Program-made: the position numbers and the translations under genes
Notes under the pieces: generated by a model
The model's input: only the letters and a program-made list of their open reading frames with translations
Databases searched by the model: none
What the model was told of the DNA's origin: nothing
Source: Escherichia coli
Lineage (GTDB): Bacteria > Pseudomonadota > Gammaproteobacteria > Enterobacterales > Enterobacteriaceae
Reading direction: 5' to 3' (one strand)
Length of the DNA stretch: 64,000 nucleotides
Assembly (NCBI RefSeq): GCF_029227855.1
Contig: NZ_CP074356.1
Part shown: positions 1 to 64,000 of the stretch, one piece after another
Layout: each line of letters starts with the position of its first letter
Numbering within the stretch: the stretch's first letter is position 1

Positions 1-672
1 CGAAAGCGTGGCTGGTTTGGCGACAATCTCCTGATGTTCGCTGACCAGATCCGGCGTCTTAACCTGCAACACCGCACGCGCAATAACCGGTTCGCTGTCC
101 GGCACTTTTTCCGTTTTACGCTCGACCTGCGGGCGCGCGTTCACACGGGTTAGTTCAGGTTTCGGGCGAGCTGGCTGTGTTGAGACGCGCGGCTGCGTCG
201 GTGCAATGGCATGTAAATCTTCACTGGCGTAAGTCGCCAGTCTGGCCTGCTGTTCAGGTTTCGCCTGCGGCAACTGACTGATCAGCTCCTGCAACTGCGG
301 CGGCAACGGCGTGAGTTCCTGCTGCTGCGTCGGGCGTTGCGCCGCGTTTTGCACCACCGCTTTCGTCAATTGCTGGATAACCGGCGATGTTGCGACGTTT
401 CGCGGCTGCGGCGTGTCCTGATGCGGCGCGGCAGGTTGCGGAAGTAACAGCGCCATTAGCGCCTGCATCGCCACCGGATCGTTCTCCTGCGGGCGCGTCG
501 CCTGTTGCTGACTGGTTTTTGCGCTATGAACGCGCTCCGCCACCGCCGCGACCGCCATTTTCGGCAGGGTAAACGCGGGCGCGTTTTCACCGCTCACCGG
601 CGGTAAAATATCCGCTTTCAGCGACGCTGTTTCCGCAAGCGTTCCGAGCGTGGCAAGCAATGCCGGATTCAT
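1..672 (-). CDS. lafE: hook-length control protein FliK-like (Flag-2 LafE), N-terminal part only; gene runs off the window start
   Basis: Hand translation of the minus strand from ATG at 672-670 (overlapping the TGA of the upstream fliT-like gene) is open for 224 codons to position 1 (MNPALLATLGTLAE...), Pro/Gln-rich as in FliK N-termini; not in the ORF track because no stop lies inside the window. Assignment by position after fliS/fliT and composition. Confidence 0.5.
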   Translation of the reverse strand, partial: MNPALLATLGTLAETASLKADILPPVSGENAPAFTLPKMAVAAVAERVHSAKTSQQQATRPQENDPVAMQALMALLLPQPAAPHQDTPQPRNVATSPVIQQLTKAVVQNAAQRPTQQQELTPLPPQLQELISQLPQAKPEQQARLATYASEDLHAIAPTQPRVSTQPARPKPELTRVNARPQVERKTEKVPDSEPVIARAVLQVKTPDLVSEHQEIVAKPATLS

Positions 673-980
673 GACTTCTCCGAAAGTAAATTAACAATTG
701 AGTAGGCGAGCACACCTTCCTGATGCCGCTGATGCTGTTCCATACGCGCTTTCAACACTTCTGCGCGCTGCTCGCGCCGTTTAATCAGGGCATTAAACGC
801 GCCGTACAGCTGTGCCTTCACCGCATCCAACTGCGCCGCGTCGGTTTCCGCCGCCGCGTAATCGTGAAACTGGCGCATCAACTGCTGATGCAGTGCCGGA
901 AGGCGTCGCCAGCGTTGCTTGTCGAGGGCTTCATTCATCGCCTCGACCAATGCGAAAAGTTGCCTGCGTTGTTTTTCCAT
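669..980 (-). CDS. lafD: FliT-like flagellar export chaperone (Flag-2 LafD), 103 aa
   Basis: ORF track; small helical protein immediately downstream of fliS in the fliD-fliS-fliT order; start/stop overlap with neighbours. Assignment mainly positional. Confidence 0.45.
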   Translation of the reverse strand: MEKQRRQLFALVEAMNEALDKQRWRRLPALHQQLMRQFHDYAAAETDAAQLDAVKAQLYGAFNALIKRREQRAEVLKARMEQHQRHQEGVLAYSIVNLLSEKS

Positions 981-984
981 CGTC

Positions 985-1377
985 TTAACCCAGCTTGCCC
1001 GAAAGCCCTTCCCAGCCTTCGCGCAGGTTGCTTAAGATCAGCATCACTTCATCGATTTTCTCTGCCGACAATTCGCCGCTGGCTTCATACAATCGGTAAA
1101 CGCAGTGGTCATAGAGTCGCGAAAGGTTCACCACCAGCTCGCCGCCAGTTTCAAACTCCAGCGAACTGGTGAGCGCATTGAGAATGTCGATGCATTTATT
1201 GATGCTCTGGGCTTTCTTCTCGAAACGCCGCCCTTCAATATGGCTTTTGGCGCGTTCCAGCTCGTCCATCAGGCCAGAAAACAGCACCAGCACCAGTTCC
1301 AGAGGCGATGCCGCCGCAGTACGCGCCGCGAGATCGATCTCTTTATATTGCGAATAGCCGTCCTGTACTTGGTACAT
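985..1377 (-). CDS. lafC: flagellin-specific chaperone FliS (Flag-2 LafC), 130 aa
   Basis: ORF track protein MYQVQDGYSQYKEIDLAARTAAASPLELVLVLF... matches the FliS family by eye; located after fliD. Confidence 0.85.
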   Translation of the reverse strand: MYQVQDGYSQYKEIDLAARTAAASPLELVLVLFSGLMDELERAKSHIEGRRFEKKAQSINKCIDILNALTSSLEFETGGELVVNLSRLYDHCVYRLYEASGELSAEKIDEVMLILSNLREGWEGLSGKLG

Positions 1378-1399
1378 CTTTAGGGATATTCCTTCTGAG

Positions 1400-2716
1400 T
1401 TACGCGAATGCCGCCATGCTGGCTTTCATGGTGTACACCTCGACCAGCGTGTTGGTGTACTCCTCGAGATAACGGTCGTAGTTGGCGTTATAGGTATCAG
1501 TAAGCTGATCGCCTTCGTCCTGAATTTTGCTCATCTGATCGTCAATGTTCTGCTGGCGCAGGGTGATGATGCCGTTGCTGGAGTCCGTGTAGGTGTTAAT
1601 CAGGTCGTCCATCTGCGCTACCATGCTGTTGTCGCCAACGAAAATAGAGGTCAGACCGTCAGGATTTTTCGCCATTTCGTCGTTGAACTGGTCGGAGTCA
1701 ATCTGTAAGTGGCCGTGAGAATCGAGGGTGATGCCATAGTCAACAATCGACACGCCGTTGTAGCTGACATGGGCGATGTCATCGAGCTGGTTCGCCAGTG
1801 AACTGAGTCCGGCGTCGCCTGCAAATACCCCGGCGCTGGTACTGTCATCACCGTGAGTGGTTAGCGAATCAACCGTATCGATCAGGGTGTTATAGGCATC
1901 GACAAAGGTCTGCACTTTCTCCTGGCTGGCGCTGGAATCTTCGCTAATGTTAAAGGTAGTGAGGTCGCTGTCAGAATCGCTGACTTCGGTGAAAGTCATG
2001 GTGACGCCGGGGATCACATCATCAAACGTATTGCTGCTGTTTGTGATCTCAGGCCCCGTGGCGCTGCCAAGATGAATAATCGCGTCCTGAGCGGAGGAAA
2101 CATCCGTGGCAACGGGCGCGCTGGTGCTATCGTTGCTGCCGTCATGCCCCGTTACGCTCACCGAAAATGCGCTCTGCGCCCCGGTGCTATCGGAGGTGAG
2201 CATAATCGTGGTGGTGCCGTCGGTTTTTACCAGTGCCGCCGACACGCCCGGATTGTCATCAGAGTCGTTAATCGCATTCACCAGCTCGCTGGCGTCGATA
2301 AAACCGTCGCCGTCACCGTTCTGATCTGCCGCCGACAGATCAATATCCATGGTGCTGTCGCCCATCGTCAGTTCAAAAGTGCCGGTGGCGGAAAAGGTGT
2401 CGTCGCCCATACTGAACGTGGTTTGCTGCCCCTGCGCCAGTTGCTCAACGAAAAACGAGTAGCTTCCCGCCTGTGCCTGCGAGTTAGCGGAAACGGTCGC
2501 CGAGTCATTATTGCTGGTGGCGGCAAACGTCACCGGGCCGTCAGTATCGCTGTTCAGCGCGTCAACGGCGCTCTGAAAATCGCTCAACGCTGAGCTGAGC
2601 GAGTCCAGGCCGCTGCTTTCAGCGTCCAGCTCGGTCTGCTTCTCCTGCAAATTTGCCGCCTGGGTGGCGACATCCGCATAAGCAATTTCTTGCGCAATGG
2701 TTCTTGGGTTAATCAT
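1400..2716 (-). CDS. lafB: filament cap protein FliD/HAP2 (Flag-2 LafB), 438 aa
   Basis: ORF track; N- and C-terminal axial-protein heptads, Ser/Thr/Asp-rich central domain; GGAG Shine-Dalgarno before ATG at 2716. Confidence 0.8.
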   Translation of the reverse strand: MINPRTIAQEIAYADVATQAANLQEKQTELDAESSGLDSLSSALSDFQSAVDALNSDTDGPVTFAATSNNDSATVSANSQAQAGSYSFFVEQLAQGQQTTFSMGDDTFSATGTFELTMGDSTMDIDLSAADQNGDGDGFIDASELVNAINDSDDNPGVSAALVKTDGTTTIMLTSDSTGAQSAFSVSVTGHDGSNDSTSAPVATDVSSAQDAIIHLGSATGPEITNSSNTFDDVIPGVTMTFTEVSDSDSDLTTFNISEDSSASQEKVQTFVDAYNTLIDTVDSLTTHGDDSTSAGVFAGDAGLSSLANQLDDIAHVSYNGVSIVDYGITLDSHGHLQIDSDQFNDEMAKNPDGLTSIFVGDNSMVAQMDDLINTYTDSSNGIITLRQQNIDDQMSKIQDEGDQLTDTYNANYDRYLEEYTNTLVEVYTMKASMAAFA

Positions 2717-2747
2717 TGATGACTCCGGGTAACGATGTCAGGTTAAT

Positions 2748-2763
2748 GGCAAAAGGCGTGCCA
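2748..2763 (-). promoter_or_regulatory. candidate sigma54 (-24/-12) promoter for the lafB (fliD) operon
   Basis: Minus-strand sequence TGGCACGCCTTTTGCC matches TGGCACG-N4-TTGC; lies about 30 nt upstream of the lafB start codon. Confidence 0.5.
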
Positions 2764-2850
2764 ATATTTTTTATGTGAATAATCAATAGATTGAAAAACA
2801 GGCGGAAATGACGTTTCCGGTCTGGCGGAAAAAAGCCTGCCGCAGAAAGC

Positions 2851-2876
2851 ACAACACCGCCTGCAGGCGGTGTTGT
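2851..2876 (-). terminator. hairpin downstream of flagellin gene (possible intrinsic terminator)
   Basis: Perfect 11-bp inverted repeat acaacaccgcc/ggcggtgttgt with 4-nt loop; on the minus strand a T6 run follows about 14 nt after the stem, so the U-tract is not immediately adjacent. Confidence 0.4.
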
Positions 2877-2920
2877 TCGTGGCCGGGTAAGGCGTTTACG
2901 CCGCATCGGCAAGTCCGCCA

Positions 2921-3835
2921 TTACTGCAGCAGGCTGGAAACCATGCTGGACATGCTGTTGGACTGTTTCAGCATGGTGATGCCGGTCTGCATCAGCACCT
3001 GTTGTTTGGTCATGTTGGACGCTTCCGTCGCGTAGTCGGTATCCATGATGTTACCGATAGCAACTTCGGTGTTGTCCTGCATGCTGGTCAGGTTATTAGC
3101 CGTGTCGTTCAGACGGTTGATAGACGCACCCAGTTTGGACTGGATCTGAGACACGTCATCCATCGCGGTAGAGATGCTGGTGATCATCTGGTTAGCCGAG
3201 CCAGACGCAGTCAGCTCAGTACCGCCAGAAACGCCTGCGGTGCCCGTGGTGTCAGCCTGATCCGCACTAAAGGAGCTGCTGATAGCAGAAAGATCAGTCA
3301 CCAGGGTATTCAGCTGGCTTGAAATATTCACGGTCATGGTGTCGGAAGATTCCGCGCCCACCTGGAAAGTTACCGCGCTCTGGAACAGACCGTCAGTACC
3401 GGTGTTGCTGGTGCCGGAAACACCGAACAGGTTGGTGCCGCCGTAAGTGGTGTTTTGCAGCATGTCAGACATCTGCTGGCCCAGTTCGTCGTATTCGTCC
3501 TGCATCGCCTGCAGGTCGTCGTCGCTGTAGGTGCCGTTCGCTGCCTGAGTTGACAGGTCTTTCATACGACCCAGCACGTCAGACATTTCGTCGAACATGC
3601 TGTCAGCGGTTTGCAGCATCGCGGTGGCATCATTGATGTTGCTCAGCGCCACCCCCATACCGCTGGACTGTGCTGTCAGACGGTTAGCAATTTGTTTGCC
3701 TGCGGCGTCATCGGCAGAAGAGTTAATCCGGTTACCTGTCGCCAGGCGTTCCATAGATGTAGACAGAGAAGAGCTGCTTTTGCTGATTGCATTAACGGCG
3801 GCCATTGAGGCGTTATTGGTGTTAATAGATAACAT
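2921..3835 (-). CDS. lafA: lateral-type flagellin (Flag-2 LafA), 304 aa
   Basis: ORF track; start placed at internal ATG giving MLSINTNNASMAAVNAI... (flagellin N-terminus) with AGGAG Shine-Dalgarno; ends ...SSLLQ; the longer track ORF (from 3901) is an upstream in-frame extension. Confidence 0.9.
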   Translation of the reverse strand: MLSINTNNASMAAVNAISKSSSSLSTSMERLATGNRINSSADDAAGKQIANRLTAQSSGMGVALSNINDATAMLQTADSMFDEMSDVLGRMKDLSTQAANGTYSDDDLQAMQDEYDELGQQMSDMLQNTTYGGTNLFGVSGTSNTGTDGLFQSAVTFQVGAESSDTMTVNISSQLNTLVTDLSAISSSFSADQADTTGTAGVSGGTELTASGSANQMITSISTAMDDVSQIQSKLGASINRLNDTANNLTSMQDNTEVAIGNIMDTDYATEASNMTKQQVLMQTGITMLKQSNSMSSMVSSLLQ

Positions 3836-4271
3836 GATACTGCTCCTTGGGATTAATCGTTTTCGTTTCGATACCCTGTAAAAACGACACCTCGGGAGCA
3901 AACTTAAAACCGCCGTTAAAATTTTTTCGCCACGTATTATCCGATGCCACTTTTAGCTAAAAAAAAACAGAGTTTAAATTCAGATAAAAAGATTATTAGC
4001 AATATCTGCCACATGGCCAGGTATCAAAATATGTCTTTATCAATTGCTTGATATAGTTAAGATTATCATCAATTACCGCGTTTTCTTATCAATGTACTGA
4101 TGCCAAAATTTACATTGCGTTGCAAATAGTACACATTTGGCTATTGTACCTGTCCTGTCATTTCGTTACATTTCCACGCTATATAGTGATTAAGAATAAT
4201 CTTATCACCATAAAATTATTAATTATCACGCAGAAAAATCATCTTCTCAGGGACGTATAAGACTGTGCTTT

Positions 4272-5165
4272 ATGCAAAGCACTATCAGGAAACATTTATC
4301 CCTTGCTAAGGTAAACTCAACTATGAGTATTATTATCAACAACTGGCGGATGGACCCGTCGCTTAATGCCTTAATACATTGCGAAACGGGTGAAACACGT
4401 CGTCTCGGCGAATACCATTTTATTTTGCTGGAAACATTAGCAAAAAATGCCGATGTGGTTTTATCGCGATCTTATTTATGTGCCGAAGTATGGAAGAACC
4501 GCATTGTCGGCGGTAACAGCCTGCCGACGGCGATCCACGCTCTGCGCGTTGCCATTGATGATGACGGCAAGCAACAGAACATTATTAAAACTATCCCGAA
4601 AAAAGGGTACCTGTGCAATAAAGAGTATGTGTCTTTGCCGGAGTCATCGCCTGCGGAAGCGCTGATTATTACCGACCAGATACAGGAAACAGTACCAGAA
4701 GAGATATCTTCTACAACACCGCCTGTGCCTGTTAGAAAAAAACATAAAGGACTGATGGGGTTAGCGTTGACCGCGGCTGTTATATTTATTGGCTCGACCG
4801 TGGGGTATTCACACTTGAAAAGTACACCTGACGCCCCGCAACTGGTAAAAGAGTCAATTAACAGTCCAAGAATAAAAATATTTCATCTTAGTTCTGGAAA
4901 AGAAAATAATTCCGCACCGTTACTGTCACAAACCCTCGCACCAGGAAAAGACAAACTCGATAATTTATTGTCAGCGCATAATATGACAATGACAACCTAT
5001 TATAAATATGTTCGTAACCGACTGGAGAGTGATATTGTTCTGCGCAACCAGTGCAATGGTAGCTGGCAATTAACCTTTAATGTGGATGAGTGGCAGAATA
5101 GCGATATTAATAGCGCGATGTATCAGAATTTAGAGAAGTTGTTAAATACTGTGCAGAAATGCTGA
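4272..5165 (+). CDS. ToxR/CadC-like membrane-anchored transcriptional regulator (winged-helix OmpR-type DNA-binding domain, one TM segment, periplasmic domain); possibly the Flag-2 lafZ
   Basis: ORF track; N-terminal region ...YLCAEVWKNRIVGGNSLPTAIHALRVAIDD... resembles trans_reg_C winged helix; hydrophobic stretch GLMGLALTAAVIFIGSTVGY; AT-rich gene and upstream region. The true start may be the ATG at 4323. Confidence 0.6.
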   Translation: MQSTIRKHLSLAKVNSTMSIIINNWRMDPSLNALIHCETGETRRLGEYHFILLETLAKNADVVLSRSYLCAEVWKNRIVGGNSLPTAIHALRVAIDDDGKQQNIIKTIPKKGYLCNKEYVSLPESSPAEALIITDQIQETVPEEISSTTPPVPVRKKHKGLMGLALTAAVIFIGSTVGYSHLKSTPDAPQLVKESINSPRIKIFHLSSGKENNSAPLLSQTLAPGKDKLDNLLSAHNMTMTTYYKYVRNRLESDIVLRNQCNGSWQLTFNVDEWQNSDINSAMYQNLEKLLNTVQKC

Positions 5166-5180
5166 CGAGTGCCAATATCA

Positions 5181-5213
5181 GCCGGATGCGACGCTAAAGG
5201 CGTCTTATCCGGC
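5181..5213. repeat. REP (repetitive extragenic palindromic) element
   Basis: gccggatgcgacgctaaaggcgtcttatccggc, close to the enterobacterial REP consensus; sits between convergent genes. Confidence 0.6.
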
Positions 5214-5219
5214 TGATAA

Positions 5220-6197
5220 TTACCCCAATAAATTCCTCACCGTCTGACTGGAAATTCGCGCCTGACCATTCACCGCCTGCAATAAAACTTGATAGTTATG
5301 ATTGGCGCTATCCAGCACGCCGCCGAGATTTTCCGACGCCTGCACGGCGCTTTCCGTTTGCGGGAAGCGCGACATGCCGTCGATCAACTGCCGCGCCTTT
5401 TCCTGCTGTACCGCCATCTGCACACGCTGCTGATTAATGCTTTCTAACGTCTGAGAAATCCCCGCTCCGCCCTGTTGCAGGCTTTGCACTAAGCGGTCCG
5501 CCTGCGACGGTTCGGCAAAGGTTTTTAGTGGCATAAACGCTGATTTATCACCATCGGTGCGCACGCTTAGGGTGCTTTCAATGTTGGGCCACTGTTTTTC
5601 AGTGGTGGAGAAACTTATACCATCGGCGTTTTGATGCATCTGCACGCCCACGCGGCGCAGGGCGTTGGTCAGCCGCGTCTGGTACTGCCCAGCGCTGTCA
5701 TCCTCAGACAGCATCACCGCCGAAAGCTGAGTCTGCCGCCCGTCAGAGACGCTGAACATGCGCGTTCCCGGCGTGGGATTGTGTACGAGATTCGCCAGAT
5801 CCGGCGAGTGAAAAGTCACCCGCGCTTCCCCCTGCAACACTGGCTGCAACTGGCGGTCCACCGCACCGCCGGAAAGCGCGGTGCGTTTGTCCAGCATCTG
5901 CATCAGCGCCGAACTCTGCGCCTGCCCGCCCTTACGCTGGCTATGACGATAATCGAGCAACTGCTGCTCCAGTTGCCCGAGATAGTGATCCGCCTGCTGC
6001 AACGTGGTGAGCTGGTCGTTAAGCTGCACGCTGTAACGCTGCGGGCGAGTGGTAATCAGCGGCGAGGCCGGATATTCACTCGCCGTCGCCGGGAGTTTTT
6101 GCCGCACCTCCTGAGTGGGCGCAACGGTTGACGACGATACCGCAACGCTATGCGCGCCGCCGGTGGCGAGTGACGAAGATGTAAATCCGACCTGCAT
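5220..6197 (-). CDS. hypothetical Flag-2 protein, 325 aa, with flagellar axial-protein-like C-terminus (possibly lafW)
   Basis: ORF track; C-terminus ...NHNYQVLLQAVNGQARISSQTVRNLLG resembles the C-terminal helix of flagellar export substrates; directly downstream of flgL in the same orientation. Confidence 0.4.
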   Translation of the reverse strand: MQVGFTSSSLATGGAHSVAVSSSTVAPTQEVRQKLPATASEYPASPLITTRPQRYSVQLNDQLTTLQQADHYLGQLEQQLLDYRHSQRKGGQAQSSALMQMLDKRTALSGGAVDRQLQPVLQGEARVTFHSPDLANLVHNPTPGTRMFSVSDGRQTQLSAVMLSEDDSAGQYQTRLTNALRRVGVQMHQNADGISFSTTEKQWPNIESTLSVRTDGDKSAFMPLKTFAEPSQADRLVQSLQQGGAGISQTLESINQQRVQMAVQQEKARQLIDGMSRFPQTESAVQASENLGGVLDSANHNYQVLLQAVNGQARISSQTVRNLLG

Positions 6198-6213
6198 ACT
6201 GTTCCTGAAAGAG

Positions 6214-7143
6214 TTAGAGAACGCTGAACAAATTCAACTCACTCACTTTCGAGTAAGTCTTGAGGGTAGCTTCCATTGCTACTTCCAGTCCGGTAAAGGT
6301 GATCGACGCCGGGCCGTAATCGAGATCCTGTAATGAACCAATCAGCTCATCATTAGAGGTAGAGATATCGGTCTGCGCATCGCTCAACATCGACATGGTG
6401 TTCTGCGTCTCGCCGAGCGACGCAATCGAGGCGTTGAGGTTATCCGAGGCGGTGTCCACCACATCAACGGCGTTCTGAATATCGCTCTGCACCTGCGGAT
6501 CGGCCGGGTCAACGTTTGGGTCTTGCAACTCCTGGGAGAGCGAATTGAGCGTGTTGAGCACATCTAAATTGCTGCCGAAGAAATCGCTCGCCGCCACGTT
6601 GGTATCCACTTCCACGCCGTTCGACACCGTGGTCTGGCGGTGGTCGCTGTTGCCCTGATAGCTGTAGCTATCGGTCACGCCGTCGCCGTCATCGTCCACC
6701 GCCACAATCGGCGGCTGATCGTTGATAGTGCCGCCAAACACGTAGTGCCCGTCTTCGTCCTGATAGTTCAGCGCCGCGACCATTGATTCGGTGAGCGACT
6801 CAATATCCTGCCCGAGACTTGCGAGCGAATCGGCGGTATTGGTGCCATTCGCCGCTTCCAGCAGGTCGTCGCGCACCGCCAGCAGGCTGTTGTTGACGCC
6901 ATCAAGGATTGATTCCTGCTGACTTAACCCCGCCGACGCGGAGTCGATATTGCTCTGATACTGCTCAATCGCCGACTGTTGGCGGTTCAACTGGGTGATG
7001 CGCGTGGCGGCGATCGGGTCATCCGACGGCTGCAAAATCTGCTTGCCGGTTGCCATCTGCTCGACCACATGCGCCAGATCGCCGGAGAGATTATTAAAAC
7101 TTTGCGTCATCGAGACGTAGGTTTGTTGGGTGGTTACTTGCAT
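6214..7143 (-). CDS. lfgL: hook-associated protein FlgL/HAP3 (Flag-2 LfgL)
   Basis: ORF track; start moved to the internal ATG (MQVTTQQTYVSM...) preceded by a GGGAG Shine-Dalgarno, 14 bp after the flgK stop. Confidence 0.8.
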   Translation of the reverse strand: MQVTTQQTYVSMTQSFNNLSGDLAHVVEQMATGKQILQPSDDPIAATRITQLNRQQSAIEQYQSNIDSASAGLSQQESILDGVNNSLLAVRDDLLEAANGTNTADSLASLGQDIESLTESMVAALNYQDEDGHYVFGGTINDQPPIVAVDDDGDGVTDSYSYQGNSDHRQTTVSNGVEVDTNVAASDFFGSNLDVLNTLNSLSQELQDPNVDPADPQVQSDIQNAVDVVDTASDNLNASIASLGETQNTMSMLSDAQTDISTSNDELIGSLQDLDYGPASITFTGLEVAMEATLKTYSKVSELNLFSVL

Positions 7144-7157
7144 TTTCGCGCTCCCGC

Positions 7158-8534
7158 TTAGCTGCACATTTCCAGCACCGAATCGAAAATCTCGGCCCCG
7201 GCGGAAATGACTTTCAGATTGGCTTCATAAATTTGTTGATAGGTGATCAGGTTAACCGCCTCTTCGTCCATGCTGACGCCGCTGACGCTGCTCTGCTGGT
7301 TTTGCGCTGCGGAATAGACATTGGACGCGGCATCGACTTCCGTCTGGTTTTGCTGGCTGTAAATGCCGATATTGCTGATGATTGACGAGCACGCCTGCCC
7401 GACCGTCACGCTGCCGAGGTTGGCTATTTCCAGCGGTTCGGTGGAGATATTGATCAGCGCCTGGAGGTTGTCGCTGTTGCCGCTTTCGTCCGGCGAACTG
7501 GAGAACGCCAGCTCATCGGCGGTGATATCCGGGTTAACGGTCAGCGGGCCATCGGCGTTGCTGGCGTCATAAATAAACAGCGGCTCGCCGGGGTTACCGT
7601 TGAGATCGTAGCCCTGCGCCAGCTGGTTGTTAACCGCATCGGCGAACTGCGACGCCATACTGTTGATGGTGTCGGTCAGCGGCGTCAGCACGTCGTTTTG
7701 ATAATCAAACAGTGCGCCTAATGAACCGCCGGTGTCGGTAGTCATCGTCGAGGTGGTGCCAGCGAAAGTCAGCGACATGGTCGGCGTGCCGTCGGCGTTG
7801 GTTTCCAGCTCGATGGTCGAGCTTTGCTGCCCGCTCACCAGCGGTTGACCGTTTTTCAGGGTAACGTTGTAGTTGCCCTGGTCGTCGATATTGACCTGCA
7901 CATCCATCATGCCGCTCAGTTCTTCCACCATCTGATCGCGGGCGTCGTACAGCGCGGAGGCGTTATCGCCGTTGGCTTCGGCCTGAGCGATTTGCTGGTT
8001 ATAGCTGGCGATGCCGCTGGTGAGCGTGTTGATTTGCGACACCATTGCCTGCTGCTGGCTGATGAGTTCCGTGCTTTGCGAGTCGATGTAATCCAGCGTG
8101 TTGTCGATACGCAGCGACAGCGCCCCGGCTTCGCTGATCACCTGCTCGCGCAGGGCGGAATCATCGGGGCTGGTGGTCGCTTCGTTAAGGGCGGCGAAGA
8201 AGTTATCGAACCCGCCGCTCAGGCTGCTGTTATCGTCGTTCAGTACCGCTTCCAGTTGCGTGAGATACCCCTGCTGGGTGCTGTAATAGCCGTAATCACT
8301 GGCGGCATACCACACCTGATTCACCTGATACTGGTTAGAGACGCGGCGAATGCTGTCGACCTGCACGCCGTTACCGGCGCTGTTCGGCGAACCACCGCTG
8401 GCGCCGATGGTGCTGATCTCCGCCACCTGGCGGGTGTAGCCCGTGGTCATGGCGTTGGCGGTGTTTTGCGCCGTGACGTTCAGCTCCACCTGCGCGGTTG
8501 ATGCGCCGCTGTAGCCGATGTTAATCATATCCAT
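7158..8534 (-). CDS. lfgK: hook-associated protein FlgK/HAP1 (Flag-2 LfgK)
   Basis: ORF track, 458 aa; axial-protein N-terminus (...GASTAQVELNVTAQNTANAMTTGY) and C-terminal heptads. Confidence 0.85.
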   Translation of the reverse strand: MDMINIGYSGASTAQVELNVTAQNTANAMTTGYTRQVAEISTIGASGGSPNSAGNGVQVDSIRRVSNQYQVNQVWYAASDYGYYSTQQGYLTQLEAVLNDDNSSLSGGFDNFFAALNEATTSPDDSALREQVISEAGALSLRIDNTLDYIDSQSTELISQQQAMVSQINTLTSGIASYNQQIAQAEANGDNASALYDARDQMVEELSGMMDVQVNIDDQGNYNVTLKNGQPLVSGQQSSTIELETNADGTPTMSLTFAGTTSTMTTDTGGSLGALFDYQNDVLTPLTDTINSMASQFADAVNNQLAQGYDLNGNPGEPLFIYDASNADGPLTVNPDITADELAFSSSPDESGNSDNLQALINISTEPLEIANLGSVTVGQACSSIISNIGIYSQQNQTEVDAASNVYSAAQNQQSSVSGVSMDEEAVNLITYQQIYEANLKVISAGAEIFDSVLEMCS

Positions 8535-8610
8535 GTTGGATCCTTACCGGTAAATCGTGCCGGTTAAAAGCGGCGTTAGGTTGGGGATTCTTAAGTGGGA
8601 GGTGGTGCCC

Positions 8611-8910
8611 TCATTTATGCTTCGGCGACAACTGCTTCACAATCATCGCCGCGATCCCAATCCCGTGCTGCTGCGCCAGGGTGTTACACAACTCATCGTC
8701 ATAAAACCCCTGCATCATGCGCGCCGAATCGCTGTTAAACGGGTTATCTTTTGAATCAAACAACTCGTTGGTTTTACGCATCTCTTTGAGCATATTGCGT
8801 AAAAAAATCGCCTCAAACTGTTCGGCGGCCTGCCTGATATCATTGGCCTGAACCTTCGGCCCCATTAACGCATCGCTGCCGTCAATCCCGCCGCTGCCGT
8901 TAACTTTCAT
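8611..8910 (-). CDS. lfgJ: FlgJ rod-binding domain only (Flag-2 LfgJ), 99 aa; no muramidase domain
   Basis: ORF track; ...FEAIFLRNMLKEMRKT...MMQGFYDDELCNTLAQQHGIGIAAMIVKQL matches the FlgJ N-terminal rod-binding domain. Confidence 0.7.
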   Translation of the reverse strand: MKVNGSGGIDGSDALMGPKVQANDIRQAAEQFEAIFLRNMLKEMRKTNELFDSKDNPFNSDSARMMQGFYDDELCNTLAQQHGIGIAAMIVKQLSPKHK

Positions 8911-10025
8911 CAGATCACCTCCAGGTCGGCATCCAGCGCGCCCGCCTCATGCAGCGCCTGCAAAATCGACATAATGTCATCCGGCGTCGCGCCTAAACTG
9001 TTCAGCGCATTGACCAGCGTTTTCAGGCTGCTCGACTCCGGCAAACTCACCACGCCCGGACGGGCATGATTCACCGCGATATTGCTCTGCGGCGTTACCG
9101 CCGTGCGCCCGCCCGCAAACGCATTCGGCTGGCTGACGTTGCTGGTTTCGTTAATCGAGACGGTCAAACTGCCGTGCGACACCGCCGCCGCGTGCAGCGC
9201 GACGCCATCGCCCATCACCACCGTGCCGGTACGCGAGTTAAACACCACGCGGGCGTGGATTTTCTCCGCCTGCACCTGTACGTCATCCAGTTGCGACATA
9301 AACGCCACCCGCGCGCCGGGGCTGGTCGGCGCACGCACAGTAACGTTGGTGGAACTCTGCGCCGTGGCAATGCCGCCAAACGAGGCGTTGATCGCCGCCG
9401 CAATGTTGTTGGCGTCTTTAAACGACGGGCGTTTCAGGTTGAGGGTGATGGTATCGCCCATCTGAAAATCGCTGGGGATCTCGCGCTCCACCGTTGCGCC
9501 GTTAGGAATTAACCCGGCGGTTGGTGTATTAACCGTTACGCTCGAGCCGCTTGCCCCGGTGGCATTCATCCCACCCACCACCACGCTGCCCTGCGCCAGG
9601 GCATATACTTCGCCATCCGCGCCGTGCAACTGCGTAAGCAATAAAGTGCCGCCGCGAATACTTTTGGCATCTCCAATCGACGAAACGGTGACATCAATAG
9701 TCTGCCCGCGCGAGTACATCGGCGGCAATGTGGCGCTCACCGCCACTGCGGCGACGTTTTTCACCTTCGGGTCGATTTTATTCGGCAACTGCACGCCAAA
9801 CTGGCGCAGCATATTGGTGATGGTCTGGTTGGTGAATTTGACCTGGTTTTTATCACCGGTACCGTCGAGGCCGACCACCAGGCTGTAGCCGACCAGTTGG
9901 TTTTCACGCACGCCCTGTACGTTAACCAGCGACTCCAGCGATTGCGCCAGCGCCACGCCGGGCAGCGTCAGACTTACGGCGATCGCTGCGGCCTTTATCC
10001 AGTTTTGCATTGCACTCTCCGGCAT
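8910..10025 (-). CDS. lfgI: flagellar P-ring protein FlgI (Flag-2 LfgI)
   Basis: ORF track, 371 aa with signal peptide; FlgI family by eye; start/stop overlaps with neighbours. Confidence 0.9.
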
Positions 10026-10690
10026 TAAATCGGGAACAGAGGATGGTTAAACAACCGCGTCAGCCAGCCTGCGGCGTTGGCGTCGCTTAACGCGCCGCGT
10101 CCGGCATAGGAGATGCGGGCGTCGGCGATCCGCTGGGAGGAAACCGAGTTATCGTTCTGGATATCATCGGCGCGCACAAGGCCGCTTAAACGGATGTACT
10201 CATCGCCCTGGTTGAGGGTGAGCCATTTTTCGCCGCGAATTTCCAGGATGCCGTTGGGCTGCACCGCATGGACGGAAACAGTGATCTCCCCGCGCAGGCT
10301 GTTCTGCTGCTGGGAAGTGGCGCTGCCGTCAAAGTCGCGGTTCGCGTCGATGGAGCCGGAAAGCTTATCTTTGGTGTGACCAAAAATCGTCGGCGCGCCG
10401 ATGTTGACGGTGTTGTTTTTGCCGAAGTTGGTTTTCGCCTGTTTGCTCGACTGGGTGGATTCTTCGAGGATCACCGTCAGGATATCGCCCACGCGGTAAG
10501 CTCGCCGGTCGGCGGTGAGCGACCAGTTGTAGCCGGTTTCAAACACGCCCCCGGCACGCCCGTCTGCCGGAGGCGGCTCTTCGGTTTTCGGTGGCGCAAA
10601 GTATGCGTCGTCTTTTTTGACCAGAATGGCCTGCGATTCACACCCGCTAAGCAGGGGAAACAGCGCCACCAGCCAGAGATAATTTTTCAC
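10025..10690 (-). CDS. lfgH: flagellar L-ring lipoprotein FlgH (Flag-2 LfgH)
   Basis: ORF track, 221 aa; lipobox LLSGC; FlgH family. Confidence 0.9.
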
Positions 10691-10731
10691 GTTCTGCCTG
10701 TTTTAAATACAGTGAGTTATGCGCTTTTGTA

Positions 10732-10763
10732 GGTCGGATAAGACGCGTCAGCGTCGCATCCGA
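10732..10763. repeat. REP-like palindromic element in the flgG-flgH intergenic space
   Basis: ggtcggataagacgcgtcagcgtcgcatccgac; reverse complement resembles the REP consensus. Confidence 0.5.
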
Positions 10764-10772
10764 CATTTCGCC

Positions 10773-11558
10773 TTACAGCGTCTGGCTGATGTACTGCAAC
10801 ATATCGTCCGCCGCCGACACCATTTTGGCGTTCATCTCGTACGCGCGTTGCACCGTAATCATCGCCACCATTTCGTTGACGATATCCACGTTCGATCCTT
10901 CCAGCGCGTTGTCCTGCAAGGTGCCAAGCCCATCTTCACCCGGCACCCCTTCGGTCGGCTGGCCGCTGGCGGCGGTTTCCAGATAGAGGTTGTCACCCTC
11001 GGCAGAAAGCCCCGCCGGGTTAGCGAAGTTAACCAGCGTCAGTTGCCCTAACTCGGTCACGTCGCTGTCGCCAGGTAAGATCGCCGTCACCGTGCCGTCC
11101 TCACCAAAAGCAACATTAGTCGCCCCCGCCGGAACGTCGATTTCCGGCTGTAACGGCAAGCCTTGCGAGTTGGTCAGCACGCCGTCGGCGTTCACCTGCA
11201 AGTTGCCGTCGCGGGTATAGGCGATATCGCCGTTGGCCTTTTGCACCTGCAAAAACCCCTGCCCCATAATGGCGACATTCATCGCGTTGTCGGTGGTTTC
11301 AACGTTGCCTTCGGTGAAGGTTTTCTGAGTGCCGACAATGCGCACGCCGCTACCGAATTGCAGCCCGGTCGGCATGATGTTGTTCTGGTCGAGCATCGCG
11401 CCCGGCGCTTCCTGGGTCTGGTAGAACAGATCCTGAAACATCACCCGGTCGCGCTTGAAGCCGGTGGTGTTAACGTTGGCGATGTTGTTGGCAATCGCGC
11501 TCATTTCAGCATCCTGCGCCGAGAGGCCGGTTTTGCTGATCCATAATGCTGCGTTCAT
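10773..11558 (-). CDS. lfgG: distal rod protein FlgG (Flag-2 LfgG)
   Basis: ORF track, 261 aa; MNAALWISKTGLSAQDAEMSAIANNIANVNTTGFK... typical FlgG. Confidence 0.9.
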   Translation of the reverse strand: MNAALWISKTGLSAQDAEMSAIANNIANVNTTGFKRDRVMFQDLFYQTQEAPGAMLDQNNIMPTGLQFGSGVRIVGTQKTFTEGNVETTDNAMNVAIMGQGFLQVQKANGDIAYTRDGNLQVNADGVLTNSQGLPLQPEIDVPAGATNVAFGEDGTVTAILPGDSDVTELGQLTLVNFANPAGLSAEGDNLYLETAASGQPTEGVPGEDGLGTLQDNALEGSNVDIVNEMVAMITVQRAYEMNAKMVSAADDMLQYISQTL

Positions 11559-11584
11559 GGTGGTTTATTCCCTGGTGTCTGTTA

Positions 11585-12322
11585 TCACGAGCCGCGCAAT
11601 AAGCGGTTGCCCGCGTCGCTGATATCTTCGGCGGTTTTCATCATCTTGATCTGCGCCTCAAACTGGCGGTTCATGGCGATGGACGACATCATTTCGCTCA
11701 CCGCCGAGACGTTGCTGCCTTCGAGAAAACCGCCACTGACTTTGATATTTTCATCGCGCTGGGCCGGAACGCCGTCGGCAGTTATCAGCATCCCTTCAGG
11801 ATTTTTCGCCAGGTTAGCAACCGGAATATCCACCAGCTTCAGGCGGTCGATATCCATCGTCGCGGTCACGTCGCCGTCATCGGGCGTCACCGACAGCGTG
11901 CCGTCGCTGCCAAACGAGGCGATGGCGTTCGGCGGCAGAATGATCGGCCCGTTATCCCCCAGCACCAGATTGCCGTCGATGGTCAGTTGCCCCTGGTCAT
12001 CCTGCTGAATGTTGCCGTTGCGGGTGTAGACTTCGTTGCCGTTTTTATCCTGCACCGCAATGTAACCCGCGCCCTGAATCGCCACGTCCAGCGGGCGTTC
12101 GGTTTTCTCCGCAACACCGGTGCTGTCGTTCACGCCGCTGGCCCCTTCCTGCGCCATATAGCGCGTGTCGAAGCCGCCGCCTTTCACCTTGTCGTTGGTC
12201 GCCATCGCCATATCGGCACGAAAACCATTGGTGTTGACGTTCGCCAGGTTATTGGCGCTAATTTGCTGCTCGTACAGAGTCTGAGAAGCCCCACTCAGGG
12301 CGGTATAAATCAGGCGATCCAT
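11585..12322 (-). CDS. lfgF: proximal rod protein FlgF (Flag-2 LfgF)
   Basis: ORF track, 245 aa; rod-protein N-terminal motif. Confidence 0.85.
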   Translation of the reverse strand: MDRLIYTALSGASQTLYEQQISANNLANVNTNGFRADMAMATNDKVKGGGFDTRYMAQEGASGVNDSTGVAEKTERPLDVAIQGAGYIAVQDKNGNEVYTRNGNIQQDDQGQLTIDGNLVLGDNGPIILPPNAIASFGSDGTLSVTPDDGDVTATMDIDRLKLVDIPVANLAKNPEGMLITADGVPAQRDENIKVSGGFLEGSNVSAVSEMMSSIAMNRQFEAQIKMMKTAEDISDAGNRLLRGS

Positions 12323-13524
12323 TACATTGCCTGGAACAGCGCGTCATCGAGCTGCGTGCTGGTAGCGATAACTTTGGTGTTGGCCTGATAGTTACGCTGG
12401 GCGGTCATCAGGTTGACCAGTTCGCTGGTGATATCGACGTTAGAGCTTTCGAGCACGCCGGACGACAGCGTGCCGCAGGTGCCGGAGCCGGGAACGCCAA
12501 TCAGCGGGGTGCCGGACTCGCCCGTTTGTACCCACGCGGTGCCGCTCACTGCCTCCAGGCCGTTTTCATTCGGGAAAGTCGCCAGCACCACCTGCCCCTG
12601 CAACATGCGCTCGCCGTTGCTGTAGGTGGCGTAAACTTTGCCATCGTCATCAACCTGCACACCGTTTTGCGTTGCGGAGGCGTAGCCGTTGGCAGCGTTG
12701 GTGGTGACCGAGAAGTCCGAGCCGTATTGCGTACAAGTGGTGTAATCGACGGTTAAGTCGATGGGTGCGGCGGCGTCGGTCTGAAACTCAATGGTCTGTG
12801 GCGTGGTTGGCGAGGTCAGCTTCCCGGTATTCGGGTCGAAAGTTAAGGTCGTCGCCGGAACGCCAGTCTGCTGCTGACCGTCGAAGGTGTACTGCACTTC
12901 CCAGGTGTTTTCGCTGGTTTTGGTGAAATACTGGCATACCGAGTGTTCGTTACCTAATGAGTCATACACCGTGGTGGTGTAGCTGTCGGTGTACGAGCTG
13001 CTGTTGGTGGCGTCGAACGGTACGGTTGTACGGTCGATAGCTTCATCGCTGGCGTTGAAGTTAGCGGTAAAGGTCAGGCTGCTGCTGGCCTGCGCCGGGA
13101 TATTGCCGGTTTTGATCTGGATATCGGTGACCGTACCGGTTTGCAAAGTGCCGCTGTCATCGACCGGATACCCCTGCAAATAAGCGCCCGAGGCGTTGAC
13201 GATATAGCCGTTTTTGTCGGTTTCAAACGATCCGGCGCGGGTATAAGAAATGTTGCCCGCGCTGTCGCAGGTAACAAAAAAGCCATCGTTGTTAATCGCT
13301 AAATCGAGCGCGTTACCGGTGGAGACCAGCGAACCGCCACGCGAAATGCTCTGCGCGGTGCCTGCCACGCTGACGCCCATCGCCTGACTTCCGGCATACA
13401 TGGCGGAAAACTGGGTGGTCATCGACTTATAGCCCACCGTTCCGGCGTTGGCGATGTTGTTACTGATCCCGTCCAGCTGTTCGTTAACGGCATTCAGCCC
13501 CGTTGCGGCAATTTCATAACTCAT
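12322..13524 (-). CDS. lfgE: hook protein FlgE (Flag-2 LfgE)
   Basis: ORF track, 400 aa; axial N/C termini; position between flgD and flgF. Confidence 0.85.
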   Translation of the reverse strand: MSYEIAATGLNAVNEQLDGISNNIANAGTVGYKSMTTQFSAMYAGSQAMGVSVAGTAQSISRGGSLVSTGNALDLAINNDGFFVTCDSAGNISYTRAGSFETDKNGYIVNASGAYLQGYPVDDSGTLQTGTVTDIQIKTGNIPAQASSSLTFTANFNASDEAIDRTTVPFDATNSSSYTDSYTTTVYDSLGNEHSVCQYFTKTSENTWEVQYTFDGQQQTGVPATTLTFDPNTGKLTSPTTPQTIEFQTDAAAPIDLTVDYTTCTQYGSDFSVTTNAANGYASATQNGVQVDDDGKVYATYSNGERMLQGQVVLATFPNENGLEAVSGTAWVQTGESGTPLIGVPGSGTCGTLSSGVLESSNVDITSELVNLMTAQRNYQANTKVIATSTQLDDALFQAM

Positions 13525-13547
13525 TGTTTCGTCCTGTTAATTGATTC

Positions 13548-14261
13548 TTACGCCACATCACTGTCGGCATCGGGTACGCCAAACTGGCTAATCATGGTGA
13601 ACGGCACTTCGCCCACGCCTGCAACATTGAGCACCGGAGAGCTGCCGTCGAGCGGGATGCGTACATCTTCCACTTCGCCGGAAACTTCAATCGGCACCTC
13701 TTCTTCCCCGGTGTTGGTCACCACCGAGACGTCGTAATCACCCGGCGGGATACCGTAATCCGCCGGATTAATCGAGAAATCCACCTGGCCTGGCCCGACG
13801 GACGAACTGCCTTCCGGGATCAGCGACACCGTATAGTCATCGCCTGCGGCATCGGTAAAGTGGAGATCGGCGGTGGTACAGGCGTCGTCAAGCGTGGCGC
13901 GACCATTAATGGTCTGGTCGCTCACCTGCAAGGCGGTGGTCTGCACCATAATGTCGTCACCCACCAGGTTGCCGAGCGCCATTACCTGAATGTTGCTCAT
14001 CAGCACCGCGTTGGTGTTGGCCTGCACGCTCATCTCTTCCATCATCGCCACCTGCGCCATCGACGAAAGCTGGTCGATGTATTCGGTGGCGTCAGTCGGG
14101 TCGGTCGGGTCCTGGTTTTGGATCTCGGCGACAAACAGCGTCAGGAAGGTATCGACGGGCGAGCTATCGCTGCTGCTTGTCGTGTCGCTGGCCGCCACGT
14201 TGTTGCTTTCCGCCGTGGCGGTCGGCTGCGGCGATTGCGCATTCAGCGCCAGGGTATTCAT
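13548..14261 (-). CDS. lfgD: hook capping/assembly protein FlgD (Flag-2 LfgD)
   Basis: ORF track, 237 aa; FlgD-like N-terminus (…FLTLFVAEIQNQDPTDP…). Confidence 0.8.
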   Translation of the reverse strand: MNTLALNAQSPQPTATAESNNVAASDTTSSSDSSPVDTFLTLFVAEIQNQDPTDPTDATEYIDQLSSMAQVAMMEEMSVQANTNAVLMSNIQVMALGNLVGDDIMVQTTALQVSDQTINGRATLDDACTTADLHFTDAAGDDYTVSLIPEGSSSVGPGQVDFSINPADYGIPPGDYDVSVVTNTGEEEVPIEVSGEVEDVRIPLDGSSPVLNVAGVGEVPFTMISQFGVPDADSDVA

Positions 14262-14692
14262 CAGGCTTCTCCCAGTTTCAGCAGGCTTTGCTGCATACTT
14301 TTCACGTTGTTGAGCACATCGACGTTGGTTTCAAAATCGCGCGAGGCCGACATCATGTCCGCCATCTGTTCCACCACGTTGACGTCGGGATACCAGACAT
14401 CTCCGTTAGCATCCGCCAGCGGCGAATGCGGTTCATAGCGTTTCACCGCCCCGCCGGTTTGCAGCACGTCCTGCACCTGCACGCTGGCACCGTCAATGGC
14501 ATGGCGATGTGTACCCGCCAGCAAGCTGTGGTGATACACCGCCGCAAACACCGGGCTGCGCGCTTTATACGCCTGCGCCTCGCTGCTGGCGGGTGCATTG
14601 GCATTCGCCAGGTTACTGGCAACGGTATTCAGACGTAGCGTTTGCGCTGTCATCGCCGAACCGGAAATCTGATAGATATCAGTAAATGACAT
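14261..14692 (-). CDS. lfgC: rod protein FlgC (Flag-2 LfgC), apparently intact
   Basis: ORF track, 143 aa, MSFTDIYQISGSAMTAQTLRLNTVASNLANA...; no frameshift visible. Confidence 0.9.
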   Translation of the reverse strand: MSFTDIYQISGSAMTAQTLRLNTVASNLANANAPASSEAQAYKARSPVFAAVYHHSLLAGTHRHAIDGASVQVQDVLQTGGAVKRYEPHSPLADANGDVWYPDVNVVEQMADMMSASRDFETNVDVLNNVKSMQQSLLKLGEA

Positions 14693-14694
14693 GC

Positions 14695-15030
14695 TTATTT
14701 CCCTTCAATGGCCTCTCTGATGCCGCTGATTTGCAGATTCAGGAAGGTCAGACTGCTTTGATAATCCATACTATTTTGTGAAAACCGCGCCTGTTCGCTG
14801 TTCAGCTCCACGGTGTTGCCATCTTCCGACGGCTGCATCGGCACGCGGTACTGGACATCCACCGCCGCGTTATTTGCCCGTTGCATCTCCCTGGCAAAAT
14901 CAATATCTTTAGCCTTGAAATTTGGCGTATCGACGTTCGCCAGATTCGCAGTCAGTAGCTCGGTCCTCTCAAGACGTAACTTCACTGCCTGCGGATGTAC
15001 TCCCAATGCCTGTTGAAAACTGATCCCCAT
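14695..15030 (-). CDS. lfgB: rod protein FlgB (Flag-2 LfgB)
   Basis: ORF track; start moved to the internal ATG at 15030 (MGISFQQALG...) because the predicted sigma54 promoter would place the transcription start near the first ATG at 15060. Confidence 0.8.
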   Translation of the reverse strand: MGISFQQALGVHPQAVKLRLERTELLTANLANVDTPNFKAKDIDFAREMQRANNAAVDVQYRVPMQPSEDGNTVELNSEQARFSQNSMDYQSSLTFLNLQISGIREAIEGK

Positions 15031-15066
15031 TTCCTGCGTCACTCCTGCTTCAATCCGCATACGCTA

Positions 15067-15082
15067 GGCAATTACCGTGCCA
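15067..15082 (-). promoter_or_regulatory. candidate sigma54 (-24/-12) promoter for the flgB operon
   Basis: Minus-strand sequence TGGCACGGTAATTGCC matches TGGCACG-N4-TTGC; in the short divergent flgB/flgA intergenic region. Confidence 0.55.
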
Positions 15083-15111
15083 TTTTTTAAGTGACTGATG
15101 AGAAAGGGTTT

Positions 15112-15849
15112 ATGAGTTTTCAATTTTGCAGGCGGAAGTTTTATTTCCTCCTGGCGCTGGCCTTACCGGGCTACGCCGCCGTCTACCCCGTGCAACACAG
15201 CGCGCGGGAACAAGTCAACGCCCAGGTGCTGAATGCCGCGAGCCAGCAGATTGAATCGCTGGCGCAGCAGCGGCAGTGGCATGACTATCGCTACACCTTT
15301 AAGGTCTACATTCCCTCGCAGATTGCGACCGCTGCGCCCTGTGCTGCGGCACCCGGCGTCACGCTGACGTCGCCTGTGGACATCGCCCTCAACCGCATGA
15401 ACTTCACCGTCAGTTGCCCGCAAAGCTGGCAGATGAACGTGGCGGTGCGCCCGGATGTGCTGGTGCCGGTGGTGATGACAAAGTCACTGGTTGCCCGCGA
15501 TACGCCGCTCACGGCGAATGATGTGGAGCTGAAGCCCTACAACGTCAGCGCCCAGCGTCGCGATGTGTTGATGGAGCTTGATGACGCAATTGGTTTAAGC
15601 AGTAAGCACGCGCTGCAGCCGGGCAGGCCAATCACCAAAGAAGAGCTGGTCTCTCCGGTACTGATCGAGCGCGATCAGCCGGTGATGATTGTTTACCAGA
15701 ACGCGGGGATCACCGCCTCGATGCCCGGCGTGGCGCTGAAAAATGGCCGCAAAGGCGAGATGGTGAAAGTACGTAACGCAAGCAGCCAGCGGGTCATCAG
15801 CGCGATGGTGGCGGAAAGCGGCGTGGTGACAACGGTAAGCGCGGAGTAA
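15112..15849 (+). CDS. lfgA: P-ring assembly chaperone FlgA (Flag-2 LfgA)
   Basis: ORF track; start set at the ATG at 15112 (MSFQFCRRKFYFLLALALPGYAA, signal-like); divergent from flgB. Confidence 0.7.
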   Translation: MSFQFCRRKFYFLLALALPGYAAVYPVQHSAREQVNAQVLNAASQQIESLAQQRQWHDYRYTFKVYIPSQIATAAPCAAAPGVTLTSPVDIALNRMNFTVSCPQSWQMNVAVRPDVLVPVVMTKSLVARDTPLTANDVELKPYNVSAQRRDVLMELDDAIGLSSKHALQPGRPITKEELVSPVLIERDQPVMIVYQNAGITASMPGVALKNGRKGEMVKVRNASSQRVISAMVAESGVVTTVSAE

Positions 15850-15929
15850 TTTGCGCAGGCGATTAAAGTTTTGCCGCCTGTTAACCGCTTTACCGGAGTA
15901 ACACACCTTCAAACAGAGACGAGGTTGCG

Positions 15930-16205
15930 ATGAAAATCACCCCGACTATGCCAGGCAATCGCCCGACAGCCACAACGGCAGGCTCCAGCCAGCCGAGCAA
16001 AACTACGGCGACCACCACGACGCTGAGCGCCGACGACATTACCCAGGCGGGATTGCAGTCTGCCCAGCAAACGCTGAACGACCAGCAAGAGAGCGATATC
16101 GACAGCGATAAAGTGGCGCAAATGCAGGCGATGCTGGCCTCCGGCAGCCTGCAAGTGGACACCGAACAGTTAGCCAGCGACATGCTGAGTTTTTTCCAGA
16201 ACTAA
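15930..16205 (+). CDS. lfgM: anti-sigma-28 factor FlgM (Flag-2 LfgM)
   Basis: ORF track, 91 aa, Thr/Ser-rich N-terminus and FlgM-like C-terminus; between flgA and flgN. Confidence 0.75.
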   Translation: MKITPTMPGNRPTATTAGSSQPSKTTATTTTLSADDITQAGLQSAQQTLNDQQESDIDSDKVAQMQAMLASGSLQVDTEQLASDMLSFFQN

Positions 16206-16217
16206 GAGGCCGATGAA

Positions 16218-16646
16218 GTGAGTATCCGGTTACAACAGGTGAAGGCGTTGTTGCAGGGAATTCGTGACGATGACGCGCTGTATGATTCCCTGCGCGAACT
16301 TCTCCAGCGTCAGCGGATCTGCATGATTCGCCGCGCCAGCGAAGAGCTGCTGGCGGTAAACGAGGAGATAACCCATCACTATGAGCAGTTGCATGGGCAT
16401 AGCCATCAGCGGCACAGCCTGCTGAAAATGCTTAATGTCAGTGTAAATCGTGACGGTCTGGCGCAGGTTTTTGCCTGGCTTCCGGCGGTACAAAAAGCGG
16501 CAGCACAACAGTTGTGGCAACGCCTTGAGCAAAAAGCGGAACGCTGCAAAGCCTACAACGACAAAAACGGCGAGCTGTTGATTCGCCAGTATGAATTTAT
16601 TCAGTCTTTTTTAGGTAGCGAAGCTGATTTTCTCTATCAGGAATAA
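16218..16646 (+). CDS. lfgN: FlgN-like export chaperone (Flag-2 LfgN)
   Basis: ORF track, 142 aa; GTG start 9 nt after an AAGAGG Shine-Dalgarno; helical, positioned after flgM. Confidence 0.7.
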   Translation: MSIRLQQVKALLQGIRDDDALYDSLRELLQRQRICMIRRASEELLAVNEEITHHYEQLHGHSHQRHSLLKMLNVSVNRDGLAQVFAWLPAVQKAAAQQLWQRLEQKAERCKAYNDKNGELLIRQYEFIQSFLGSEADFLYQE

Positions 16647-16773
16647 CGCGAATACCTTCCCCCATCGCGGAAATGGATTTTCCGCCTGATTCACAATCCT
16701 TTGTTTTTGATTATAAAAATTCCCGGCACGCTTATTGCACATTCCGCAAAGTAATAAAGACTGGAAGCCACCT

Positions 16774-17703
16774 ATGAGTTTTATTGAATGTTACGAACCG
16801 GAATACGTGCGCAATTTTATGACGCAATATCCCGATTCGCCTTTGTACATCCGCAAGGTGTGGAAAAACGAGATTCGCCAGAGCCTGATGCTGACAGAGC
16901 CAGAAAGCTGCGAAGCGGTGCTCAACGATGCCAGGGCCTTTGATTTACAGCTCACCTACCGCCCGGCGGAAGATAATGCCGCAGAACTCTCCGCGCGCGA
17001 TGCGATAGTAAACCAGGTCATTTTGAGCACCCTTACGCTCCCCGATTTACCCCCGGAGCTTTCACTGTACGCCGTCGGGATTTTGCTCTCCCGCGCCAGC
17101 AAAATGCCGGGCAGAGACGGAGATATTCTTGCCCGCTTGACGACGCTGCCACAGGCGCTGGCCGCTCATGCACAAAAAGGCACGCTACAGGCACAGTTCG
17201 CCCAGTTGCCGCCTGTACCACAGCTGGCGCGCCAACTGGTGACGCTGCTCGGCAGTTGTGCGTTTGACTGGTCGATTCTGCCGGAAAGCCCGCGCAAAAC
17301 TTCCCTGCCGTTGCAGATGCCTTTGCTGGCGCTACATGACGCCAACAGCGAAGCCCTGTTGCAACAGCAGCTTCAGGCACAGTGGCAAACCACCTGGCAA
17401 CAGCATTTTGCCACCGCGCCCTGGATGATGTGTAACTGGCTGATTTACCGCGTTTACCATGAGGTGATTGGACAGGCAGACGGAGCAGATTATTGCCCGC
17501 TGGTGTGCGATTTTTATTTTATCCGCACGTTAATCAGTTTATGGACGCTGGATGGTTCTCCGCTGCGGAAGGAGGATATTTTCGCCCTTTTTGCGGTGTT
17601 TGAACGCTGGCGAGAGAGTGAAAATGCGCTGTTTATTCGCCAGCAAATTCAGTCGTTATGTGCCGCCGACCCGCTGCTTTCAGCGTTTTCGCTGCTGACG
17701 TGA
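16774..17703 (+). CDS. hypothetical protein, about 309 aa, in the flgA-flgM-flgN operon context
   Basis: ORF track (16735-17703); start placed at the ATG at 16774 (MSFIECYEPEY...) with a GGAAG Shine-Dalgarno; I recognise no family. Confidence 0.5.
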   Translation: MSFIECYEPEYVRNFMTQYPDSPLYIRKVWKNEIRQSLMLTEPESCEAVLNDARAFDLQLTYRPAEDNAAELSARDAIVNQVILSTLTLPDLPPELSLYAVGILLSRASKMPGRDGDILARLTTLPQALAAHAQKGTLQAQFAQLPPVPQLARQLVTLLGSCAFDWSILPESPRKTSLPLQMPLLALHDANSEALLQQQLQAQWQTTWQQHFATAPWMMCNWLIYRVYHEVIGQADGADYCPLVCDFYFIRTLISLWTLDGSPLRKEDIFALFAVFERWRESENALFIRQQIQSLCAADPLLSAFSLLT

Positions 17704-17717
17704 AGCCGCTCTCGATC

Positions 17718-17753
17718 GGTCCCCTCGCCCCTTCGGGGAGAGGGTGAGGGGCA
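17718..17753. repeat. GC-rich imperfect palindromic intergenic repeat, copy A
   Basis: ggtcccctcgccccttcggggagagggtgaggggca; its reverse complement aligns closely with the copy at 27433-27474. Confidence 0.6.
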
Positions 17754-17809
17754 AAGCACGCACAGCCCTCCTTACCCATCAAATTAACCCCTTAACTCAC
17801 CTAAACACC

Positions 17810-20281
17810 ATGCCAACACCAACCCTCATCAAAACACTCGCCACTCACCGCGAAAAACCGTTCGTCAGCGTCGTCACGCCCACATGGAACCGTAGCGCAT
17901 TCCTGCCGTACCTGCTCTATATGTACCGCTATCAGGATTACCCGGCAGACCGCCGCGAACTGGTCATCCTCGACGACTCGCCGCAAAGCCATCAACACAT
18001 CATCGACCGCCTGACCAATGGCACACCGGAAGCCTTTAACATCCGCTATATTCATCACCCGGAAAAACTGCCACTGGGCAAAAAACGCAACATGCTCAAC
18101 GAACTGGCGAGCGGCGAATACATCCTCTGCATGGACGATGACGACTACTACCCGGCAGATAAAATCTCTTACGCCATCGCCATGATGCAAAAACACCGGG
18201 CGCTCATCTCCGGTTCCGACCAGATCCCCATCTGGTACAGCCACATCAATCGCATCTTCCAAAGCCGCAGCTTTGGCTCACATAACATCCTCAACGGCAC
18301 CTTTTGCTATCACCGTAACTACCTGAAAAAGCACCGTTACGACGATGATTGTAATTTAGGCGAAGAGAAAAGTTTCACCAACAATTTCAGCGTTAACCCG
18401 CTACAACTGCCCGGCGAGCGCACGATTCTGTGTATCTCGCACAGTCACAACACCTTTGATAAAGATTTTATTCTCGGGGCTAGCACGCCAGTAAACGCGG
18501 CGCTTACGGATATCGTCCGCGATCCGCTGCTGCGCAATGCTTATCTGAGTCTGCATAACGCCACTCATCACCAGGCGATCGATCAGGTCGTACTGATCAA
18601 TCTGGATAAACGCCCGGATCGCTTACAGCAGATCCGTGAAGAACTCACATTGCTGTATATTCCGCCTGAGAAGATCACCCGCCTTGCCGCCAGTGAAAAT
18701 GAAAACGGTCAACGGGGTCGCCGCCAGTCACACTTGCAGGCGCTGCGCCTGGCGCAACAGCACGGCTGGCAAAACTACCTGCTGCTGGAAGATGACGCAG
18801 TTATTCTCAAGCAGGAGAAACATATTCAGGTACTGAACACGCTGCTCGCGAGCCTGGCGAAAATTCCCTGGCAGGTGATGATCCTTGGCGGCGAAATTTC
18901 GCAGGGAACGATGCTAAAAAGTTTGCCGGGGCTGGTGCACGCGCGGGACTGCCGCAAAGTGTGCGCTTATCTGGTGAACAGTCGCTACTACCCGCAACTG
19001 GCGCAGCAGATGAGCCACAATGAACACTCGCTGGAAGACGGCTGGCAGCCGCTGCTACGCGCCGACAAATGGCTGGCCTGTTACCCGAGCCTTAGTTATC
19101 AGCGACCGGGCTTTAGTGATATCGAGAAAAAAGTGACCGACAACATTGCTCACTATTTCAATAAGTTACCCGTTATCACAAAGCCATCCGCATTACCCAT
19201 CGCCGACACCATCGGCTTTTTTATGGAAACCTCCTTCCACTACGCGCTCTACCGCCCAATCATCACTGCTCTACAGGTGCAGGGGCAGAGCTGCACGCTG
19301 GTGATCAATGACCGCGTGTTTAAACCGTTTCTTGATGAGATGCTGGAAACACTGAAAAACATCGACGATCCGCAGCTTAAAGGAATGCGCTTATCTGAAA
19401 TGCAGGCACACGGTCAGCGGGTGAAATGCCTGGTCAGCCCCTACCACACGCCCGCGCTCAATGGCCTGGCAGCGGTGAACGTTCGCGCCATGTACGGCTT
19501 AGCCAAAGAGACGTGGAACCACGCCGACTGGAACCGTTTTTATCAACGCATTTTGTGTTACAGCCACTACAGCCAGCGGGCGCTGGCGCATTTCGGCAAT
19601 GCAAAAGCAGTCGGCAACCCGCGCTTCGACGCCTGGCATAACGGCACGTTTGCCCGCACTCTGCCGGAAAATATTCAACCCGATTCCCGTAAACCTACGG
19701 TGCTCTATGCCCCCACGTTTGGCGCATTAAGCTCCCTGCCCCACTGGGCAGAAAAATTAGGCCGCTTAAGTGGCAATGTGAATCTGATTTGCAAACTGCA
19801 CCACGGCACCTGCTCGCGCCCGGAAGAAGCGGCATCGCTGGCCCTGGCGCGCAGGCATTTAAAACAGCGCACCGACTCCGCCCGCCACACGCTGGCGCTG
19901 CTGGCAAAGGCCGATTACGTGCTGACCGATAACAGCGGCTTTATTTTCGATGCTATTCACGTTGATAAGCGGGTGATCCTGCTCGACTTTCCGGGCATGG
20001 CAGCGTTGCTCGACGGTGAGAAAAGTTACTCCACGCCGGAGAGCGCCGATCAGCAAATCCGCGAAATATTGCCGGTGGCTCATGATATGGCAGAGTTGCG
20101 TTACTTGTTGTCAGAGGCGTTTGACTGGGGGGCGGTGCAGGCGCGGCTTACGAAGATTCGCCATCACTATTGCGATGCGTTTATGGATGGCAAAGCGGGA
20201 GAACGGGCGGCGATGGTGATTGTGGAGGCGCTGGCGGACAAGGAATCGTCAGGGATATGTCGATATAATTCGATTTTTTAA
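17810..20281 (+). CDS. multidomain glycosyltransferase, about 823 aa: N-terminal GT2-like, central GT25-like, C-terminal CDP-glycerol glycerophosphotransferase (TagB/TagF-like)
   Basis: ORF track (17744-20281); start set at ATG 17810 (MPTPTLIK...). N-terminus VSVVTPTWNRSAFLP...LDDSP...CMDDDDYY (DXD motif); middle VVLINLDKRPDRLQQI...LLLEDDAVI; C-terminus TVLYAPTFG...KLHHGT...VLTDNSGFIFDAIHVDKRVI. Domain calls by eye, unverified. Confidence 0.7.
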   Translation: MPTPTLIKTLATHREKPFVSVVTPTWNRSAFLPYLLYMYRYQDYPADRRELVILDDSPQSHQHIIDRLTNGTPEAFNIRYIHHPEKLPLGKKRNMLNELASGEYILCMDDDDYYPADKISYAIAMMQKHRALISGSDQIPIWYSHINRIFQSRSFGSHNILNGTFCYHRNYLKKHRYDDDCNLGEEKSFTNNFSVNPLQLPGERTILCISHSHNTFDKDFILGASTPVNAALTDIVRDPLLRNAYLSLHNATHHQAIDQVVLINLDKRPDRLQQIREELTLLYIPPEKITRLAASENENGQRGRRQSHLQALRLAQQHGWQNYLLLEDDAVILKQEKHIQVLNTLLASLAKIPWQVMILGGEISQGTMLKSLPGLVHARDCRKVCAYLVNSRYYPQLAQQMSHNEHSLEDGWQPLLRADKWLACYPSLSYQRPGFSDIEKKVTDNIAHYFNKLPVITKPSALPIADTIGFFMETSFHYALYRPIITALQVQGQSCTLVINDRVFKPFLDEMLETLKNIDDPQLKGMRLSEMQAHGQRVKCLVSPYHTPALNGLAAVNVRAMYGLAKETWNHADWNRFYQRILCYSHYSQRALAHFGNAKAVGNPRFDAWHNGTFARTLPENIQPDSRKPTVLYAPTFGALSSLPHWAEKLGRLSGNVNLICKLHHGTCSRPEEAASLALARRHLKQRTDSARHTLALLAKADYVLTDNSGFIFDAIHVDKRVILLDFPGMAALLDGEKSYSTPESADQQIREILPVAHDMAELRYLLSEAFDWGAVQARLTKIRHHYCDAFMDGKAGERAAMVIVEALADKESSGICRYNSIF

Positions 20282-20359
20282 ACATGTCGTTGGAATACGT
20301 TTATGCCATCGACATGTTTTAGGGATATGTCGAAAAAACGCGATTTTTTAAACATATTT
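20251..20359. other. structured intergenic element: two ~39-bp direct repeats bracketing a 10-bp-stem hairpin, between convergent glycosyltransferase and cytidylyltransferase genes
   Basis: Direct repeats agggatatgtcga...cgattttttaaacat at 20251-20289 and 20321-20359; inverted repeat aaacatgtcg (20280-20289) / cgacatgttt (20310-20319) with 20-nt loop. Confidence 0.6.
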
Positions 20360-20410
20360 AACATAGCCAAACGGCAGACGGCATCATCTTCTCTCACCGC
20401 GGGAATTAAA

Positions 20411-20815
20411 TCAGTAGGTGGCTGATTTACCCCTAATCACCTCAATGATCCCCGTCGTCGATACCGATGGCGTACGGGGAAAATAGACCACCTCACAGAC
20501 ACACGAGAAATCGTCAAACTTCCCCGCCCAGTCATCGCCCATCACCAAAATATCCGCACCGTACCCCCGCAAATACTCCGCTTTCTGCTCCAGCGATTCC
20601 TCCAGAAATACGCCCTCCACGCACGCCAGCCCGGCGATAATCGCCATGCGGTCATCCTGATGGTAAACCGGTGCCCTGCCCTTTTTGGCGATGTTCAAGG
20701 CATCGGACGATACGCCGACCAGCAACCGTTCGCCCAGCGTGCGGGCGCGTTGTAAAAGGCGCAGATGACCGACGTGAAACACATCAAAGGTGCCGAAGGT
20801 GATGACCGTTTTCAT
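20411..20815 (-). CDS. glycerol-3-phosphate cytidylyltransferase (TagD-like), 134 aa
   Basis: ORF track; MKTVITFGTFDVFHVGHLRLL... (HxGH motif) and ...MGDDWAGKF...CEVVYFPRT..STTGIIE closely resemble TagD-type cytidylyltransferases; last gene of the fliE-fliJ operon. Confidence 0.8.
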   Translation of the reverse strand: MKTVITFGTFDVFHVGHLRLLQRARTLGERLLVGVSSDALNIAKKGRAPVYHQDDRMAIIAGLACVEGVFLEESLEQKAEYLRGYGADILVMGDDWAGKFDDFSCVCEVVYFPRTPSVSTTGIIEVIRGKSATY

Positions 20816-20817
20816 CG

Positions 20818-21252
20818 CTACTCCGCTAATTTATGCCGTAGCCAGCACTGAACGGCAATGTCATCCACCGCTTTTTGCGCTTTCGCCGTGGCGCTTTCCT
20901 GCTGCTCGCGGCGTTTGTCGTCCAGCGTCAGGACCACCACTTTCTCTTCGCACGCCGCCGCCGTCAGGTTTTTCTGCATTCGCGTGGCTTTGATGTTAGC
21001 CAGCGTTTTTTCCTGTTCCTGCCAGGCGATCACCTTGCGCAGGGTGCCTTTGTAGCCGCTGACGTTTTTCAGTGATTCCACCGACGCCGCCGCGCCCGCA
21101 GACGTTTTCTCTACCAGGTAGCCTAACGCCTTGATATTGTTGTCATAGCCCGCGCAGATCTGTTTTTGCTTTGCCAGCTCGACAGTTTTGTCTTTGACCG
21201 ATTTATCCCGCAGGCGCTGCAACTGCGCCAGGGTGTCGATGATTTGTCGCAT
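20818..21252 (-). CDS. lfiJ: FliJ-like export apparatus protein (Flag-2 LfiJ)
   Basis: ORF track, 144 aa coiled-coil protein downstream of fliI. Confidence 0.65.
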   Translation of the reverse strand: MRQIIDTLAQLQRLRDKSVKDKTVELAKQKQICAGYDNNIKALGYLVEKTSAGAAASVESLKNVSGYKGTLRKVIAWQEQEKTLANIKATRMQKNLTAAACEEKVVVLTLDDKRREQQESATAKAQKAVDDIAVQCWLRHKLAE

Positions 21253-21254
21253 GG

Positions 21255-22592
21255 TTACTGTTCTGCCTTTTTGGCACCAGGAAAGAGGATTTGCAGGCGG
21301 CTTTGCACCAGTTCCAGGGAGGCGGGTTCGCGCATCTCCTGGCGCAAAAATCGCTCGATAGCCGGGAACATTTTTACCGCTTTGTCGACGCTGGCGTCGG
21401 CACCTGCCACGTAGCCGCCGAGCGGGATCAGCGGTTTGATCTCCATATACGCGGCGTAGTTTTGCTTTAACGCACGGGCGGATTGCTGATGTTCCAGGCT
21501 GGTCACCTGATTCATGCAGCGGCTGATCGACTGGCCGATATCAATGGCCGGATAGTGCCCCGCTTCCGCCAGTTTGCGGGTTAATACGATATGCCCGTCC
21601 AGCACCGCACGGGCGCAGTCGACAATCGGATCTTGCTGGTCGTCGCCTTCCGCCAGCACGGTGTAGATTGCGGTCATCGATCCCGTGCTTTCGTTGTTGC
21701 CTGCGCTTTCGACCAGCTTGGGGATCATGCCGAATGCCGATGGCGGATAACCTTTGGTGGCGGGCGGTTCGCCGAGCGAGAGGGCAATTTCCCGCTGCGC
21801 CATCGCGTAGCGGGTCAGGGAATCCACCAGCAGTAAAACGTGATGCCCACGGTCGCGAAACCAGGCGGCGATGGAGTGGCACAGTTCGGTGGCTTTCAGG
21901 CGCATCAGCGGCGATTCATCGGCGGGCGCGACAACAACGATAGACTTTGCCAGCCCGTCCGCGCCCAGCGAGTGGTCGATAAACTCTTTCACTTCGCGCC
22001 CGCGTTCGCCAATCAGCCCGACCACCACAATGCCGGCTTTGGTCTGGCGGGTGATCATCCCCAGCAGCACGCTTTTCCCGACGCCACTGCCCGCCATCAG
22101 CCCGACGCGCTGGCCTTTGCCGATGGTCAGTAGGCCGTTGATCGCTTTCACGCCCACGTCCAGCGGTTCGTCCACTGAACGGCGGGTTAAGGGATTAACC
22201 GAGGGCGGTAGCGGCGGCAGAAGGTCGTTGCCGTTCAGGCGGCCTTTGCCATCCAGCGGTTCGCCGAGGCCATTCACCACGCGGCCTAACCAGCTTTCGC
22301 CAATCAGGATGTCGTGGGCTTTTTCTTCCGGGAAGACGCGCGCCCCCGCCATCAGGCCGACCGGCTGTTTAAAGGGCATTAAGTAGGTGATATCGCGATT
22401 AAAGCCCACGGCCTGCGCGTCGATAAGCGTGTGATTGGCGCTTTCGATGCGGCACAGCTGCCCGGTCATTAGCGGGCAGCCGACACTCTCCAGCAGGATG
22501 CCGTTTAGGCGCACCAGCCGCCCGGCGACGCGGGCCAGCGGGATCGACTCCAGCGAGCGCAGCGCGTTATCGAAAGCGGAAAAATCACTCAC
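21255..22592 (-). CDS. lfiI: flagellar export ATPase FliI (Flag-2 LfiI)
   Basis: ORF track, 445 aa; Walker A GSGVGKS and F1/T3SS-ATPase-like sequence. Confidence 0.9.
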   Translation of the reverse strand: MSDFSAFDNALRSLESIPLARVAGRLVRLNGILLESVGCPLMTGQLCRIESANHTLIDAQAVGFNRDITYLMPFKQPVGLMAGARVFPEEKAHDILIGESWLGRVVNGLGEPLDGKGRLNGNDLLPPLPPSVNPLTRRSVDEPLDVGVKAINGLLTIGKGQRVGLMAGSGVGKSVLLGMITRQTKAGIVVVGLIGERGREVKEFIDHSLGADGLAKSIVVVAPADESPLMRLKATELCHSIAAWFRDRGHHVLLLVDSLTRYAMAQREIALSLGEPPATKGYPPSAFGMIPKLVESAGNNESTGSMTAIYTVLAEGDDQQDPIVDCARAVLDGHIVLTRKLAEAGHYPAIDIGQSISRCMNQVTSLEHQQSARALKQNYAAYMEIKPLIPLGGYVAGADASVDKAVKMFPAIERFLRQEMREPASLELVQSRLQILFPGAKKAEQ

Positions 22593-23295
22593 CCTGAGAC
22601 TCCGGCGTTAGGGTTTCTTTCAGTGCGGTCATGCACTGTTCCAGGCGATGCTCGCAGCCGATATCCAGTTCTGATTTATCAGTGATCACCCGGCATTCCC
22701 CCGGCGGCAGATCCGGCGAAGGCGTCAGCCCCCATTCACTGACCTTTTCCGGCACCGCGTCGCGCAGGCGGTTAAATTCTTCCGTGCTCAGCATTACTTG
22801 CAGGGTCTCCGGCATCGCCGGGAAGGCCGCCAGTGCCTCTTCCACCAGCGCCAGCAACTGCGTCGGTTGCAGCGCCAGTTCGCAGCGGATCACCTGGCGG
22901 GTGACTTTTTCCACCAGTTGCAACAAATCTTCCCGCTGTTTACGTTCGATATGGGCGAGGAAGTCGTTCACTTTTCCGGTGATGGCTTCCAGCGGCTGCG
23001 CCGCCTCAACAAACTGTTTGCGCCCTTCATGCTGCCCGGCGAGGCTGCCTTCGGTGTAACCCTGGCGTCGCCCCTCGGCAAAACCTTGCTGATGACCTTC
23101 GCTAAAGCCCTGCTCCTGACCTTCGGTCATTCCCTGAGCAAAGCCTTTTTGCAGCCCTTCCTGAAAACCGTCCATCAACTGGCGCTGGTAATCGGCGGCG
23201 CTGATGCTGGCGGTGAGCGGTTCTCCGGTCACCGCACGCTGGCGCGGCGGGAAACGATGCAGGCGATAGCGCCCGCGCAGTGTTTCAATGGTCAT
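22585..23295 (-). CDS. lfiH: FliH export regulator (Flag-2 LfiH)
   Basis: ORF track, 236 aa; contains GFxEG-type repeats (GFQEGLQKGFAQGMTEGQEQGFSEGHQQGFAEG) typical of FliH; overlaps the fliI start. Confidence 0.7.
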   Translation of the reverse strand: MTIETLRGRYRLHRFPPRQRAVTGEPLTASISAADYQRQLMDGFQEGLQKGFAQGMTEGQEQGFSEGHQQGFAEGRRQGYTEGSLAGQHEGRKQFVEAAQPLEAITGKVNDFLAHIERKQREDLLQLVEKVTRQVIRCELALQPTQLLALVEEALAAFPAMPETLQVMLSTEEFNRLRDAVPEKVSEWGLTPSPDLPPGECRVITDKSELDIGCEHRLEQCMTALKETLTPESQGE

Positions 23296-23298
23296 GGG

Positions 23299-24309
23299 TT
23301 ACTCCGCCGTCTGTTCCGCAAAGAGCTGTAGCTGAATTTCGCCCGCCTCTTCCAGTTCACGGGCGATGCCCATGATTTCGCGGCGGATCTGTTCGATACG
23401 GCTGACCGGTACCGGCCCCAGACGCGCGGTAATGGCTTCCAGTTGCTGCGCCTGACGTTTTGGCATTACCGCGTAAATCGAGCGGCGCAGCAGGGCTTCG
23501 GTGCCTTTCAGCGCCACCGCCCAGTCTTCCATCGGCACTTCGTCAAGCAGACGTCGACGCACCTCTTCGTTCTGGCGGCTGAGGATAAAGAAGTCGTACA
23601 TCTCATCCTGAAGCTGCTCCAGCACCTCTTCGTCGCGCTCGCGCATCTGGTCGAGGATCACCTGCTGGTTGCCCTGGAAGCGGTTGACGATATCCGCCGC
23701 CTGTTTGATGCCTTTCACCTTCGAGCCGTGTTCCGAAAGCACCGACAGGCCGCGTTCGATCAGCCTGTCCAGTTCATCCACCACGTCGCGGTTGACGTCG
23801 TTGAGTTTCGCCACCCGATAGAGAATTTCGTTTTGCACCGATTCATTGAGATACGAGAGCACCGCCGCCGAGATTTCCGGCGTCAGAAACGCGAGGAACA
23901 CCGCCTGCAATTGCAGATGCTCTTCGGAAATCAGCATCGCTAACTGGCGCGGTTCCACCCATTGCAGGCGCGCCATCCGCGAGCGGATCTCATCGCCGTA
24001 GATGCCATTGATCACGCTGCTGGCGATCTCGGTGCCGAGGGCTTTGTTAAGAATGCCCTGCAACATGGATCGCGATGCGCCGTTGATCCCGCTCTGTTCG
24101 CGGAACTCGTCAAAGAAGTTATTGATCACTTTGCGCGCCATGCTGGTTTTAACGCCGGAAAGCCGCGCCATGTTTTCGCTCAGGCGCACCACTTCTTCGC
24201 GGCTGAGTTTTTGCATCACCGTCGCCGCCGCTTCTTCGCCAAGGCACAGCAGCAGGATCGCCGCCTGTTCCAGGTAGCTGTTGCTCTTATTTGTTGTCAA
24301 TTCGCTCAT
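23299..24309 (-). CDS. lfiG: rotor/switch protein FliG (Flag-2 LfiG)
   Basis: ORF track, 336 aa; FliG family by eye; overlaps the fliF end. Confidence 0.85.
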   Translation of the reverse strand: MSELTTNKSNSYLEQAAILLLCLGEEAAATVMQKLSREEVVRLSENMARLSGVKTSMARKVINNFFDEFREQSGINGASRSMLQGILNKALGTEIASSVINGIYGDEIRSRMARLQWVEPRQLAMLISEEHLQLQAVFLAFLTPEISAAVLSYLNESVQNEILYRVAKLNDVNRDVVDELDRLIERGLSVLSEHGSKVKGIKQAADIVNRFQGNQQVILDQMRERDEEVLEQLQDEMYDFFILSRQNEEVRRRLLDEVPMEDWAVALKGTEALLRRSIYAVMPKRQAQQLEAITARLGPVPVSRIEQIRREIMGIARELEEAGEIQLQLFAEQTAE

Positions 24310-25933
24310 TGCTGGTGATCCATTGTCTGAGAACTTCGGCTACGCGATCGGTGTCGCTCATGGCCAGTTTTTGCAGGAACTCGAGTTTCACTTCGAGGCC
24401 GGAACTCTGGGACGGCAGGCTGTCATCGCCGGGCAGCGACGGCAGGTCGACGTTTTTGCGCTCCTCTTCCGGCATGGCAATCCACGGTTCGCTGACAGCT
24501 TCCGGTTCTGGTGTGATAACCGGCGCACGCACCGCCGTCAGGCGTTTCATTACCGGGCGCACCACAAAGAACAGCAACAACAGCGCCAGCAGGCCGCAGC
24601 CAATCAGGCGTACCCAGGCCAGCACGCTGTCATCTTTCCACAGCGGAATAATTGGTTCGACCGGCACCGCCTGCGGGACAAAGTTAAGCAGCGATAAGGT
24701 GAGATTGTCACCGCGCTGGACGTCGATCCCGGCGGCATTGTTCAGCAACGCGGTCAGTTGCGCAGTCTGCTCCGGCTTCCAGTTTTTCAGCGCCGGGGCG
24801 TTTTGATTGAGCACCACCGCCACGTTGAGGCGTTTCACCGCAAAACCAGGATGCTGAATATGCTGGACGCTGCGGTCGTAAGAGTAATCGCGCTTGCTTT
24901 CGCTGTGTTTGGATAACGCTTCCGGTGAGCGGTTTTCTTCCGTACCGTTGGTCATCTGATTCGCCGCAACTGGCGGACGGTTGCTGAGTGAACCGGGCAC
25001 GCCCATCGCCACCTGATTGGTGTCGCTGTCCAGCACGCTCTCTTCGCGGTTGATTTTCGGCGCGTCGCCGTAGTGTTCCTGGGTTTCGTCGATGGTACTG
25101 AGGTCGAGATCCGGCATCACGCTGACGCGGTAATTCCCCGTACCAACCAGCGAATCCAGCACGTTCGCCACGCTGGCGCGGGTTTTGTCCTGAATATCTT
25201 TGAGGATCTGATCGCGTTTACGGGTTGCGGCAGAAACCGCCTCGCCTGCGCCAATGCCGTCGGTCAGCAGATTTCCCGCCTGATCGACGACGCTGACTTT
25301 GCTGGCCTGTAGCCCCGGAATACTGCCGGACACCAGATGCATAATGGCGTTGACCTGGTCCATATTCAGCTTCGCGCCATAGTGCAGGCGCACCACTACC
25401 GAGGCGCTGTTTTGTGGCTCATCGCTGACCACAAACGAGCTTTCTTCGTTGAGCGCCAGATGCACCCGTGCGCTCTCCACCGCGTCCAGCGACATAATGC
25501 TCTGCGCCAGCTCCCCTTCGAGGCTGCGTTTGTAGCGCACGTTCTGCACGAACTGGCTGCTGCCGAGCACTTCGTCTTTGTCCATCAGCTCGTAGCCGCT
25601 GGGCAATATCGCCTGCACACCTTTGGCGGCAAGGGTCATGCGCGTTTTCGACAGTTCACCTTCCGGCACCAGTATCTGCCCGCTCTGCGGGTCGATGCGA
25701 TAGCTGAGCTTTTCGCCGTCCAGCACGGTGACAATCTGCGACACGGGCAGATTTTCCTGGCGTCCGTAGAGCGAGACGTAGCCGCGATTACCGGTCCACA
25801 GCACACTAACGATAATCGCCGTTGCCGCCACGGCAAGCCCCACTCCCGCCATCAACGCCCAGCGTTTGTTATCTGCGAGGCGCAGTCGAAACGCCGGAAA
25901 CGCCTGGGTTAACTTCTTTATTTGTGCATTCAT
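24287..25933 (-). CDS. lfiF: MS-ring protein FliF (Flag-2 LfiF)
   Basis: ORF track, 548 aa; N-terminal TM segment, FliF family. Confidence 0.9.
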   Translation of the reverse strand: MNAQIKKLTQAFPAFRLRLADNKRWALMAGVGLAVAATAIIVSVLWTGNRGYVSLYGRQENLPVSQIVTVLDGEKLSYRIDPQSGQILVPEGELSKTRMTLAAKGVQAILPSGYELMDKDEVLGSSQFVQNVRYKRSLEGELAQSIMSLDAVESARVHLALNEESSFVVSDEPQNSASVVVRLHYGAKLNMDQVNAIMHLVSGSIPGLQASKVSVVDQAGNLLTDGIGAGEAVSAATRKRDQILKDIQDKTRASVANVLDSLVGTGNYRVSVMPDLDLSTIDETQEHYGDAPKINREESVLDSDTNQVAMGVPGSLSNRPPVAANQMTNGTEENRSPEALSKHSESKRDYSYDRSVQHIQHPGFAVKRLNVAVVLNQNAPALKNWKPEQTAQLTALLNNAAGIDVQRGDNLTLSLLNFVPQAVPVEPIIPLWKDDSVLAWVRLIGCGLLALLLLFFVVRPVMKRLTAVRAPVITPEPEAVSEPWIAMPEEERKNVDLPSLPGDDSLPSQSSGLEVKLEFLQKLAMSDTDRVAEVLRQWITSNERIDNK

Positions 25934-25937
25934 AGGG

Positions 25938-26279
25938 TTAGATCGACATACTCATCAGATCGTTAAATCCGGTGGCGATTTTGTTGCGCACCTGCACCAG
26001 CGCGGAGAACGAGAGCGACGCCTGCTGGCTGGCGATCATCGCACCTGCCAGGTCATCACTTTTGCCCGTGTCGACAGCCGTTTGCTGCTGCTCTGCCACC
26101 TGCTGGAACTGGTCTACGTGACCGAGCGCGCCACTCATAATGCGGTTAAACGAAACGTCAGGATTGGTGGAACTGAAGGTCATGGCGGGCAGCACCGGCG
26201 CCTGGGCGTTGGCCTGCATCCGCTGCACGTCCTGCATGATTTGCGCCTGCATGGTGCTGTTGATTGTGGTAATGCTCAT
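25938..26279 (-). CDS. lfiE: hook-basal body protein FliE (Flag-2 LfiE)
   Basis: ORF track, 113 aa; position upstream of fliF; FliE-like C-terminus. Confidence 0.75.
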   Translation of the reverse strand: MSITTINSTMQAQIMQDVQRMQANAQAPVLPAMTFSSTNPDVSFNRIMSGALGHVDQFQQVAEQQQTAVDTGKSDDLAGAMIASQQASLSFSALVQVRNKIATGFNDLMSMSI

Positions 26280-26293
26280 TTTTAACTTCCGGG

Positions 26294-27280
26294 TCAGGAG
26301 AAAACTTCGATACCTTGCTTGCGCATGGAGGCCAGTCGATAGCGCAGTGCGCGCGGGGTAATGCCTAACAGGTTGGCGATTTTGCTGCGGTTGCCCTGAT
26401 ATTTACGCATCAGGTCGGCGATATATTGATATTGCGCGCTTCGTCCGTGCTGGCCTAAATCGCAGGTTTCAGCAATGTGGACGGCGGGCTGAACAGGCCA
26501 TTGCAGTTCGCTGCGGTCGGCAACGTCCGTTTCCGGCAGGCCTAAGGCGTCCGGGTAAATTACGCCGTCGCGGTTTAAAATCATTCCCCGCTGAATGGCG
26601 TTCTCCAGCTGGCGCACGTTGCCGGGCCAGCGGTAATTGAGCAGCGCCCGGCGGGTAGATTCTGAAAGGGTGATATTTTTCACCAGCACCGTGGAGTATT
26701 TTTTAATAAATGACTCTGCCAGCGGAATAATATCGTTCAGACGTTCACGCAGCGGCGGCATGGTAATAGGGATTACCGCAAGACGATAATAGAGATCTTC
26801 ACGAAAACGCCCTTCGGCGACTTCCTGCTCAAGGTTTTTATTGGTACAGGCAATCAGGCGAAAATTGAGTTTAATTTGTCGGTTGCTGCCTAATCGCTCA
26901 ACCTGCTGTTCCTGCAATACGCGTAATATTTTGACCTGTAGCGCCAGCGGCATATCGCCAATTTCATCGAGCAATAAGGAGCCGTTATTCGCCAGTTCCA
27001 TTTTTCCTGGCACGCTGGCAATTGCGCCGGTAAATGCACCTTTGTCGTAGCCAAATAAGGTAGATTCCAGCATATTTTCCGGGATCGCCGCGCAGTTCAC
27101 GCCGACATAGGGTGCGCTTTCATTTTCACCAAAGGCTACGGTGTGAATATATTTTGCCACGCACTCTTTGCCCGCGCCGGTTTCGCCCTGAATGAGCACC
27201 GGCACGTTAAAGGCGGCGACACGCTTTGCCAGAGTAAAAGCGTTAATGCTGGAAGCGGCAGTTGCAATAAGTTCAGACAT
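26294..27280 (-). CDS. lafK: sigma54-dependent transcriptional activator without receiver domain (LafK-like)
   Basis: ORF track, 328 aa; AAA+ sigma54-interaction domain (GETGAGKE Walker A, GAFTGA-type loop) and C-terminal HTH; divergent from the fliM operon. Confidence 0.85.
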   Translation of the reverse strand: MSELIATAASSINAFTLAKRVAAFNVPVLIQGETGAGKECVAKYIHTVAFGENESAPYVGVNCAAIPENMLESTLFGYDKGAFTGAIASVPGKMELANNGSLLLDEIGDMPLALQVKILRVLQEQQVERLGSNRQIKLNFRLIACTNKNLEQEVAEGRFREDLYYRLAVIPITMPPLRERLNDIIPLAESFIKKYSTVLVKNITLSESTRRALLNYRWPGNVRQLENAIQRGMILNRDGVIYPDALGLPETDVADRSELQWPVQPAVHIAETCDLGQHGRSAQYQYIADLMRKYQGNRSKIANLLGITPRALRYRLASMRKQGIEVFS

Positions 27281-27432
27281 AGGGTGAACGATATAAGTAG
27301 CGACAGAAAACAGGATGTTCTGAAGCGTATCACCGGCGGGATTAACAAGTTCGAATTAAACGATAATAAAAATATTATTTGATGGTAAACAATGAGTTAG
27401 ATATTAATACTGTTAATTGCGACATCTGTGAT

Positions 27433-27474
27433 GCCCCCTCACCCTAACCCTCTCCCCGGATGGGGCTAGGGGAC
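27433..27474. repeat. GC-rich imperfect palindromic intergenic repeat, copy B (inverted relative to copy A)
   Basis: gccccctcaccctaaccctctccccggatggggctaggggac aligns with the reverse complement of 17718-17753, with small insertions. Confidence 0.6.
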
Positions 27475-27652
27475 AGACCGCAGACTGATTGGCGAAAATC
27501 ACTCCCATTAAGCAATTAATCGATTAATTATTTTTTCATCCTATTAATAATTTGCCCCTTTCACTCCCCCTCTATTTAATACCTCACCTTGTGTCACTGC
27601 CGGATTTGCGTGCACAAAATCGCCCATACCATTACAGCAGAGAAAGTAAGCC

Positions 27653-28504
27653 ATGCTGAAGTACAGTAAAACGCCAGGCATCTTTAAATTAGAAGGTAAT
27701 CGGCTCGGACGCCCCTACCATCGCCTGCCGACCCTGTTTACGGGGAATTTTGACGTGATTGATTCGCATCTGGGCAGCTACTTTCTCAAAAAGCATCGCA
27801 GCAATATCACCTTAAAAAAGATTGGCTGCGAAATGGATATTATTAATAAAAACGCCGAACTGATGGTTTCCCAGGTCGGGCATCTGGCGTTTGATATTGA
27901 TCGCTCCTTGCTGTTAATGCTGCTGGGCAATTTTTATGGTCTGGAGTCGTCTCTTGAAGAGGCGAAAGCCCATAACGGGTTGCCGACCAAAACCGAAACG
28001 CGTTTAAAAAACCGTCTGGCGCTGGATATCTGCACGCTGATATTTAATCTGCAAACCTCCGGTATTGCGCTGAAATTAAAACTGGACAGCAGCACGGTGA
28101 TTACCCACTGGGCGTATCAATTAACCTTTACCCTTGCGGACGATGAAGAGAGCAGTTTTCGTATTTTGCTCGACGACGCCCACACCGATTTTATTTTGAA
28201 TCTGATCCGCCACAGCGAGCACAGTAAACCGCAGCAGGTGGCGAAATCCGTTAATAAACCGGCCCTGATTAAAGAAATCATCCGCTCCCTGCCGCTGACC
28301 CTGAACGTCAAAATCGCCGAACTGTCGCTGAATGTCGCGGATCTCACGCAGATAAAAGCCGGGGATATTTTACCCATCTCGCTGGGAGAAACGTTCCCGG
28401 TGGCGATTGGGCAATCTGAATTATTTAGCGCCCTGATTGTGGAAGACAAAGACAAACTGTTTTTGTCGGAGCTGGCGGGCAAAAATGAGAATAGCCATGA
28501 GTAA
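27653..28504 (+). CDS. lfiM: flagellar switch protein FliM-like (Flag-2 LfiM), 283 aa
   Basis: ORF track; precedes fliN with an 8-bp overlap; C-terminal SpoA-like segment; shorter than E. coli FliM. Confidence 0.65.
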   Translation: MLKYSKTPGIFKLEGNRLGRPYHRLPTLFTGNFDVIDSHLGSYFLKKHRSNITLKKIGCEMDIINKNAELMVSQVGHLAFDIDRSLLLMLLGNFYGLESSLEEAKAHNGLPTKTETRLKNRLALDICTLIFNLQTSGIALKLKLDSSTVITHWAYQLTFTLADDEESSFRILLDDAHTDFILNLIRHSEHSKPQQVAKSVNKPALIKEIIRSLPLTLNVKIAELSLNVADLTQIKAGDILPISLGETFPVAIGQSELFSALIVEDKDKLFLSELAGKNENSHE

Positions 28505-28868
28505 GCAAGAAGATATTTTAGCCGGGGATTTTGGCCTCACCGATGAAGTTGCGCCTGTCGCGAAATCCGCCGACGCTGAAACGCTGGTCACCCGCCTGGA
28601 AGACCGCTTTTCCGACTCGATGACGCTGTTGAAACGCATTCCGGTGACCTTAACGCTGGAAGTGTCGTCGGTGGAAATTATGTTAGCCGACCTGCTAAAC
28701 ATCGACGACGACACGGTGATTGAGCTGGATAAACTCGCCGGGGAGCCGCTGGATATTAAAGTGAACAATATCCTGCTGGGCAAAGCAGAAGTGGTGGTGG
28801 TCAACGAGAAGTACGGCCTGCGCGTGCTGGAGTTTAACACCCGCGATATCAACGACCTGGCACCATGA
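28497..28868 (+). CDS. lfiN: flagellar switch protein FliN (Flag-2 LfiN), 123 aa
   Basis: ORF track (28437-28868); start set at ATG 28497 (MSKQEDILAG...); SpoA domain ...VELDKLAGEPLDIKVNNILLGKAEVVVVNEKYGLRV. Confidence 0.8.
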   Translation: MSKQEDILAGDFGLTDEVAPVAKSADAETLVTRLEDRFSDSMTLLKRIPVTLTLEVSSVEIMLADLLNIDDDTVIELDKLAGEPLDIKVNNILLGKAEVVVVNEKYGLRVLEFNTRDINDLAP

Positions 28869-29617
28869 AACGCCGCACTCAACTGACGCTCGGCCTTGGG
28901 CTGCTGGCGCTTGCGCCGCTGGCGTTAGCCCAGGGTGGCGATATTGCGCTGCTTAACGTGGTCACCCACGGCAACACTCAGGAGTACAGCGTCAAAATCC
29001 AGGTGCTGATTCTGATGACCCTCGTCGGTTTGCTGCCGACGATGGTGCTGATGATGACCTGCTTTACGCGCTTTATTATCGTGCTGTCGCTGCTGCGCCA
29101 GGCGCTGGGGCTGCAACAAACGCCGCCAAACCGCATTCTGATTGGTATTGCGCTCTCCCTCACCATGCTGGTGATGCGCCCTATTTGGCTCAATATTTAC
29201 GACCACGCGGTGGTGCCGTTTGAAAACGATCAGATTACCCTAACCGATGCGTTAAACACCGCCGCGACGCCGCTGAAACGCTTTATGCTGGCGCAGACCG
29301 ACAAAAAAGCGATGGCGCAAATCATGACCATCGGCGGCGCGAAGGGCAATGCCGCCGACCAGGATCTCACGATTGTGGTGCCTGCCTATGTGTTGAGCGA
29401 ACTGAAAACCGCTTTCCAGATTGGCTTTATGATTTACATCCCGTTTCTGGTTATCGACCTGATTGTCGCCAGCGTACTGATGGCGATGGGGATGATGATG
29501 CTGTCGCCGCTGATTGTTTCGCTGCCCTTTAAACTGATGCTGTTTGTGCTGATCGACGGCTGGTCGCTGACCATCGGCACGCTCACCACCAGCATTCGCG
29601 GGCTGGGGCTGGGCTGA
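28865..29617 (+). CDS. lfiP: export apparatus protein FliP (Flag-2 LfiP)
   Basis: ORF track, 250 aa; signal peptide plus conserved FliP transmembrane regions. Confidence 0.9.
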   Translation: MKRRTQLTLGLGLLALAPLALAQGGDIALLNVVTHGNTQEYSVKIQVLILMTLVGLLPTMVLMMTCFTRFIIVLSLLRQALGLQQTPPNRILIGIALSLTMLVMRPIWLNIYDHAVVPFENDQITLTDALNTAATPLKRFMLAQTDKKAMAQIMTIGGAKGNAADQDLTIVVPAYVLSELKTAFQIGFMIYIPFLVIDLIVASVLMAMGMMMLSPLIVSLPFKLMLFVLIDGWSLTIGTLTTSIRGLGLG

Positions 29618-29619
29618 TT

Positions 29620-29892
29620 ATGTTGACCGTAGACGTAGCCGCCGACATTGTCGCCAGCGGCATTAAAGTAGTGATTTTGCTGGTTTCGGTACTGGTAGTG
29701 CCAAGCTTGCTGGTTGGCCTGCTGGTGAGCGTGTTCCAGGCGGTGACGCAGATTAACGAACAGACCCTGAGTTTTTTGCCGAGGCTGATTGTCACGCTGG
29801 TGGTGCTGGGCGTGTGCGGTAAATGGATGATTATCCAGTTGCATGATCTGTGCATTCATCTGTTTACCCAGGCCGCCCTGCTGGTGCATTAA
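29620..29892 (+). CDS. lfiQ: export apparatus protein FliQ (Flag-2 LfiQ)
   Basis: ORF track, 90 aa, two TM helices; between fliP and fliR. Confidence 0.85.
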   Translation: MLTVDVAADIVASGIKVVILLVSVLVVPSLLVGLLVSVFQAVTQINEQTLSFLPRLIVTLVVLGVCGKWMIIQLHDLCIHLFTQAALLVH

Positions 29893-29893
29893 G

Positions 29894-30676
29894 ATGCGCA
29901 CAAGCGACGTTACGCAACTGATGGATCTGGCGCTGGGGCTGTGGTTTCCCTTCGTGCGCATTATGGCGTTTCTGCGCTATGTGCCGGTGCTGGATAACAG
30001 CGCCCTGACCGTGCGCGTGCGGATTATTTTGTCGCTGGCGCTGGCAATCATCATCACGCCGTTGATCCCCCATCCCATTCCCCACGATCTGCTTTCACTC
30101 AACAGCCTGATCCTGACGGTGGAGCAAATTTTATGGGGCATGTTGTTCGGGCTGATGTTTCAGTTTCTGTTTCTCGCGCTACAACTGGCCGGACAAATTC
30201 TCTCGTTCAATATGGGGATGAGCATGGCGGTGATGAACGACCCGAGCAGCGGCGCATCGACCACCGTGCTGGCGGAGTTAATCAACGTCTATGCGATCCT
30301 GCTGTTTTTTGCCATGGACGGGCATCTGCTGCTGGTAAGCGTGCTGTATAAGGGCTTCACCTACTGGCCGATTGGTAACGCGCTGCATCCGCAAACCCTG
30401 CGCACCATCGCGCTGGCCTTTAGCTGGGTGCTGGCGTCCGCATCACTGCTGGCGCTGCCGACCACCTTCATCATGCTGATTGTGCAGGGCTGCTTTGGCC
30501 TGCTCAACCGCATCGCGCCGCCGCTGAACCTCTTTTCGCTCGGCTTTCCCATCAACATGCTGGCGGGGCTGGTTTGCTTTGCCACCCTGCTCTACAACCT
30601 GCCGGATCACTATCTGCATCTGGCGAATTTTGTGTTGCAGCAACTCGACGCGCTGAAAGGTCACTATGGCGGATAG
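29894..30676 (+). CDS. lfiR: export apparatus protein FliR (Flag-2 LfiR)
   Basis: ORF track (29843-30676); start at ATG 29894 immediately after the fliQ stop; polytopic membrane protein. Confidence 0.85.
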   Translation: MRTSDVTQLMDLALGLWFPFVRIMAFLRYVPVLDNSALTVRVRIILSLALAIIITPLIPHPIPHDLLSLNSLILTVEQILWGMLFGLMFQFLFLALQLAGQILSFNMGMSMAVMNDPSSGASTTVLAELINVYAILLFFAMDGHLLLVSVLYKGFTYWPIGNALHPQTLRTIALAFSWVLASASLLALPTTFIMLIVQGCFGLLNRIAPPLNLFSLGFPINMLAGLVCFATLLYNLPDHYLHLANFVLQQLDALKGHYGG

Positions 30677-31805
30677 CAGCAGCGAAGAAAAAACAGAGAA
30701 ACCCTCGGCGCAAAAGCTGCGTAAAGCGCGTGAAGAGGGGCAACTGCCGCGCTCGAAGGATATGGGGCTGGCAGCGAGCCTGTTTGCAGCGTTTGTGGTG
30801 ATCTCCAGCAGTTTTCCGTGGTATGCCGATTTTGTGCGCGAGAGTTTTATCAGCGTGCATCAGTACGCGCAGGAGATTAATAACCCGCAGGTGATCGGTC
30901 AGTTTCTGCGCCACCACCTGTTAATTCTCGGCAAGTTTATCCTTACGTTGCTGCCGATGCCCGCCGCCGCGCTGCTCTCTTCGCTGGTGCCGGGCGGCTG
31001 GCTGTTTCTGCCGAAAAAAATCCTCCCGGATTTCAGCAAAATTAGCCCGTTAAAAGGCATTGGGCGTCTGTTTTCCAGTGAACATCTGGCGGAAACGGGA
31101 AAGATGACGGTGAAGTCTGCCGTGGTGCTGGTGATGCTGTGGGTAAGCCTGCGCAATAACTTTGCCGCCTTTCTCGGCCTGCAGGCGCTGCCGTTCAAAC
31201 TGGCGATGAATGACGGTTTGTCGCTCTACGCCAGCGTGATGCGCAACTTTGTCATCCTGTTTATTTTCTTTGCGCTTCTCGACGTGCCGCTGGCGAAAGC
31301 CCTGTTCACCAAAGGGCTGAAGATGACCAAACAAGAACTGAAAGAAGAGTACAAAAATCAGGAAGGCAAGCCGGAAGTGAAGGCGCGCGTGCGGCGGCTG
31401 CAACGGCAGCTGGCGATGGGGCAAATTCGCAAAGTGGTGCCAAAGGCCAACGTGGTGATCACCAACCCGACCCACTACGCCGTGGCGTTGCAGTATGACC
31501 AGTCGCGTGCCGCCGCGCCGTTTGTGGTGGCGAAAGGCACCGATGAAATCGCCCTCTATATTCGCCAGGTCGCTGCTGAAAGTCAGGTGGAAGTGGTCGA
31601 GTTCCCGCGGCTGGCGCGCTCGGTTTACTATACCACTCAGGTGAATCAGCAAATTCCTTTTCAGCTTTACCGGGCTATCGCCCACGTTCTGACCTACGTC
31701 CTGCAAATGAAACACTGGCGCGAGGGCGCACAGCCGCGCCCGGCCCTGAACAGACATATTTCCATTCCCAAAGAGGTGCTTAAACTGGATGGCGAAAACA
31801 ACTAA
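30666..31805 (+). CDS. lfhB: export apparatus protein FlhB (Flag-2 LfhB)
   Basis: ORF track, 379 aa; conserved NPTH autocleavage motif (…VVITNPTHYAVAL…). Confidence 0.9.
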   Translation: MADSSSEEKTEKPSAQKLRKAREEGQLPRSKDMGLAASLFAAFVVISSSFPWYADFVRESFISVHQYAQEINNPQVIGQFLRHHLLILGKFILTLLPMPAAALLSSLVPGGWLFLPKKILPDFSKISPLKGIGRLFSSEHLAETGKMTVKSAVVLVMLWVSLRNNFAAFLGLQALPFKLAMNDGLSLYASVMRNFVILFIFFALLDVPLAKALFTKGLKMTKQELKEEYKNQEGKPEVKARVRRLQRQLAMGQIRKVVPKANVVITNPTHYAVALQYDQSRAAAPFVVAKGTDEIALYIRQVAAESQVEVVEFPRLARSVYYTTQVNQQIPFQLYRAIAHVLTYVLQMKHWREGAQPRPALNRHISIPKEVLKLDGENN

Positions 31806-33882
31806 ATCGTTCCTCGCGCTGCTGCGCGGCGGCAATCTCGGCGTGCCGCTGGTCATTCTATGCATTCTGGCAATGGTTATTCTGCCGCTGCCGCCTGCGC
31901 TGCTGGATATTCTGTTCACCTTCAACATTGTGCTGGCGGTGATGGTGCTGCTGGTGGCGGTGTCAGCGAAAAGGCCGCTGGAATTCAGCCTGTTCCCGAC
32001 CATTTTGCTGATCACCACCTTAATGCGCCTGACGCTCAACGTTGCTTCTACGCGCGTGGTGTTGCTGCACGGGCATCTCGGCGCGGGCGCGGCGGGTAAG
32101 GTGATTGAGTCATTTGGTCAGGTGGTGATTGGCGGCAACTTTGTCGTCGGCTTCGTGGTGTTTATCATCCTGATGATCATCAACTTTATCGTCGTCACCA
32201 AAGGGGCCGAGCGTATTTCCGAGGTTTCTGCCCGCTTTACCTTAGACGCGATGCCTGGCAAACAGATGGCGATTGACGCCGATCTTAACGCCGGGTTGAT
32301 CAACCAGGCGCAGGCGCAAACCCGGCGCAAAGATGTTGCCAGCGAGGCCGATTTCTACGGCGCGATGGACGGGGCATCGAAGTTTGTGCGCGGGGATGCC
32401 ATCGCCGGGATGATGATTCTGGCGATCAACCTGATCGGCGGCGTCTGTATCGGGATCTTCAAATACAACCTGAGCGCCGACGCCGCCTTCCAGCAGTATG
32501 TACTGATGACCATCGGCGACGGGCTGGTGGCGCAGATCCCTTCTCTGCTGCTCTCCACCGCAGCGGCGATTATCGTCACCCGCGTCAGCGACAACGGCGA
32601 TATCGCCCATGATGTGCGCCACCAGCTGCTGGCAAGCCCGTCGGTGCTCTACACCGCCACCGGGATCATGTTTGTGCTGGCGGTTGTGCCGGGGATGCCG
32701 CATCTGCCGTTTTTGCTGTTCAGCGCCCTGCTTGGTTTTACCGGCTGGCGGATGAGCAAACGCCCGCAGGTGGCGGAGGCGGAAGAGAAAAGCCTCGAAA
32801 CACTGACCCGAACCATCACCGAAACCAGCGAGCAACAGGTCAGTTGGGAAACTATTCCGCTGATCGAGCCCATCAGCTTAAGCCTCGGCTACAAGCTGGT
32901 GGCGCTGGTGGACAAAGCACAGGGTAACCCGCTCACCCAGCGGATTCGCGGCGTGCGGCAGGTGATTTCTGACGGCAACGGCGTGCTGCTGCCGGAGATC
33001 CGCATTCGGGAAAACTTCCGCCTCAAGCCCAGCCAGTACGCCATTTTCATCAATGGCATTAAGGCTGATGAAGCGGATATTCCGGCGGATAAACTGATGG
33101 CCCTGCCCTCCAGCGAAACCTACGGCGAGATTGACGGCGTGCTGGGGAACGACCCGGCGTACGGGATGCCGGTGACCTGGATCCAGCCCGCGCAGAAAGC
33201 GAAGGCGCTGAATATGGGGTATCAGGTGATCGACAGCGCCAGCGTGATTGCCACCCATGTGAACAAGATTGTCCGCAGCTATATTCCTGATTTGTTTAAC
33301 TATGATGACATCACGCAGTTGCATAACCGTTTGTCGTCGATGGCACCGCGCCTGGCGGAAGATTTGAGCGCGGCGCTCAATTACAGCCAATTGCTGAAAG
33401 TGTACCGGGCGCTGCTGACCGAAGGCGTTTCCCTGCGCGATATTGTCACCATCGCCACCGTGCTGGTCGCCAGTAGTGCGGTGACCAAAGATCATATTCT
33501 GCTGGCGGCAGATGTGCGCCTGGCGCTGAGGCGCAGCATTACCCATCCGTTCGTTCGCAAGCAGGAGCTGACGGTGTATACGCTGAATAATGAGCTGGAA
33601 AATCTGCTGACCAACGTAGTGAATCAAGCGCAACAGGCCGGCAAAGTGATGCTCGACAGTGTGCCGGTGGACCCGAATATGCTTAACCAGTTCCAGAGCA
33701 CGATGCCGCAGGTAAAAGAGCAGATGAAAGCGGCGGGGAAAGACCCGGTGCTGCTGGTGCCGCCGCAACTGCATCCATTGCTGGCGCGCTATGCAAGGTT
33801 GTTTGCGCCGGGGCTGCATGTGCTGTCGTATAACGAAGTGCCGGATGAGCTGGAGTTGAAGATTATGGGGGCGCTGAGTTGA
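31789..33882 (+). CDS. lfhA: export apparatus protein FlhA (Flag-2 LfhA), full length
   Basis: ORF track, 697 aa; FlhA family N-terminal TM region and cytoplasmic domain. Confidence 0.9.
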   Translation: MAKTTKSFLALLRGGNLGVPLVILCILAMVILPLPPALLDILFTFNIVLAVMVLLVAVSAKRPLEFSLFPTILLITTLMRLTLNVASTRVVLLHGHLGAGAAGKVIESFGQVVIGGNFVVGFVVFIILMIINFIVVTKGAERISEVSARFTLDAMPGKQMAIDADLNAGLINQAQAQTRRKDVASEADFYGAMDGASKFVRGDAIAGMMILAINLIGGVCIGIFKYNLSADAAFQQYVLMTIGDGLVAQIPSLLLSTAAAIIVTRVSDNGDIAHDVRHQLLASPSVLYTATGIMFVLAVVPGMPHLPFLLFSALLGFTGWRMSKRPQVAEAEEKSLETLTRTITETSEQQVSWETIPLIEPISLSLGYKLVALVDKAQGNPLTQRIRGVRQVISDGNGVLLPEIRIRENFRLKPSQYAIFINGIKADEADIPADKLMALPSSETYGEIDGVLGNDPAYGMPVTWIQPAQKAKALNMGYQVIDSASVIATHVNKIVRSYIPDLFNYDDITQLHNRLSSMAPRLAEDLSAALNYSQLLKVYRALLTEGVSLRDIVTIATVLVASSAVTKDHILLAADVRLALRRSITHPFVRKQELTVYTLNNELENLLTNVVNQAQQAGKVMLDSVPVDPNMLNQFQSTMPQVKEQMKAAGKDPVLLVPPQLHPLLARYARLFAPGLHVLSYNEVPDELELKIMGALS

Positions 33883-33918
33883 TGCCTTTTAAGAAACACA
33901 ATACGATGACATCAATTT

Positions 33919-34314
33919 ATGACGTCAGGGATTGATAAGATGATGAAAACGCGTTTATTAATATCTCAAGCATCGAACATTATCACCATTAAAGGTCAAC
34001 CAGCCGCAGTGACATTTGAAGCCGATATCAACGCATTTCGCGGCAAATTTCTCAATGTAAATGGTTATTGCGACTTTGTAGCGACAAGCATTGAGGCGTT
34101 ATACCGGGAAGGTGAAAGTGCGCTGGATGAGTGGATGGCGGATTGTGAAGAGGACGGCATTGCCCCTTTTCGTGAAGAAGAGCAAAAACGCCTGACGCTT
34201 CGTGTTCCTCATCACATCGATTCACGACTGACCATTGTCGCCAGACAACATTCCATTTCAAAAAATCAGCTCATTGTTGATGTATTAGAACGTGAGTTTT
34301 CATCCCAGATGTAA
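33919..34314 (+). CDS. HicB-like/ribbon-helix-helix small protein (orphan antitoxin-like), 131 aa
   Basis: ORF track; C-terminal ...RLTLRVPHHIDSRLTIVARQHSISKNQLIVDVLERE resembles RHH (CopG/Arc) DNA-binding motifs fused to a HicB-like fold; no HicA-like partner seen nearby. Confidence 0.45.
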   Translation: MTSGIDKMMKTRLLISQASNIITIKGQPAAVTFEADINAFRGKFLNVNGYCDFVATSIEALYREGESALDEWMADCEEDGIAPFREEEQKRLTLRVPHHIDSRLTIVARQHSISKNQLIVDVLEREFSSQM

Positions 34315-34319
34315 ACAGG

Positions 34320-34348
34320 TCGGATGCCGTGTGGCATCCGATTTTTTT
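34320..34348 (+). terminator. Rho-independent terminator
   Basis: Hairpin tcggatgcc-gtgt-ggcatccga followed by ttttttt directly after the 131-aa ORF stop. Confidence 0.8.
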
Positions 34349-34370
34349 CCTGATCGTCAGTATTCTCCGT

Positions 34371-35129
34371 TTACAAAATCGTCTCTTCCGTCAAAATCCT
34401 GCGCGCGCCTAAAAAATGATCCTGCCAGAAAGGCTCAGCTAACCGACTTACCCGAATGGTTTCCCCCGTGCGCGGCGACTCGATAAACTGACCGTCTCCC
34501 AGATACACGCCCATATGATCGGCTATCTCGCGGCTGTGGATATGGAAAAACAGCAAATCTCCCCGGCGCAGGTCGTTGTTCGCCACAATCGTTGCCCGAT
34601 GGTAGTGATACATCTCATTAGCCGTACGCGGGAGCTTCGCCTCGAGGATCTTGTTGTAGGCATAAAAAACCAACCCGCTACAGTCGAAGCCTTGATCAGG
34701 CCGCGTGCCGCCCCAGACGTAAGGTTTGCCAAGCTGCTGCTCCAGGCGGTGAATCGCCACTTCGGTGATGTTGTGTAGATGGTCGCTGCTTAAGAAATGG
34801 TTGTTCTCCGCCAGCGCCTGCCAGCGTCTGTCACTCGCCTTGAGCGGCGCAGGAAACCATTCTGGATGCTGTTTTATCTGTTCGCGGTTGTGCTGGCGCA
34901 GCGCCTTTCTGCTTTCGGCATTGCCTTCCACAATGTAGCTGGCCTGCTTTTTCAGATGGGTTTGGTACTGTTTTAATAAACGCGCCCGGTTTTGCATCCG
35001 CTGGCGGGCGGCGTAGCTGAAAGAGATATGTGATGTGGTGGCGCTGGCGAGTAAAGGGAGCAAAACGCATAACGAAAACACGCCTGGATGCAGAAATCTG
35101 CCGTGAAAGAACGAAGACATGAAGGACAT
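34371..35129 (-). CDS. yafL: NlpC/P60-family peptidase YafL
   Basis: ORF track, 252 aa; signal peptide; NlpC/P60 catalytic region with Cys motif ...GFDCSGLVFYAY... Confidence 0.8.
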   Translation of the reverse strand: MSFMSSFFHGRFLHPGVFSLCVLLPLLASATTSHISFSYAARQRMQNRARLLKQYQTHLKKQASYIVEGNAESRKALRQHNREQIKQHPEWFPAPLKASDRRWQALAENNHFLSSDHLHNITEVAIHRLEQQLGKPYVWGGTRPDQGFDCSGLVFYAYNKILEAKLPRTANEMYHYHRATIVANNDLRRGDLLFFHIHSREIADHMGVYLGDGQFIESPRTGETIRVSRLAEPFWQDHFLGARRILTEETIL

Positions 35130-35420
35130 AAACTAGCTGAATGAAGGAGAGAATTTTAAAAGGTTGGGGGAGTAAACGGGATTATTAATTGCTTATTTGC
35201 ATATTAGTTACGAGGTTTCATAATCTTAGGAAATAAGTGATACATGCGCTTTTCGGACTAATGAAAACTGCCCCTGTGCTAAATTTGTAAACCCTGCGCC
35301 GACAGGCTTGCGTAAAACTCTTTTGGTGATAATGTGAGCCTTCCAAATCCAGACTATTCCGATTTGGGATCCATTTTGCCGTCCTGGCGTGTGTAACCGT
35401 TTTATCAAGGAATAAGCAGT

Positions 35421-36161
35421 ATGCGTAAAATCGCATTAATTCTTGCGATGTTGTTGATCCCGTGCGTTTCGTTTGCCGGTTTGCTGGGCAGCAGTAGCTC
35501 AACCACGCCAGTGAGCAAAGAGTATAAGCAGCAGTTGATGGGATCCCCTGTCTACATCCAGATCTTCAAGGAAGAACGTACGCTCGATCTCTACGTCAAA
35601 ATGGGCGAGCAATATCAGCTGCTCGACAGTTATAAAATCTGTAAATATTCCGGCGGCTTAGGGCCAAAACAGCGTCAGGGCGATTTCAAAAGCCCGGAAG
35701 GGTTTTATAGCGTCCAGCGTAATCAGTTAAAACCAGACAGCCGTTACTACAAAGCAATTAATATTGGATTCCCCAATGCCTATGACCGTGCGCATGGTTA
35801 TGAAGGGAAATACCTGATGATCCACGGCGATTGTGTTTCCATCGGCTGCTACGCGATGACCAATCAGGGTATTGATGAGATCTTCCAGTTCGTTACTGGT
35901 GCGCTGGTTTTTGGTCAGCCGAGCGTGCAAGTGAGTATTTACCCGTTCCGCATGACCGACGCCAATATGAAGCGCCATAAATATTCCAACTTTAAGGACT
36001 TCTGGGAGCAGCTGAAGCCAGGTTACGACTACTTTGAGCAAACCCGTAAGCCACCGACCGTTTCTGTGGTCAATGGTCGTTACGTGGTCAGCAAGCCGTT
36101 AAGCCACGAAGTTGTGCAGCCACAGCTGGCATCAAACTACACGCTCCCCGAGGCAAAATAA
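35421..36161 (+). CDS. yafK: L,D-transpeptidase-family periplasmic protein YafK
   Basis: ORF track, 246 aa, [20 protein letters not shown]...; YkuD-like catalytic region (…[14 protein letters not shown]…). Confidence 0.9.
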
Positions 36162-36899
36162 GCGCCATTCGCCTGGCATAATCTTTTGCCAGGTTTCATT
36201 GCCCGTCAGCGGCTGTGTTGCAATCACCGTGACCACATCATTCGGTGTGGTCTGCGAGCTGAAGTCGATTTCCACATCCTGATCCAGCAACGTTGCCACG
36301 CCAAACGGCGCACGACGGGTGATCCAGTGTAAATTAGTCGAGCAATACGCCATTACATAGCGCCCGTCAGAAAGCAGCATGTTGAAAACGCCCTTCTGCC
36401 GCAGTTCATCCGCCAGTGAGGCGATATATTTAAACACTGCCGCCATGTTGCCCGGTGTGCGCGGGTAACGCTGCGTTAATTTATGCAGGAGCCAGCAGAA
36501 GGCTTTTTCGCTGTCGGTTTCACCGACCGGGCGGAAGTTGCCGGTTTCCAGTGATTTATAGCCCGTCAGTTGCCCATTATGGGCATAAGTCCAGTTACGC
36601 CCCCATAACTCGCGGGTAAACGGGTGAGTATTTTCCAGCGCCACCTCGCCCCGATTCGCCTGGCGAATATGAGCCACCACCGAACAGGATTTTATCGGGT
36701 AGTCCTGGACAAGTTTGGCGATGGGGGAATTAAAGCTGGGTTGCGGATCTTTAAATGTGCGACAGCCTTTACCTTCGTAAAAGGTAATGCCCCAGCCATC
36801 TTTATGTGGCCCGGTTCCACCACCACGCTGTACAAGTCCGGTGAAACTAAAGCAGATATCGGTAGGGACGTTGGCGCTCATCCCGAGCAATTCGCACAT
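36132..36899 (-). CDS. yafJ: class II glutamine amidotransferase YafJ
   Basis: ORF track (36132-36914); start set at MCELLGM (N-terminal Cys nucleophile after Met); 3' end overlaps yafK convergently. Confidence 0.85.
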
Positions 36900-36960
36900 G
36901 GGTAACCTCCACAACAGCGGGAGCGCATGGCCCCCGGCGAAGATTGATTTAAGTATTTTC

Positions 36961-36997
36961 AGGTCGGATGCGGCGTAAACGCATTATTCGGCCTACG
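36961..36997. repeat. REP-like element
   Basis: aggtcggatgcggcgtaaacgcattattcggcctacg, close to the REP consensus; in the yafJ-gmhA intergenic region. Confidence 0.6.
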
Positions 36998-37003
36998 CCA
37001 GAC

Positions 37004-37582
37004 TTACTTAACCATCTCTTTTTCAATTAACTGGATCAGGATATGGATAACTTTAATGTGGATCTCCTGAATGCGGTCGGCATAACCAAAGTGCGGTACG
37101 CGAATTTCGATATCCGCTGTGCCAGCCATTTTACCGCCGTCTTTACCGGTCAGGGTGATCACTTTCATCCCCTTCTCACGCGCCGCCGCGATCGCTTTGA
37201 TCACGTTTGCAGAGTTACCGGAGGTGGAGATCCCCAGCAGTACATCGCCTTCGCGACCTACCGCTTCAACGTAACGGGAGAAAATATCATTGAAACCAAA
37301 ATCGTTACCGACGCAGGAAATATGACTAACGTCAGAAATGGCAATCGCCGGGTAGCCCGGACGGTTTTCACGGTAGCGACCGGTCAACTCTTCGGCAAAG
37401 TGCATAGCGTCGCAATGGGAGCCGCCGTTGCCACAGGAAAGCACCTTGCCACCGGCTTTAAAGCTGTCTGCTAACAGGACCGCCGCGCGCTGAATGGCGT
37501 GAATATTGGCGTCATCTTTTAAAAAGTTAGCCAGCGTTTCCGCCGCTTCGTTCAGTTCGTTACGAATAAGATCCTGGTACAT
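37004..37582 (-). CDS. gmhA: phosphoheptose isomerase GmhA
   Basis: ORF track (37004-37744); start set at [17 protein letters not shown]... (192 aa), SIS domain; the upstream in-frame extension is not real. Confidence 0.9.
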
Positions 37583-37821
37583 GAGGATATCCTTCAGCAT
37601 AAATGTAATAGACAAAATGCAGTGTACCGGATACCGCCAAAAGCGAGAAGTACGGGCAGGTGCTATGACCAGGACTTTTTGACCTGAAGTGCGGATAAAA
37701 ACAGCAACAATGTGAGCTTTGTTGTAATTATATTGTAAACACATTGCTAAATGTTTTTACATCCACTACAACCATATCATCACAAGTGGTCAGACCTCCT
37801 ACAAGTAAGGGGCTTTTCGTT

Positions 37822-40266
37822 ATGATGATTTTGAGTATTCTCGCTACGGTTGTCCTGCTCGGCGCGTTGTTCTATCACCGCGTGAGCTTATTTATCAGCA
37901 GTCTGATTTTGCTCGCCTGGACAGCCGCACTCGGCGTTGCTGGTCTGTGGTCGGCGTGGGTACTGGTGCCTCTGGCCATTATCCTCGTGCCATTTAACTT
38001 TGCGCCTATGCGTAAGTCGATGATTTCCGCGCCGGTATTTCGCGGTTTCCGTAAGGTGATGCCGCCGATGTCGCGCACTGAGAAAGAAGCGATTGATGCG
38101 GGCACCACCTGGTGGGAAGGCGATTTGTTCCAGGGCAAGCCGGACTGGAAAAAGCTGCATAACTATCCGCAGCCGCGCCTGACCGCAGAAGAGCAAGCGT
38201 TTCTCGACGGCCCGGTAGAAGAAGCCTGCCGGATGGCGAATGATTTCCAGATTACTCATGAGCTGGCGGATCTGCCGCCGGAGTTGTGGGCGTACCTTAA
38301 AGAGCATCGTTTCTTCGCGATGATCATCAAAAAAGAGTACGGCGGGCTGGAGTTCTCGGCTTATGCCCAGTCTCGCGTGCTGCAAAAACTCTCCGGCGTG
38401 AGCGGGATCCTGGCGATTACCGTCGGCGTGCCAAACTCATTAGGTCCGGGCGAGCTGCTGCAACATTACGGCACTGACGAGCAGAAAGATCACTATCTGC
38501 CGCGTCTGGCGCGTGGTCAGGAAATCCCTTGCTTTGCACTGACCAGCCCGGAAGCGGGTTCCGATGCAGGCGCTATCCCGGATACCGGGATTGTCTGCAT
38601 GGGCGAATGGCAGGGCCAGCAGGTGCTGGGAATGCGTCTGACCTGGAACAAACGCTACATTACGCTCGCACCGATTGCGACCGTGCTTGGTCTGGCGTTT
38701 AAACTCTCCGACCCGGAAAAACTGCTGGGTGGCGCAGAAGATTTAGGTATTACCTGTGCGCTGATCCCGACCACCACGCCGGGCGTGGAAATTGGTCGTC
38801 GCCACTTCCCGCTAAACGTACCGTTCCAGAACGGACCGACGCGCGGTAAAGATGTCTTCGTACCGATCGATTACATTATCGGCGGACCAAAAATGGCCGG
38901 GCAAGGCTGGCGGATGCTGGTGGAGTGCCTCTCGGTAGGCCGCGGCATCACCCTGCCTTCCAACTCAACCGGCGGCGTGAAATCGGTAGCGCTGGCAACG
39001 GGTGCGTATGCGCACATTCGCCGTCAGTTCAAAATCTCTATCGGTAAGATGGAAGGGATTGAAGAGCCGCTGGCGCGTATTGCCGGGAATGCCTACGTGA
39101 TGGATGCTGCGGCATCGCTGATTACCTACGGCATTATGCTCGGTGAAAAACCCGCCGTGTTGTCGGCTATCGTTAAGTATCACTGTACCCACCGGGGGCA
39201 GCAATCGATTATTGATGCGATGGATATCACTGGTGGCAAAGGCATTATGCTCGGGCAGAGCAACTTCCTGGCGCGTGCTTACCAGGGCGCACCGATTGCC
39301 ATAACCGTTGAAGGGGCTAACATTCTGACCCGCAGCATGATGATCTTCGGACAAGGAGCGATTCGTTGCCATCCGTACGTGCTGGAAGAGATGGAAGCGG
39401 CGAAGAACAATGACGTTAACGCGTTCGATAAACTGCTGTTCAAACATATCGGTCACGTCGGCAGTAACAAAGTTCGCAGCTTCTGGCTGGGCCTGACGCG
39501 CGGTTTAACCAGCAGCACGCCAACCGGCGATGCCACTAAACGCTACTATCAGCACCTGAACCGCCTGAGCGCCAACCTCGCCCTGCTTTCTGATGTCTCG
39601 ATGGCTGTGCTGGGCGGCAGCCTGAAACGTCGCGAGCGTATCTCGGCACGTCTGGGGGATATTTTAAGCCAGCTTTACCTCGCCTCTGCCGTTCTGAAGC
39701 GTTATGACGACGAAGGCCGTAATGAAGCCGATCTGCCGCTGGTGCACTGGGGCGTACAGGATGCGCTGTATCAGGCTGAACAGGCGATGGACGATTTACT
39801 GCAAAACTTCCCGAACCGCGTGGTTGCCGGGCTGCTGAATGTAGTGATCTTCCCGACCGGACGTCATTATCTGGCACCGTCTGACAAGCTGGATCATAAA
39901 GTGGCGAAGATTTTACAAGTGCCGAACGCCACTCGCTCACGTATTGGTCGCGGTCAGTACCTGACGCCGAGCGAGCATAATCCGGTTGGCTTGCTGGAAG
40001 AGGCGCTGGTGGATGTGATTGCCGCCGACCCGATTCATCAGCGGATCTGTAAAGAGCTGGGTAAAAACCTGCCATTTACCCGTCTGGATGAACTGGCGCA
40101 CAACGCGCTGGCGAAGGGGCTGATTGATAAAGATGAAGCCGCTATTCTGGTGAAAGCTGAAGAAAGCCGTCTGCGCAGTATTAATGTTGATGACTTTGAT
40201 CCGGAAGAGCTGGCGACGAAGCCGGTAAAGTTGCCGGAGAAAGTGCGGAAAGTTGAAGCCGCGTAA
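37822..40266 (+). CDS. fadE: acyl-CoA dehydrogenase FadE
   Basis: ORF track (37744-40266); start set at [20 protein letters not shown]... (814 aa). Confidence 0.9.
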
Positions 40267-40274
40267 TTGAATAA

Positions 40275-40299
40275 CGGAGCCGAAAGGCTCCGTTTCTTT
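40275..40299 (+). terminator. Rho-independent terminator after fadE (between convergent fadE and ivy)
   Basis: Hairpin cggagcc-gaaa-ggctccg followed by tttcttt. Confidence 0.75.
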
Positions 40300-40308
40300 A
40301 TCCGCTAA

Positions 40309-40782
40309 TTATTTAAAATTAAAGCCATCCGGATGGTTTTCCAGGCTGCCGGTCAACGCCGCGAACAGCACCGTTTTACCATCAATCGAAAGCGCATCGT
40401 TCACATTCAACCAGGTGAGTTTCTCTTGCGACGTTTTCTCATCAATGGTCGAGAACAGCCCCGTCATCTGATTAGATTTCTCGGACCACATCACAGCGAT
40501 ACGTTGCGAGCCACAGTCATGCGGTTTGCACGCGCTCATCACCTGATACGTCTCATCTCCCAACGTTACGGTTTGTGCAGGGGTATAAGTACCGCCTTTC
40601 ATCACCCAGGCAGGCAGCTTATGCCCTTGCACCATCTGATTAAACGCAGCTTTGGTGGTTTCGCCCTTTGCAAGGCTGCTAATGGTTAAATCATCCTGCG
40701 CCATTGCACTGGTGGCGATGACCAGAGCGGCGACTGTCGTTATTGCCTTAAACATCATTCCTCCCGAGCTTATCCTGCCCAT
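40309..40782 (-). CDS. ivy: inhibitor of vertebrate lysozyme Ivy
   Basis: ORF track, 157 aa, MGRISSGGMMFKAITTVAALVIATSAMA... with the CKPHDC motif. Confidence 0.85.
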   Translation of the reverse strand: MGRISSGGMMFKAITTVAALVIATSAMAQDDLTISSLAKGETTKAAFNQMVQGHKLPAWVMKGGTYTPAQTVTLGDETYQVMSACKPHDCGSQRIAVMWSEKSNQMTGLFSTIDEKTSQEKLTWLNVNDALSIDGKTVLFAALTGSLENHPDGFNFK

Positions 40783-40935
40783 GTTATTAACCTCCTAAAG
40801 CCTGGCGATAACACGATAATTTGCAAATCAGATATTTCCAATATCAGCATTTGTTATCAATTTATTCTGCGCTAAGGCAACTGCCTGATAAGGTGTTAGA
40901 GTTATAAAACCCTTCGCATAAAGGAGTTGTACACC

Positions 40936-41706
40936 GTGTCTGGTTTGAAGATTACGCTTTTACAGCAACCACTGGTGTGGATGGATGGTCCTGCCAACCT
41001 GCGTCATTTTGATCGTCAACTGGAAGGTATTACCGGACGCGATGTGATCGTTCTACCGGAGATGTTTACCAGCGGCTTTGCCATGGAAGCGGCAGCTTCG
41101 TCGCTAGCACAAGATGACGTAGTGAACTGGATGACAGCCAAAGCGCAGCAGTGCAATGCGCTGATTGCAGGCAGTGTTGCATTACAAACGGAGTCTGGTT
41201 CGGTTAACCGCTTTTTGCTGGTTGAGCCGGGCGGCACGGTACATTTTTATGATAAGCGTCATCTGTTCCGCATGGCAGATGAGCATCTACATTATAAAGC
41301 GGGCAATGCGCGAGTGATTGTGGAATGGCGCGGCTGGCGTATTTTGCCGCTGGTGTGCTACGACTTACGTTTTCCGGTGTGGTCGCGCAATCTCAACGAT
41401 TATGACCTCGCCATCTACGTTGCCAACTGGCCTGCTCCGCGCTCTCTGCACTGGCAGGCATTGCTGACGGCCCGCGCGATTGAGAATCAGGCGTATGTGG
41501 CGGGATGCAATCGCGTCGGCAGCGATGGCAACGGCTGCCATTATCGCGGTGACAGCCGGGTGATTAATCCACAGGGCGAGATTATCGCTACTGCCGACGC
41601 GCATCAGGCAACGCGCATTGATGCGGAGCTGTCGATGGTGGCATTGCGGGAATATAGAGAAAAGTTTCCGGCATGGCGGGATGCGGATGAGTTTAGGTTG
41701 TGGTGA
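40936..41706 (+). CDS. yafV: nitrilase-superfamily omega-amidase YafV
   Basis: ORF track (40927-41706); GTG start at 40936 nine nt after AAGGAG; carbon-nitrogen hydrolase family by eye. Confidence 0.8.
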   Translation: MSGLKITLLQQPLVWMDGPANLRHFDRQLEGITGRDVIVLPEMFTSGFAMEAAASSLAQDDVVNWMTAKAQQCNALIAGSVALQTESGSVNRFLLVEPGGTVHFYDKRHLFRMADEHLHYKAGNARVIVEWRGWRILPLVCYDLRFPVWSRNLNDYDLAIYVANWPAPRSLHWQALLTARAIENQAYVAGCNRVGSDGNGCHYRGDSRVINPQGEIIATADAHQATRIDAELSMVALREYREKFPAWRDADEFRLW

Positions 41707-41744
41707 GTGGGTGTTGTGTTTAGGGGCGGGGTAAGACTACGGGT

Positions 41745-41767
41745 CAGGGCAAGATTACGAAAGCCCG
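41745..41767. repeat. 23-bp direct repeat, left copy, flanking the IS256-family fragment
   Basis: cagggcaagattacgaaagcccg; 22/23 identical to 42121-42143. Confidence 0.6.
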
Positions 41768-41800
41768 GAGCCTGTCCATCATTCTGTGTAAATGCCTTTC

Positions 41801-42043
41801 TCAGAAGTGACCGTCAAGGCGGTCACCGAACTCGATAATAAAGCGACTCATCCCTATCCGCCAGTCCTGAAGTGGCATCGTCCATTTTTGCGACGCTGAC
41901 TGGAAAGCCAGCCACACCACTTTTTTCACCGACTCATCTGTCGGGAACACTTTCCGTTTCTTTATCGCATGTGTGATGATGCTATTCAGCGATTCGATTG
42001 CGTTAGTGGTGTAGATAACCTTGCGGATCGCCTCCGGGTACAC
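41801..42043 (-). pseudogene. C-terminal fragment of an IS256-family (Mutator-type) transposase
   Basis: ORF track 80 aa ...YTTNAIESLNSIITHAIKKRKVFPTDESVKKVVWLAFQSASQKWTMPLQDWR... matches the conserved C-terminus of IS256-family transposases; the N-terminal ~300 aa are absent. Confidence 0.6.
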
Positions 42044-42120
42044 GAAGAATGTGGCAACATTCGGCCAGTTTGCCCGCCAGCTGCGACTTATCTGCGGGTA
42101 CCGTGCATCCCATTCCTTCC

Positions 42121-42143
42121 CAGGGAAAGATTACGAAAGCCCG
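42121..42143. repeat. 23-bp direct repeat, right copy
   Basis: cagggaaagattacgaaagcccg. Confidence 0.6.
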
Positions 42144-43263
42144 CTCCCCGCAAGGACTGACGCCAGATAGTTTCTGTCCATGGCTGCTTTTCGCATCTTA
42201 CGTCTTAACCCTGCCTTGAATACCTTATCATTCGTCAAAATATTAATAGCGATGTGCCGTATCCCTGAAAATAATTCTGCTGCATTTCCTCTTCTTATTT
42301 TGCAGTCGTCTTCATTCATTACCACGTCCAGACGCCAGTGCAGCTTATTCTCCACGTGCCAGTGGTTTCGGATTGCTGTGGCGAACTTCTCTGCGGTTAA
42401 ATCAGCAGAACTAATATAATATCTGACCGCCATTTCTGGCTCTTTCTTTTGTTCTGCTATTATTGACCGAAAGGAGACTGCCACGCATAATTTCTTCAGA
42501 CCTTTCCATTCAAACGTGAAATCAATAAGTTCATCAGGGACATCGCAAACAATGTGAAGACGGATTTCTTCTCTGCCGTGACTCTTTTCACTCATTGCGT
42601 AACTGTCATGCTCTGGATTATTTAATTCTTTCAGCGGAAATTCTCGAAGGCTTTATTTAGCCGCCCCTGGTTTCCTTTTACAGCGAATAAATAATCACCT
42701 CCCTGTTTTTGTATCTTCTCTGCAATATCTTTCTGGCAACCCATCGCATCAGTTGTGATGATTTTTCCTTTAATATCCAGCATGTTAAGAAGTTCTGGGA
42801 TAGCTGTAATTTCATTGGATTTCTCATCCGTCCTGATCTGTCCGATGACCAGACTGTGCATTGTTGAGAACGCACTAATGACATGAATCGCTCCCTTGCG
42901 GCGACTCTTGTCATAAGAATGCCGGAGTGTTTTTCCATCAATTGCGATGACGTCTTTATCATCTGAAGTATGGCAATCTCGCATCCAGTTAATAAAGCAC
43001 TCGTGAAATTTTGCAGGACTGATACAGGATACAACTCTGGCGATGGTATCGTGAACAGGAATACCATTTTAAAAATCACCGTATTGTTTTAAAAAATCGA
43101 GATGTGTTTCCCCAAAATCCTCTATATCTTCCCAACCTTCCGCACCCGAAATAACAGCACAAATAGTCAACAGTAGAATATCCGATAATTTATGTTCCAC
43201 TTTCCAGGCTTGTCTGTAATCGGGGATAATAGAAATATGCCCCATCAATTTTTTAAGTTCTAT
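42131..43263 (-). mobile_element. ISAs1-family (H-repeat) transposase gene, inactivated
   Basis: Track ORFs 42631-42984 and 42131-42595 are consecutive parts of an ISAs1/H-rpt transposase in different frames; hand translation of 43263-42985 gives the N-terminus with ATA in place of the first ATG (an in-frame Met codon remains at 43245-43243), and an in-frame TAA at 43071-43069. Confidence 0.8.
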
Positions 43264-43483
43264 TTTGTTCTCCTTAATTATGTAAGGAGTATTTGATCAT
43301 GTATAAGCAATAAAAAACAGCTTTAGGTAATGAGGAATATCTCAATTTTTAAGCATAAAATGCGAATTATTTAGTACAAAAAAGCAGCGTTACGTGATCT
43401 TTCCCTGCACTTCACCCTAACTTTAATTTAACTTCAAGAAGTATTAAGGCCTCAATAGCGAACTTAATACTTCTTAAAGAATA

Positions 43484-43861
43484 TCACTCCTGACCAAAAT
43501 CTTTCCACACTAATGCATGAGACTTTGATTTATCACCCAAAAATTTACTTACATCTTTCCAAAGTAAAGAATTGCTATCGGTCGCAGTGACTATTGCCTC
43601 TATAAGCCCTGTAGCTACAACTGTGGCCAATTCATCATCAATCGAGACCATACCATCTTCGACATGTTTAAATATTTTTTCTCTTTCAATATCACCCATT
43701 TCATAAAAATTTTTTACAATCGTTTTTCCAATCTGAGAGAACAACATAACCACCGGTGGAGTTTCTGGATGCCAGTATTCATTAGCTAATGAGACTGTCT
43801 CAGACAAAACAGTGGAAAACGATGCCATTTTTTCTATATAATTAGCAATATATTGGTTCAT
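43484..43861 (-). CDS. putative immunity protein for the Rhs C-terminal toxin, 125 aa
   Basis: ORF track; small AT-rich ORF whose ATG overlaps the rhs stop codon; classic effector-immunity arrangement; family unknown. Confidence 0.5.
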   Translation of the reverse strand: MNQYIANYIEKMASFSTVLSETVSLANEYWHPETPPVVMLFSQIGKTIVKNFYEMGDIEREKIFKHVEDGMVSIDDELATVVATGLIEAIVTATDSNSLLWKDVSKFLGDKSKSHALVWKDFGQE

Positions 43862-46800
43862 TACTTGCCTCCCAAAGCATTCTGTAAATCCTGAAGAACG
43901 TTTTCTGCTGCTGCTCGATCCCCTGGAGATGCTGTTGGATTCTTATCCAACCAATCCTGTAAAGCCCTTGTATAATCCTGTGCTTTCAATACATGTCCTC
44001 TACCACCAACTTTTTCACCTGTGGCCAATTCATAACGAACAGCATCTGCTGTGCTTCCACTTCCTACTTTTGCATTTGGCCGATAAAGATCGTCTATAAT
44101 ATTTTTCAAATTTGAATCTGTAACGTCAGGTTTTCCCATCTTCTGTCGCAATTCATCTTTATACCGTTCATGCTGCATACGATCTCTTGCGCTATTCTCA
44201 TCTTCTGGTCCCCATCCTCCCGGGCTTCCCGTACTGCCACCACCCAGGCAGTTCTTCTCTTCCTCCGTCAAATCCTTCCCGACATTTGGATTCTCTTTTG
44301 ATGAATCATCATTTCCAAACACGCTGGAAAAAGCACCATAGGGATCTCGCCAGAATTCCATTTGACTTTGTGCATTTAATAATTCGGCTTCACCCTGCAT
44401 CTCCATACTTTTCTCAATCGCGTCCCCAACAGCCTCGCGATTGTTGTATATTATTATACCACCACCAATAACCACCGTACCGACTGCCGCACCGACTAAC
44501 ATCCCCGGAGGGCCTCCTACCGAACCGATCTCTGTACCTACTTCAGAACCAGTTCCCATGGCAGTTAATGCTCCTGCGCCCAACGCCGCACTTAATCCCA
44601 GCGGATCCAGCCGTTGCACCGGGTTCAGTGGATACGCATACAGGTTCCATCCCCCCTTCAGCCCAATCGGATCCTGGGTGATATACCTCCCCTGTAGCGG
44701 GTCATAGTACCGGTGACGGTTGTAGTACAGCCCCGACTCCTCATCATACTGCTGCCCCGGCAGACGGAGTGACTGTTGAAGGTGCTGCGTGCTTTCCTCT
44801 CCCAGCAGGTTTCCCCACTCGTCATACTCCCCGCGCCACGCCGTTTCCCCTTCCGGGCTGATAAGCGCCTGCGGCAGCCCACGGTGGTCACAGTGGTAAA
44901 GATGAAGTTTCCTCTCCGGGATGTATTCCGCCTCCAGTTGCGCCGCCATCTGTTCCGCCGTCAACCCACACTGTGCAAGCCACTGCTGGCTTTCTTCACT
45001 CACGCTGCCCTGCCGCAGTTCCCGCTCCAGCCTCCCCAGCATCACCGCCAGCTCCGCCGGTAGCGTCACACCCGTGTCCTCCTGCAACACCTCCGCCAGG
45101 CTACGGTGCCGCGCCTTCGCCTGTTCGCCATTCTCTGTTTCGATTCTCAGGAGCGGCGTGAAGCTCCCCGGCTGGTATACCGTCTGGATACGCGTGGTGT
45201 CGGTCTGTACCGTCGTCAGCCTGTCGCCGTCCCACCCGTACCAGGTCACCTCCGGTTTACGCGACAGCGACATCCACCCCGTCAGGTCACGCTCCCGCCG
45301 CCACACCCGTTTTCCCGTCCGGCGGCCCAGCGGGTCATAGAGGTAGCGGCTCTCCACCTGTGGCTCGCCGTGCTGTATCCGCGTGTAGAACACCAGGCGG
45401 TGCTGGCTGTCGTAATGGTAGTGGTGCGTCCGCTCGTCGTGCATCCGTATCACCCCTTCCGGGATACGGTCCGTCTTCTCCGCCAGCCTGCCGTATTCAT
45501 CGTAGCGGTAGACATAGTGCGCATCTTCCGTGATGCGGTTATCCGGCCACGCCGTGAGGGTGCTGTCCGGGTGCAGTTCCGGGTCCGGCAGCCGGTTTCC
45601 TGCCGGGTCCGTCGCATACGGGATATCAATGTCCAGGTTCGCTGCCGTGGTGTGGACGCCCGTCAGCCTTCCCGTGTCGCTGTAACGGTACTCCCGGCTC
45701 TCCTGCGGGCCGCTGATGCGAATTAGCTGTCCGTTGTCGTTCCAGTCGTAGTCACGGTCAAGCTGCGGAAGGTTCAGGTGCCTGCTCCGGAGCTGGCCGC
45801 TGGTATTCCAGGCGGTGGCAAGCTCATATGCCTCCCCGCCGAAGCTGCGGGCCGTCTCACGGTGCAGCCGGTCCCGCGTGTACTCGACCAGTGGCGTACC
45901 ACCCAGCTTCATTCCCGCAAGATAACCGCTGCCATACGTCAGCCACTCCACCGGCGGCAGACCGTCCAGCTCCTGACGGGTCGCCAGCCCCTGTTCGCTG
46001 TACGCGTGCTTCGTCTCATGCTCCCACAGCATCTCCCCCGTCTCCGGGTTCTCCACCGTCTGCCGTTCGCCCGTCAGGCGGCCTTTATCGTCGTGGCCGT
46101 AGTGGACCGCCACACGGTGGCCTTCGCTGATATGGCTGATTTCTGTCAGCCAGCCGTGCTCATCATACTGCCACTGCTCCGCCGGGTCGCCGTTCACCGT
46201 CCGGTGCGTGATGCGGTCCGACGCATCGTAATGCCAGAGGGTGATAAGTCCCTCGTCTTCACTGTGGACAAGCTGCCCTGTGGCGCTGTACCGGTAACGC
46301 TGCGTCCTGCCGTCAAAGCCGCGCTGCTCCGTCAGCCTGTCCACCGGGTCATACCGGAACGTGGACTGGCTGCCGTTCTCGTTGGTCAGCACGGTGATGC
46401 GCCCGGCAGCGTCATACCCCATGCTGCGCGTCAGACCGCCTTCCGTCACACTCACCGGACGCCCGCGTTTATCATATTCGATGGTGCTGCGTTTACCGTC
46501 CGGTGATATCGTTGCTGTCAGGTCGCCTGCGGCGCTGTACTCATAACGGGTTTCACGCCCCTGCGCATCCTTCTGACTGACCAGTTGGCCTCGCGGGTTA
46601 TAACTGCTGTAAGTGCTGATGCCTTCCTCCCGGTGAACGGCGATTTGTTGACCGTACCGGTCATACTCATACCGCGTCATGTACCCCGAGCAGTCCGTGA
46701 AGGCCCGAAGCTGACCGTACCGGTTTCGCGTTATTCTCCGCGTCACCCCGATTCCGTCTTCCACCGCGCCGGGCAGGCTACTGCGGGGGGAGTCATAAAA

Positions 46801-48360
46801 CCAGCGCGTAATGTTACCGTTGCGCGAGATCTCTTCTGCCAGTCGGCCCTGACGGTCATATTTCCGGCTGCTGCGTAAACCATCCGGATATGTCACTGAA
46901 GTCAGTTGCAACTGGCTGTTGTAACCATACCGTACCGTCCTGCCGTCCGGCAGTATCACTGAAGTCAGCTTTCCAGACGCCATATGCAGCCGGTACTCCG
47001 TCCGCCGTCCTGCCGCATCCGTCTGCGCCTTCAGCCTCCCCGCCTCATCATACTCGCTGCGGGTGATGCTCCCGTCGGCATGCTCCTTCTTCACCACACG
47101 CTTCAGGCCACCCCCGCCTTCCGTGTACAGCACCTCCCGCCGGTTCAGGCTGTCCGTGATGGTCACACGGTCCTGCCCGTACTCAAAGCGGTAGTCCAGC
47201 CCCTCCGGGTTGACCTGCTCCGTCACCCGCCCGGTATCATCATACCGGTAGCGGCTCTCCGGCCTCCCTGCATAATGGTGCGCCACCATCCGCCCGGCGT
47301 GCTCCGCATCATAAGTAAACCCGCGCACCTGCGTCCCGCTGCGGTCATACACCGCCCGCAGTTCTCCGCTGGCCGTGTACGTATAGCGCGCCAGCGGCGC
47401 AGTCGGCTGTTCATCCGGGTATGCCGGGTCGTGTGTCAGCCACACCGCCTCCAGCCGGATACCGTTATCGGCACCGTATTCTGTACCGGCGGGCAGCGTA
47501 TCGGGGAAAACCTGAGAAGAGGAAACAGAACGGGGACCGGCTGGAGAAGATAAAGAAGAGGCGCGCTGTTTACGGAAGGCTTCCGCCCGCTGCGCCTGCG
47601 TGCTCAGCGCCAGGTGAAAACAGCGGCCCGCGCCGTCCGTCACCCCCGTCACCGCACCCGCCACGTCACCCTCTGCCGCCCGGTGGAAGGCCAGCGTCCG
47701 CCCGAAGCCGTCCACCACGCCCGTCAGCACCCGGTATGCGGGCGGCTCCGGCGGCAGCACCTCGTCCGCCCCCGGCACCCGCTCCGGCCAGCCGAGCACC
47801 AGCCACTGCCCGGTTGTGCTGGCAGCCATCATATAGATGTGTGGACTCAGACGGACCGCTTCCGGCAACGCCCGCCAGAGCCGCGCAAGCGGGTGGCCTT
47901 TGTGCTGTTTCAGCACCCCGCACCGCGCCAGCCAGAACGACTCGCTGCGGCTGTAGCTTATCTCGCCGGGAAACAGGGGTTCAAAGTGAATGCTCCTGCC
48001 GCCGCTGTCGTTGAGTATCAGGCCTTCATCGCGTATCTGTAAGCGGATATCGAAGGGGGCTTTCCAGCCGGGACCAAACACCCCCACCGGCGCGGGCGTC
48101 CTGGTCCGGTAGCTGCTGTAGGCGCGGAAAAGAACAAACGGCAGCGGGCCGGACAGTGCCAGGTCGGTTTCAGCAGGCAGCACCTTCGCTCCCAGCAGCG
48201 GGTTTACCGGATTGCCATATTTCGGCGTGGCTTCCCCTGTGGGACACACCGAGCAGGCCACACCGGTTGGCGCACCTATCAGCACCCCTGCTGAACCCTG
48301 CACAATATCCAGTCCCTTGCGGGTCATGTCACCCTGCCGCGCCGCCGGTTTTCCACCCAT
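43861..48360 (-). CDS. rhs: PAAR-domain Rhs (YD-repeat) polymorphic toxin, 1499 aa, with variable C-terminal toxin domain
   Basis: ORF track; N-terminal PAAR motif ([11 protein letters not shown]...), long YD-repeat core, DPLGL core-end motif at 44593-44607 followed by a ~243-aa C-terminal domain of lower GC. Confidence 0.9.
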
Positions 48361-48435
48361 GAATCAATTCCTTCTGCTTTTAATATGGTTTATCTGGTCA
48401 CTGCACCAGTTCCGTTTTAATTTTTTGCACCTGAC

Positions 48436-50577
48436 TCAAAATTGCCGCATATCCGGCATTCCGGGGGGTAAATCTTTCGGCACAGGCGCATCCGGTACAG
48501 GTTGTGTGGCACCACAGTTCCAGTTAATCACCGGCGCATCACCGTTCACATCCGACTCTCCTTCCAGATGAATGTGCGTACCATTGAGAAATATGCTTCC
48601 GTCCTTCGTCAGCACCAACCTTGCCTTACCGCAGCAGAGTTCCAGATGCTCACCGGCAGAATAAACTGCTGTTTGTCCGGTGTTTTCCTTCATCGTCTTG
48701 CCCACCGAGAAGGTGACGTTATTCCCTACATTGACGCTGTAGCCCATTCCCACCATCAGTGATTTATGCAGCCCTACCTGTGAGGACTGCAACAACGCCA
48801 CCGAGGTATTCATGATGCCGCCTACCGTCGTCTGGTAAGCCACGCCCACCGTCAGCGCACGAATGATCCCCACCTTTTCAACCTGGTTTGAACCCACTTT
48901 GACAATCTGGTTGCTGCCTACCGTTTCCACCTGGTTGACACCAACCGTCTGTATCTGATTAACGCCAATGTTCTGGATCTGGTTATTGGTAACGGTGATC
49001 GCCTGGTTGTTACCTATTTTTTCGGCATGGTTGTTTATCACATCAGTGGTACGGTTATTCAGCACCTCGGTGTTCATGTTCTTCTGCGCGTGGATGTAGA
49101 CCTGTTCTTTCCCTGTCGCATCGTCAAACTTCAGTTCATTAAACCCGCTGCCCTTATAGGTTTTTGAACGAATGGTCATCTGCGTCTTTGTTCCCGGCAG
49201 GCTGCCGGGGGTGCGGTTTTCCTGGTGGTAGGTGCGCCCCATAATAATCGGCTGGTCCGGATCGCCGTTGAGGAAGTCCACAATGACTTCCTGACCCACA
49301 CGCGGTATCGCCAGGTTGCCAAAGCCGGTGCCTGCCCACGCCTGTGCCACACGGATCCAGCATGAACTGTCCTGGTTTGACGGGTTATAGCGGTCCCAGT
49401 TAAATTTCACCCGCACGCGGCCATGTTCATCACAGAAGATTTCTTCTCCTGCCGGTCCCGTCACGACGGCGCTCTGCGGGCCGTCCACCAGCGGTTTCAG
49501 CAACGGCTGTGGCCGCCATGTTCTGTCTGCCGGTATTACCGCAAAGTGGTTATTCAGCGTGGTACCTGAACCCCTGCGTCCCGGCACCGCCTGCGGCTGC
49601 TCGCCGTGCAGTTCACTTGCCACCACCTGCCATTCCCGGTTCAGGTTCGCCTGCGGATGCCCCGTCAGCGCAATTCGCCGTCCCGGCCATATCTCCGGCG
49701 AACGGCTTGTTCCGCGCGCCACTTCTGCGTTGTTTCGCCAGCCATCCATCTGCCAGCAGGCAAAGTTCTGCCCGTGGGCACCCTTGAAACGTCCGGGGTA
49801 GTCATACACTTCATACTGTGTGCGCTGGTAATCCTGGTGCTGGCCTTCCTGATCAAAACGCCCTGCCCAGCCGGGTCGTTTAAAGGTGTAGTCTTTGGTC
49901 ACCACGGAAGATGGGCGGATTTGTGCGCTGTAGAGGAACTGGCTGATGCATAGGGTGCTCACCTCGGTACGGGTGTTCGGATTCCAGGGGATCTCAAAGG
50001 ACTCCGGCAGATAACGCACGGTGTCGCACAGGACCAGGCTCTGGTCGGTACTTTTTTGCGCGTGCTCCTCATAAAAGAAGATGCCTTCCTCCGCCGCCAT
50101 CCGGCACAGGAAATCGTAATCGGTTTCGCCGTACTGGACACAAAACTCACGGGAAGGATGCGGCTCGCTGAACAGCGGACTCCACTCGGTCACCCCGTTT
50201 TCTTTCAGGATCGTCGCGAGTATGCTTTCGATGTCCTCATTCTGGAAGATACGGAAGTTCTGGCGCAGCCCTGTGCGCCACAGCGGTGGGCACACCTTCA
50301 TGCTGTACAGCATCTGGTTTTTGTCGTTCTCCCCCAGTTCAAACCAGGTCACCACACCTTTCACCCGGCGCTGTACGTCATCGCCCTGCCATACCGTCAG
50401 GTAGGCCATTTTGTCCAGCACCTGCGCAAATTCAAGGGAGAGAAACTGCTGGCTGACCAGAGAGAGATCGAGGGAAAAGAGCGAAGAGAGTGACTGGTTC
50501 AGATGAAAGGAGACCACCGCAAACGCGTCCGGTGGCAGGCCGTCCACTTCCAGCGTGAAACGTAATCCGGTTGACAT
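48436..50577 (-). CDS. vgrG: T6SS spike protein VgrG (TssI)
   Basis: ORF track, 713 aa; gp27/gp5-like sequence and beta-helix repeats (…VGSNQIVKVGSNQVEKVG…). Confidence 0.9.
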   Translation of the reverse strand: MSTGLRFTLEVDGLPPDAFAVVSFHLNQSLSSLFSLDLSLVSQQFLSLEFAQVLDKMAYLTVWQGDDVQRRVKGVVTWFELGENDKNQMLYSMKVCPPLWRTGLRQNFRIFQNEDIESILATILKENGVTEWSPLFSEPHPSREFCVQYGETDYDFLCRMAAEEGIFFYEEHAQKSTDQSLVLCDTVRYLPESFEIPWNPNTRTEVSTLCISQFLYSAQIRPSSVVTKDYTFKRPGWAGRFDQEGQHQDYQRTQYEVYDYPGRFKGAHGQNFACWQMDGWRNNAEVARGTSRSPEIWPGRRIALTGHPQANLNREWQVVASELHGEQPQAVPGRRGSGTTLNNHFAVIPADRTWRPQPLLKPLVDGPQSAVVTGPAGEEIFCDEHGRVRVKFNWDRYNPSNQDSSCWIRVAQAWAGTGFGNLAIPRVGQEVIVDFLNGDPDQPIIMGRTYHQENRTPGSLPGTKTQMTIRSKTYKGSGFNELKFDDATGKEQVYIHAQKNMNTEVLNNRTTDVINNHAEKIGNNQAITVTNNQIQNIGVNQIQTVGVNQVETVGSNQIVKVGSNQVEKVGIIRALTVGVAYQTTVGGIMNTSVALLQSSQVGLHKSLMVGMGYSVNVGNNVTFSVGKTMKENTGQTAVYSAGEHLELCCGKARLVLTKDGSIFLNGTHIHLEGESDVNGDAPVINWNCGATQPVPDAPVPKDLPPGMPDMRQF

Positions 50578-50746
50578 AGCAACCTCCGGGTTTAAGGAAA
50601 AACAGACAGTTCGCTGTTAAAGCGGCTGTAACAGTACAGTGTTACGCTTGCGTTCAGGCACGCTACCGCCGAAGTTTCCGGCATCCGCCATCTCCCGTGA
50701 ACGTAACCCCTTACTGACAACCTTTCTTTTTACGGCGTAATACAAA

Positions 50747-50778
50747 AACAGCATCCGGCCTAATAGCCGGATGCTGTT
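50747..50778 (-). terminator. Rho-independent terminator downstream of hcp
   Basis: 13-bp perfect inverted repeat aacagcatccggc / gccggatgctgtt with loop ctaata; on the minus strand it is followed by a T-rich run. Confidence 0.7.
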
Positions 50779-50786
50779 GGCTTAAC

Positions 50787-51305
50787 TTATGCTTCCAGCG
50801 GTGCGCGCCAGTCGTCGGCACCGGAGGTGCCAGACTTGACGTGTTCCCACTCTATTTTGCGGTAGGCCAGTGAAACTTCGAGCAACTGGGTGAACTCGCG
50901 TTTCGCCGGATCCTGGCAATGCGGCATATGCAGTTTCATATCGACAATCGTCGAATCGGTCAGGCGGGTGGTGAAATAATGCTCCTGTTTGCCTTCCACA
51001 GAGGTACGCCACCAGTGAAGTTCAGTGGTTGGCAGCATTTCGCCGGAGGCCAGTGCGTTGTACATCAGCGGAACAGCTTTGTTCAGCGCCACGGTAAAAA
51101 TGAACGGCTTGTGAGCACGCTGACCCGCAGGCTGGCCGGACTGAGGATCGGTCGGGACAGTAACGTTATGCAGGAATTCCTGCACCAGCATCTCGTCTTC
51201 GTGCCCCTGCACATAGATGTTGCCGACAGAATCAGCGGTAAATGCACCTGCAGTAATATTTCCCTGGGTCTGACCAGTGATGGAGATATAACACGGTGTT
51301 GGCAT
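50787..51305 (-). CDS. hcp: T6SS tube protein Hcp (TssD)
   Basis: ORF track, 172 aa, MPTPCYISITGQTQGNITAGAF... Confidence 0.9.
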   Translation of the reverse strand: MPTPCYISITGQTQGNITAGAFTADSVGNIYVQGHEDEMLVQEFLHNVTVPTDPQSGQPAGQRAHKPFIFTVALNKAVPLMYNALASGEMLPTTELHWWRTSVEGKQEHYFTTRLTDSTIVDMKLHMPHCQDPAKREFTQLLEVSLAYRKIEWEHVKSGTSGADDWRAPLEA

Positions 51306-52001
51306 TTGTAAACTCCTTGTTAACGTGGTTAATTACTACTTACAATGACCTGCCGTTAATCCCAGACAGGCAGATGCAGCTCACTTCACGGAACCGCATC
51401 ATTTTTCAGTATTTTTTACATACAAACCGAGCTAGAATTTACGGTTGTCGTAAAAACTATTTTTAAAATCATTAAATCTCTTATTCAGCAATAAGTTAAT
51501 AATATATATCTGGATAACCACACCCAACTATTCAAAGTCCGTATTGCCTCCATAAAATGGCCAAAGCTGAATCATGAATAAATATTGTATTTATCCTTTC
51601 TGAATTATCATTTTGATAATTTTTGAGATATTCCTTAAAAATACCCACTTAATCAATCACAAAACAAATATATAAACAAGCAATCATCAGATTAGCTTAT
51701 GTTTAATGAAATTATTTTATAATTCAATAAGTTACACAAAGTCTCTGTATTTAAATTATTGCCATAATACACCTGACGCGAATTGCACAGGTTCACACAA
51801 TCTATTTAACGCTTGCAGAATACCCCTCTTTACGATCGATAAAAAGTCCTTTTCTTATTTATTTTGAAGCGTAGAATGCGGGGTGATGAAGGAGTGGTGA
51901 TTTTATTTTCACCGCCATTATGGCGGCATTGCCGATATTTTTTTGCGGTACAAATATGCCGTGTTCATGGCCTGTACGAGATAACATGACGGATCACTTT
52001 T
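51306..52001. promoter_or_regulatory. AT-rich divergent control region between hcp and tssB
   Basis: About 700 bp, strongly AT-rich, between divergently transcribed hcp and tssB; GATC sites at 51835 and 51991; specific promoter elements not resolved. Confidence 0.4.
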
Positions 52002-52502
52002 ATGAGCAAAAAATTTGAAGGCAGCGTCGCGCCTCGCGAGCGTATTAATATATCGTATGTCCCAAAAACAGATGGCCAGACGGCTGAAGTTGAACTTCCG
52101 CTTAACATGCTCGTTGTCGGCGATACCGGAAATACGCAGGAAACATCCCCACTGGATGAACGTCAGGCAGTTTCCGTTAACAAGCACAATTTCGGTGCAG
52201 TGATGGCTGAAGCAGCCATTGGCCTCAATTTTACTGTCCCCGCCACGCTGAAGGGAAGCACAACAGACGATGAACTGAATGTGGCGCTGAATATCAAATC
52301 ACTGGATGATTTTTCACCAGATAGCGTGGCCCGGCAGGTTCCGGAAGTGAATAAATTGCTGGAACTGCGTGAAGCACTGACTGCACTGAAGGGGCCGATG
52401 GGTAACCTTCCGGCATTCCGTACCCAGCTCCAGGCATTGCTGGAAAATGAAGAGTCCCGCGAGCAGTTGCTCAAAGAAATCGGCCAGGTGAGCAATAAAT
52501 AA
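52002..52502 (+). CDS. tssB: T6SS sheath small subunit TssB (VipA)
   Basis: ORF track, 166 aa, MSKKFEGSVAPRERINISYVP... Confidence 0.9.
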   Translation: MSKKFEGSVAPRERINISYVPKTDGQTAEVELPLNMLVVGDTGNTQETSPLDERQAVSVNKHNFGAVMAEAAIGLNFTVPATLKGSTTDDELNVALNIKSLDDFSPDSVARQVPEVNKLLELREALTALKGPMGNLPAFRTQLQALLENEESREQLLKEIGQVSNK

Positions 52503-52537
52503 CCACCACTATTTCATTAAACAGGGGTTATCCAGGC

Positions 52538-52762
52538 ATGACGGCACACAAAAATATCTCCGGGACATACCACCTCTCTGTTGCAGACATTCTGCAGGTG
52601 GTTTACCAGGTATGTTTCAGCCCGTCCGTTGAAATCAACCAGGATGGTGTGGCTGCGCTGATTACAACACTGGATCGCCGTATCAGTGATCTATTGGATG
52701 AGATTATCCATTTTTGTGAGTTTCAGCAGAGCGCGTCGCACTGGCAGCGCGTACTTCACTGA
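52538..52762 (+). CDS. 74-aa ORF resembling the N-terminal segment of TssC (possible gene fragment or small paralog)
   Basis: ORF track; ...ITTLDRRISDLLDEIIHFCEFQQSASHWQRV parallels tssC ...IADIDERISRQMDVIIHAPAFQQVESFWRSL; weak Shine-Dalgarno; coding status uncertain. Confidence 0.3.
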   Translation: MTAHKNISGTYHLSVADILQVVYQVCFSPSVEINQDGVAALITTLDRRISDLLDEIIHFCEFQQSASHWQRVLH

Positions 52763-52812
52763 TGGCGAAAAGCCGGTTTCAGAAACACAGCTAAAACAGA
52801 AGGATTTTCAGT

Positions 52813-54288
52813 ATGTCTTTACAGGAAGAGGAACTCGTTTCCAGTCATGCCGGGCAGCCTGAGCAGGCATCGTCGCTGCTTGATCAAATCATGGCACAGA
52901 CCCGTATTCAGCCCGGTTCGGAAGGTTATGACGTTGCCCGCCAGGGTGTGACAGCCTTTATTGCCAGCATCCTGCAATCCACTGCATCTGCCGAACCGGT
53001 CAATAAACTGGCCGTGGACAGCATGATTGCAGATATTGATGAACGCATCAGCCGCCAGATGGATGTCATCATCCATGCGCCTGCCTTTCAGCAGGTCGAG
53101 TCGTTCTGGCGCTCACTGAAAACCATGGTGGATCGCGTTGATTTCCGTGAAAACATCAAGGTCAACGTGCTTCATGTCACCAAGCAGGAACTTCTGGAAG
53201 ACTTTGAGTTTGCGCCAGAAATTATTCAGTCCGGATTTTATAAGCACGTTTATTCGTCCGGTTTCGGACAGTTTGGCGGTGAACCCATCGCTGCCGTGCT
53301 GGGCGCTTATGAGTTCAAAAATACCGCGCCTGACATGAAACTGCTGCAATACGTCAGTGCCGTGGGCGCAATGGCGCACGCACCGTTCCTGTCCTCCGTT
53401 TCCCCGGAGTTTATGGGGCTGAACTCGTGGACCGAACTGCCTAATATCAAAGATCTTTATGCCATCTTTGAAGGTCCGGCCTACACCAAATGGCGCGCCC
53501 TGCGAGACTCGGAAGATTCGCGCTATTTAGGGCTTACGGCACCCCGCTTCCTGCTTCGCCAGCCTTATTCACCAACAGATAACCCTATTAAGAACTTTAA
53601 CTATCACGAAGATGTCAGCCGGAACCACGAAGATTATCTGTGGGGTAATACGGCCTGGATGCTGGCGTGCAATGTCGCAGACAGTTTTGCCAAATACCGC
53701 TGGTGTCCAAATATCATCGGTCCGCAAAGCGGCGGCGCAGTGAAAGATCTGCCGGTGCATCTGTTCGAAACGATGGGTCAGATTCAGGCCAAAATCCCAA
53801 CCGAGGTGCTGGTCACCGATCGCCGCGAATTTGAACTGGCTGAAGAGGGTTTTATCACCCTTACCATGCGTAAAGACTCTGATAATGCAGCCTTTTTCTC
53901 TGCAAACTCTGTACAAAAACCGAAGCACTTTCCGGGCAAAGACGCAGAAACCAACTATAAGTTGGGTACGCAGCTTCCTTATCTCTTCATCATCAATCGG
54001 TTAGCGCACTACATCAAGGTGTTGCAGCGTGAACAACTGGGGTCATGGAAAGAAAGGAGCGACTTAGAGAGGGAGCTTAATACCTGGATCCGTCAGTATG
54101 TTGCCGACCAGGAAAACCCGCCTGCGGACGTGCGCAGCCGCAAGCCTCTGCGTGCTGCCAGAGTTGAGGTTATGGATGTGGAAGGCGAACCCGGCTGGTA
54201 CCAGGTCGCGCTGAGCGTGCGGCCCCATTTTAAATTTATGGGGGCAAACTTTGAGCTTTCCCTGGTTGGCCGGTTAGACAGGGAGTAA
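52813..54288 (+). CDS. tssC: T6SS sheath large subunit TssC (VipB)
   Basis: ORF track, 491 aa. Confidence 0.9.
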   Translation: MSLQEEELVSSHAGQPEQASSLLDQIMAQTRIQPGSEGYDVARQGVTAFIASILQSTASAEPVNKLAVDSMIADIDERISRQMDVIIHAPAFQQVESFWRSLKTMVDRVDFRENIKVNVLHVTKQELLEDFEFAPEIIQSGFYKHVYSSGFGQFGGEPIAAVLGAYEFKNTAPDMKLLQYVSAVGAMAHAPFLSSVSPEFMGLNSWTELPNIKDLYAIFEGPAYTKWRALRDSEDSRYLGLTAPRFLLRQPYSPTDNPIKNFNYHEDVSRNHEDYLWGNTAWMLACNVADSFAKYRWCPNIIGPQSGGAVKDLPVHLFETMGQIQAKIPTEVLVTDRREFELAEEGFITLTMRKDSDNAAFFSANSVQKPKHFPGKDAETNYKLGTQLPYLFIINRLAHYIKVLQREQLGSWKERSDLERELNTWIRQYVADQENPPADVRSRKPLRAARVEVMDVEGEPGWYQVALSVRPHFKFMGANFELSLVGRLDRE

Positions 54289-54294
54289 CACGCC

Positions 54295-54708
54295 ATGATA
54301 CCGGATCGGGAAAGAACCACAGGTTCTCTTTTTGAGCGTATGGAAGCCTCACCGGCCAGAAACTGGCAAGGAAGCAGTATTCATGCGCTCAGGCAGTCCA
54401 TTCGCCAGAACCTGCGAAACATTCTTAATACCCGATCCGGTAGTTGCCGGGGTGCGCCTGAACTGGGCATTGATGAACCTGAAGGGGCTGAAAACTTCCG
54501 CGAATCAATGAGTCTGGCCATCGCGCAATGTATAGAACGCTATGAACCCCGGATCTCACACGCTGAAGTGCAGGCTGTGGTTTCATCCGCCGCCAGCCCG
54601 CTGGATATGACGTTTCGTATTACAGCCTGGGTGACATTTAACGAAACGCATGAGGTGCTTGAATTTGATATGGCACCGAATGGCAGCCAGCATTACCGGG
54701 TGGACTGA
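54295..54708 (+). CDS. tssE: T6SS baseplate protein TssE (gp25-like)
   Basis: ORF track, 137 aa; position after tssC. Confidence 0.8.
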   Translation: MIPDRERTTGSLFERMEASPARNWQGSSIHALRQSIRQNLRNILNTRSGSCRGAPELGIDEPEGAENFRESMSLAIAQCIERYEPRISHAEVQAVVSSAASPLDMTFRITAWVTFNETHEVLEFDMAPNGSQHYRVD

Positions 54709-54711
54709 CAA

Positions 54712-56562
54712 ATGGAATTTGAAGAACGCTATTTCCGGGAAGAACTCGATTACCTGCGCCAGCTTAGCAAGCTGCTGGCAACGGAAAAACCCCATCTGGC
54801 CCGCTTCCTGGCCGAAAAAGATGCAGATCCGGATATTGAACGCCTGCTGGAAGGGGTGGCTTTTCTTACCGGCAATCTCCGCCAGAAAATTGAGGATGAA
54901 TTCCCAGAACTGACGCACGGGCTTATTAAGATGCTATGGCCTAATTACCTGCGTCCGGTTCCGGCAATGACCCTTATTGAATATACGCCGGATATGGATA
55001 AGTCTTCTGTACCGGTGTTAATCCCCCGTAATGAGCAGTTTACAACCAACGCCGGGGAAATCAGAGTTGATGAAGTGCTGCCCTCTGATGCTAAAAAGGA
55101 GGAGCCTCCTCCCTGTACCTTCACCCTCTGCCGGGATATCTGGCTGCTGCCCGTTCGCCTGGAGCAGATTGAAAACCGCAGTACGCCCCGTAATGGTGTT
55201 ATCAACATCACCTTTTCGGTCGCACCGGGAACGGACTTCCGCACGCTGGATCTGAACAAACTTCGCTTCTGGCTCGGCAATGACGACAACTATACCCGTG
55301 ACCAGCTTTATTTATGGTTCTGTGAATACTTGCAGGGTGCCGACCTGACTGTGGGTGAACAGCATATTCGCCTGCCTGAGTTTATGCTGAAAGCTGTCGG
55401 TTTTGAGCCGCAGGATGCCATGCTGCCCTGGCCGAAAAACGTCCACAGCGGCTACCGGATCCTTCAGGAGTATTTCTGTTACCCCGATGCGTTTCTCTTT
55501 TTTGATCTTTGTGGTTGTCCGGCTTTGCCTGACGGATTGCAGGCGGAATTCTTTACCCTGCAACTGCGTTTTTCGCGCCCTTTGCCCGTGGACATCCGGC
55601 TGCGCCGCGATTCCCTGCGCCTGTATTGCGCACCTGCCATTAATTTATTTATCCACCATGCAGAAGCCATCACGCTGGACAACCGGCGGGCAGACTATCC
55701 GCTGGTTCCCAGCCGCCATTACCCACAACATTACGATGTATTTTCCGTTAACAGTGTGGTGAGCCAGGTCCAGGATATGTTCAGGAAAAAAGATCTGGGG
55801 CGTCCTGTTTCGACGCAGGCCGCGCGCCAGTGGCCAGCCTTTGAAAGTTTCAGCCATCAGATGGAATACAGCCGGAAGCGGGAAGTGGTGTACTGGCATC
55901 ACCGGACCAAAACATCCCTGTTCCATCGCGGCTTTGATCATACTCTTGCCTTTATACATGCTGATGGCAGTTATCCGTCAGATGAATCTCTGCTCAGTAA
56001 TGAAGTGGTTTCGGTATCGCTGACCTGTACCAACCGTGAGCTTCCGTCACAAATTCGTTCCGGCGATATCACCGGCACAACCGGTAAAAATGCGGCTGTT
56101 GCTTCATTTCGCAACATTACCCGCCCGACGCAACCACTCTGGCCGGTCATTGATGGCAGCCTGCACTGGTCCCTACTCTCCGCCATGAACCTGAATTATC
56201 TGTCATTACTGGATACGGACGCGCTGAAGCAGGTCATCGCCAACTTTGATCGCCACGCAATCCATCATCCGCAGACGGCGCGGCTGTCACAACAAAAGCT
56301 GGATGCCATTGAGCGTCTGGAGACTCGCCCTGTCGACCGCCTGTTTACGGGCATTCCCGTCCGGGGGCTGGCCTCCACGCTGTATCTGCACCCGGAGCCG
56401 TTTGTCTGTGAAGGGGAAATGTATCTGCTCGGTACGGTGCTTTCGCATTTTCTGTCGCTGTACGCCAGCGTTAACTCATTCCACATGCTGACCGTTGTGA
56501 ACACAGAAAGCCAGGAGACATGGAAATGGACGGAAAGAACCGGGCAGCATCCTCTTATCTGA
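54712..56562 (+). CDS. tssF: T6SS baseplate protein TssF
   Basis: ORF track, 616 aa. Confidence 0.85.
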   Translation: MEFEERYFREELDYLRQLSKLLATEKPHLARFLAEKDADPDIERLLEGVAFLTGNLRQKIEDEFPELTHGLIKMLWPNYLRPVPAMTLIEYTPDMDKSSVPVLIPRNEQFTTNAGEIRVDEVLPSDAKKEEPPPCTFTLCRDIWLLPVRLEQIENRSTPRNGVINITFSVAPGTDFRTLDLNKLRFWLGNDDNYTRDQLYLWFCEYLQGADLTVGEQHIRLPEFMLKAVGFEPQDAMLPWPKNVHSGYRILQEYFCYPDAFLFFDLCGCPALPDGLQAEFFTLQLRFSRPLPVDIRLRRDSLRLYCAPAINLFIHHAEAITLDNRRADYPLVPSRHYPQHYDVFSVNSVVSQVQDMFRKKDLGRPVSTQAARQWPAFESFSHQMEYSRKREVVYWHHRTKTSLFHRGFDHTLAFIHADGSYPSDESLLSNEVVSVSLTCTNRELPSQIRSGDITGTTGKNAAVASFRNITRPTQPLWPVIDGSLHWSLLSAMNLNYLSLLDTDALKQVIANFDRHAIHHPQTARLSQQKLDAIERLETRPVDRLFTGIPVRGLASTLYLHPEPFVCEGEMYLLGTVLSHFLSLYASVNSFHMLTVVNTESQETWKWTERTGQHPLI

Positions 56563-57608
56563 GTCCGGGAAATCCCCCGGCAGATAAAGAGCAGAATGAT
56601 CCGCTGGCACAGGTTTTTCATAACGCCTGCTCTTACAATTTTTTTGCGATGGCGGAGCTGTTGCACCGCCTGGCACAGGGTGAAAAGGGGACGCCGGAAT
56701 TATCCCTGCGCGACGATCCGGCACAGGAAACCCTGCGTTTCAGCGCCGATGCCAGCCTTGCGTTTCCCCTGAGTGATATAAGTGCGCTGAAACGGGATAC
56801 GTCAGGGGCATTCAGGATGACCACTACCTTTATGGGGTTACAGGGGAGCCAGTCGCCTCTCCCCGGTTATTACCTCGATCACCTGGCCTGGAAAGCGGTA
56901 CATGAACAAAGTCCGGTAGGTGATTTTCTGGATATGTTCAGCCACCGCCTGACCCAGTTTGTCTGGCATATCTGGCGTAAGTACCGCTATCACATCAGTT
57001 TTCGTAACGGCGGTGTGGATGCGTTCTCGCAGCGCATGTACTCCCTTGTTGGGCTGGGCCACCGCCAGCTTCGCGATAAGCTGGCGATTAATCACAGCAA
57101 AATGCTGGCGTATTCCGGGATCCCGGCAAATCCGGGACGATCCCCGGAAATAATCTGCGGTCTGGTGTCCCACTGTTTTGATTTGTCAGACGTGACGCTG
57201 CAAAACTGGCAACGTCGCAAGGTGGATATTGAACCGGATCAGCAAAATAGCCTGGGGAGTTATTCACTTAAAAATGGCGAAAAACTGGCAGGAAGATCGG
57301 TACTGGGCAACTTTGTTCTGGGTACACGGGTGCCCGATCTCAGCGGAAAATTCCAGCTCAGTATTACCAGCCTGACCCGAAAACAGTTCCTCTCTTTTCT
57401 GCCGTCCGGCGAAAACTTCCTGCCACTGACGATGTTTGTGTCCTTCATCCTGCGCGATCAGCTTGCCTGGGACTTACATCTGGGGCTGGCGCCGGAGCAG
57501 GTGGGCGCAATGCGCCTGGGCGATAACAAAAGTGCGCTGCTGGGCTGGACCAGCTTCCTCGGCACACCGGAAGAACGACCTTCAGTCACCATCAGGGTAC
57601 GGTCGTAA
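56520..57608 (+). CDS. tssG: T6SS baseplate protein TssG
   Basis: ORF track, 362 aa; overlaps the tssF 3' end; exact start uncertain. Confidence 0.8.
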   Translation: MEMDGKNRAASSYLSPGNPPADKEQNDPLAQVFHNACSYNFFAMAELLHRLAQGEKGTPELSLRDDPAQETLRFSADASLAFPLSDISALKRDTSGAFRMTTTFMGLQGSQSPLPGYYLDHLAWKAVHEQSPVGDFLDMFSHRLTQFVWHIWRKYRYHISFRNGGVDAFSQRMYSLVGLGHRQLRDKLAINHSKMLAYSGIPANPGRSPEIICGLVSHCFDLSDVTLQNWQRRKVDIEPDQQNSLGSYSLKNGEKLAGRSVLGNFVLGTRVPDLSGKFQLSITSLTRKQFLSFLPSGENFLPLTMFVSFILRDQLAWDLHLGLAPEQVGAMRLGDNKSALLGWTSFLGTPEERPSVTIRVRS

Positions 57609-57632
57609 ATTATGATAATCACGGAGCAGAAT

Positions 57633-58913
57633 ATGCCGGAAGAGAAACTACAGACGCTTTCATTGCAGGTCATTAACGGCAGTGAGCTGGAAAGCGGGCG
57701 GGCGGCGCGCTGTCTGTTCACACAGCAGGGAAATGTCGGCCATGGCCCCGAATGCCACTGGTCGGTACAGGATCGTCAGCAGAGCATTCCGGCTCAGGCT
57801 TTTACCGTTATCCTGCACGATGGCACATTTTGTCTGCGCCCGCAGACGGCACAACTGTGGCTGAACCAAGCAAAAGTCACAGCAACATCAGACCTGATAC
57901 AGCTGCGCCAGGGCGATGAGATCCAGATAGGGCGTCTGATGGTGAGGGTTCATCTGAACCGGGGAGATATCCCCCATTACGATGAGGAAATGGCCACTCC
58001 CGAAACCATCGTCACCAATCGCGATATGCTCACGGATACCCTGCTGTCAACGGAGGGTGCGCCACACTATCCGGGAATGACTCACCGGCATCAGCTTGCA
58101 GACACCGTGGTAAACGGTTTTTCTGCCGATCCACTCCAGGCTCTTCAGTCCGAAAGCCTGATTACCACGGGCGATCCGCTTTCAGGCATTGCGGCTGTCC
58201 GGCCATCGGCACCGCTGTCCGATCCGGCAAGTAATGGGGGGATCAATACGCCGTTTATGGATCTGCCGCCCATTTATGCCAGCCCCGGCGATCGTAATGA
58301 TGACGTCTCTGTGGCAGAAATGGCGCAACGCCACCTTGCGGTCACCCCCTTACTGCGCGGTCTCGGCGGTTCGCTTACCGTGAGCAATTCCGACGATGCG
58401 GATGATTTTCTGGAAGAGGCCGGACGAACGTTACAGGCCGCAATAAAAGGTCTGCTCGATTTGCAGCAACAGCGTAACAGCCTCTCAGACAAACATTTGC
58501 GCCCGCTGGAAGATAACCCGCTGCGCCTGAACATGGATTACGCCACCGCGCTCGACGTGATGTTTGCCGAAGGTAAAAGTCCGGTACATCTGGCGGCTCC
58601 CGCCGCTGTCAGTGAAAGCCTGCGCAATGTCCGCCACCACGAAGAAGCTAACCGGGCAGCGATTGTGGAGTCGCTTCGTGTCCTGCTGGATGCTTTCTCA
58701 CCACAAAATCTGCTGCGCCGCTTTGTGCAGTACCGCCGCAGCCATGAACTGCGCCAGCCGCTGGATGATGCCGGAGCATGGCAAATGTACAGCCATTATT
58801 ACGAAGAACTGGCCTCCGATCGCCAGCAGGGGTTTGAGATGCTGTTTAACGAGGTCTACGCCCAGGTCTATGACCGGGTGCTTCGTGAAAAACAGCGGGA
58901 GCCGGAAGCATGA
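57633..58913 (+). CDS. tagH: T6SS-associated FHA-domain protein (TagH/Fha)
   Basis: ORF track (57612-58913); start set at ATG 57633 after GGAG; N-terminal FHA-like domain. Confidence 0.7.
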   Translation: MPEEKLQTLSLQVINGSELESGRAARCLFTQQGNVGHGPECHWSVQDRQQSIPAQAFTVILHDGTFCLRPQTAQLWLNQAKVTATSDLIQLRQGDEIQIGRLMVRVHLNRGDIPHYDEEMATPETIVTNRDMLTDTLLSTEGAPHYPGMTHRHQLADTVVNGFSADPLQALQSESLITTGDPLSGIAAVRPSAPLSDPASNGGINTPFMDLPPIYASPGDRNDDVSVAEMAQRHLAVTPLLRGLGGSLTVSNSDDADDFLEEAGRTLQAAIKGLLDLQQQRNSLSDKHLRPLEDNPLRLNMDYATALDVMFAEGKSPVHLAAPAAVSESLRNVRHHEEANRAAIVESLRVLLDAFSPQNLLRRFVQYRRSHELRQPLDDAGAWQMYSHYYEELASDRQQGFEMLFNEVYAQVYDRVLREKQREPEA

Positions 58914-59434
58914 ACAGGAAGGCGTTTCTGGCCTGCGTGCTGATGTGCGTCATATTAACCGGCTGCGAAACGGCGAAAAAAATCAGCGAGGTGATCAAAA
59001 ACCCGGATATCCAGGTCGGGAGCCTGAAGGAGCAACCTTCGGAAATAACCGTCACCCTGCTGACCGAACCGGACACCAATACCAATGCGGAGGGTGAATC
59101 AGCCGCCGTGGATGTGCAACTGGTGTACCTGACTGACGACTCAAAATTGCTGGCAGCCGACTATGACCAGATAGCCAGTACGCCGCTACCGGATGTGTTG
59201 GGTAAAAACTATATCGACCACCAGGATTTCAACCTGTTGCCGGACACCATCAAAACCCTGCCGCCGGTAAAGCTGGATGAGAAAACGCAGTTTATTGGTG
59301 TCGTGGCCTATTTCTCCGATGACCAGGCCACTGAATGGAAACAAATCGAGACGGTGGAAGGAACCGGCCACCATTACCGCCTGCTGGTGCATGTACGTCA
59401 AAGCAGCATCGAAATGAAAAAAGAGGATGAATAA
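58910..59434 (+). CDS. tssJ: T6SS outer-membrane lipoprotein TssJ
   Basis: ORF track, 174 aa; lipobox LTGC; ATGA overlap with the upstream gene. Confidence 0.75.
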   Translation: MNRKAFLACVLMCVILTGCETAKKISEVIKNPDIQVGSLKEQPSEITVTLLTEPDTNTNAEGESAAVDVQLVYLTDDSKLLAADYDQIASTPLPDVLGKNYIDHQDFNLLPDTIKTLPPVKLDEKTQFIGVVAYFSDDQATEWKQIETVEGTGHHYRLLVHVRQSSIEMKKEDE

Positions 59435-59436
59435 TT

Positions 59437-60768
59437 ATGGCAACCACCCGCAACAAGGTGATGTGGCAGGAAGGGATGCTGATGCGCCCACACCATTTCC
59501 AGCAACAGCAGCGTTACAACGACTACCTGGATAACCAGCGTTTCCGGGCCATGAATGATTTATCCTGGGGATTTACCGAACTCACCCTCAACAATGAACT
59601 GCTGGCGCAGGGTAAGATCATGATTGACAGCGCGTCAGGCACACTGCCCGACGGCACCGTCTTTTCTATCCCCGACCAGGACGCACTGCCCGATCCGCTG
59701 CACCCGCAACATTTTCCGGACGAAAGAAGCCGCAATATTTACCTCGCTCTGCCGGTCGCCAGTGATGTGAGAAATGAAATCAGCGACGGGCGGCGAATCG
59801 GGCGTTACCGGCTGAATTATGCCGATGTCCGGGATCTGCATTCAGAAGAAGGTGACGCGCGAACACTGACGCTGGGTCAACTGACGCCGCGCATTATGAG
59901 CGGTGCAGAAGATATGAGCGCCTATATTACGCTCCCGCTTTGCCGTATCAGCGATCGCCATGCCGACGGCTCCCTGACGCTGGATGACGATTTTATCCCC
60001 TCCTGCCAGAATATTCAGGTCAGTAAGAAACTGCGTGTTTATCTCAAAGAGGTACAGGGGGCCATTGGCGGACGGGCAAGCGATCTGGCAAACCGCATTG
60101 GCTCTCCGGCGCAGAGCGGCATCGCGGATGTGGCGGAATTTATGATGTTGCAGTTACTTAACCGTAACCAGACCCGGTTTACCCATCGCGCTCGTCGATC
60201 CCAGCTCCACCCGGAAGATTTCTACCTTGATCTTGCCGGGTTGCTGGGTGAACTGATGACCTTTACCGAGCCGTCGCGCCTGCCCTGCCCGCTTGATGTG
60301 TATGATCATCATGACCTGACCAAAACATTTAAAACGCTGTTACCGGAAGTCAAACGGGCGCTGCATACCGTACTGTCGCCAAGAGCCGTTAATCTGCCGC
60401 TGCATCTGCGTGACGGTATCTGGCAGGCCGATATCCATGACACAGAACTGCTGCAATCTGCCACCTTTGTGCTGGCCGTGGCGGCAAACATGCCGGTCGA
60501 TCAGATCCAGCGCCAGTTTATCCAGCAGTCGAAAATTTCCTCGCCGGAAAAAATCCGCAATATGGTCAGTGTGCAGATACCCGGCATTCCATTGCGTGCC
60601 CTGATGGTGGCTCCCCGCCAGCTTCCTTACCATTCCGGGTTCAGCTATTTCGAACTCGACAAGAGCGGCCAGGCCTGGACAGAAATGGCTGCCGCCGGGG
60701 CCGTTGCACTGCATGTATCCGGCAGTTTCCCGGATCTGAACATGCAACTGTGGGCGATAAGAGGGTAA
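59437..60768 (+). CDS. tssK: T6SS baseplate protein TssK
   Basis: ORF track, 443 aa. Confidence 0.85.
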   Translation: MATTRNKVMWQEGMLMRPHHFQQQQRYNDYLDNQRFRAMNDLSWGFTELTLNNELLAQGKIMIDSASGTLPDGTVFSIPDQDALPDPLHPQHFPDERSRNIYLALPVASDVRNEISDGRRIGRYRLNYADVRDLHSEEGDARTLTLGQLTPRIMSGAEDMSAYITLPLCRISDRHADGSLTLDDDFIPSCQNIQVSKKLRVYLKEVQGAIGGRASDLANRIGSPAQSGIADVAEFMMLQLLNRNQTRFTHRARRSQLHPEDFYLDLAGLLGELMTFTEPSRLPCPLDVYDHHDLTKTFKTLLPEVKRALHTVLSPRAVNLPLHLRDGIWQADIHDTELLQSATFVLAVAANMPVDQIQRQFIQQSKISSPEKIRNMVSVQIPGIPLRALMVAPRQLPYHSGFSYFELDKSGQAWTEMAAAGAVALHVSGSFPDLNMQLWAIRG

Positions 60769-60772
60769 GACG

Positions 60773-61534
60773 ATGGATGAGGGGTCACTGTCTCTGCCAC
60801 CATTTACCGGACACCACGAAAAAAGCCAGCGCGACTATCATCTCGCGCTTCGTGGCAACAGCCTGAATCCGATGATCGACGCAGCCACGCCGCTCCTCGG
60901 TATGGTGATGCGCCTTTCAACCATGAACAGTCAGACGATGCCGGAGCATCTTTTTGCTCAGGTGGTGACAGATGTTCAGGCCGTGGAGCAACTGCTTCAG
61001 GAGCAGGGCTACGAACCGGGCGTGATTATCTCGTTTCGCTACATCCTCTGCACGTTTATTGATGAAGCGGCGCTCGGTAACGGCTGGTCGAACAAGAACG
61101 AGTGGATCAAGCAGTCATTGCTGGTCCATTTCCACAACGAAGCCTGGGGTGGAGAGAAAGTTTTCATCCTGCTGGAGCGCCTGATCCGTGAACCCAAACG
61201 TTACCAGGATCTGCTGGAATTTCTCTGGATCTGTTTTTCTCTGGGATTTCGCGGGCGCTACAAAGTGGCAGCACAGGATCAGGGGGAATTTGAGCAGATC
61301 TACCGCCGTCTGTACCACGTTCTGCATAAACTGCGCGGCGATGCCCCTTTCCCGCTGTTACACCAGGACAAAAAAACCCAGGGCGGGCGTTATCAGCTCA
61401 TCAGTCGCCTGACTGTTAAACATATTTTTTGTGGTGGCGTTGTCGTGCTGGCGTTGTTTTACCTGTTCTATCTGTTGCGGCTGGACAGCCAGACGCAGGA
61501 CATCCTGCACCAGCTAAACAAATTACTTCGATAA
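60773..61534 (+). CDS. tssL: T6SS membrane complex protein TssL (DotU-like)
   Basis: ORF track, 253 aa; C-terminal TM anchor. Confidence 0.8.
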   Translation: MDEGSLSLPPFTGHHEKSQRDYHLALRGNSLNPMIDAATPLLGMVMRLSTMNSQTMPEHLFAQVVTDVQAVEQLLQEQGYEPGVIISFRYILCTFIDEAALGNGWSNKNEWIKQSLLVHFHNEAWGGEKVFILLERLIREPKRYQDLLEFLWICFSLGFRGRYKVAAQDQGEFEQIYRRLYHVLHKLRGDAPFPLLHQDKKTQGGRYQLISRLTVKHIFCGGVVVLALFYLFYLLRLDSQTQDILHQLNKLLR

Positions 61535-61542
61535 GGACGTTT

Positions 61543-64000
61543 ATGATCCAGATTGATCTTCCCACGCTGGTAAAACGGCTGAACCTGTTCTCCCGCCAGG
61601 CGCTGGAGATGGCCGCCTCTGAATGTATGAGTCAGCAGGCAGCGGAAATTACCGTCAGCCATGTGCTTATTCAGATGCTCGCCATGCCACGCAGCGACCT
61701 GCGGGTTATTACCCGCCAGGGCGATATTGGCATGGAAGAGTTGCGCCAGGCGCTGACGGTGGAGAACTACACAACTGCCCGTTCTGCGGACAGCTACCCG
61801 GCATTTTCCCCGATGCTGGTTGAGTGGCTGAAAGAGGGCTGGCTGCTGGCGTCGGCTGAGATGCAGCACAGCGAATTGCGTGGCGGCGTGTTGCTGCTGG
61901 CCCTGCTGCATTCGCCGCTGCGTTATATACCGCCTGCTGCCGCCCGGTTGTTGACCGGCATTAACCGTGACCGTCTGCAACAGGACTTTGTACAGTGGAC
62001 ACAGGAGTCGGCGGAATCAGTCGTGCCGGATGCAGACGGTAAAGTCGCAGGCACACTGACGGACGCTGCTGACACCCTGCTTGCCCGCTACGCCAAAAAC
62101 ATGACCGCAGACGCCCGTAACGGCAGGCTTGACCCGGTACTGTGCCGCGACCACGAAATCGACCTGATGATCGACATTCTCTGCCGCCGCCGCAAGAACA
62201 ACCCGGTGGTGGTGGGCGAAGCAGGCGTGGGTAAAAGTGCCTTAATCGAAGGGCTGGCGCTGCGCATCGTGGCAGGCCAGGTGCCGGACAAACTGAAAAA
62301 CACCGATATCATGACCCTTGACCTAGGCGCATTGCAGGCCGGGGCGTCGGTGAAGGGCGAATTCGAAAAACGCTTCAAGGGGCTGATGGCGGAGGTCATT
62401 TCCTCTCCGGTGCCGGTCATTCTGTTTATTGACGAAGCACATACCCTGATTGGCGCGGGCAACCAGCAGGGCGGGCTGGATATCTCCAACCTGCTCAAAC
62501 CGGCGCTGGCGCGCGGCGAACTGAAAACCATCGCCGCCACCACCTGGAGCGAATACAAAAAATACTTCGAGAAAGATGCCGCCCTGTCGCGCCGCTTCCA
62601 GCTGGTGAAGGTCAGCGAACCCAACGCCGCCGAAGCCACCATTATTCTGCGTGGTCTGTCGGCGGTCTATGAACAGTCTCACGGCGTGCTGATTGATGAT
62701 GACGCCTTGCAGGCCGCAGCAACGCTGAGCGAACGTTATCTCTCCGGGCGTCAGTTGCCGGACAAAGCCATTGATGTGCTGGATACCGCCTGCGCCCGCG
62801 TCGCCATTAACCTTTCCTCGCCGCCGAAGCAAATCTCGGCGCTGACCACTCTGAGCCACCAGCAGGAGGCGGAAATTCGCCAGCTTGAGCGCGAGCTTCG
62901 CATCGGGCTGCGTACCAACACCTCACGGATGACCGAGGTGCTGGTGCAGTACGATGAAACGCTGACGGCGCTGGATGAACTGGAAGCGGCCTGGCATCAG
63001 CAGCAGGCGCTGGTCCGGGAGATTATCGCGCTGCGCCAGCAGTTGCTGGGCGTGGCAGAAGACGATGCGGCGTCGTTGCCGGACGCAGATGCCGCGGAGG
63101 ATACGCCGCCAGAGTCAGAGTCAGAGTCAGAGTCAGAGTCAGAGTCAGAGTCAGAACAGGATAATACCGGTGCCGTACCGGCTGATGAGGCCGACAGAGA
63201 ACAGCCGGAAGAGACCGCTGAAACAGTTTCCCCGGTACAGCGGCTGGCCCAGCTCACTGCCGAACTGGACGCCCTGCATAACGACCGGTTGCTGGTCTCC
63301 CCGCACGTCGATAAAAAACAGATTGCGGCGGTGATTGCCGAATGGACCGGCGTGCCGCTCAACCGCCTGTCGCAGAATGAAATGTCGGTCATCACCGACC
63401 TGCCGAAATTGCTGGGCGACACCATCAAAGGCCAAGACCTGGCGATTGCCAGCCTGCATAAGCATCTACTGACCGCACGCGCCGACCTGCGTCTTCCGGG
63501 ACGCCCGCTCGGTGCGTTCCTGCTGGCTGGCCCCAGCGGTGTGGGTAAAACCGAAACCGTCCTGCAACTGGCAGAGCTGCTCTACGGCGGTCGCCAGTAC
63601 CTGACCACCATCAATATGTCCGAATTCCAGGAGAAACACACCGTCTCGCGGCTGATTGGTTCGCCTCCGGGCTACGTTGGCTACGGTGAAGGCGGCGTAC
63701 TGACCGAAGCGATTCGCCAGAAACCCTACTCGGTAGTACTGCTCGATGAAGTGGAAAAAGCGCACCCGGATGTGCTCAACCTGTTCTACCAGTCGTTCGA
63801 TAAGGGCGAAATGGCAGACGGTGAAGGCCGCCTGATTGACTGCAAAAATATCGTCTTCTTCCTGACGTCCAACCTCGGCTACCAGGTAATAGTCGAGCAC
63901 GCCGATGACCCGGAAACCATGCAGGAAGAACTGTATCCGGTGCTGGCCGACTTCTTCAAACCTGCCCTGCTGGCGCGTATGGAAGTGGTGCCGTATCTGC
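61543..64000 (+). CDS. clpV: T6SS AAA+ ATPase ClpV (TssH), 5' part; gene runs off the window end
   Basis: ATG at 61543 after AAGGA; hand translation begins MIQIDLPTLVKRLNLFSRQALEMAA...; Walker A motifs GEAGVGKSA (~62215) and GPSGVGKTE (~63530); not in the ORF track because no stop lies in the window. Confidence 0.85.
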   Translation, partial: MIQIDLPTLVKRLNLFSRQALEMAASECMSQQAAEITVSHVLIQMLAMPRSDLRVITRQGDIGMEELRQALTVENYTTARSADSYPAFSPMLVEWLKEGWLLASAEMQHSELRGGVLLLALLHSPLRYIPPAAARLLTGINRDRLQQDFVQWTQESAESVVPDADGKVAGTLTDAADTLLARYAKNMTADARNGRLDPVLCRDHEIDLMIDILCRRRKNNPVVVGEAGVGKSALIEGLALRIVAGQVPDKLKNTDIMTLDLGALQAGASVKGEFEKRFKGLMAEVISSPVPVILFIDEAHTLIGAGNQQGGLDISNLLKPALARGELKTIAATTWSEYKKYFEKDAALSRRFQLVKVSEPNAAEATIILRGLSAVYEQSHGVLIDDDALQAAATLSERYLSGRQLPDKAIDVLDTACARVAINLSSPPKQISALTTLSHQQEAEIRQLERELRIGLRTNTSRMTEVLVQYDETLTALDELEAAWHQQQALVREIIALRQQLLGVAEDDAASLPDADAAEDTPPESESESESESESESEQDNTGAVPADEADREQPEETAETVSPVQRLAQLTAELDALHNDRLLVSPHVDKKQIAAVIAEWTGVPLNRLSQNEMSVITDLPKLLGDTIKGQDLAIASLHKHLLTARADLRLPGRPLGAFLLAGPSGVGKTETVLQLAELLYGGRQYLTTINMSEFQEKHTVSRLIGSPPGYVGYGEGGVLTEAIRQKPYSVVLLDEVEKAHPDVLNLFYQSFDKGEMADGEGRLIDCKNIVFFLTSNLGYQVIVEHADDPETMQEELYPVLADFFKPALLARMEVVPYL
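63112..63153 (+). repeat. in-frame hexanucleotide tandem repeat (GAGTCA)x7 inside clpV, encoding (Glu-Ser)7
   Basis: Seven perfect GAGTCA units, in frame with clpV from 61543. Confidence 0.9.

Follow-up and report, generated by a model that had tools for sequence, protein, structure and literature searches.

Among the type VI systems found in E. coli, T6SS-2 is the most frequent. It stays silent under laboratory conditions, which blocks the study of its role in EHEC and other pathotypes. The tssA and tssM genes of EHEC are defective. A 2026 paper (Vazquez-Lopez et al., PMC13141884) describes T6SS-2 as the most prevalent T6SS type in E. coli and the type present in EHEC, reports that the tssB...tssM operon of EHEC is polycistronic, and names the gap between hcp3 and tssB the bidirectional promoter t6sP. 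As cited in that paper, this is a divergent promoter with several transcription start sites (Kim, Lee & Yoon 2022, J Microbiol 60:928), and H-NS occupies the hcp3-tssB gap (Wan 2017 and Kim 2022). In EHEC EDL933, transcripts of z0254, z0264 and z0267 rose upon deletion of hns, that of z0264 60-fold, and the effect was reversed by complementation (Wan et al. 2017, PMC5363993). The de-repression of T6SS mRNA in an hns mutant was confirmed in PMC13141884, but deletion of hns alone gave no T6SS proteins in LB, so H-NS is not the whole story. In the same work, the t6sP region was swapped for inducible promoters, and no medium tried activated the native promoters; Fur and Dam are not mentioned there.

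Two further systems are relevant. In APEC, clpV2 and hcp2B of the T6SS2 cluster were raised by deletion of hns and left unchanged by deletion of fur or by iron limitation (Ma et al. 2018, PMC5874247). Control by Fur together with Dam methylation is described for sci-1, the T6SS-1 of EAEC 042, where a span of 53 nt holds three GATC sites and where GATC-I is part of the stronger Fur box (13/19), which overlaps the -10 element (Brunet et al. 2011, PMC3145626). Published Fur ChIP-exo data place four peaks in or beside the sci-1 cluster of 042 (PMC10164565). Throughout, we use variant A for the T6SS-2 form of EHEC and of the DNA analysed here, and variant B for the form of APEC and EAEC 042; these labels are our own. 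The variant-B genomes were SF-166, the duck isolate HYM1 and EAEC 042.

The region studied here spans positions 51306-52001 of a 64,000-nucleotide stretch of E. coli DNA, referred to as the window, and is the counterpart of EHEC t6sP, the z0264-z0265 intergenic region. On its left, hcp (50787-51305, minus strand, an open reading frame of 172 aa) heads a leftward hcp-vgrG-rhs unit; on its right, tssB (52002-52502, plus strand, 166 aa, supported by both the open reading frame and RefSeq) heads the rightward structural operon tssB...tssM. The two genes are thus divergent, with a gap of 696 bp. The sequence of strain JNEC-KY178 is 100% identical to the window, and its RefSeq gene calls match for hcp and tssB, the former labelled 'Hcp family type VI secretion system effector'; the Hcp protein is 100% identical to Sakai ECs_0234. 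Downstream of hcp lies vgrG, and downstream of tssB lie tssC, tssE and tssF, giving the cluster order hcp-vgrG divergent from tssB-orf-tssC-tssE-F-G-tagH-J-K, and in the RefSeq annotation of JNEC-KY178 the T6SS island adjoins yafV/ivy/fadE. In Sakai, the counterpart (263438-264133) lies between ECs_0233 (impB, i.e. tssB) and ECs_0234 (Hcp-like) and is identical at 675 of 696 positions (97.0%); identity to O157:H7 SS52 is 96.7%. Of 5426 complete E. coli genomes, 2235 carry the 696-bp region, in one copy each and at 95-100% identity, with O157:H7, O111, O104:H4 and the commensal HS among the carriers. Gene order beside yafV/ivy/fadE, the identity to Sakai and this distribution together identify the locus as the divergent promoter region of the chromosomal E. 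coli T6SS-2 island. The earlier note, which had been made from the letters alone, described the region correctly; it is, however, already known from the published EHEC work.

Two features next to the region deserve mention. Directly after the hcp stop, on the minus strand and inside the hcp-vgrG gap (50578-50786), a hairpin with a 14-bp stem and a T run occupies 50747-50778. It matches the 32-base hairpin that opens the hcp3 3' UTR in EHEC, described as the terminator and mRNA-stabilising hairpin of the 'h3R' element (PMC13141884). Between tssB and tssC, a 74-aa open reading frame (52538-52762, plus strand) is annotated as hypothetical in RefSeq (Sakai ECs_0232) and corresponds to residues about 50-100 of TssC, of which it is a diverged copy (36% identity, E = 3e-8). 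Variant-B clusters are without it, and their tssB-tssC spacing is 22 bp. This frame is probably the remnant of a partial tssC duplication or recombination.

The base composition of the region is extreme. Its GC content is 0.335, compared with 0.546 for the whole window, and is the minimum over all 696-bp segments of the 64 kb; it lies 21 points under that of the surrounding DNA, and 200-bp sliding windows inside it drop to 0.265-0.285. The AT-richness and the size of the region are therefore real and far beyond chance, and the strongly AT-rich gap of about 700 bp between hcp and tssB that the earlier note had pointed out stands. Two other 696-bp stretches in the window have a GC content below 0.40, at about 3500-4500 and 42500-43500; the latter is close to a hypothetical gene, which follows the Rhs gene, and to ISAs1 transposase pseudogenes. 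Other kinds of content were sought within the region. A search of 51100-52200 against Rfam at a permissive threshold returned no family at threshold (SNORD12, P9 and 7SK scored 9-15 bits, where the gathering scores are 43-44), and consensus scans of the region for sigma-54, IHF, CRP, Fis and Lrp gave no match that beats dinucleotide shuffles. Such repeats as it has are short, AT-rich and of low identity. There are no conserved small open reading frames in it, as 1-bp indels among the alleles break the frames.

We read this region as the divergent promoter and silencing region of T6SS-2, kept silent by H-NS, with the GATC sites incidental and Fur not part of the control, and we put the probability of this reading at about 0.85. 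The region would carry outward promoters, leftward for hcp-vgrG-rhs and rightward for tssB...tssM, and published genetics in EHEC show that H-NS keeps both operons off in laboratory culture. H-NS may do so by directly coating the AT-rich stretch and occluding both promoters, in which case one or more activators would have to displace it before the operons are expressed. The H-NS experiments come from other strains, carrying either the 97%-identical allele or the divergent variant B. Within the region, the best matches to the high-affinity H-NS motif TCGATAAATT reach 8/10, as at 51836-51845 (TCGATAAAAA), and 92-100% of shuffled sequences do equally well. Binding of H-NS does not require a high-affinity nucleation motif. 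As the motif does no better than in shuffles, AT content by itself carries the sequence argument for H-NS. The lowest GC of the window, taken together with the published de-repression of the EHEC allele in hns mutants, bears out the suggestion of the earlier note that the AT-rich island is a likely H-NS target.

Seven sequences were aligned: the window, O157:H7, E. albertii, Yokenella regensburgei, Citrobacter youngae and two variant-B strains. The footprint covers five lineages, because a TssB search of genome contigs gave four loci. The best-conserved block lies at 51815-51877 on the plus strand, where sliding conservation is 0.74-0.77, against about 0.5 elsewhere. It contains AGAATAC at 51817-51823 and an UP-element-like A-tract (ATAAAAAGT, 51839-51847) and ends with a -10-like TAGAAT at 51872-51877, downstream of the A-tract; each of the five lineages has the motifs GTA[G/A]AAT and AAA.AGT.CTT.T. 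This block is the candidate tssB core promoter, with TAGAAT as its putative -10 element and the A-tract upstream; transcription would start near 51884, which would make the leader about 118 nt long. No promoter was called at 51872-51877 by the consensus scan, because the -35 there is poor. Towards hcp, a sigma-70-like ATGATA-16-TACAAT (51584-51611, minus strand) matches at 9/12, which is a consensus match only, and such matches number five in the region against 4.3 expected from shuffles. Among nine variant-A alleles, substitutions cluster at 51708-51747 and 51919-51952 and the remainder is nearly invariant; position 51874 toggles the -10-like hexamer between TAGAAT and TAAAAT. The block at 51815-51877 is the most sensible place to seek the tssB core promoter and its activator.

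The earlier note had placed two GATC sites close to the tssB start, and both exist, although each position given (51835 and 51991) is one base off. The first occupies 51834-51837, 168 bp upstream of the tssB ATG and at about -50 of the candidate tssB promoter. The second, at 51992-51995, shares bases with the GGA (51991-51993) of the probable ribosome-binding site of tssB and lies 10 bp ahead of the ATG. Two sites in 696 bp, 158 bp apart, compare with 2.1 predicted from the composition of the region, and the whole window holds 261 (1 per 245 bp), compared with 242.8 +/- 14.4 in shuffles. The sites are real, but they are what chance gives and are not enriched. The GATC at 51834 is present in E. 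coli variant A and absent from E. albertii, Yokenella, C. youngae and variant B, and the one at 51992 is found only in variant A and E. albertii, while its GGA is conserved in all lineages. Both are kept in nine of nine sampled variant-A alleles; these are 96-100% identical, and their agreement is hence uninformative.

Fur boxes were scored as 19-mers against the consensus GATAATGATAATCATTATC, with dinucleotide-preserving shuffles as background, and the identical script was applied to the promoter of 042 sci-1 as positive control. There it recovered GATC sites 129, 97 and 80 bp ahead of the ATG and, as the top site, TATAATGATCAAAATTAAA, which matches at 13/19 and holds both a GATC and TATAAT. 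The scan thus detects the known architecture where it is present. The working sci-1 boxes themselves score 13/19 and 11/19, so weak boxes can function, and a low consensus score is compatible with weak Fur binding. In the region, the best 19-mer is GATAAATACAATATTTATT (51577-51595, minus strand), which scores 13/19, overlaps the TACAAT facing hcp and holds no GATC. An equal score is reached by 43% of dinucleotide shuffles, and the 64-kb window has 20 such sites. The best Fur-like 19-mers that do hold a GATC score 9/19 (51834) and 10/19 (51992). Fur-box scoring, a check that the earlier note had itself proposed, therefore returned a match at shuffle level, with no GATC inside it.

We also looked up published Fur ChIP-exo data (PMC10164565, Dataset 2), in which Sakai, a different strain, carries an allele 97% identical to that of the window. 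In Sakai, there is no peak from 193,075 to 288,115, iron-replete or iron-starved, an interval that includes the region (263,438-264,133), and in 042 there is none from 194,612 to 329,858, which includes the variant-B region (263,117-263,818). The Fur pan-regulon table of the same study lists no gene with the prefix ECs02 or EC042_RS01, which cover tssB and hcp of T6SS-2 (ECs0233 and ECs0234 in Sakai). As a separate observation on sci-1 in EAEC 042 (4,850,000-4,872,000), the Fur peak nearest to tssB (4,852,105) falls within a small hypothetical gene, at a distance of about 760 bp from the ATG on its upstream side, whereas the fur1 box sits 86 bp upstream of the ATG. This does not agree with the mapping of 2011. 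A further peak is located between hcp and tssH.

These results bear on two alternatives to H-NS silencing without Fur. The first is a switch of the sci-1 type, in which a Fur box would lie over a promoter element and a GATC, Fur would leave it when iron is scarce, and methylation of that GATC by Dam would then keep the promoter locked ON; the earlier note had raised this control from EAEC as one that might apply here. Two GATC sites within 170 bp of tssB, one of them at about -50 of the candidate promoter, fit such a switch, as does the capacity of sci-1 boxes of 11-13/19 to work. The cluster, however, is T6SS-2 and sci-1 is T6SS-1; the GATC frequency is at expectation and the spacing is 158 bp rather than three sites within 53 nt; and the GATC-holding 19-mers score 9-10/19. 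Moreover, the GATC at 51834 is lost in four of five lineages and that at 51992 lies in the ribosome-binding region of the leader, neither Sakai nor 042 shows a ChIP-exo peak or regulon membership at T6SS-2, and the APEC relative is indifferent to fur deletion and iron limitation. Of the papers found, none takes up Dam at T6SS-2. A Fur and Dam switch at this region is already largely refuted and scarcely credible, and the idea can be dropped for the T6SS-2 cluster.

The second alternative is that Fur alone represses the hcp-direction promoter through the site at 51577-51595, over the TACAAT -10-like hexamer. That site is the best Fur-like match of the region, coincides with the sole promoter-like match on the hcp strand and lies in a moderately conserved block (0.74-0.75). 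Against this stand the frequency of equal matches in shuffles and elsewhere in the window, the peakless interval of Sakai from 193 kb to 288 kb under both iron regimes, and a pan-regulon table that has no ECs02-prefix genes. We regard repression by Fur alone as very unlikely, and H-NS silencing as the reading to retain.

The hns mutants also draw attention to the tssB leader, as deletion of hns raises tssB mRNA and yields no TssB protein in LB, whereas foreign promoters replacing the whole gap do give protein (PMC13141884). From near 51884 to the ATG, the leader holds a conserved 12-mer, CATGGCCTGTAC (51966-51977, plus strand), and GGA at 51890 and at the ribosome-binding site. The 12-mer is kept with at most two changes in the five lineages (E. 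coli variants A and B, E. albertii, Yokenella and C. youngae), within a leader that has diverged around it, and its distance to the tssB ATG varies between lineages. A post-transcriptional element in the leader, with CsrA or a small RNA as partner, may prevent the translation of TssB even when H-NS is absent. Such an element would explain why message and protein disagree for tssB when hns is deleted, but we consider it unlikely. For the seven leader sequences, RNAalifold found no supported structure (-4.0 kcal/mol, covariation term 0.1), and the single-sequence fold reached a z of only -2.2. The 12-mer is a further candidate control element. A terminator-like hairpin at 51921-51934 was rejected: its stem is broken by variant-A polymorphisms at 51919, 51921, 51923 and 51931, and it is missing in the other lineages.

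On the hcp side, an activator has been proposed for the APEC system, where CpxR-P shifts the hcp2B promoter fragment and overproduction of NlpE induces the operon (Yi et al. 2019, PMC6534853). CpxR-P might likewise activate the hcp promoter here, which would add to H-NS silencing rather than exclude it. The region has three 9/10 matches to GTAAA-N4-8-GTAAA, for example at 51403-51419 on the hcp strand, and 6% of shuffles give as many; there is no perfect CpxR box in it. The primers of the APEC gel-shift assay have exact matches in variant B and do not occur in the window, and the segment needed for the APEC shift (about -187 to -210 from the hcp ATG) aligns here to a gap or diverged sequence. 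Activation by CpxR at this allele is hence doubtful. Since the primers match variant B and the two forms have diverged, experiments on variant B are relevant to this locus by analogy only.

Among the known systems, the T6SS of Salmonella SPI-6 is a different cluster in a different organism, compared here as the citing papers present it (Brunet et al. 2015, via PMC5874247 and PMC5363993); what it has in common with the region is the general principle of a horizontally acquired T6SS kept off by H-NS. The likeness to EAEC sci-1 is an AT-rich region upstream of tssB (GC 0.364 in 042) with Fur-like matches of at most 13/19. The 042 sci-1 gene order, tssB-tssC-tssK-tssL-ompA-hcp-tssH, differs from that of the window cluster, and sci-1 has three clustered GATC sites and, in TATAATGATCAAAATTAAA, a Fur box holding both GATC and TATAAT, whereas the window has no such arrangement. 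Fur ChIP-exo peaks, likewise, lie in or beside sci-1 of 042 and not at T6SS-2.

The vipA2-hcp2B gap of APEC and 042 T6SS2 has the same architecture as the region (702-705 bp, GC 0.31-0.33), shares its conserved ends, including GTAGAAT and the leader 12-mer, and is H-NS-repressed and Fur-independent (PMC5874247). It differs in the central ~400 bp, which BLAST cannot align to the window, in having a single GATC at a different place from the two of the window, and in containing the CpxR-shifted segment, which is not present in the window allele (PMC6534853). The proteins have diverged as well, with TssB only about 55% and Hcp 94% identical between variants A and B. By these comparisons, the T6SS-2 of EHEC and the window and that of APEC and 042 are distinct sub-lineages. 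Results on APEC/042 'T6SS2' should not be transferred uncritically, as the intergenic sequence and TssB differ strongly.

The closest system is t6sP of EHEC O157:H7 (z0264 tssB / z0265 hcp3), known from PMC13141884, from Wan et al. (PMC5363993) and, as far as it is cited there, from Kim, Lee & Yoon. Locus, flanking genes, the 696-bp length and both GATC sites are the same. The differences from Sakai amount to 21 substitutions, clustered at 51708-51747 and 51919-51952, and the -10-like hexamer reads TAAAAT in O157 and TAGAAT in the window. The T6SS-2 control region is of practical interest, and in its EHEC form it has already been identified and is under experimental dissection.

Follow-up and report, generated by a model that had tools for sequence, protein, structure and literature searches.

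A probable decayed duplicate of the tssC 5' end between tssB and tssC in the Escherichia coli T6SS-2 cluster

The short open reading frame (ORF) lying between tssB and tssC in a type VI secretion system (T6SS) cluster of Escherichia coli is very probably a non-functional, decaying relic of a duplicated tssC front end, and we infer that it has no function as a peptide. The DNA analysed, hereafter the window, is a stretch of 64,000 nucleotides from contig NZ_CP074356.1 (assembly GCF_029227855.1).

Features and annotation of the tssB-tssC interval

The T6SS cluster in the window adjoins yafV/ivy. According to the gene order, rhs, vgrG and hcp lie on one strand, and tssB, the ORF, tssC, tssE, tssF, tssG, tagH(FHA), tssJ, tssK, tssL, tssH and vasI lie on the other. 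Since rhs and an FHA gene are present, the cluster is of the E. coli T6SS-2 type, in the terminology of PMC10711316. The region is 100% identical in strain JNEC-KY178, and the same interval is present in about 2,260 of 5,426 complete E. coli genomes. Between the tssB stop codon, which ends at 52502, and the tssC start at 52813 there is a gap of 310 bp. The features of the interval and its flanks are as follows.

52002..52502, + strand: tssB, sheath small subunit, 166 aa (Pfam T6SS_VipA, E=1e-51; tssB in RefSeq)
52503..52537, + strand: spacer 1, the putative original tssB-tssC intergenic region, with a Shine-Dalgarno-like G-run, AGGGG, now serving the relic ORF (read from the sequence)
52538..52762, + strand: probable relic of the tssC 5' end, read as a 74-codon ORF from ATG to TGA (BLASTP, MAFFT, dN/dS)
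52763..52812, + strand: spacer 2, a putative second intergenic/ribosome-binding copy, AAGGATTTTCAGT-ATG, the working tssC translation-initiation region (match to outgroup spacers; conservation)
52813..54288, + strand: tssC, full length, sheath large subunit, 491 aa (Pfam VipB, E=2e-126; VipB_2, E=3e-45)
52960..53112, + strand: tssC codons 50-100, paralogous to the relic (BLASTP alignment)

In RefSeq the ORF is WP_000123970.1, a 'hypothetical protein', a label that it bears in about 2,250 of the 5,426 complete E. coli genomes. One variant is named "predicted component of type VI protein secretion system" in a JGI source. In strain EDL933, TssB is Z0264 and TssC is Z0262 (PMC6730261), and from this numbering we infer that the ORF is Z0263. 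The literature search returned nothing on the ORF except Z0263 in a gene list, a virulence-gene survey in which it is merely listed beside T6SS genes (PMC10657854). Read-through or fusion of the ORF with tssC was rejected because the two frames differ (starts at 52538 and 52813).

Two further observations concern the surroundings of the interval. The divergent hcp and tssB genes are separated by an AT-rich stretch of about 700 bp (window 51306-52001), presumably the regulatory region of the hcp and tssB operons; its + strand holds four weak sigma-70-like matches, no more than in shuffles. The border of the T6SS island holds a frameshifted ISAs1-family transposase together with a second transposase fragment; both lie between yafV and the rhs element (L001 1352-2814).

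The ORF resembles the N-terminus of TssC

Residues 15-70 of the ORF aligned with residues 50-100 of the adjacent TssC (491 aa), with 20 of 56 positions identical (36%, 35.8 bits, E=3e-8; BLASTP as a single comparison). The sole Pfam match to the ORF was VipB (PF05943, E=0.0026), at profile positions 2-33 of 301, with a score of 17.3 bits, below the cut-off of 27. The best NCBIfam match was the TssC equivalog TIGR03355 (E=5e-4), at profile positions 43-82, with 19.1 bits against a cut-off of 271.5; the only other NCBIfam match was negligible (E=0.14). Among the PDB sequences, all five chains matching at E<=10 were TssC/VipB, and they aligned to VipB 63-100. At the DNA level, 36 of 51 positions were identical between 52695-52745 and 53060-53110 (z=3.7 against shuffles). 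The local nucleotide alignment of relic and tssC was significant only in E. coli; it was not significant in Citrobacter (z=1.7) or Atlantibacter (z=0.3).

Because BLASTP, Pfam, NCBIfam, PDB and DNA alignment converge on the same family and the same region, the similarity between the ORF and TssC is real, if weak, homology. The ORF shares descent with TssC/VipB; it scores below the family cut-offs and does not have the full architecture, a VipB N-terminal domain of about 300 residues followed by a gpW/gp25-like C-terminal domain (about 490 aa), of which both domains are found in the neighbouring gene. A tblastn alignment extending past the relic stop codon reached TssC 63-135 with a score that was no better (E=0.001 versus 1e-5), and since the score did not improve, we do not claim homology beyond the stop. 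Beyond TssC 1-4 and 39-106, nothing significant aligned with the relic.

In the sheath, the N-terminal helices of TssC form a surface "domain 3", where they bundle with the TssB C-terminal helix; the VipB residues that ClpV recognises, 15-28, immediately precede these domain-3 helices (PMC5807055, PMC4632598). The original prediction had described a 74-aa ORF in the 310-bp tssB-tssC gap that resembles the TssC N-terminus, and the five kinds of comparison above agree with it. The pattern that it had pointed out, L..I..D.RIS...D.IIH...FQQ..S.W, is exactly the BLASTP alignment of ORF 15-70 with TssC 50-100; the pairwise alignment proposed as a check is significant at E=3e-8; and the description of the matched region as the part of TssC that contacts TssB in the sheath is roughly right (PMC5807055, PMC4632598).

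Anatomy of the relic and its two spacers

In the MAFFT alignment, which was colinear with the relics of other genera included, relic codons 1-4 correspond to TssC 1-4 and relic codons 5-72 to TssC 39-106, and between the two blocks lies a gap of 34 codons. The missing stretch, TssC 5-38, is equivalent to the ClpV-binding helix of VipB. The relic of Atlantibacter begins MSLRKD, and TssC begins MSLQEE.

The relic ATG lies 36 nt past the tssB stop codon, where outgroup clusters normally have a gap of 2-55 nt before tssC, and spacer 1 resembles, by eye, the single 20-30 nt spacer of outgroups (Rahnella AAAAGGGATTTTTACTatg, AAAAGGGATTTTTACT-ATG). The last 20 or so nucleotides of spacer 2 match the single-copy spacer of Buttiauxella and Rahnella, and the segment directly upstream of the real tssC, AGAAGGATTTTCAGT-ATG, is by eye a near-exact match to that of Buttiauxella. 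The window therefore has the layout spacer, tssC 5' fragment, spacer, full tssC, and this arrangement would be expected if the spacer and about 105 codons had been duplicated in tandem.

A minor length difference was seen in spacer 1. The run upstream of the relic ATG is GGGG in the window (52524-52527) and in JNEC-KY178 and GGG in the other five E. coli-type loci that were read; in spread samples, every other full-length E. coli match was 309 bp long, compared with 310 bp in the window. The difference amounts to an indel of one base in the old ribosome-binding region.

Distribution of the relic and state of its frame

One genome per species with TssC was scanned, giving 68 loci, to which five E. 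coli loci were added, and the tssB-tssC gap could be measured in 56 loci of this set. Ten of the 56 had a gap of 290-310 bp, all with a TssC at least 87% identical to that of the window: six E. coli-type loci, E. albertii NBRC 107761, Citrobacter youngae, Atlantibacter subterranea and Yokenella regensburgei. In the other 46, the gap was 2-55 bp in 45 loci and 141 bp in one (median 23.5 bp). The relic was absent from all 46 of these more distant loci with a measured gap, which include Rahnella, Buttiauxella, Yersinia, Trabulsiella, Halomonas, Photobacterium, Helicobacter and Campylobacter. The relic-homologous stretch was recognisable in every long-gap locus, often with a broken frame. Its state in the five lineages was as follows.

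E. coli, window and both allele classes: relic frame open, 74 codons
Atlantibacter subterranea (L008): relic frame open, 70 codons
Citrobacter youngae (L007): stop at codon 21 of the relic frame
Yokenella regensburgei (L009): frameshift and in-frame stop in the relic
E. albertii NBRC 107761 (L022): start codon missing, several frameshifts and a stop in the relic

Apart from the relic, the examined stretch of C. youngae, Yokenella and E. albertii NBRC 107761 has intact T6SS genes. Some E. albertii have an open ORF (P0015). The ORF has few protein homologues, all source-named ones come from Escherichia (coli, albertii, marmotae), and the protein database holds at least nine rare Escherichia variants that are frameshifted or truncated.

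Within E. coli, 60 complete genomes carrying the interval were sampled evenly, and 59 of them had the ORF intact and annotated. This count says little about selection because E. coli diversity is low here, 1,890 of 2,258 genomes with the interval being at least 99% identical. In simulation, a 74-codon frame kept its start and remained open with a probability of 0.49 when 18 random substitutions had been made and of 0.13 when there were 60, so that an open frame in two of the five lineages is unremarkable. Collectively, the ORF is a truncated homologue of an intact neighbour, shows no purifying selection, is disrupted in orthologous loci and is absent in outgroups, as a gene relic should be.

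Several loci showed peculiarities of their own. In E. coli O157:H7 F8797 (L004 2311-3702, equal to window 52813-54204), tssC is annotated 28 codons short (1392 versus 1476 nt) and is followed by a 90-nt gap before tssE. A CAG->TAG nonsense mutation in vipB (Z0262) has been reported as part of the degeneration of the EHEC T6SS (PMC12981562), and the short tssC fits this published mutation. In two pig isolates, E. coli PI6 (H60) and PI24 (H120), only 89 nt or 43 nt of the interval are left. The retained pieces match window 52529-52617 and 52770-52812 and adjoin an FHA-domain gene or an hcp gene, respectively, which suggests cluster deletions or rearrangements ending in or beside the relic. Finally, a metagenome-assembled genome labelled 'Citrobacter sp.' (HRGM_Genome_0066, DXKH01000078.1; L006) has a TssB 100%, a TssC 99.6% and a relic 98.6% identical to those of E. 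coli, where genuine Citrobacter youngae is only 77-88% identical to E. coli; it is probably an E. coli sequence that was mis-binned or mislabelled.

The ORF evolves without coding constraint

The ORF evolves without coding constraint on its peptide. Two allele classes occur in E. coli, differing at 18 of 225 nt (8%), and 15 of these differences are non-synonymous and 3 synonymous. The dN/dS of the ORF was 1.48 between the two alleles and 1.04 for a mosaic allele, compared with 0.03-0.05 for tssB and about 0.1 for tssC in the same genomes. By binomial arithmetic, at least 15 replacements in 18 changes would have P ~1e-6 under the constraint of the neighbours. Between Citrobacter and Atlantibacter, the relics differed 8, 8 and 7 times at codon positions 1, 2 and 3 (dN/dS 0.55), and the dN/dS of tssB and tssC for the same pair was 0.03-0.09.

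The mosaic allele was found in E. coli MS 69-1 (L003 1501-3786, equivalent to window 52002-54288). Its tssB and the 5' half of its relic are of the divergent allele class (tssB dS 0.216 versus the window), and the 3' half of its relic and its tssC are window-like (tssC dS 0.003). Since the two halves belong to different allele classes, a homologous-recombination breakpoint lies inside the relic. In the E. coli and E. albertii comparisons, the dS of tssB was 2.6-3 times that of tssC.

The divergence of the gap or relic was also set against that of the four-fold sites of tssC. The respective p values were 0.39 and 0.535 for E. coli versus Citrobacter, 0.11 and 0.19 for Citrobacter versus Atlantibacter, 0.28 and 0.28 for E. 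coli versus E. albertii (L022), and 0.07-0.08 and 0.06 for the E. coli window versus L002. Because the gap is slower than the four-fold sites in two of the four comparisons, some constraint on its DNA or RNA is possible; the slower divergence is partly a matter of alignment optimisation and partly due to the conserved last 45 or so nucleotides. Over the 45 nt upstream of tssC, Citrobacter and Atlantibacter show 0 differences, compared with 10.6% in the relic.

This stretch of about 45 nt (window 52763-52812, L007 3133-3177, L008 2956-3000) is also well conserved against E. coli. It is longer than a ribosome-binding site alone requires, and we read it as the tssC translation-initiation region.

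Origin of the relic

The account that we consider very probable is as follows. The ancestral cluster from which those of Escherichia, Citrobacter youngae, Atlantibacter and Yokenella descend would have undergone a duplication, most simply a tandem one, of a segment consisting of the tssB-tssC spacer with its ribosome-binding site and roughly the first 105 tssC codons. The downstream copy, still joined to the rest of tssC, would have remained the working gene, and the upstream copy, severed at the junction, would have been drifting since. This drifting copy would have shed about 34 codons (TssC 5-38, the counterpart of the ClpV-binding helix of VipB), built up substitutions equally at all codon positions, and gained stops and frameshifts in several lineages. 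In E. coli, its frame would be open by chance with the old start codon and a weak Shine-Dalgarno sequence kept, which is why it is annotated by gene callers, and some translation of it may occur. The relic is old, being common to four genera in which tssC four-fold sites have reached a p of about 0.54. The relics of the two deep relic lineages differ at 37 of 99 nt, about as much as relic and tssC do (40 of 99), and the duplication would therefore predate the radiation of the clade by some margin.

Whether the fragment is the cluster's own copy or a foreign one was weighed on the 33-codon core. Here the relic and its own tssC are identical at 59 of 99 nt, with 21, 19 and 19 matches of 33 at codon positions 1, 2 and 3, and the 19 of 33 third-position matches compare with 8.9 +/- 2.6 for random codon pairing (P=0.0005). 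Among real tssC orthologues identical at 17-22 of 33 residues, third-position matches number 8-14, with the exception of Rahnella (L010), which has 20. For two tssC genes diverged under selection to about 40% protein identity, third positions are expected to be saturated. Given that the third positions of the relic are as similar to tssC as the first and second, decay of a DNA copy is favoured. The nucleotide identities of the E. coli relic point in the same direction: E. coli tssC is marginally the highest (59/99), followed by clade members (56-58), Rahnella and Buttiauxella (53-54) and the rest (45-53). Over the 76 positions at which the Escherichia and Citrobacter-group relics agree, own-clade tssC genes match at 50-54 and outgroups at 44-51. 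By parsimony, only 7 sites separate clade tssC from outgroup tssC, and they are split 3:2:2. Placement among TssC N-termini at the protein level was uninformative (own clade 18/45, Helicobacter 20-21/45, others 15-17/45).

The alternative is that recombination with a related T6SS cluster replaced tssC and the downstream genes and left 75-105 or so codons of the resident gene behind. This foreign origin would produce the same spacer-fragment-spacer-gene architecture. It would also suit the identity of only 36% between the relic and the adjacent TssC, the fact that the relic protein is as close to the TssC of Helicobacter or Vreelandella as to its own, and the recombination breakpoint that the L003 mosaic documents in the interval within E. 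coli; the similarity of the relic-relic and relic-tssC distances could equally mean that the fragment arrived already diverged. We nevertheless regard it as unlikely. In an exhaustive phmmer search with the 74-aa query, no TssC donor was found at E<=0.001 among 1.84 billion representative proteins, so that a candidate donor lineage is lacking; the matches were Escherichia-type relic fragments, one 70-aa ORF at 40% identity (P0044) and four long multi-stretch proteins, which we take to be spurious. tssB and tssC have their nearest relatives in common (Citrobacter, Atlantibacter and Yokenella), which argues against a chimeric locus. The even conservation of the three codon positions and the slightly higher identity to own-clade tssC also speak against a foreign source.

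In-place tandem duplication is therefore favoured as the likelier of the two origins, although it is not proven, since the nucleotide signal is weak, with 7 informative sites and non-significant alignments in two genera. The original prediction had suggested a partial tssC duplication left by recombination between T6SS clusters. The duplication is upheld by homology, position, neutral decay and broken orthologues; the recombination between clusters was not shown, there being no closer TssC among the 1.84 billion representative proteins.

Possible functions of the interval

A role of the interval as nucleic acid, for example as a long 5' leader that sets the translation of tssC relative to tssB, with the ORF incidental, would be compatible with a relic origin. 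The length of 290-310 bp has been kept in four genera with no large deletions, the 45 nt before tssC are identical between Citrobacter and Atlantibacter where the relic is not, and the gap is slower than four-fold sites in half of the comparisons. However, no Rfam match and no promoter-like or terminator-like sites were found in the gap, the stability of its predicted fold is unremarkable (z=-1.47), in outgroup clusters about 20 nt of spacer suffice, and an ordinary translation-initiation region can account for the conserved 45 nt. We give such a role only a small chance.

Still less probable is a functional 74-aa protein, which would be a mimic of TssC domain 3 without the ClpV-binding helix that binds the C-terminal helix of TssB and tunes sheath assembly or recycling. 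Within the sheath operon, its start codon is preceded by a G-rich motif; it matches the helix that TssC contributes to the domain-3 bundle with the TssB C-terminal helix (PMC5807055); and residues 36-49 hardly vary among Escherichia variants. Of the 60 E. coli loci sampled, 59 have the frame open, as do some E. albertii (P0015) and Atlantibacter, and two allele classes 8% apart are both intact. Against this, the dN/dS is 1.0-1.5 in E. coli, substitutions between genera are spread evenly over codon positions, C. youngae, Yokenella and E. albertii NBRC 107761 have a disrupted frame, rare frameshift alleles occur in E. coli, the ORF is missing from all 46 more distant loci, and the 'core' differs by 37% of its nucleotides between deep relic lineages, as against 39% for the whole gap. 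A frame that is open and under purifying selection wherever the cluster occurs was thus not what we found.

The proposal that the ORF encodes a small sheath-interacting protein, the other reading of the original prediction, is not supported, given a dN/dS of about 1 and the stops and frameshifts in Citrobacter, Yokenella and one E. albertii. In the suggested comparison of the interval in related loci, the stretch was present in all ten long-gap loci and its frame was often broken. A co-opted, self-encoded decoy in E. coli, that is, a peptide made from the old tssC start that binds the TssB C-terminal helix and damps or times sheath polymerisation or ClpV-driven recycling, is likewise highly doubtful.

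Implications and comparison with known systems

Calling the ORF a tssC 5' relic strikes a false gene from the T6SS-2 parts list. What has repeatedly been called a protein by annotation pipelines, and counted as virulence-associated in at least one survey (PMC10657854), would be an ordinary, rather old gene relic. The duplication would serve as a clade marker, a derived character shared by the clusters of Escherichia, Citrobacter youngae, Atlantibacter and Yokenella, and the ORF would be a small illustration that chance can keep the frame of a dead gene fragment open for a long time. The understanding of the T6SS sheath is unchanged, and the relevance of the relic lies mostly in annotation.

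With TagJ/HsiE1, which binds TssB and ClpV in P. aeruginosa (PMC4632598), the ORF shares only the idea of a small cluster-encoded protein that possibly contacts TssB. No sequence relationship between the two was found in the Pfam and NCBIfam scans, and TagJ is conserved and folded whereas the ORF is a drifting fragment.

The family to which the ORF is related is TssC/VipB (PF05943 + PF18945; TIGR03355). It is homologous to the N-terminal 100 or so residues, the domain-3 helices, and the motif ..D.RIS...D.IIH..FQQ..S.W is common to both. It differs from this family in its length (74 versus 491 aa), in being without domains 1 and 2, the gpW/gp25-like domain and the ClpV-binding stretch, in being under no purifying selection, and in scoring far below the family cut-offs.

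The closest likeness is to the gene fragments left by tandem duplication: a 5' piece with its own ribosome-binding copy sits directly upstream of the intact gene, decays neutrally, carries stops, frameshifts and deletions particular to individual lineages, and is confined to one clade. Unlike the usual fragments of this kind, the ORF is old yet still open in E. coli, and for this reason it is annotated as a protein in thousands of genomes.

Follow-up and report, generated by a model that had tools for sequence, protein, structure and literature searches.

The generic 10-locus MLVA of Escherichia coli (GECM-10) was reportedly first described by Lobersli, Haugum & Lindstedt in 2012. The same scheme is used in PMC3407997, PMC3877011 and PMC5217547. 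The passages of the typing literature that name locus CVN016 report its absence from ST131 and a high variability within ST38 and ST405, with a 'null' (zero-repeat) product of 475 bp, and its repeat number is given there as (PS-478)/6, i.e. with an offset of 478 (PMC8143711). Another locus of the scheme, CVN004, is likewise an in-frame, copy-variable repeat in an E. coli protein gene, in this case tolA, where the unit is 15 bp, the repeat is part of a structured, helical domain, and repeat number alters protein function, with experimental effects on stress tolerance (PMC3477136). Slippage-prone perfect short repeats within genes are also the basis of the contingency loci of Neisseria, Haemophilus and Campylobacter, which switch expression via frameshift or promoter spacing. 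Two further precedents concern the protein discussed here. In ClpB, motif 2 of the M-domain, the second coiled-coil wing before AAA-2, forms a compact hairpin of helices, which docks on AAA-1, binds DnaK (Hsp70) and regulates ATPase activity, acting as a switch (PMC5319980). [quoted passage not shown]

The array considered here occupies positions 63112-63153 (+ strand) of a 64-kb stretch of E. coli DNA (hereafter the window). Its seven exact GAGTCA units form by far the strongest tandem repeat of the window: TRF placed it at 63110-63155 (period 6, 7.7 copies, 100% matches) with a score of 92, compared with 47 for the second-best repeat, and the chance expectation over the window, given that 36 bases must match beyond the first unit, is about 1e-17. 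As the original prediction had stated, and as sequence, TRF output and translation all confirm, the array is perfect, lies in frame within clpV (read GAG-TCA in a long ORF, translated PPESESESESESESESEQDN), and encodes (Glu-Ser)7, which corresponds to aa 524-537.

The ORF starts at 61543 and continues past the end of the window (61543-64000, + strand, the first 819 codons); a complete protein with seven repeat units would measure 931 aa. By its sequence relationships, it is TssH/ClpV, the sheath-recycling AAA+ ATPase of T6SS. Solved structures of ClpV N-domains (3zri, 4hh5, 4uqw) were hit with its N-terminal region, Pfam recognizes AAA, AAA_lid_9 and AAA_2 domains, and ClpB is matched at E=9e-147. 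The window protein is identical to the L002 protein except in repeat number, and the 3' part of the window sequence matches an intact tssH gene. The TssH/ClpV model TIGR03345 scored 1120 bits with a full-length 13-unit orthologue and 1123 bits with a 39-unit allele (cut-off 884.95), while the ClpB and ClpA models stayed below their own cut-offs. The expected architecture is complete, with an N-domain of the Clp type, a coiled-coil M-domain and both AAA+ modules, and membership of the family suggests that the protein would disassemble contracted TssBC sheaths.

The genetic context is that of the T6SS-2 (aspV-island) cluster of E. coli, to which this tssH belongs. Upstream lie two further T6SS core genes, tssK (59437-60768, + strand, a 443-aa ORF) and tssL/icmH (60773-61534, + strand, a 253-aa ORF), the order and lengths of which equal those of the annotated tssK and icmH in NZ_CP042899.1. 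In a genome with identical sequence flanking the array, the order is tssB-tssC-tssE-tssF-tssG-tagH-tssJ-tssK-tssL-tssH-vasI-tssA-tssM, so that tssH sits between tssL/icmH and vasI, and the cluster adjoins the aspV tRNA gene. The idea that the Ser residues of the tract might be subject to phosphoregulation was dropped: an FHA protein (TagH) is encoded, but the annotated neighbourhood contains no kinase or phosphatase gene. It was also observed that, where GAGTCA arrays are long, the tssH name is lost in RefSeq annotation and the gene product is called 'AAA family ATPase'.

The array is very probably the locus known as CVN016, from which nothing sets it apart at the DNA level. One published MLVA primer, CGCCGCCGAAGCAAATCTC, has an exact site at 62819-62837 (+ strand; no mismatches, none expected by chance) and its partner, GCAATCACCGCCGCAATCTGTT, an exact site at 63317-63338 (- strand; no mismatches); both sequences appear in the primer tables of PMC8143711 and PMC8261245. 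From 62819 to 63338 the predicted amplicon measures 520 bp, or 478 plus 7x6 (42), so primer pair, 6-bp unit and 478-bp offset are all shared. The occurrence of the array also agrees with what is said of CVN016 in the relevant parts of the typing literature, where it is described as hypervariable among ST38/ST405-type strains and as lacking, or failing to amplify, in roughly half of E. coli: the repeat locus was present in 2737 of 5426 genomes, and the same array spans 0 to 39 units in complete E. coli genomes. The array is thus an already used typing marker, the variability of which was already known.

There is a complication of naming, in that the primer tables of the same two papers label the matching pair 'CVN017'. 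This apparently reflects shifted labels. The pair labelled 'CVN016' there has no site in the 64-kb window; its sites lie on either side of a CRISPR with two repeats in the serW-clpA interval (279 bp, with repeats 60 bp apart), its forward primer having four mismatches in the O157 genome tested. A location near serX was ruled out for this pair, and the serW-clpA CRISPR fits as a candidate for CCR001.

Around the locus names, the typing papers make no mention of the position of the marker in ClpV or of any consequence for the protein. Literature searches combining clpV with tandem repeat, VNTR or GAGTCA gave nothing on the tract except the O157:H7 paper, and a paper on mutation rates of O157 VNTRs carried no locus or ORF information. 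Mentions of a 'tandem repeat' in the O157:H7 T6SS paper refer to a 28-bp insertion in tssM.

The original prediction had supposed that copy number might differ between strains or clonal lineages, and had proposed a comparison of strains; this comparison, made on E. coli genomes, revealed wide variation. Among 20 alleles counted directly there were 0, 1, 2, 3, 4, 6, 7, 8, 9, 10, 11, 13, 15, 16, 23, 24 and 39 units. For 60 genomes with 99.7-100% identity over the 301-bp flanks, match lengths corresponded to 7 to 39 units. Variation extends into young clones: O157:H7 strains alone span 3-6 units, and genomes sharing identical flanks carried 7-23. In an even sample taken down the ranking of 2730 genomes, 1-2 units predominated and the tail of the distribution reached 18. 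A genome named 'ST38' has 15 units, and in the B2 strains UTI89 and NC101 the left flank of the locus has diverged. The arrays are nearly pure; the sole variant unit seen was a single GAATCA, which the 24-unit and the 39-unit allele both contain.

Short-read assembly can collapse repeats, and an array of seven units was absent from the first 43 genomes with identical flanks, so it might be asked whether the seven-unit array is an assembly product, or indeed a chance low-complexity acidic stretch. However, exactly this allele, with 100% identical flanks, is present in five complete genomes (H204-H208), chance is set aside by the expectation given above, and the locus is, according to the typing schemes where they deal with it, routinely amplified by PCR. 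The likelihood of an artefact therefore seems vanishingly small, and the copy-number variation is real but ordinary.

A perfect short-unit tandem repeat within a gene of a virulence-associated system also brings to mind on/off phase variation, in which slippage would switch clpV expression by frameshift. Since the unit is 6 bp, though, a change by whole units keeps the frame, and the array, its unit being a multiple of three, alters only the length of the tract. Consistently, the reading frame was open across the repeat in every allele translated, including the (ES)39 allele, which forms a complete 995-aa ORF. Two damaged genes were encountered, an internal-stop pseudogene in TUM18530 and a truncated gene in ETEC4067, but in both the lesion is unrelated to the repeat. 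We give almost no credence to switching of this kind, and rejected the array as a phase-variable contingency locus.

How should the 12-bp change described in O157:H7 be viewed against this background? It affects the same gene and the same Ser-Glu residues, and amounts to a change in length of two units. It was read as a single evolutionary mutation and grouped with the decay of the system (PMC12981562), and by extension the loss of clpV units could form part of a directional degeneration of T6SS-2 in particular pathotypes. Yet O157:H7 genomes carry 3, 4, 5 or 6 units and the O55:H7 genome TB182A carries 3, which argues for ordinary VNTR scatter in both directions rather than fixed loss; moreover, frame and all catalytic domains are intact, and PMC12981562 itself states that tssM is more damaged than clpV. 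Directional decay is accordingly a highly improbable account of these differences, and the deletion appears instead as one step of a VNTR with a species-wide range.

The expansion of the repeat is specific to E. coli lineages. In E. albertii, orthologues from about 100 clusters all contain ESE just once and are uniformly 919 aa long, so the array expanded within E. coli. Two findings might have marked the tract as an unremarkable low-complexity linker, namely identical copy number in all related genomes and non-repetitive linkers in orthologues; the first is contradicted by the E. coli alleles, but the second does describe E. albertii.

Where in the protein is this variation accommodated? An AlphaFold2 model of TssH was obtained with an alignment from a 50%-cluster search (a search for close homologues served for comparing the linker but was too shallow for a model, since all its hits came from E. 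coli and E. albertii at 90% identity or more). Mean pLDDT was 90.7, and the sole long internal low-confidence segment was aa 511-555 (pLDDT below 50, about 40). The model has M-domain coiled-coil helices 1 and 2 at aa 429-453 and 460-510 (62827-63072, + strand), then a region without secondary structure at aa 511-563 (63073-63231, + strand), which includes the repeat, and then the last M-domain helix at aa 564-579 (63232-63279, + strand), leading into AAA-2. The repeat loop is thus preceded by the long helix of the M-domain and followed by its last one. Alignment with ClpB gave a similar picture: the M-domain helices align with the ClpB M-domain region as far as residue 470 of Thermus thermophilus ClpB, the alignment ending at aa 501 and restarting at query residue 568 (ClpB 497).

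On this model, the tract forms part of a predicted disordered loop with which motif 2, the second wing of a ClpB-type M-domain coiled coil (itself inserted in AAA-1), ends at its far tip, and would be distant from the ATPase cores. The fold position is that of motif 2 in ClpB/Hsp104, but the turn of the compact hairpin appears to be replaced in ClpV by a disordered acidic loop. ClpV is not known to work with DnaK. The original prediction had spoken of an acidic linker between the two AAA+ modules; the region is indeed acidic (28% Asp+Glu) and lies between the modules in primary sequence, but as a loop at the tip of the M-domain it is not a simple linker. It is also a poorly conserved part of the protein. 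Across 118 ClpV homologues the corresponding region ranges from 29 to 99 aa (median 47), and within E. coli it is 70-89% identical, compared with 93-99% for its flanks. With 7 units the loop is about 53 aa long, and in the 39-unit allele about 117 aa.

Might the length of the tract matter to the working of ClpV? The tract is in the wing that in ClpB acts as a switch, tolA provides an E. coli precedent for an effect of in-frame repeat number, and very long tracts, of 29-39 units, are retained where the T6SS cluster is intact. It could be imagined that (Glu-Ser)n length adjusts ClpV activity, either through docking of the motif-2 wing on AAA-1 or as a long acidic tail affecting sheath binding or hexamer behaviour, and that slippage thereby gives lineages heritable, reversible differences in the rate of T6SS-2 recycling. 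Against this, disorder is predicted for the loop, which is poorly conserved and length-variable across the whole family; no particular length is favoured, alleles from 0 up to 39 units occurring with the frame open; in the sister species the repeat is not expanded; and functional data on the clpV tract, or any phenotype for it, are absent from the literature searched, although oxidative-stress and host-cell phenotypes are reported for a clpV deletion mutant. The tolA repeat differs in having a 15-bp unit in a structured domain. Length tuning therefore strikes us as unlikely. Similarly doubtful is its stronger form, in which tract length would act on the regulatory M-domain wing as a dial, heritable and quickly reversible, with the very long ST38/ST405-type tracts kept by selection and not drift; if true, the rate of sheath recycling would depend on whether a clonal lineage has 1, 7 or 39 units, and with it the frequency of T6SS-2 firing or host interaction.

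Very probably, then, the array is a hypermutable, always in-frame, slippage-driven and largely neutral VNTR in tssH/clpV, identical with CVN016. Replication strand slippage on the perfect GAGTCA array would gain or lose whole units (it is the outcome that is seen, not the slippage). As one unit is two codons, the reading frame would never be lost, and only the length of (Glu-Ser)n would change. The predicted location of the tract, in a disordered, acidic and poorly conserved tip loop remote from the ATPase cores, may explain why such changes are tolerated, allowing copy number to drift. Neutrality is likewise suggested by this disorder and weak conservation, together with the tolerance of 0-39 units. 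Lineages with only 1-2 units look stable, and fast variation may set in when the array exceeds a few units, which would account both for the wide spread in some lineages (7-39 units) and for the usefulness of the locus in typing.

The practical value of the locus is already being exploited in the separation of closely related E. coli isolates by MLVA; what can now be added is the protein context of the marker, a (Glu-Ser)0-39 tract in a loop of the M-domain of ClpV that is predicted to be disordered. For comparative genomics there is some reason for caution, both because whole-unit indels here represent VNTR scatter and not the directional decay read into the 12-bp change of O157:H7, and because automated surveys may, where the gene name is lost at long arrays, take T6SS clusters to be without ClpV. 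Were the regulation of ClpV affected by tract length, the E. coli alleles would provide a simple natural allelic series for the study of M-domain function.

Direct reading of 62800–63500 gives seven exact GAGTCA units at 63112–63153, and Tandem Repeats Finder reports the same array at 63110–63155 (period 6, 7.7 copies, 100% matches, score 92; the runner-up in the 64-kb window scores 47). Its chance expectation over the window, with the 36 bases beyond the first unit required to match, is about 1e-17. Translation puts the array in frame within a long ORF that begins with an ATG at 61543 and is open past the window end: read as GAG-TCA it gives ...DTPPESESESESESESESEQDNTG..., with (Glu-Ser)7 at aa 524–537. 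The array is a real feature, and the original observation of seven exact in-frame hexanucleotide units coding for (Glu-Ser)7 is confirmed.

The 819 tssH (clpV) codons in the window include Pfam AAA, AAA_lid_9 and AAA_2 domains; the product aligns with solved ClpB structures (E ~1e-147) and, in its N-terminal region, with solved ClpV N-domain structures. The TssH equivalog model, TIGR03345 (cut-off 885), gives 1120 bits for a full-length orthologue. The locus (RefSeq gene name tssH) is present in 2737 of 5426 complete E. coli genomes, and the source DNA is E. coli. ORFs for tssK and tssL lie directly upstream of tssH in the window; an identical-flank genome has the order tssB, tssC, tssE, tssF, tssG, tagH, tssJ, tssK, tssL, tssH, vasI, tssA, tssM, with a tRNA-Asp gene adjoining the cluster. 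The literature calls the cluster containing the O157:H7 tssH orthologue T6SS-2. The 3' tail of the window is that of an intact tssH and differs from a truncated version in one seven-unit strain, ETEC4067 (NZ_CP122685.1, stretch L020; one of five genomes with the seven-unit allele). There, a deletion runs from about tssH codon 809 through vasI, tssA and tssM into a VasL-domain gene; the window agrees with the intact gene to its final base, past the equivalent of that junction (~63969).

HMMER alignments to ClpB break off at aa 501 and restart at aa 568. In a confident AlphaFold2 model of a 931-aa, seven-unit TssH (mean pLDDT 90.7, pTM 0.79), for which 118 diverse ClpV homologues were aligned, aa 511–555 form the only long low-confidence internal segment (pLDDT ~40, no secondary structure), bounded by a 51-residue helix (460–510), which helix 429–453 precedes, and by a short helix (564–579) running into AAA-2. 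In the ClpB-type M-domain the coiled coil has two wings, known as motif 1 and motif 2 (PMC5319980); as modelled, the TssH helices and the repeat-bearing segment are such an M-domain, with (Glu-Ser)n in the predicted tip loop of the second wing. In the primary sequence the original description of an acidic linker joining the two AAA+ modules holds; in structural terms it is imprecise. Three more findings show weak constraint on the loop: 28% of its residues are Asp or Glu, the corresponding region is 29–99 aa long (median 47, and often low-complexity too) in the 118 homologues, and its identity within E. coli, computed without the ES run, is 70–89% vs 93–99% for flanks of 167 and 173 residues. 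With the tract lying in a loop shown to be poorly conserved and length-variable, and predicted to be disordered, changes in its length are probably near-neutral for ClpV function. The main rival idea, that (Glu-Ser)n length tunes ClpV, finds precedent in the regulation of ATPase activity by the homologous wing of ClpB (PMC5319980) and in tolA, where in-frame repeat number matters (PMC3477136); on balance we think it improbable.

The M-domain coding region at 62956–62987 is 100% identical to a 32-nt spacer in a type I-E CRISPR array of E. coli MS 21-1 (NZ_CP146670.1), between ygcE and queE (1501–1534 of the extracted stretch L021), with the identity extending one base further. As we read it, the PAM-side triplet in the tssH target would be GCC, the canonical one being AAG. 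A 1.1-kb tssH query had no match in MS 21-1 besides this spacer.

Direct counts in 20 extracted alleles gave 0, 1, 2, 3, 4, 6, 7, 8, 9, 10, 11, 13, 15, 16, 23, 24 and 39 units, the zero-unit allele having EAE in place of ESE. Since BLAST match lengths predicted these counts correctly, they were used to derive apparent copy numbers in larger samples. Among the 60 best genomes, whose 301-bp flanks are 99.7–100% identical, five had 7 units, 44 had 13–23 and 11 had 29–39; an even sample along the ranking of 2730 genomes had mostly 1–2 units, with a tail up to 18; O157:H7 genomes had 3, 4, 5 or 6, and one O55:H7 genome, TB182A, had 3. Copy number thus varies as predicted, both among strains (0–39 units over complete genomes) and within clonal lineages (3–6 in O157:H7, 7–39 among near-identical-flank genomes). 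An assembly artefact is excluded by the identical seven-unit allele in five complete genomes, and phase variation by the 6-bp unit length. A 'strain DH5alpha' genome (NZ_CP026085.1, L013) has a T6SS-2 tssH with nine units; as K-12 derivatives are not known to carry the T6SS-2 cluster, the record is probably mislabelled.

Every allele translated is open across the repeat, and the 39-unit allele has an intact 995-aa ORF in a cluster that is also intact. The TUM18530 record (NZ_AP023190.1, L016; one unit) lists tssH as a pseudogene carrying an internal stop, which, the frame being open across the repeat region, must lie elsewhere in the gene. The arrays are almost pure: the sole variant unit seen, one GAATCA in the 24- and 39-unit alleles, is placed differently in the two relative to the array ends, which means that gain or loss of units has occurred to both its left and its right. 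Such changes probably arise by replication slippage, the frame being kept as whole 6-bp units are added or removed. Long arrays probably mutate faster than short ones, as bacterial VNTRs generally do; stable lineages with 1–2 units vs the spread of 7–39 among near-identical flanks are consistent with such length-dependent mutability. Each of about 100 E. albertii protein clusters (92–93% identity to the query) has only one ESE and is 919 aa long; the expansion therefore arose inside E. coli, starting from a proto-repeat of one unit.

The array is already known. Generic E. coli MLVA primers given in PMC8143711 and PMC8261245 include CGCCGCCGAAGCAAATCTC (62819–62837, plus strand) and GCAATCACCGCCGCAATCTGTT (63317–63338, minus strand), both matching the window exactly; their amplicon is 520 bp, or 478 + 7 × 6. 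The formula for locus CVN016 in PMC8143711 is (product size − 478)/6, and another group reports a CVN016 product of 475 bp that it scored as zero repeats. In published accounts CVN016 is missing from ST131, varies greatly in ST38 and ST405, and ranks with the most diverse loci. That the array is a locus of the ten-locus GECM-10 scheme is beyond doubt, and from the offset, the zero-repeat product and the ST pattern we name it CVN016, with small residual doubt. In keeping with that name, the array has 15 units in one genome named 'ST38', and in the B2 strains UTI89 and NC101 its left flank has diverged. In both primer tables the array-flanking pair is labelled 'CVN017'. The pair labelled 'CVN016' brackets a 279-bp serW–clpA stretch with two CRISPR repeats 60 bp apart, and its forward primer has four mismatches to the O157 genome tested; in O157:H7 PV15-279 the two repeats in this intergenic region contain CTGCCTGTACGGCAGTGAAC (1340–1419 of the extracted stretch L023). 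Because this region fits CCR001, the CRISPR locus of the scheme, and the common allele 2 of that locus, we think that the labels are shifted in both tables.

A 2026 paper places a 12-bp clpV deletion (Ser531–Glu534) in O157:H7 EDL933, relative to O55:H7 CB9615, among signs of T6SS degeneration (PMC12981562). The deletion is a two-unit change in the GAGTCA array, and because O157:H7 spans 3–6 units and one O55:H7 genome has 3, we read it as VNTR scatter, not directional loss. According to the same paper, the T6SS island of O157:H7 has another in-frame change in hexanucleotide units, with six GGTGAA (Gly-Glu) copies inserted in the EDL933 immunity gene Z0269; Tandem Repeats Finder found no GGTGAA array in the 64-kb window.

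Among near-identical-flank genomes, alleles of 7 or 13 units bear the RefSeq name tssH, whereas those with at least 14 are called 'AAA family ATPase'; other allele backgrounds change name at about 16–17 units. The TIGR03345 alignment of the 39-unit allele falls into two stretches (total 1123, still above the cut-off), and such splitting in long-array alleles probably explains the lost name. The VNTR, in a tolerant loop of ClpV, is already established in typing as CVN016; to this the present analysis adds protein-level placement, the 0–39 range in complete genomes, a corrected published interpretation and this annotation side effect, through which T6SS clusters could appear ClpV-less in automated surveys.
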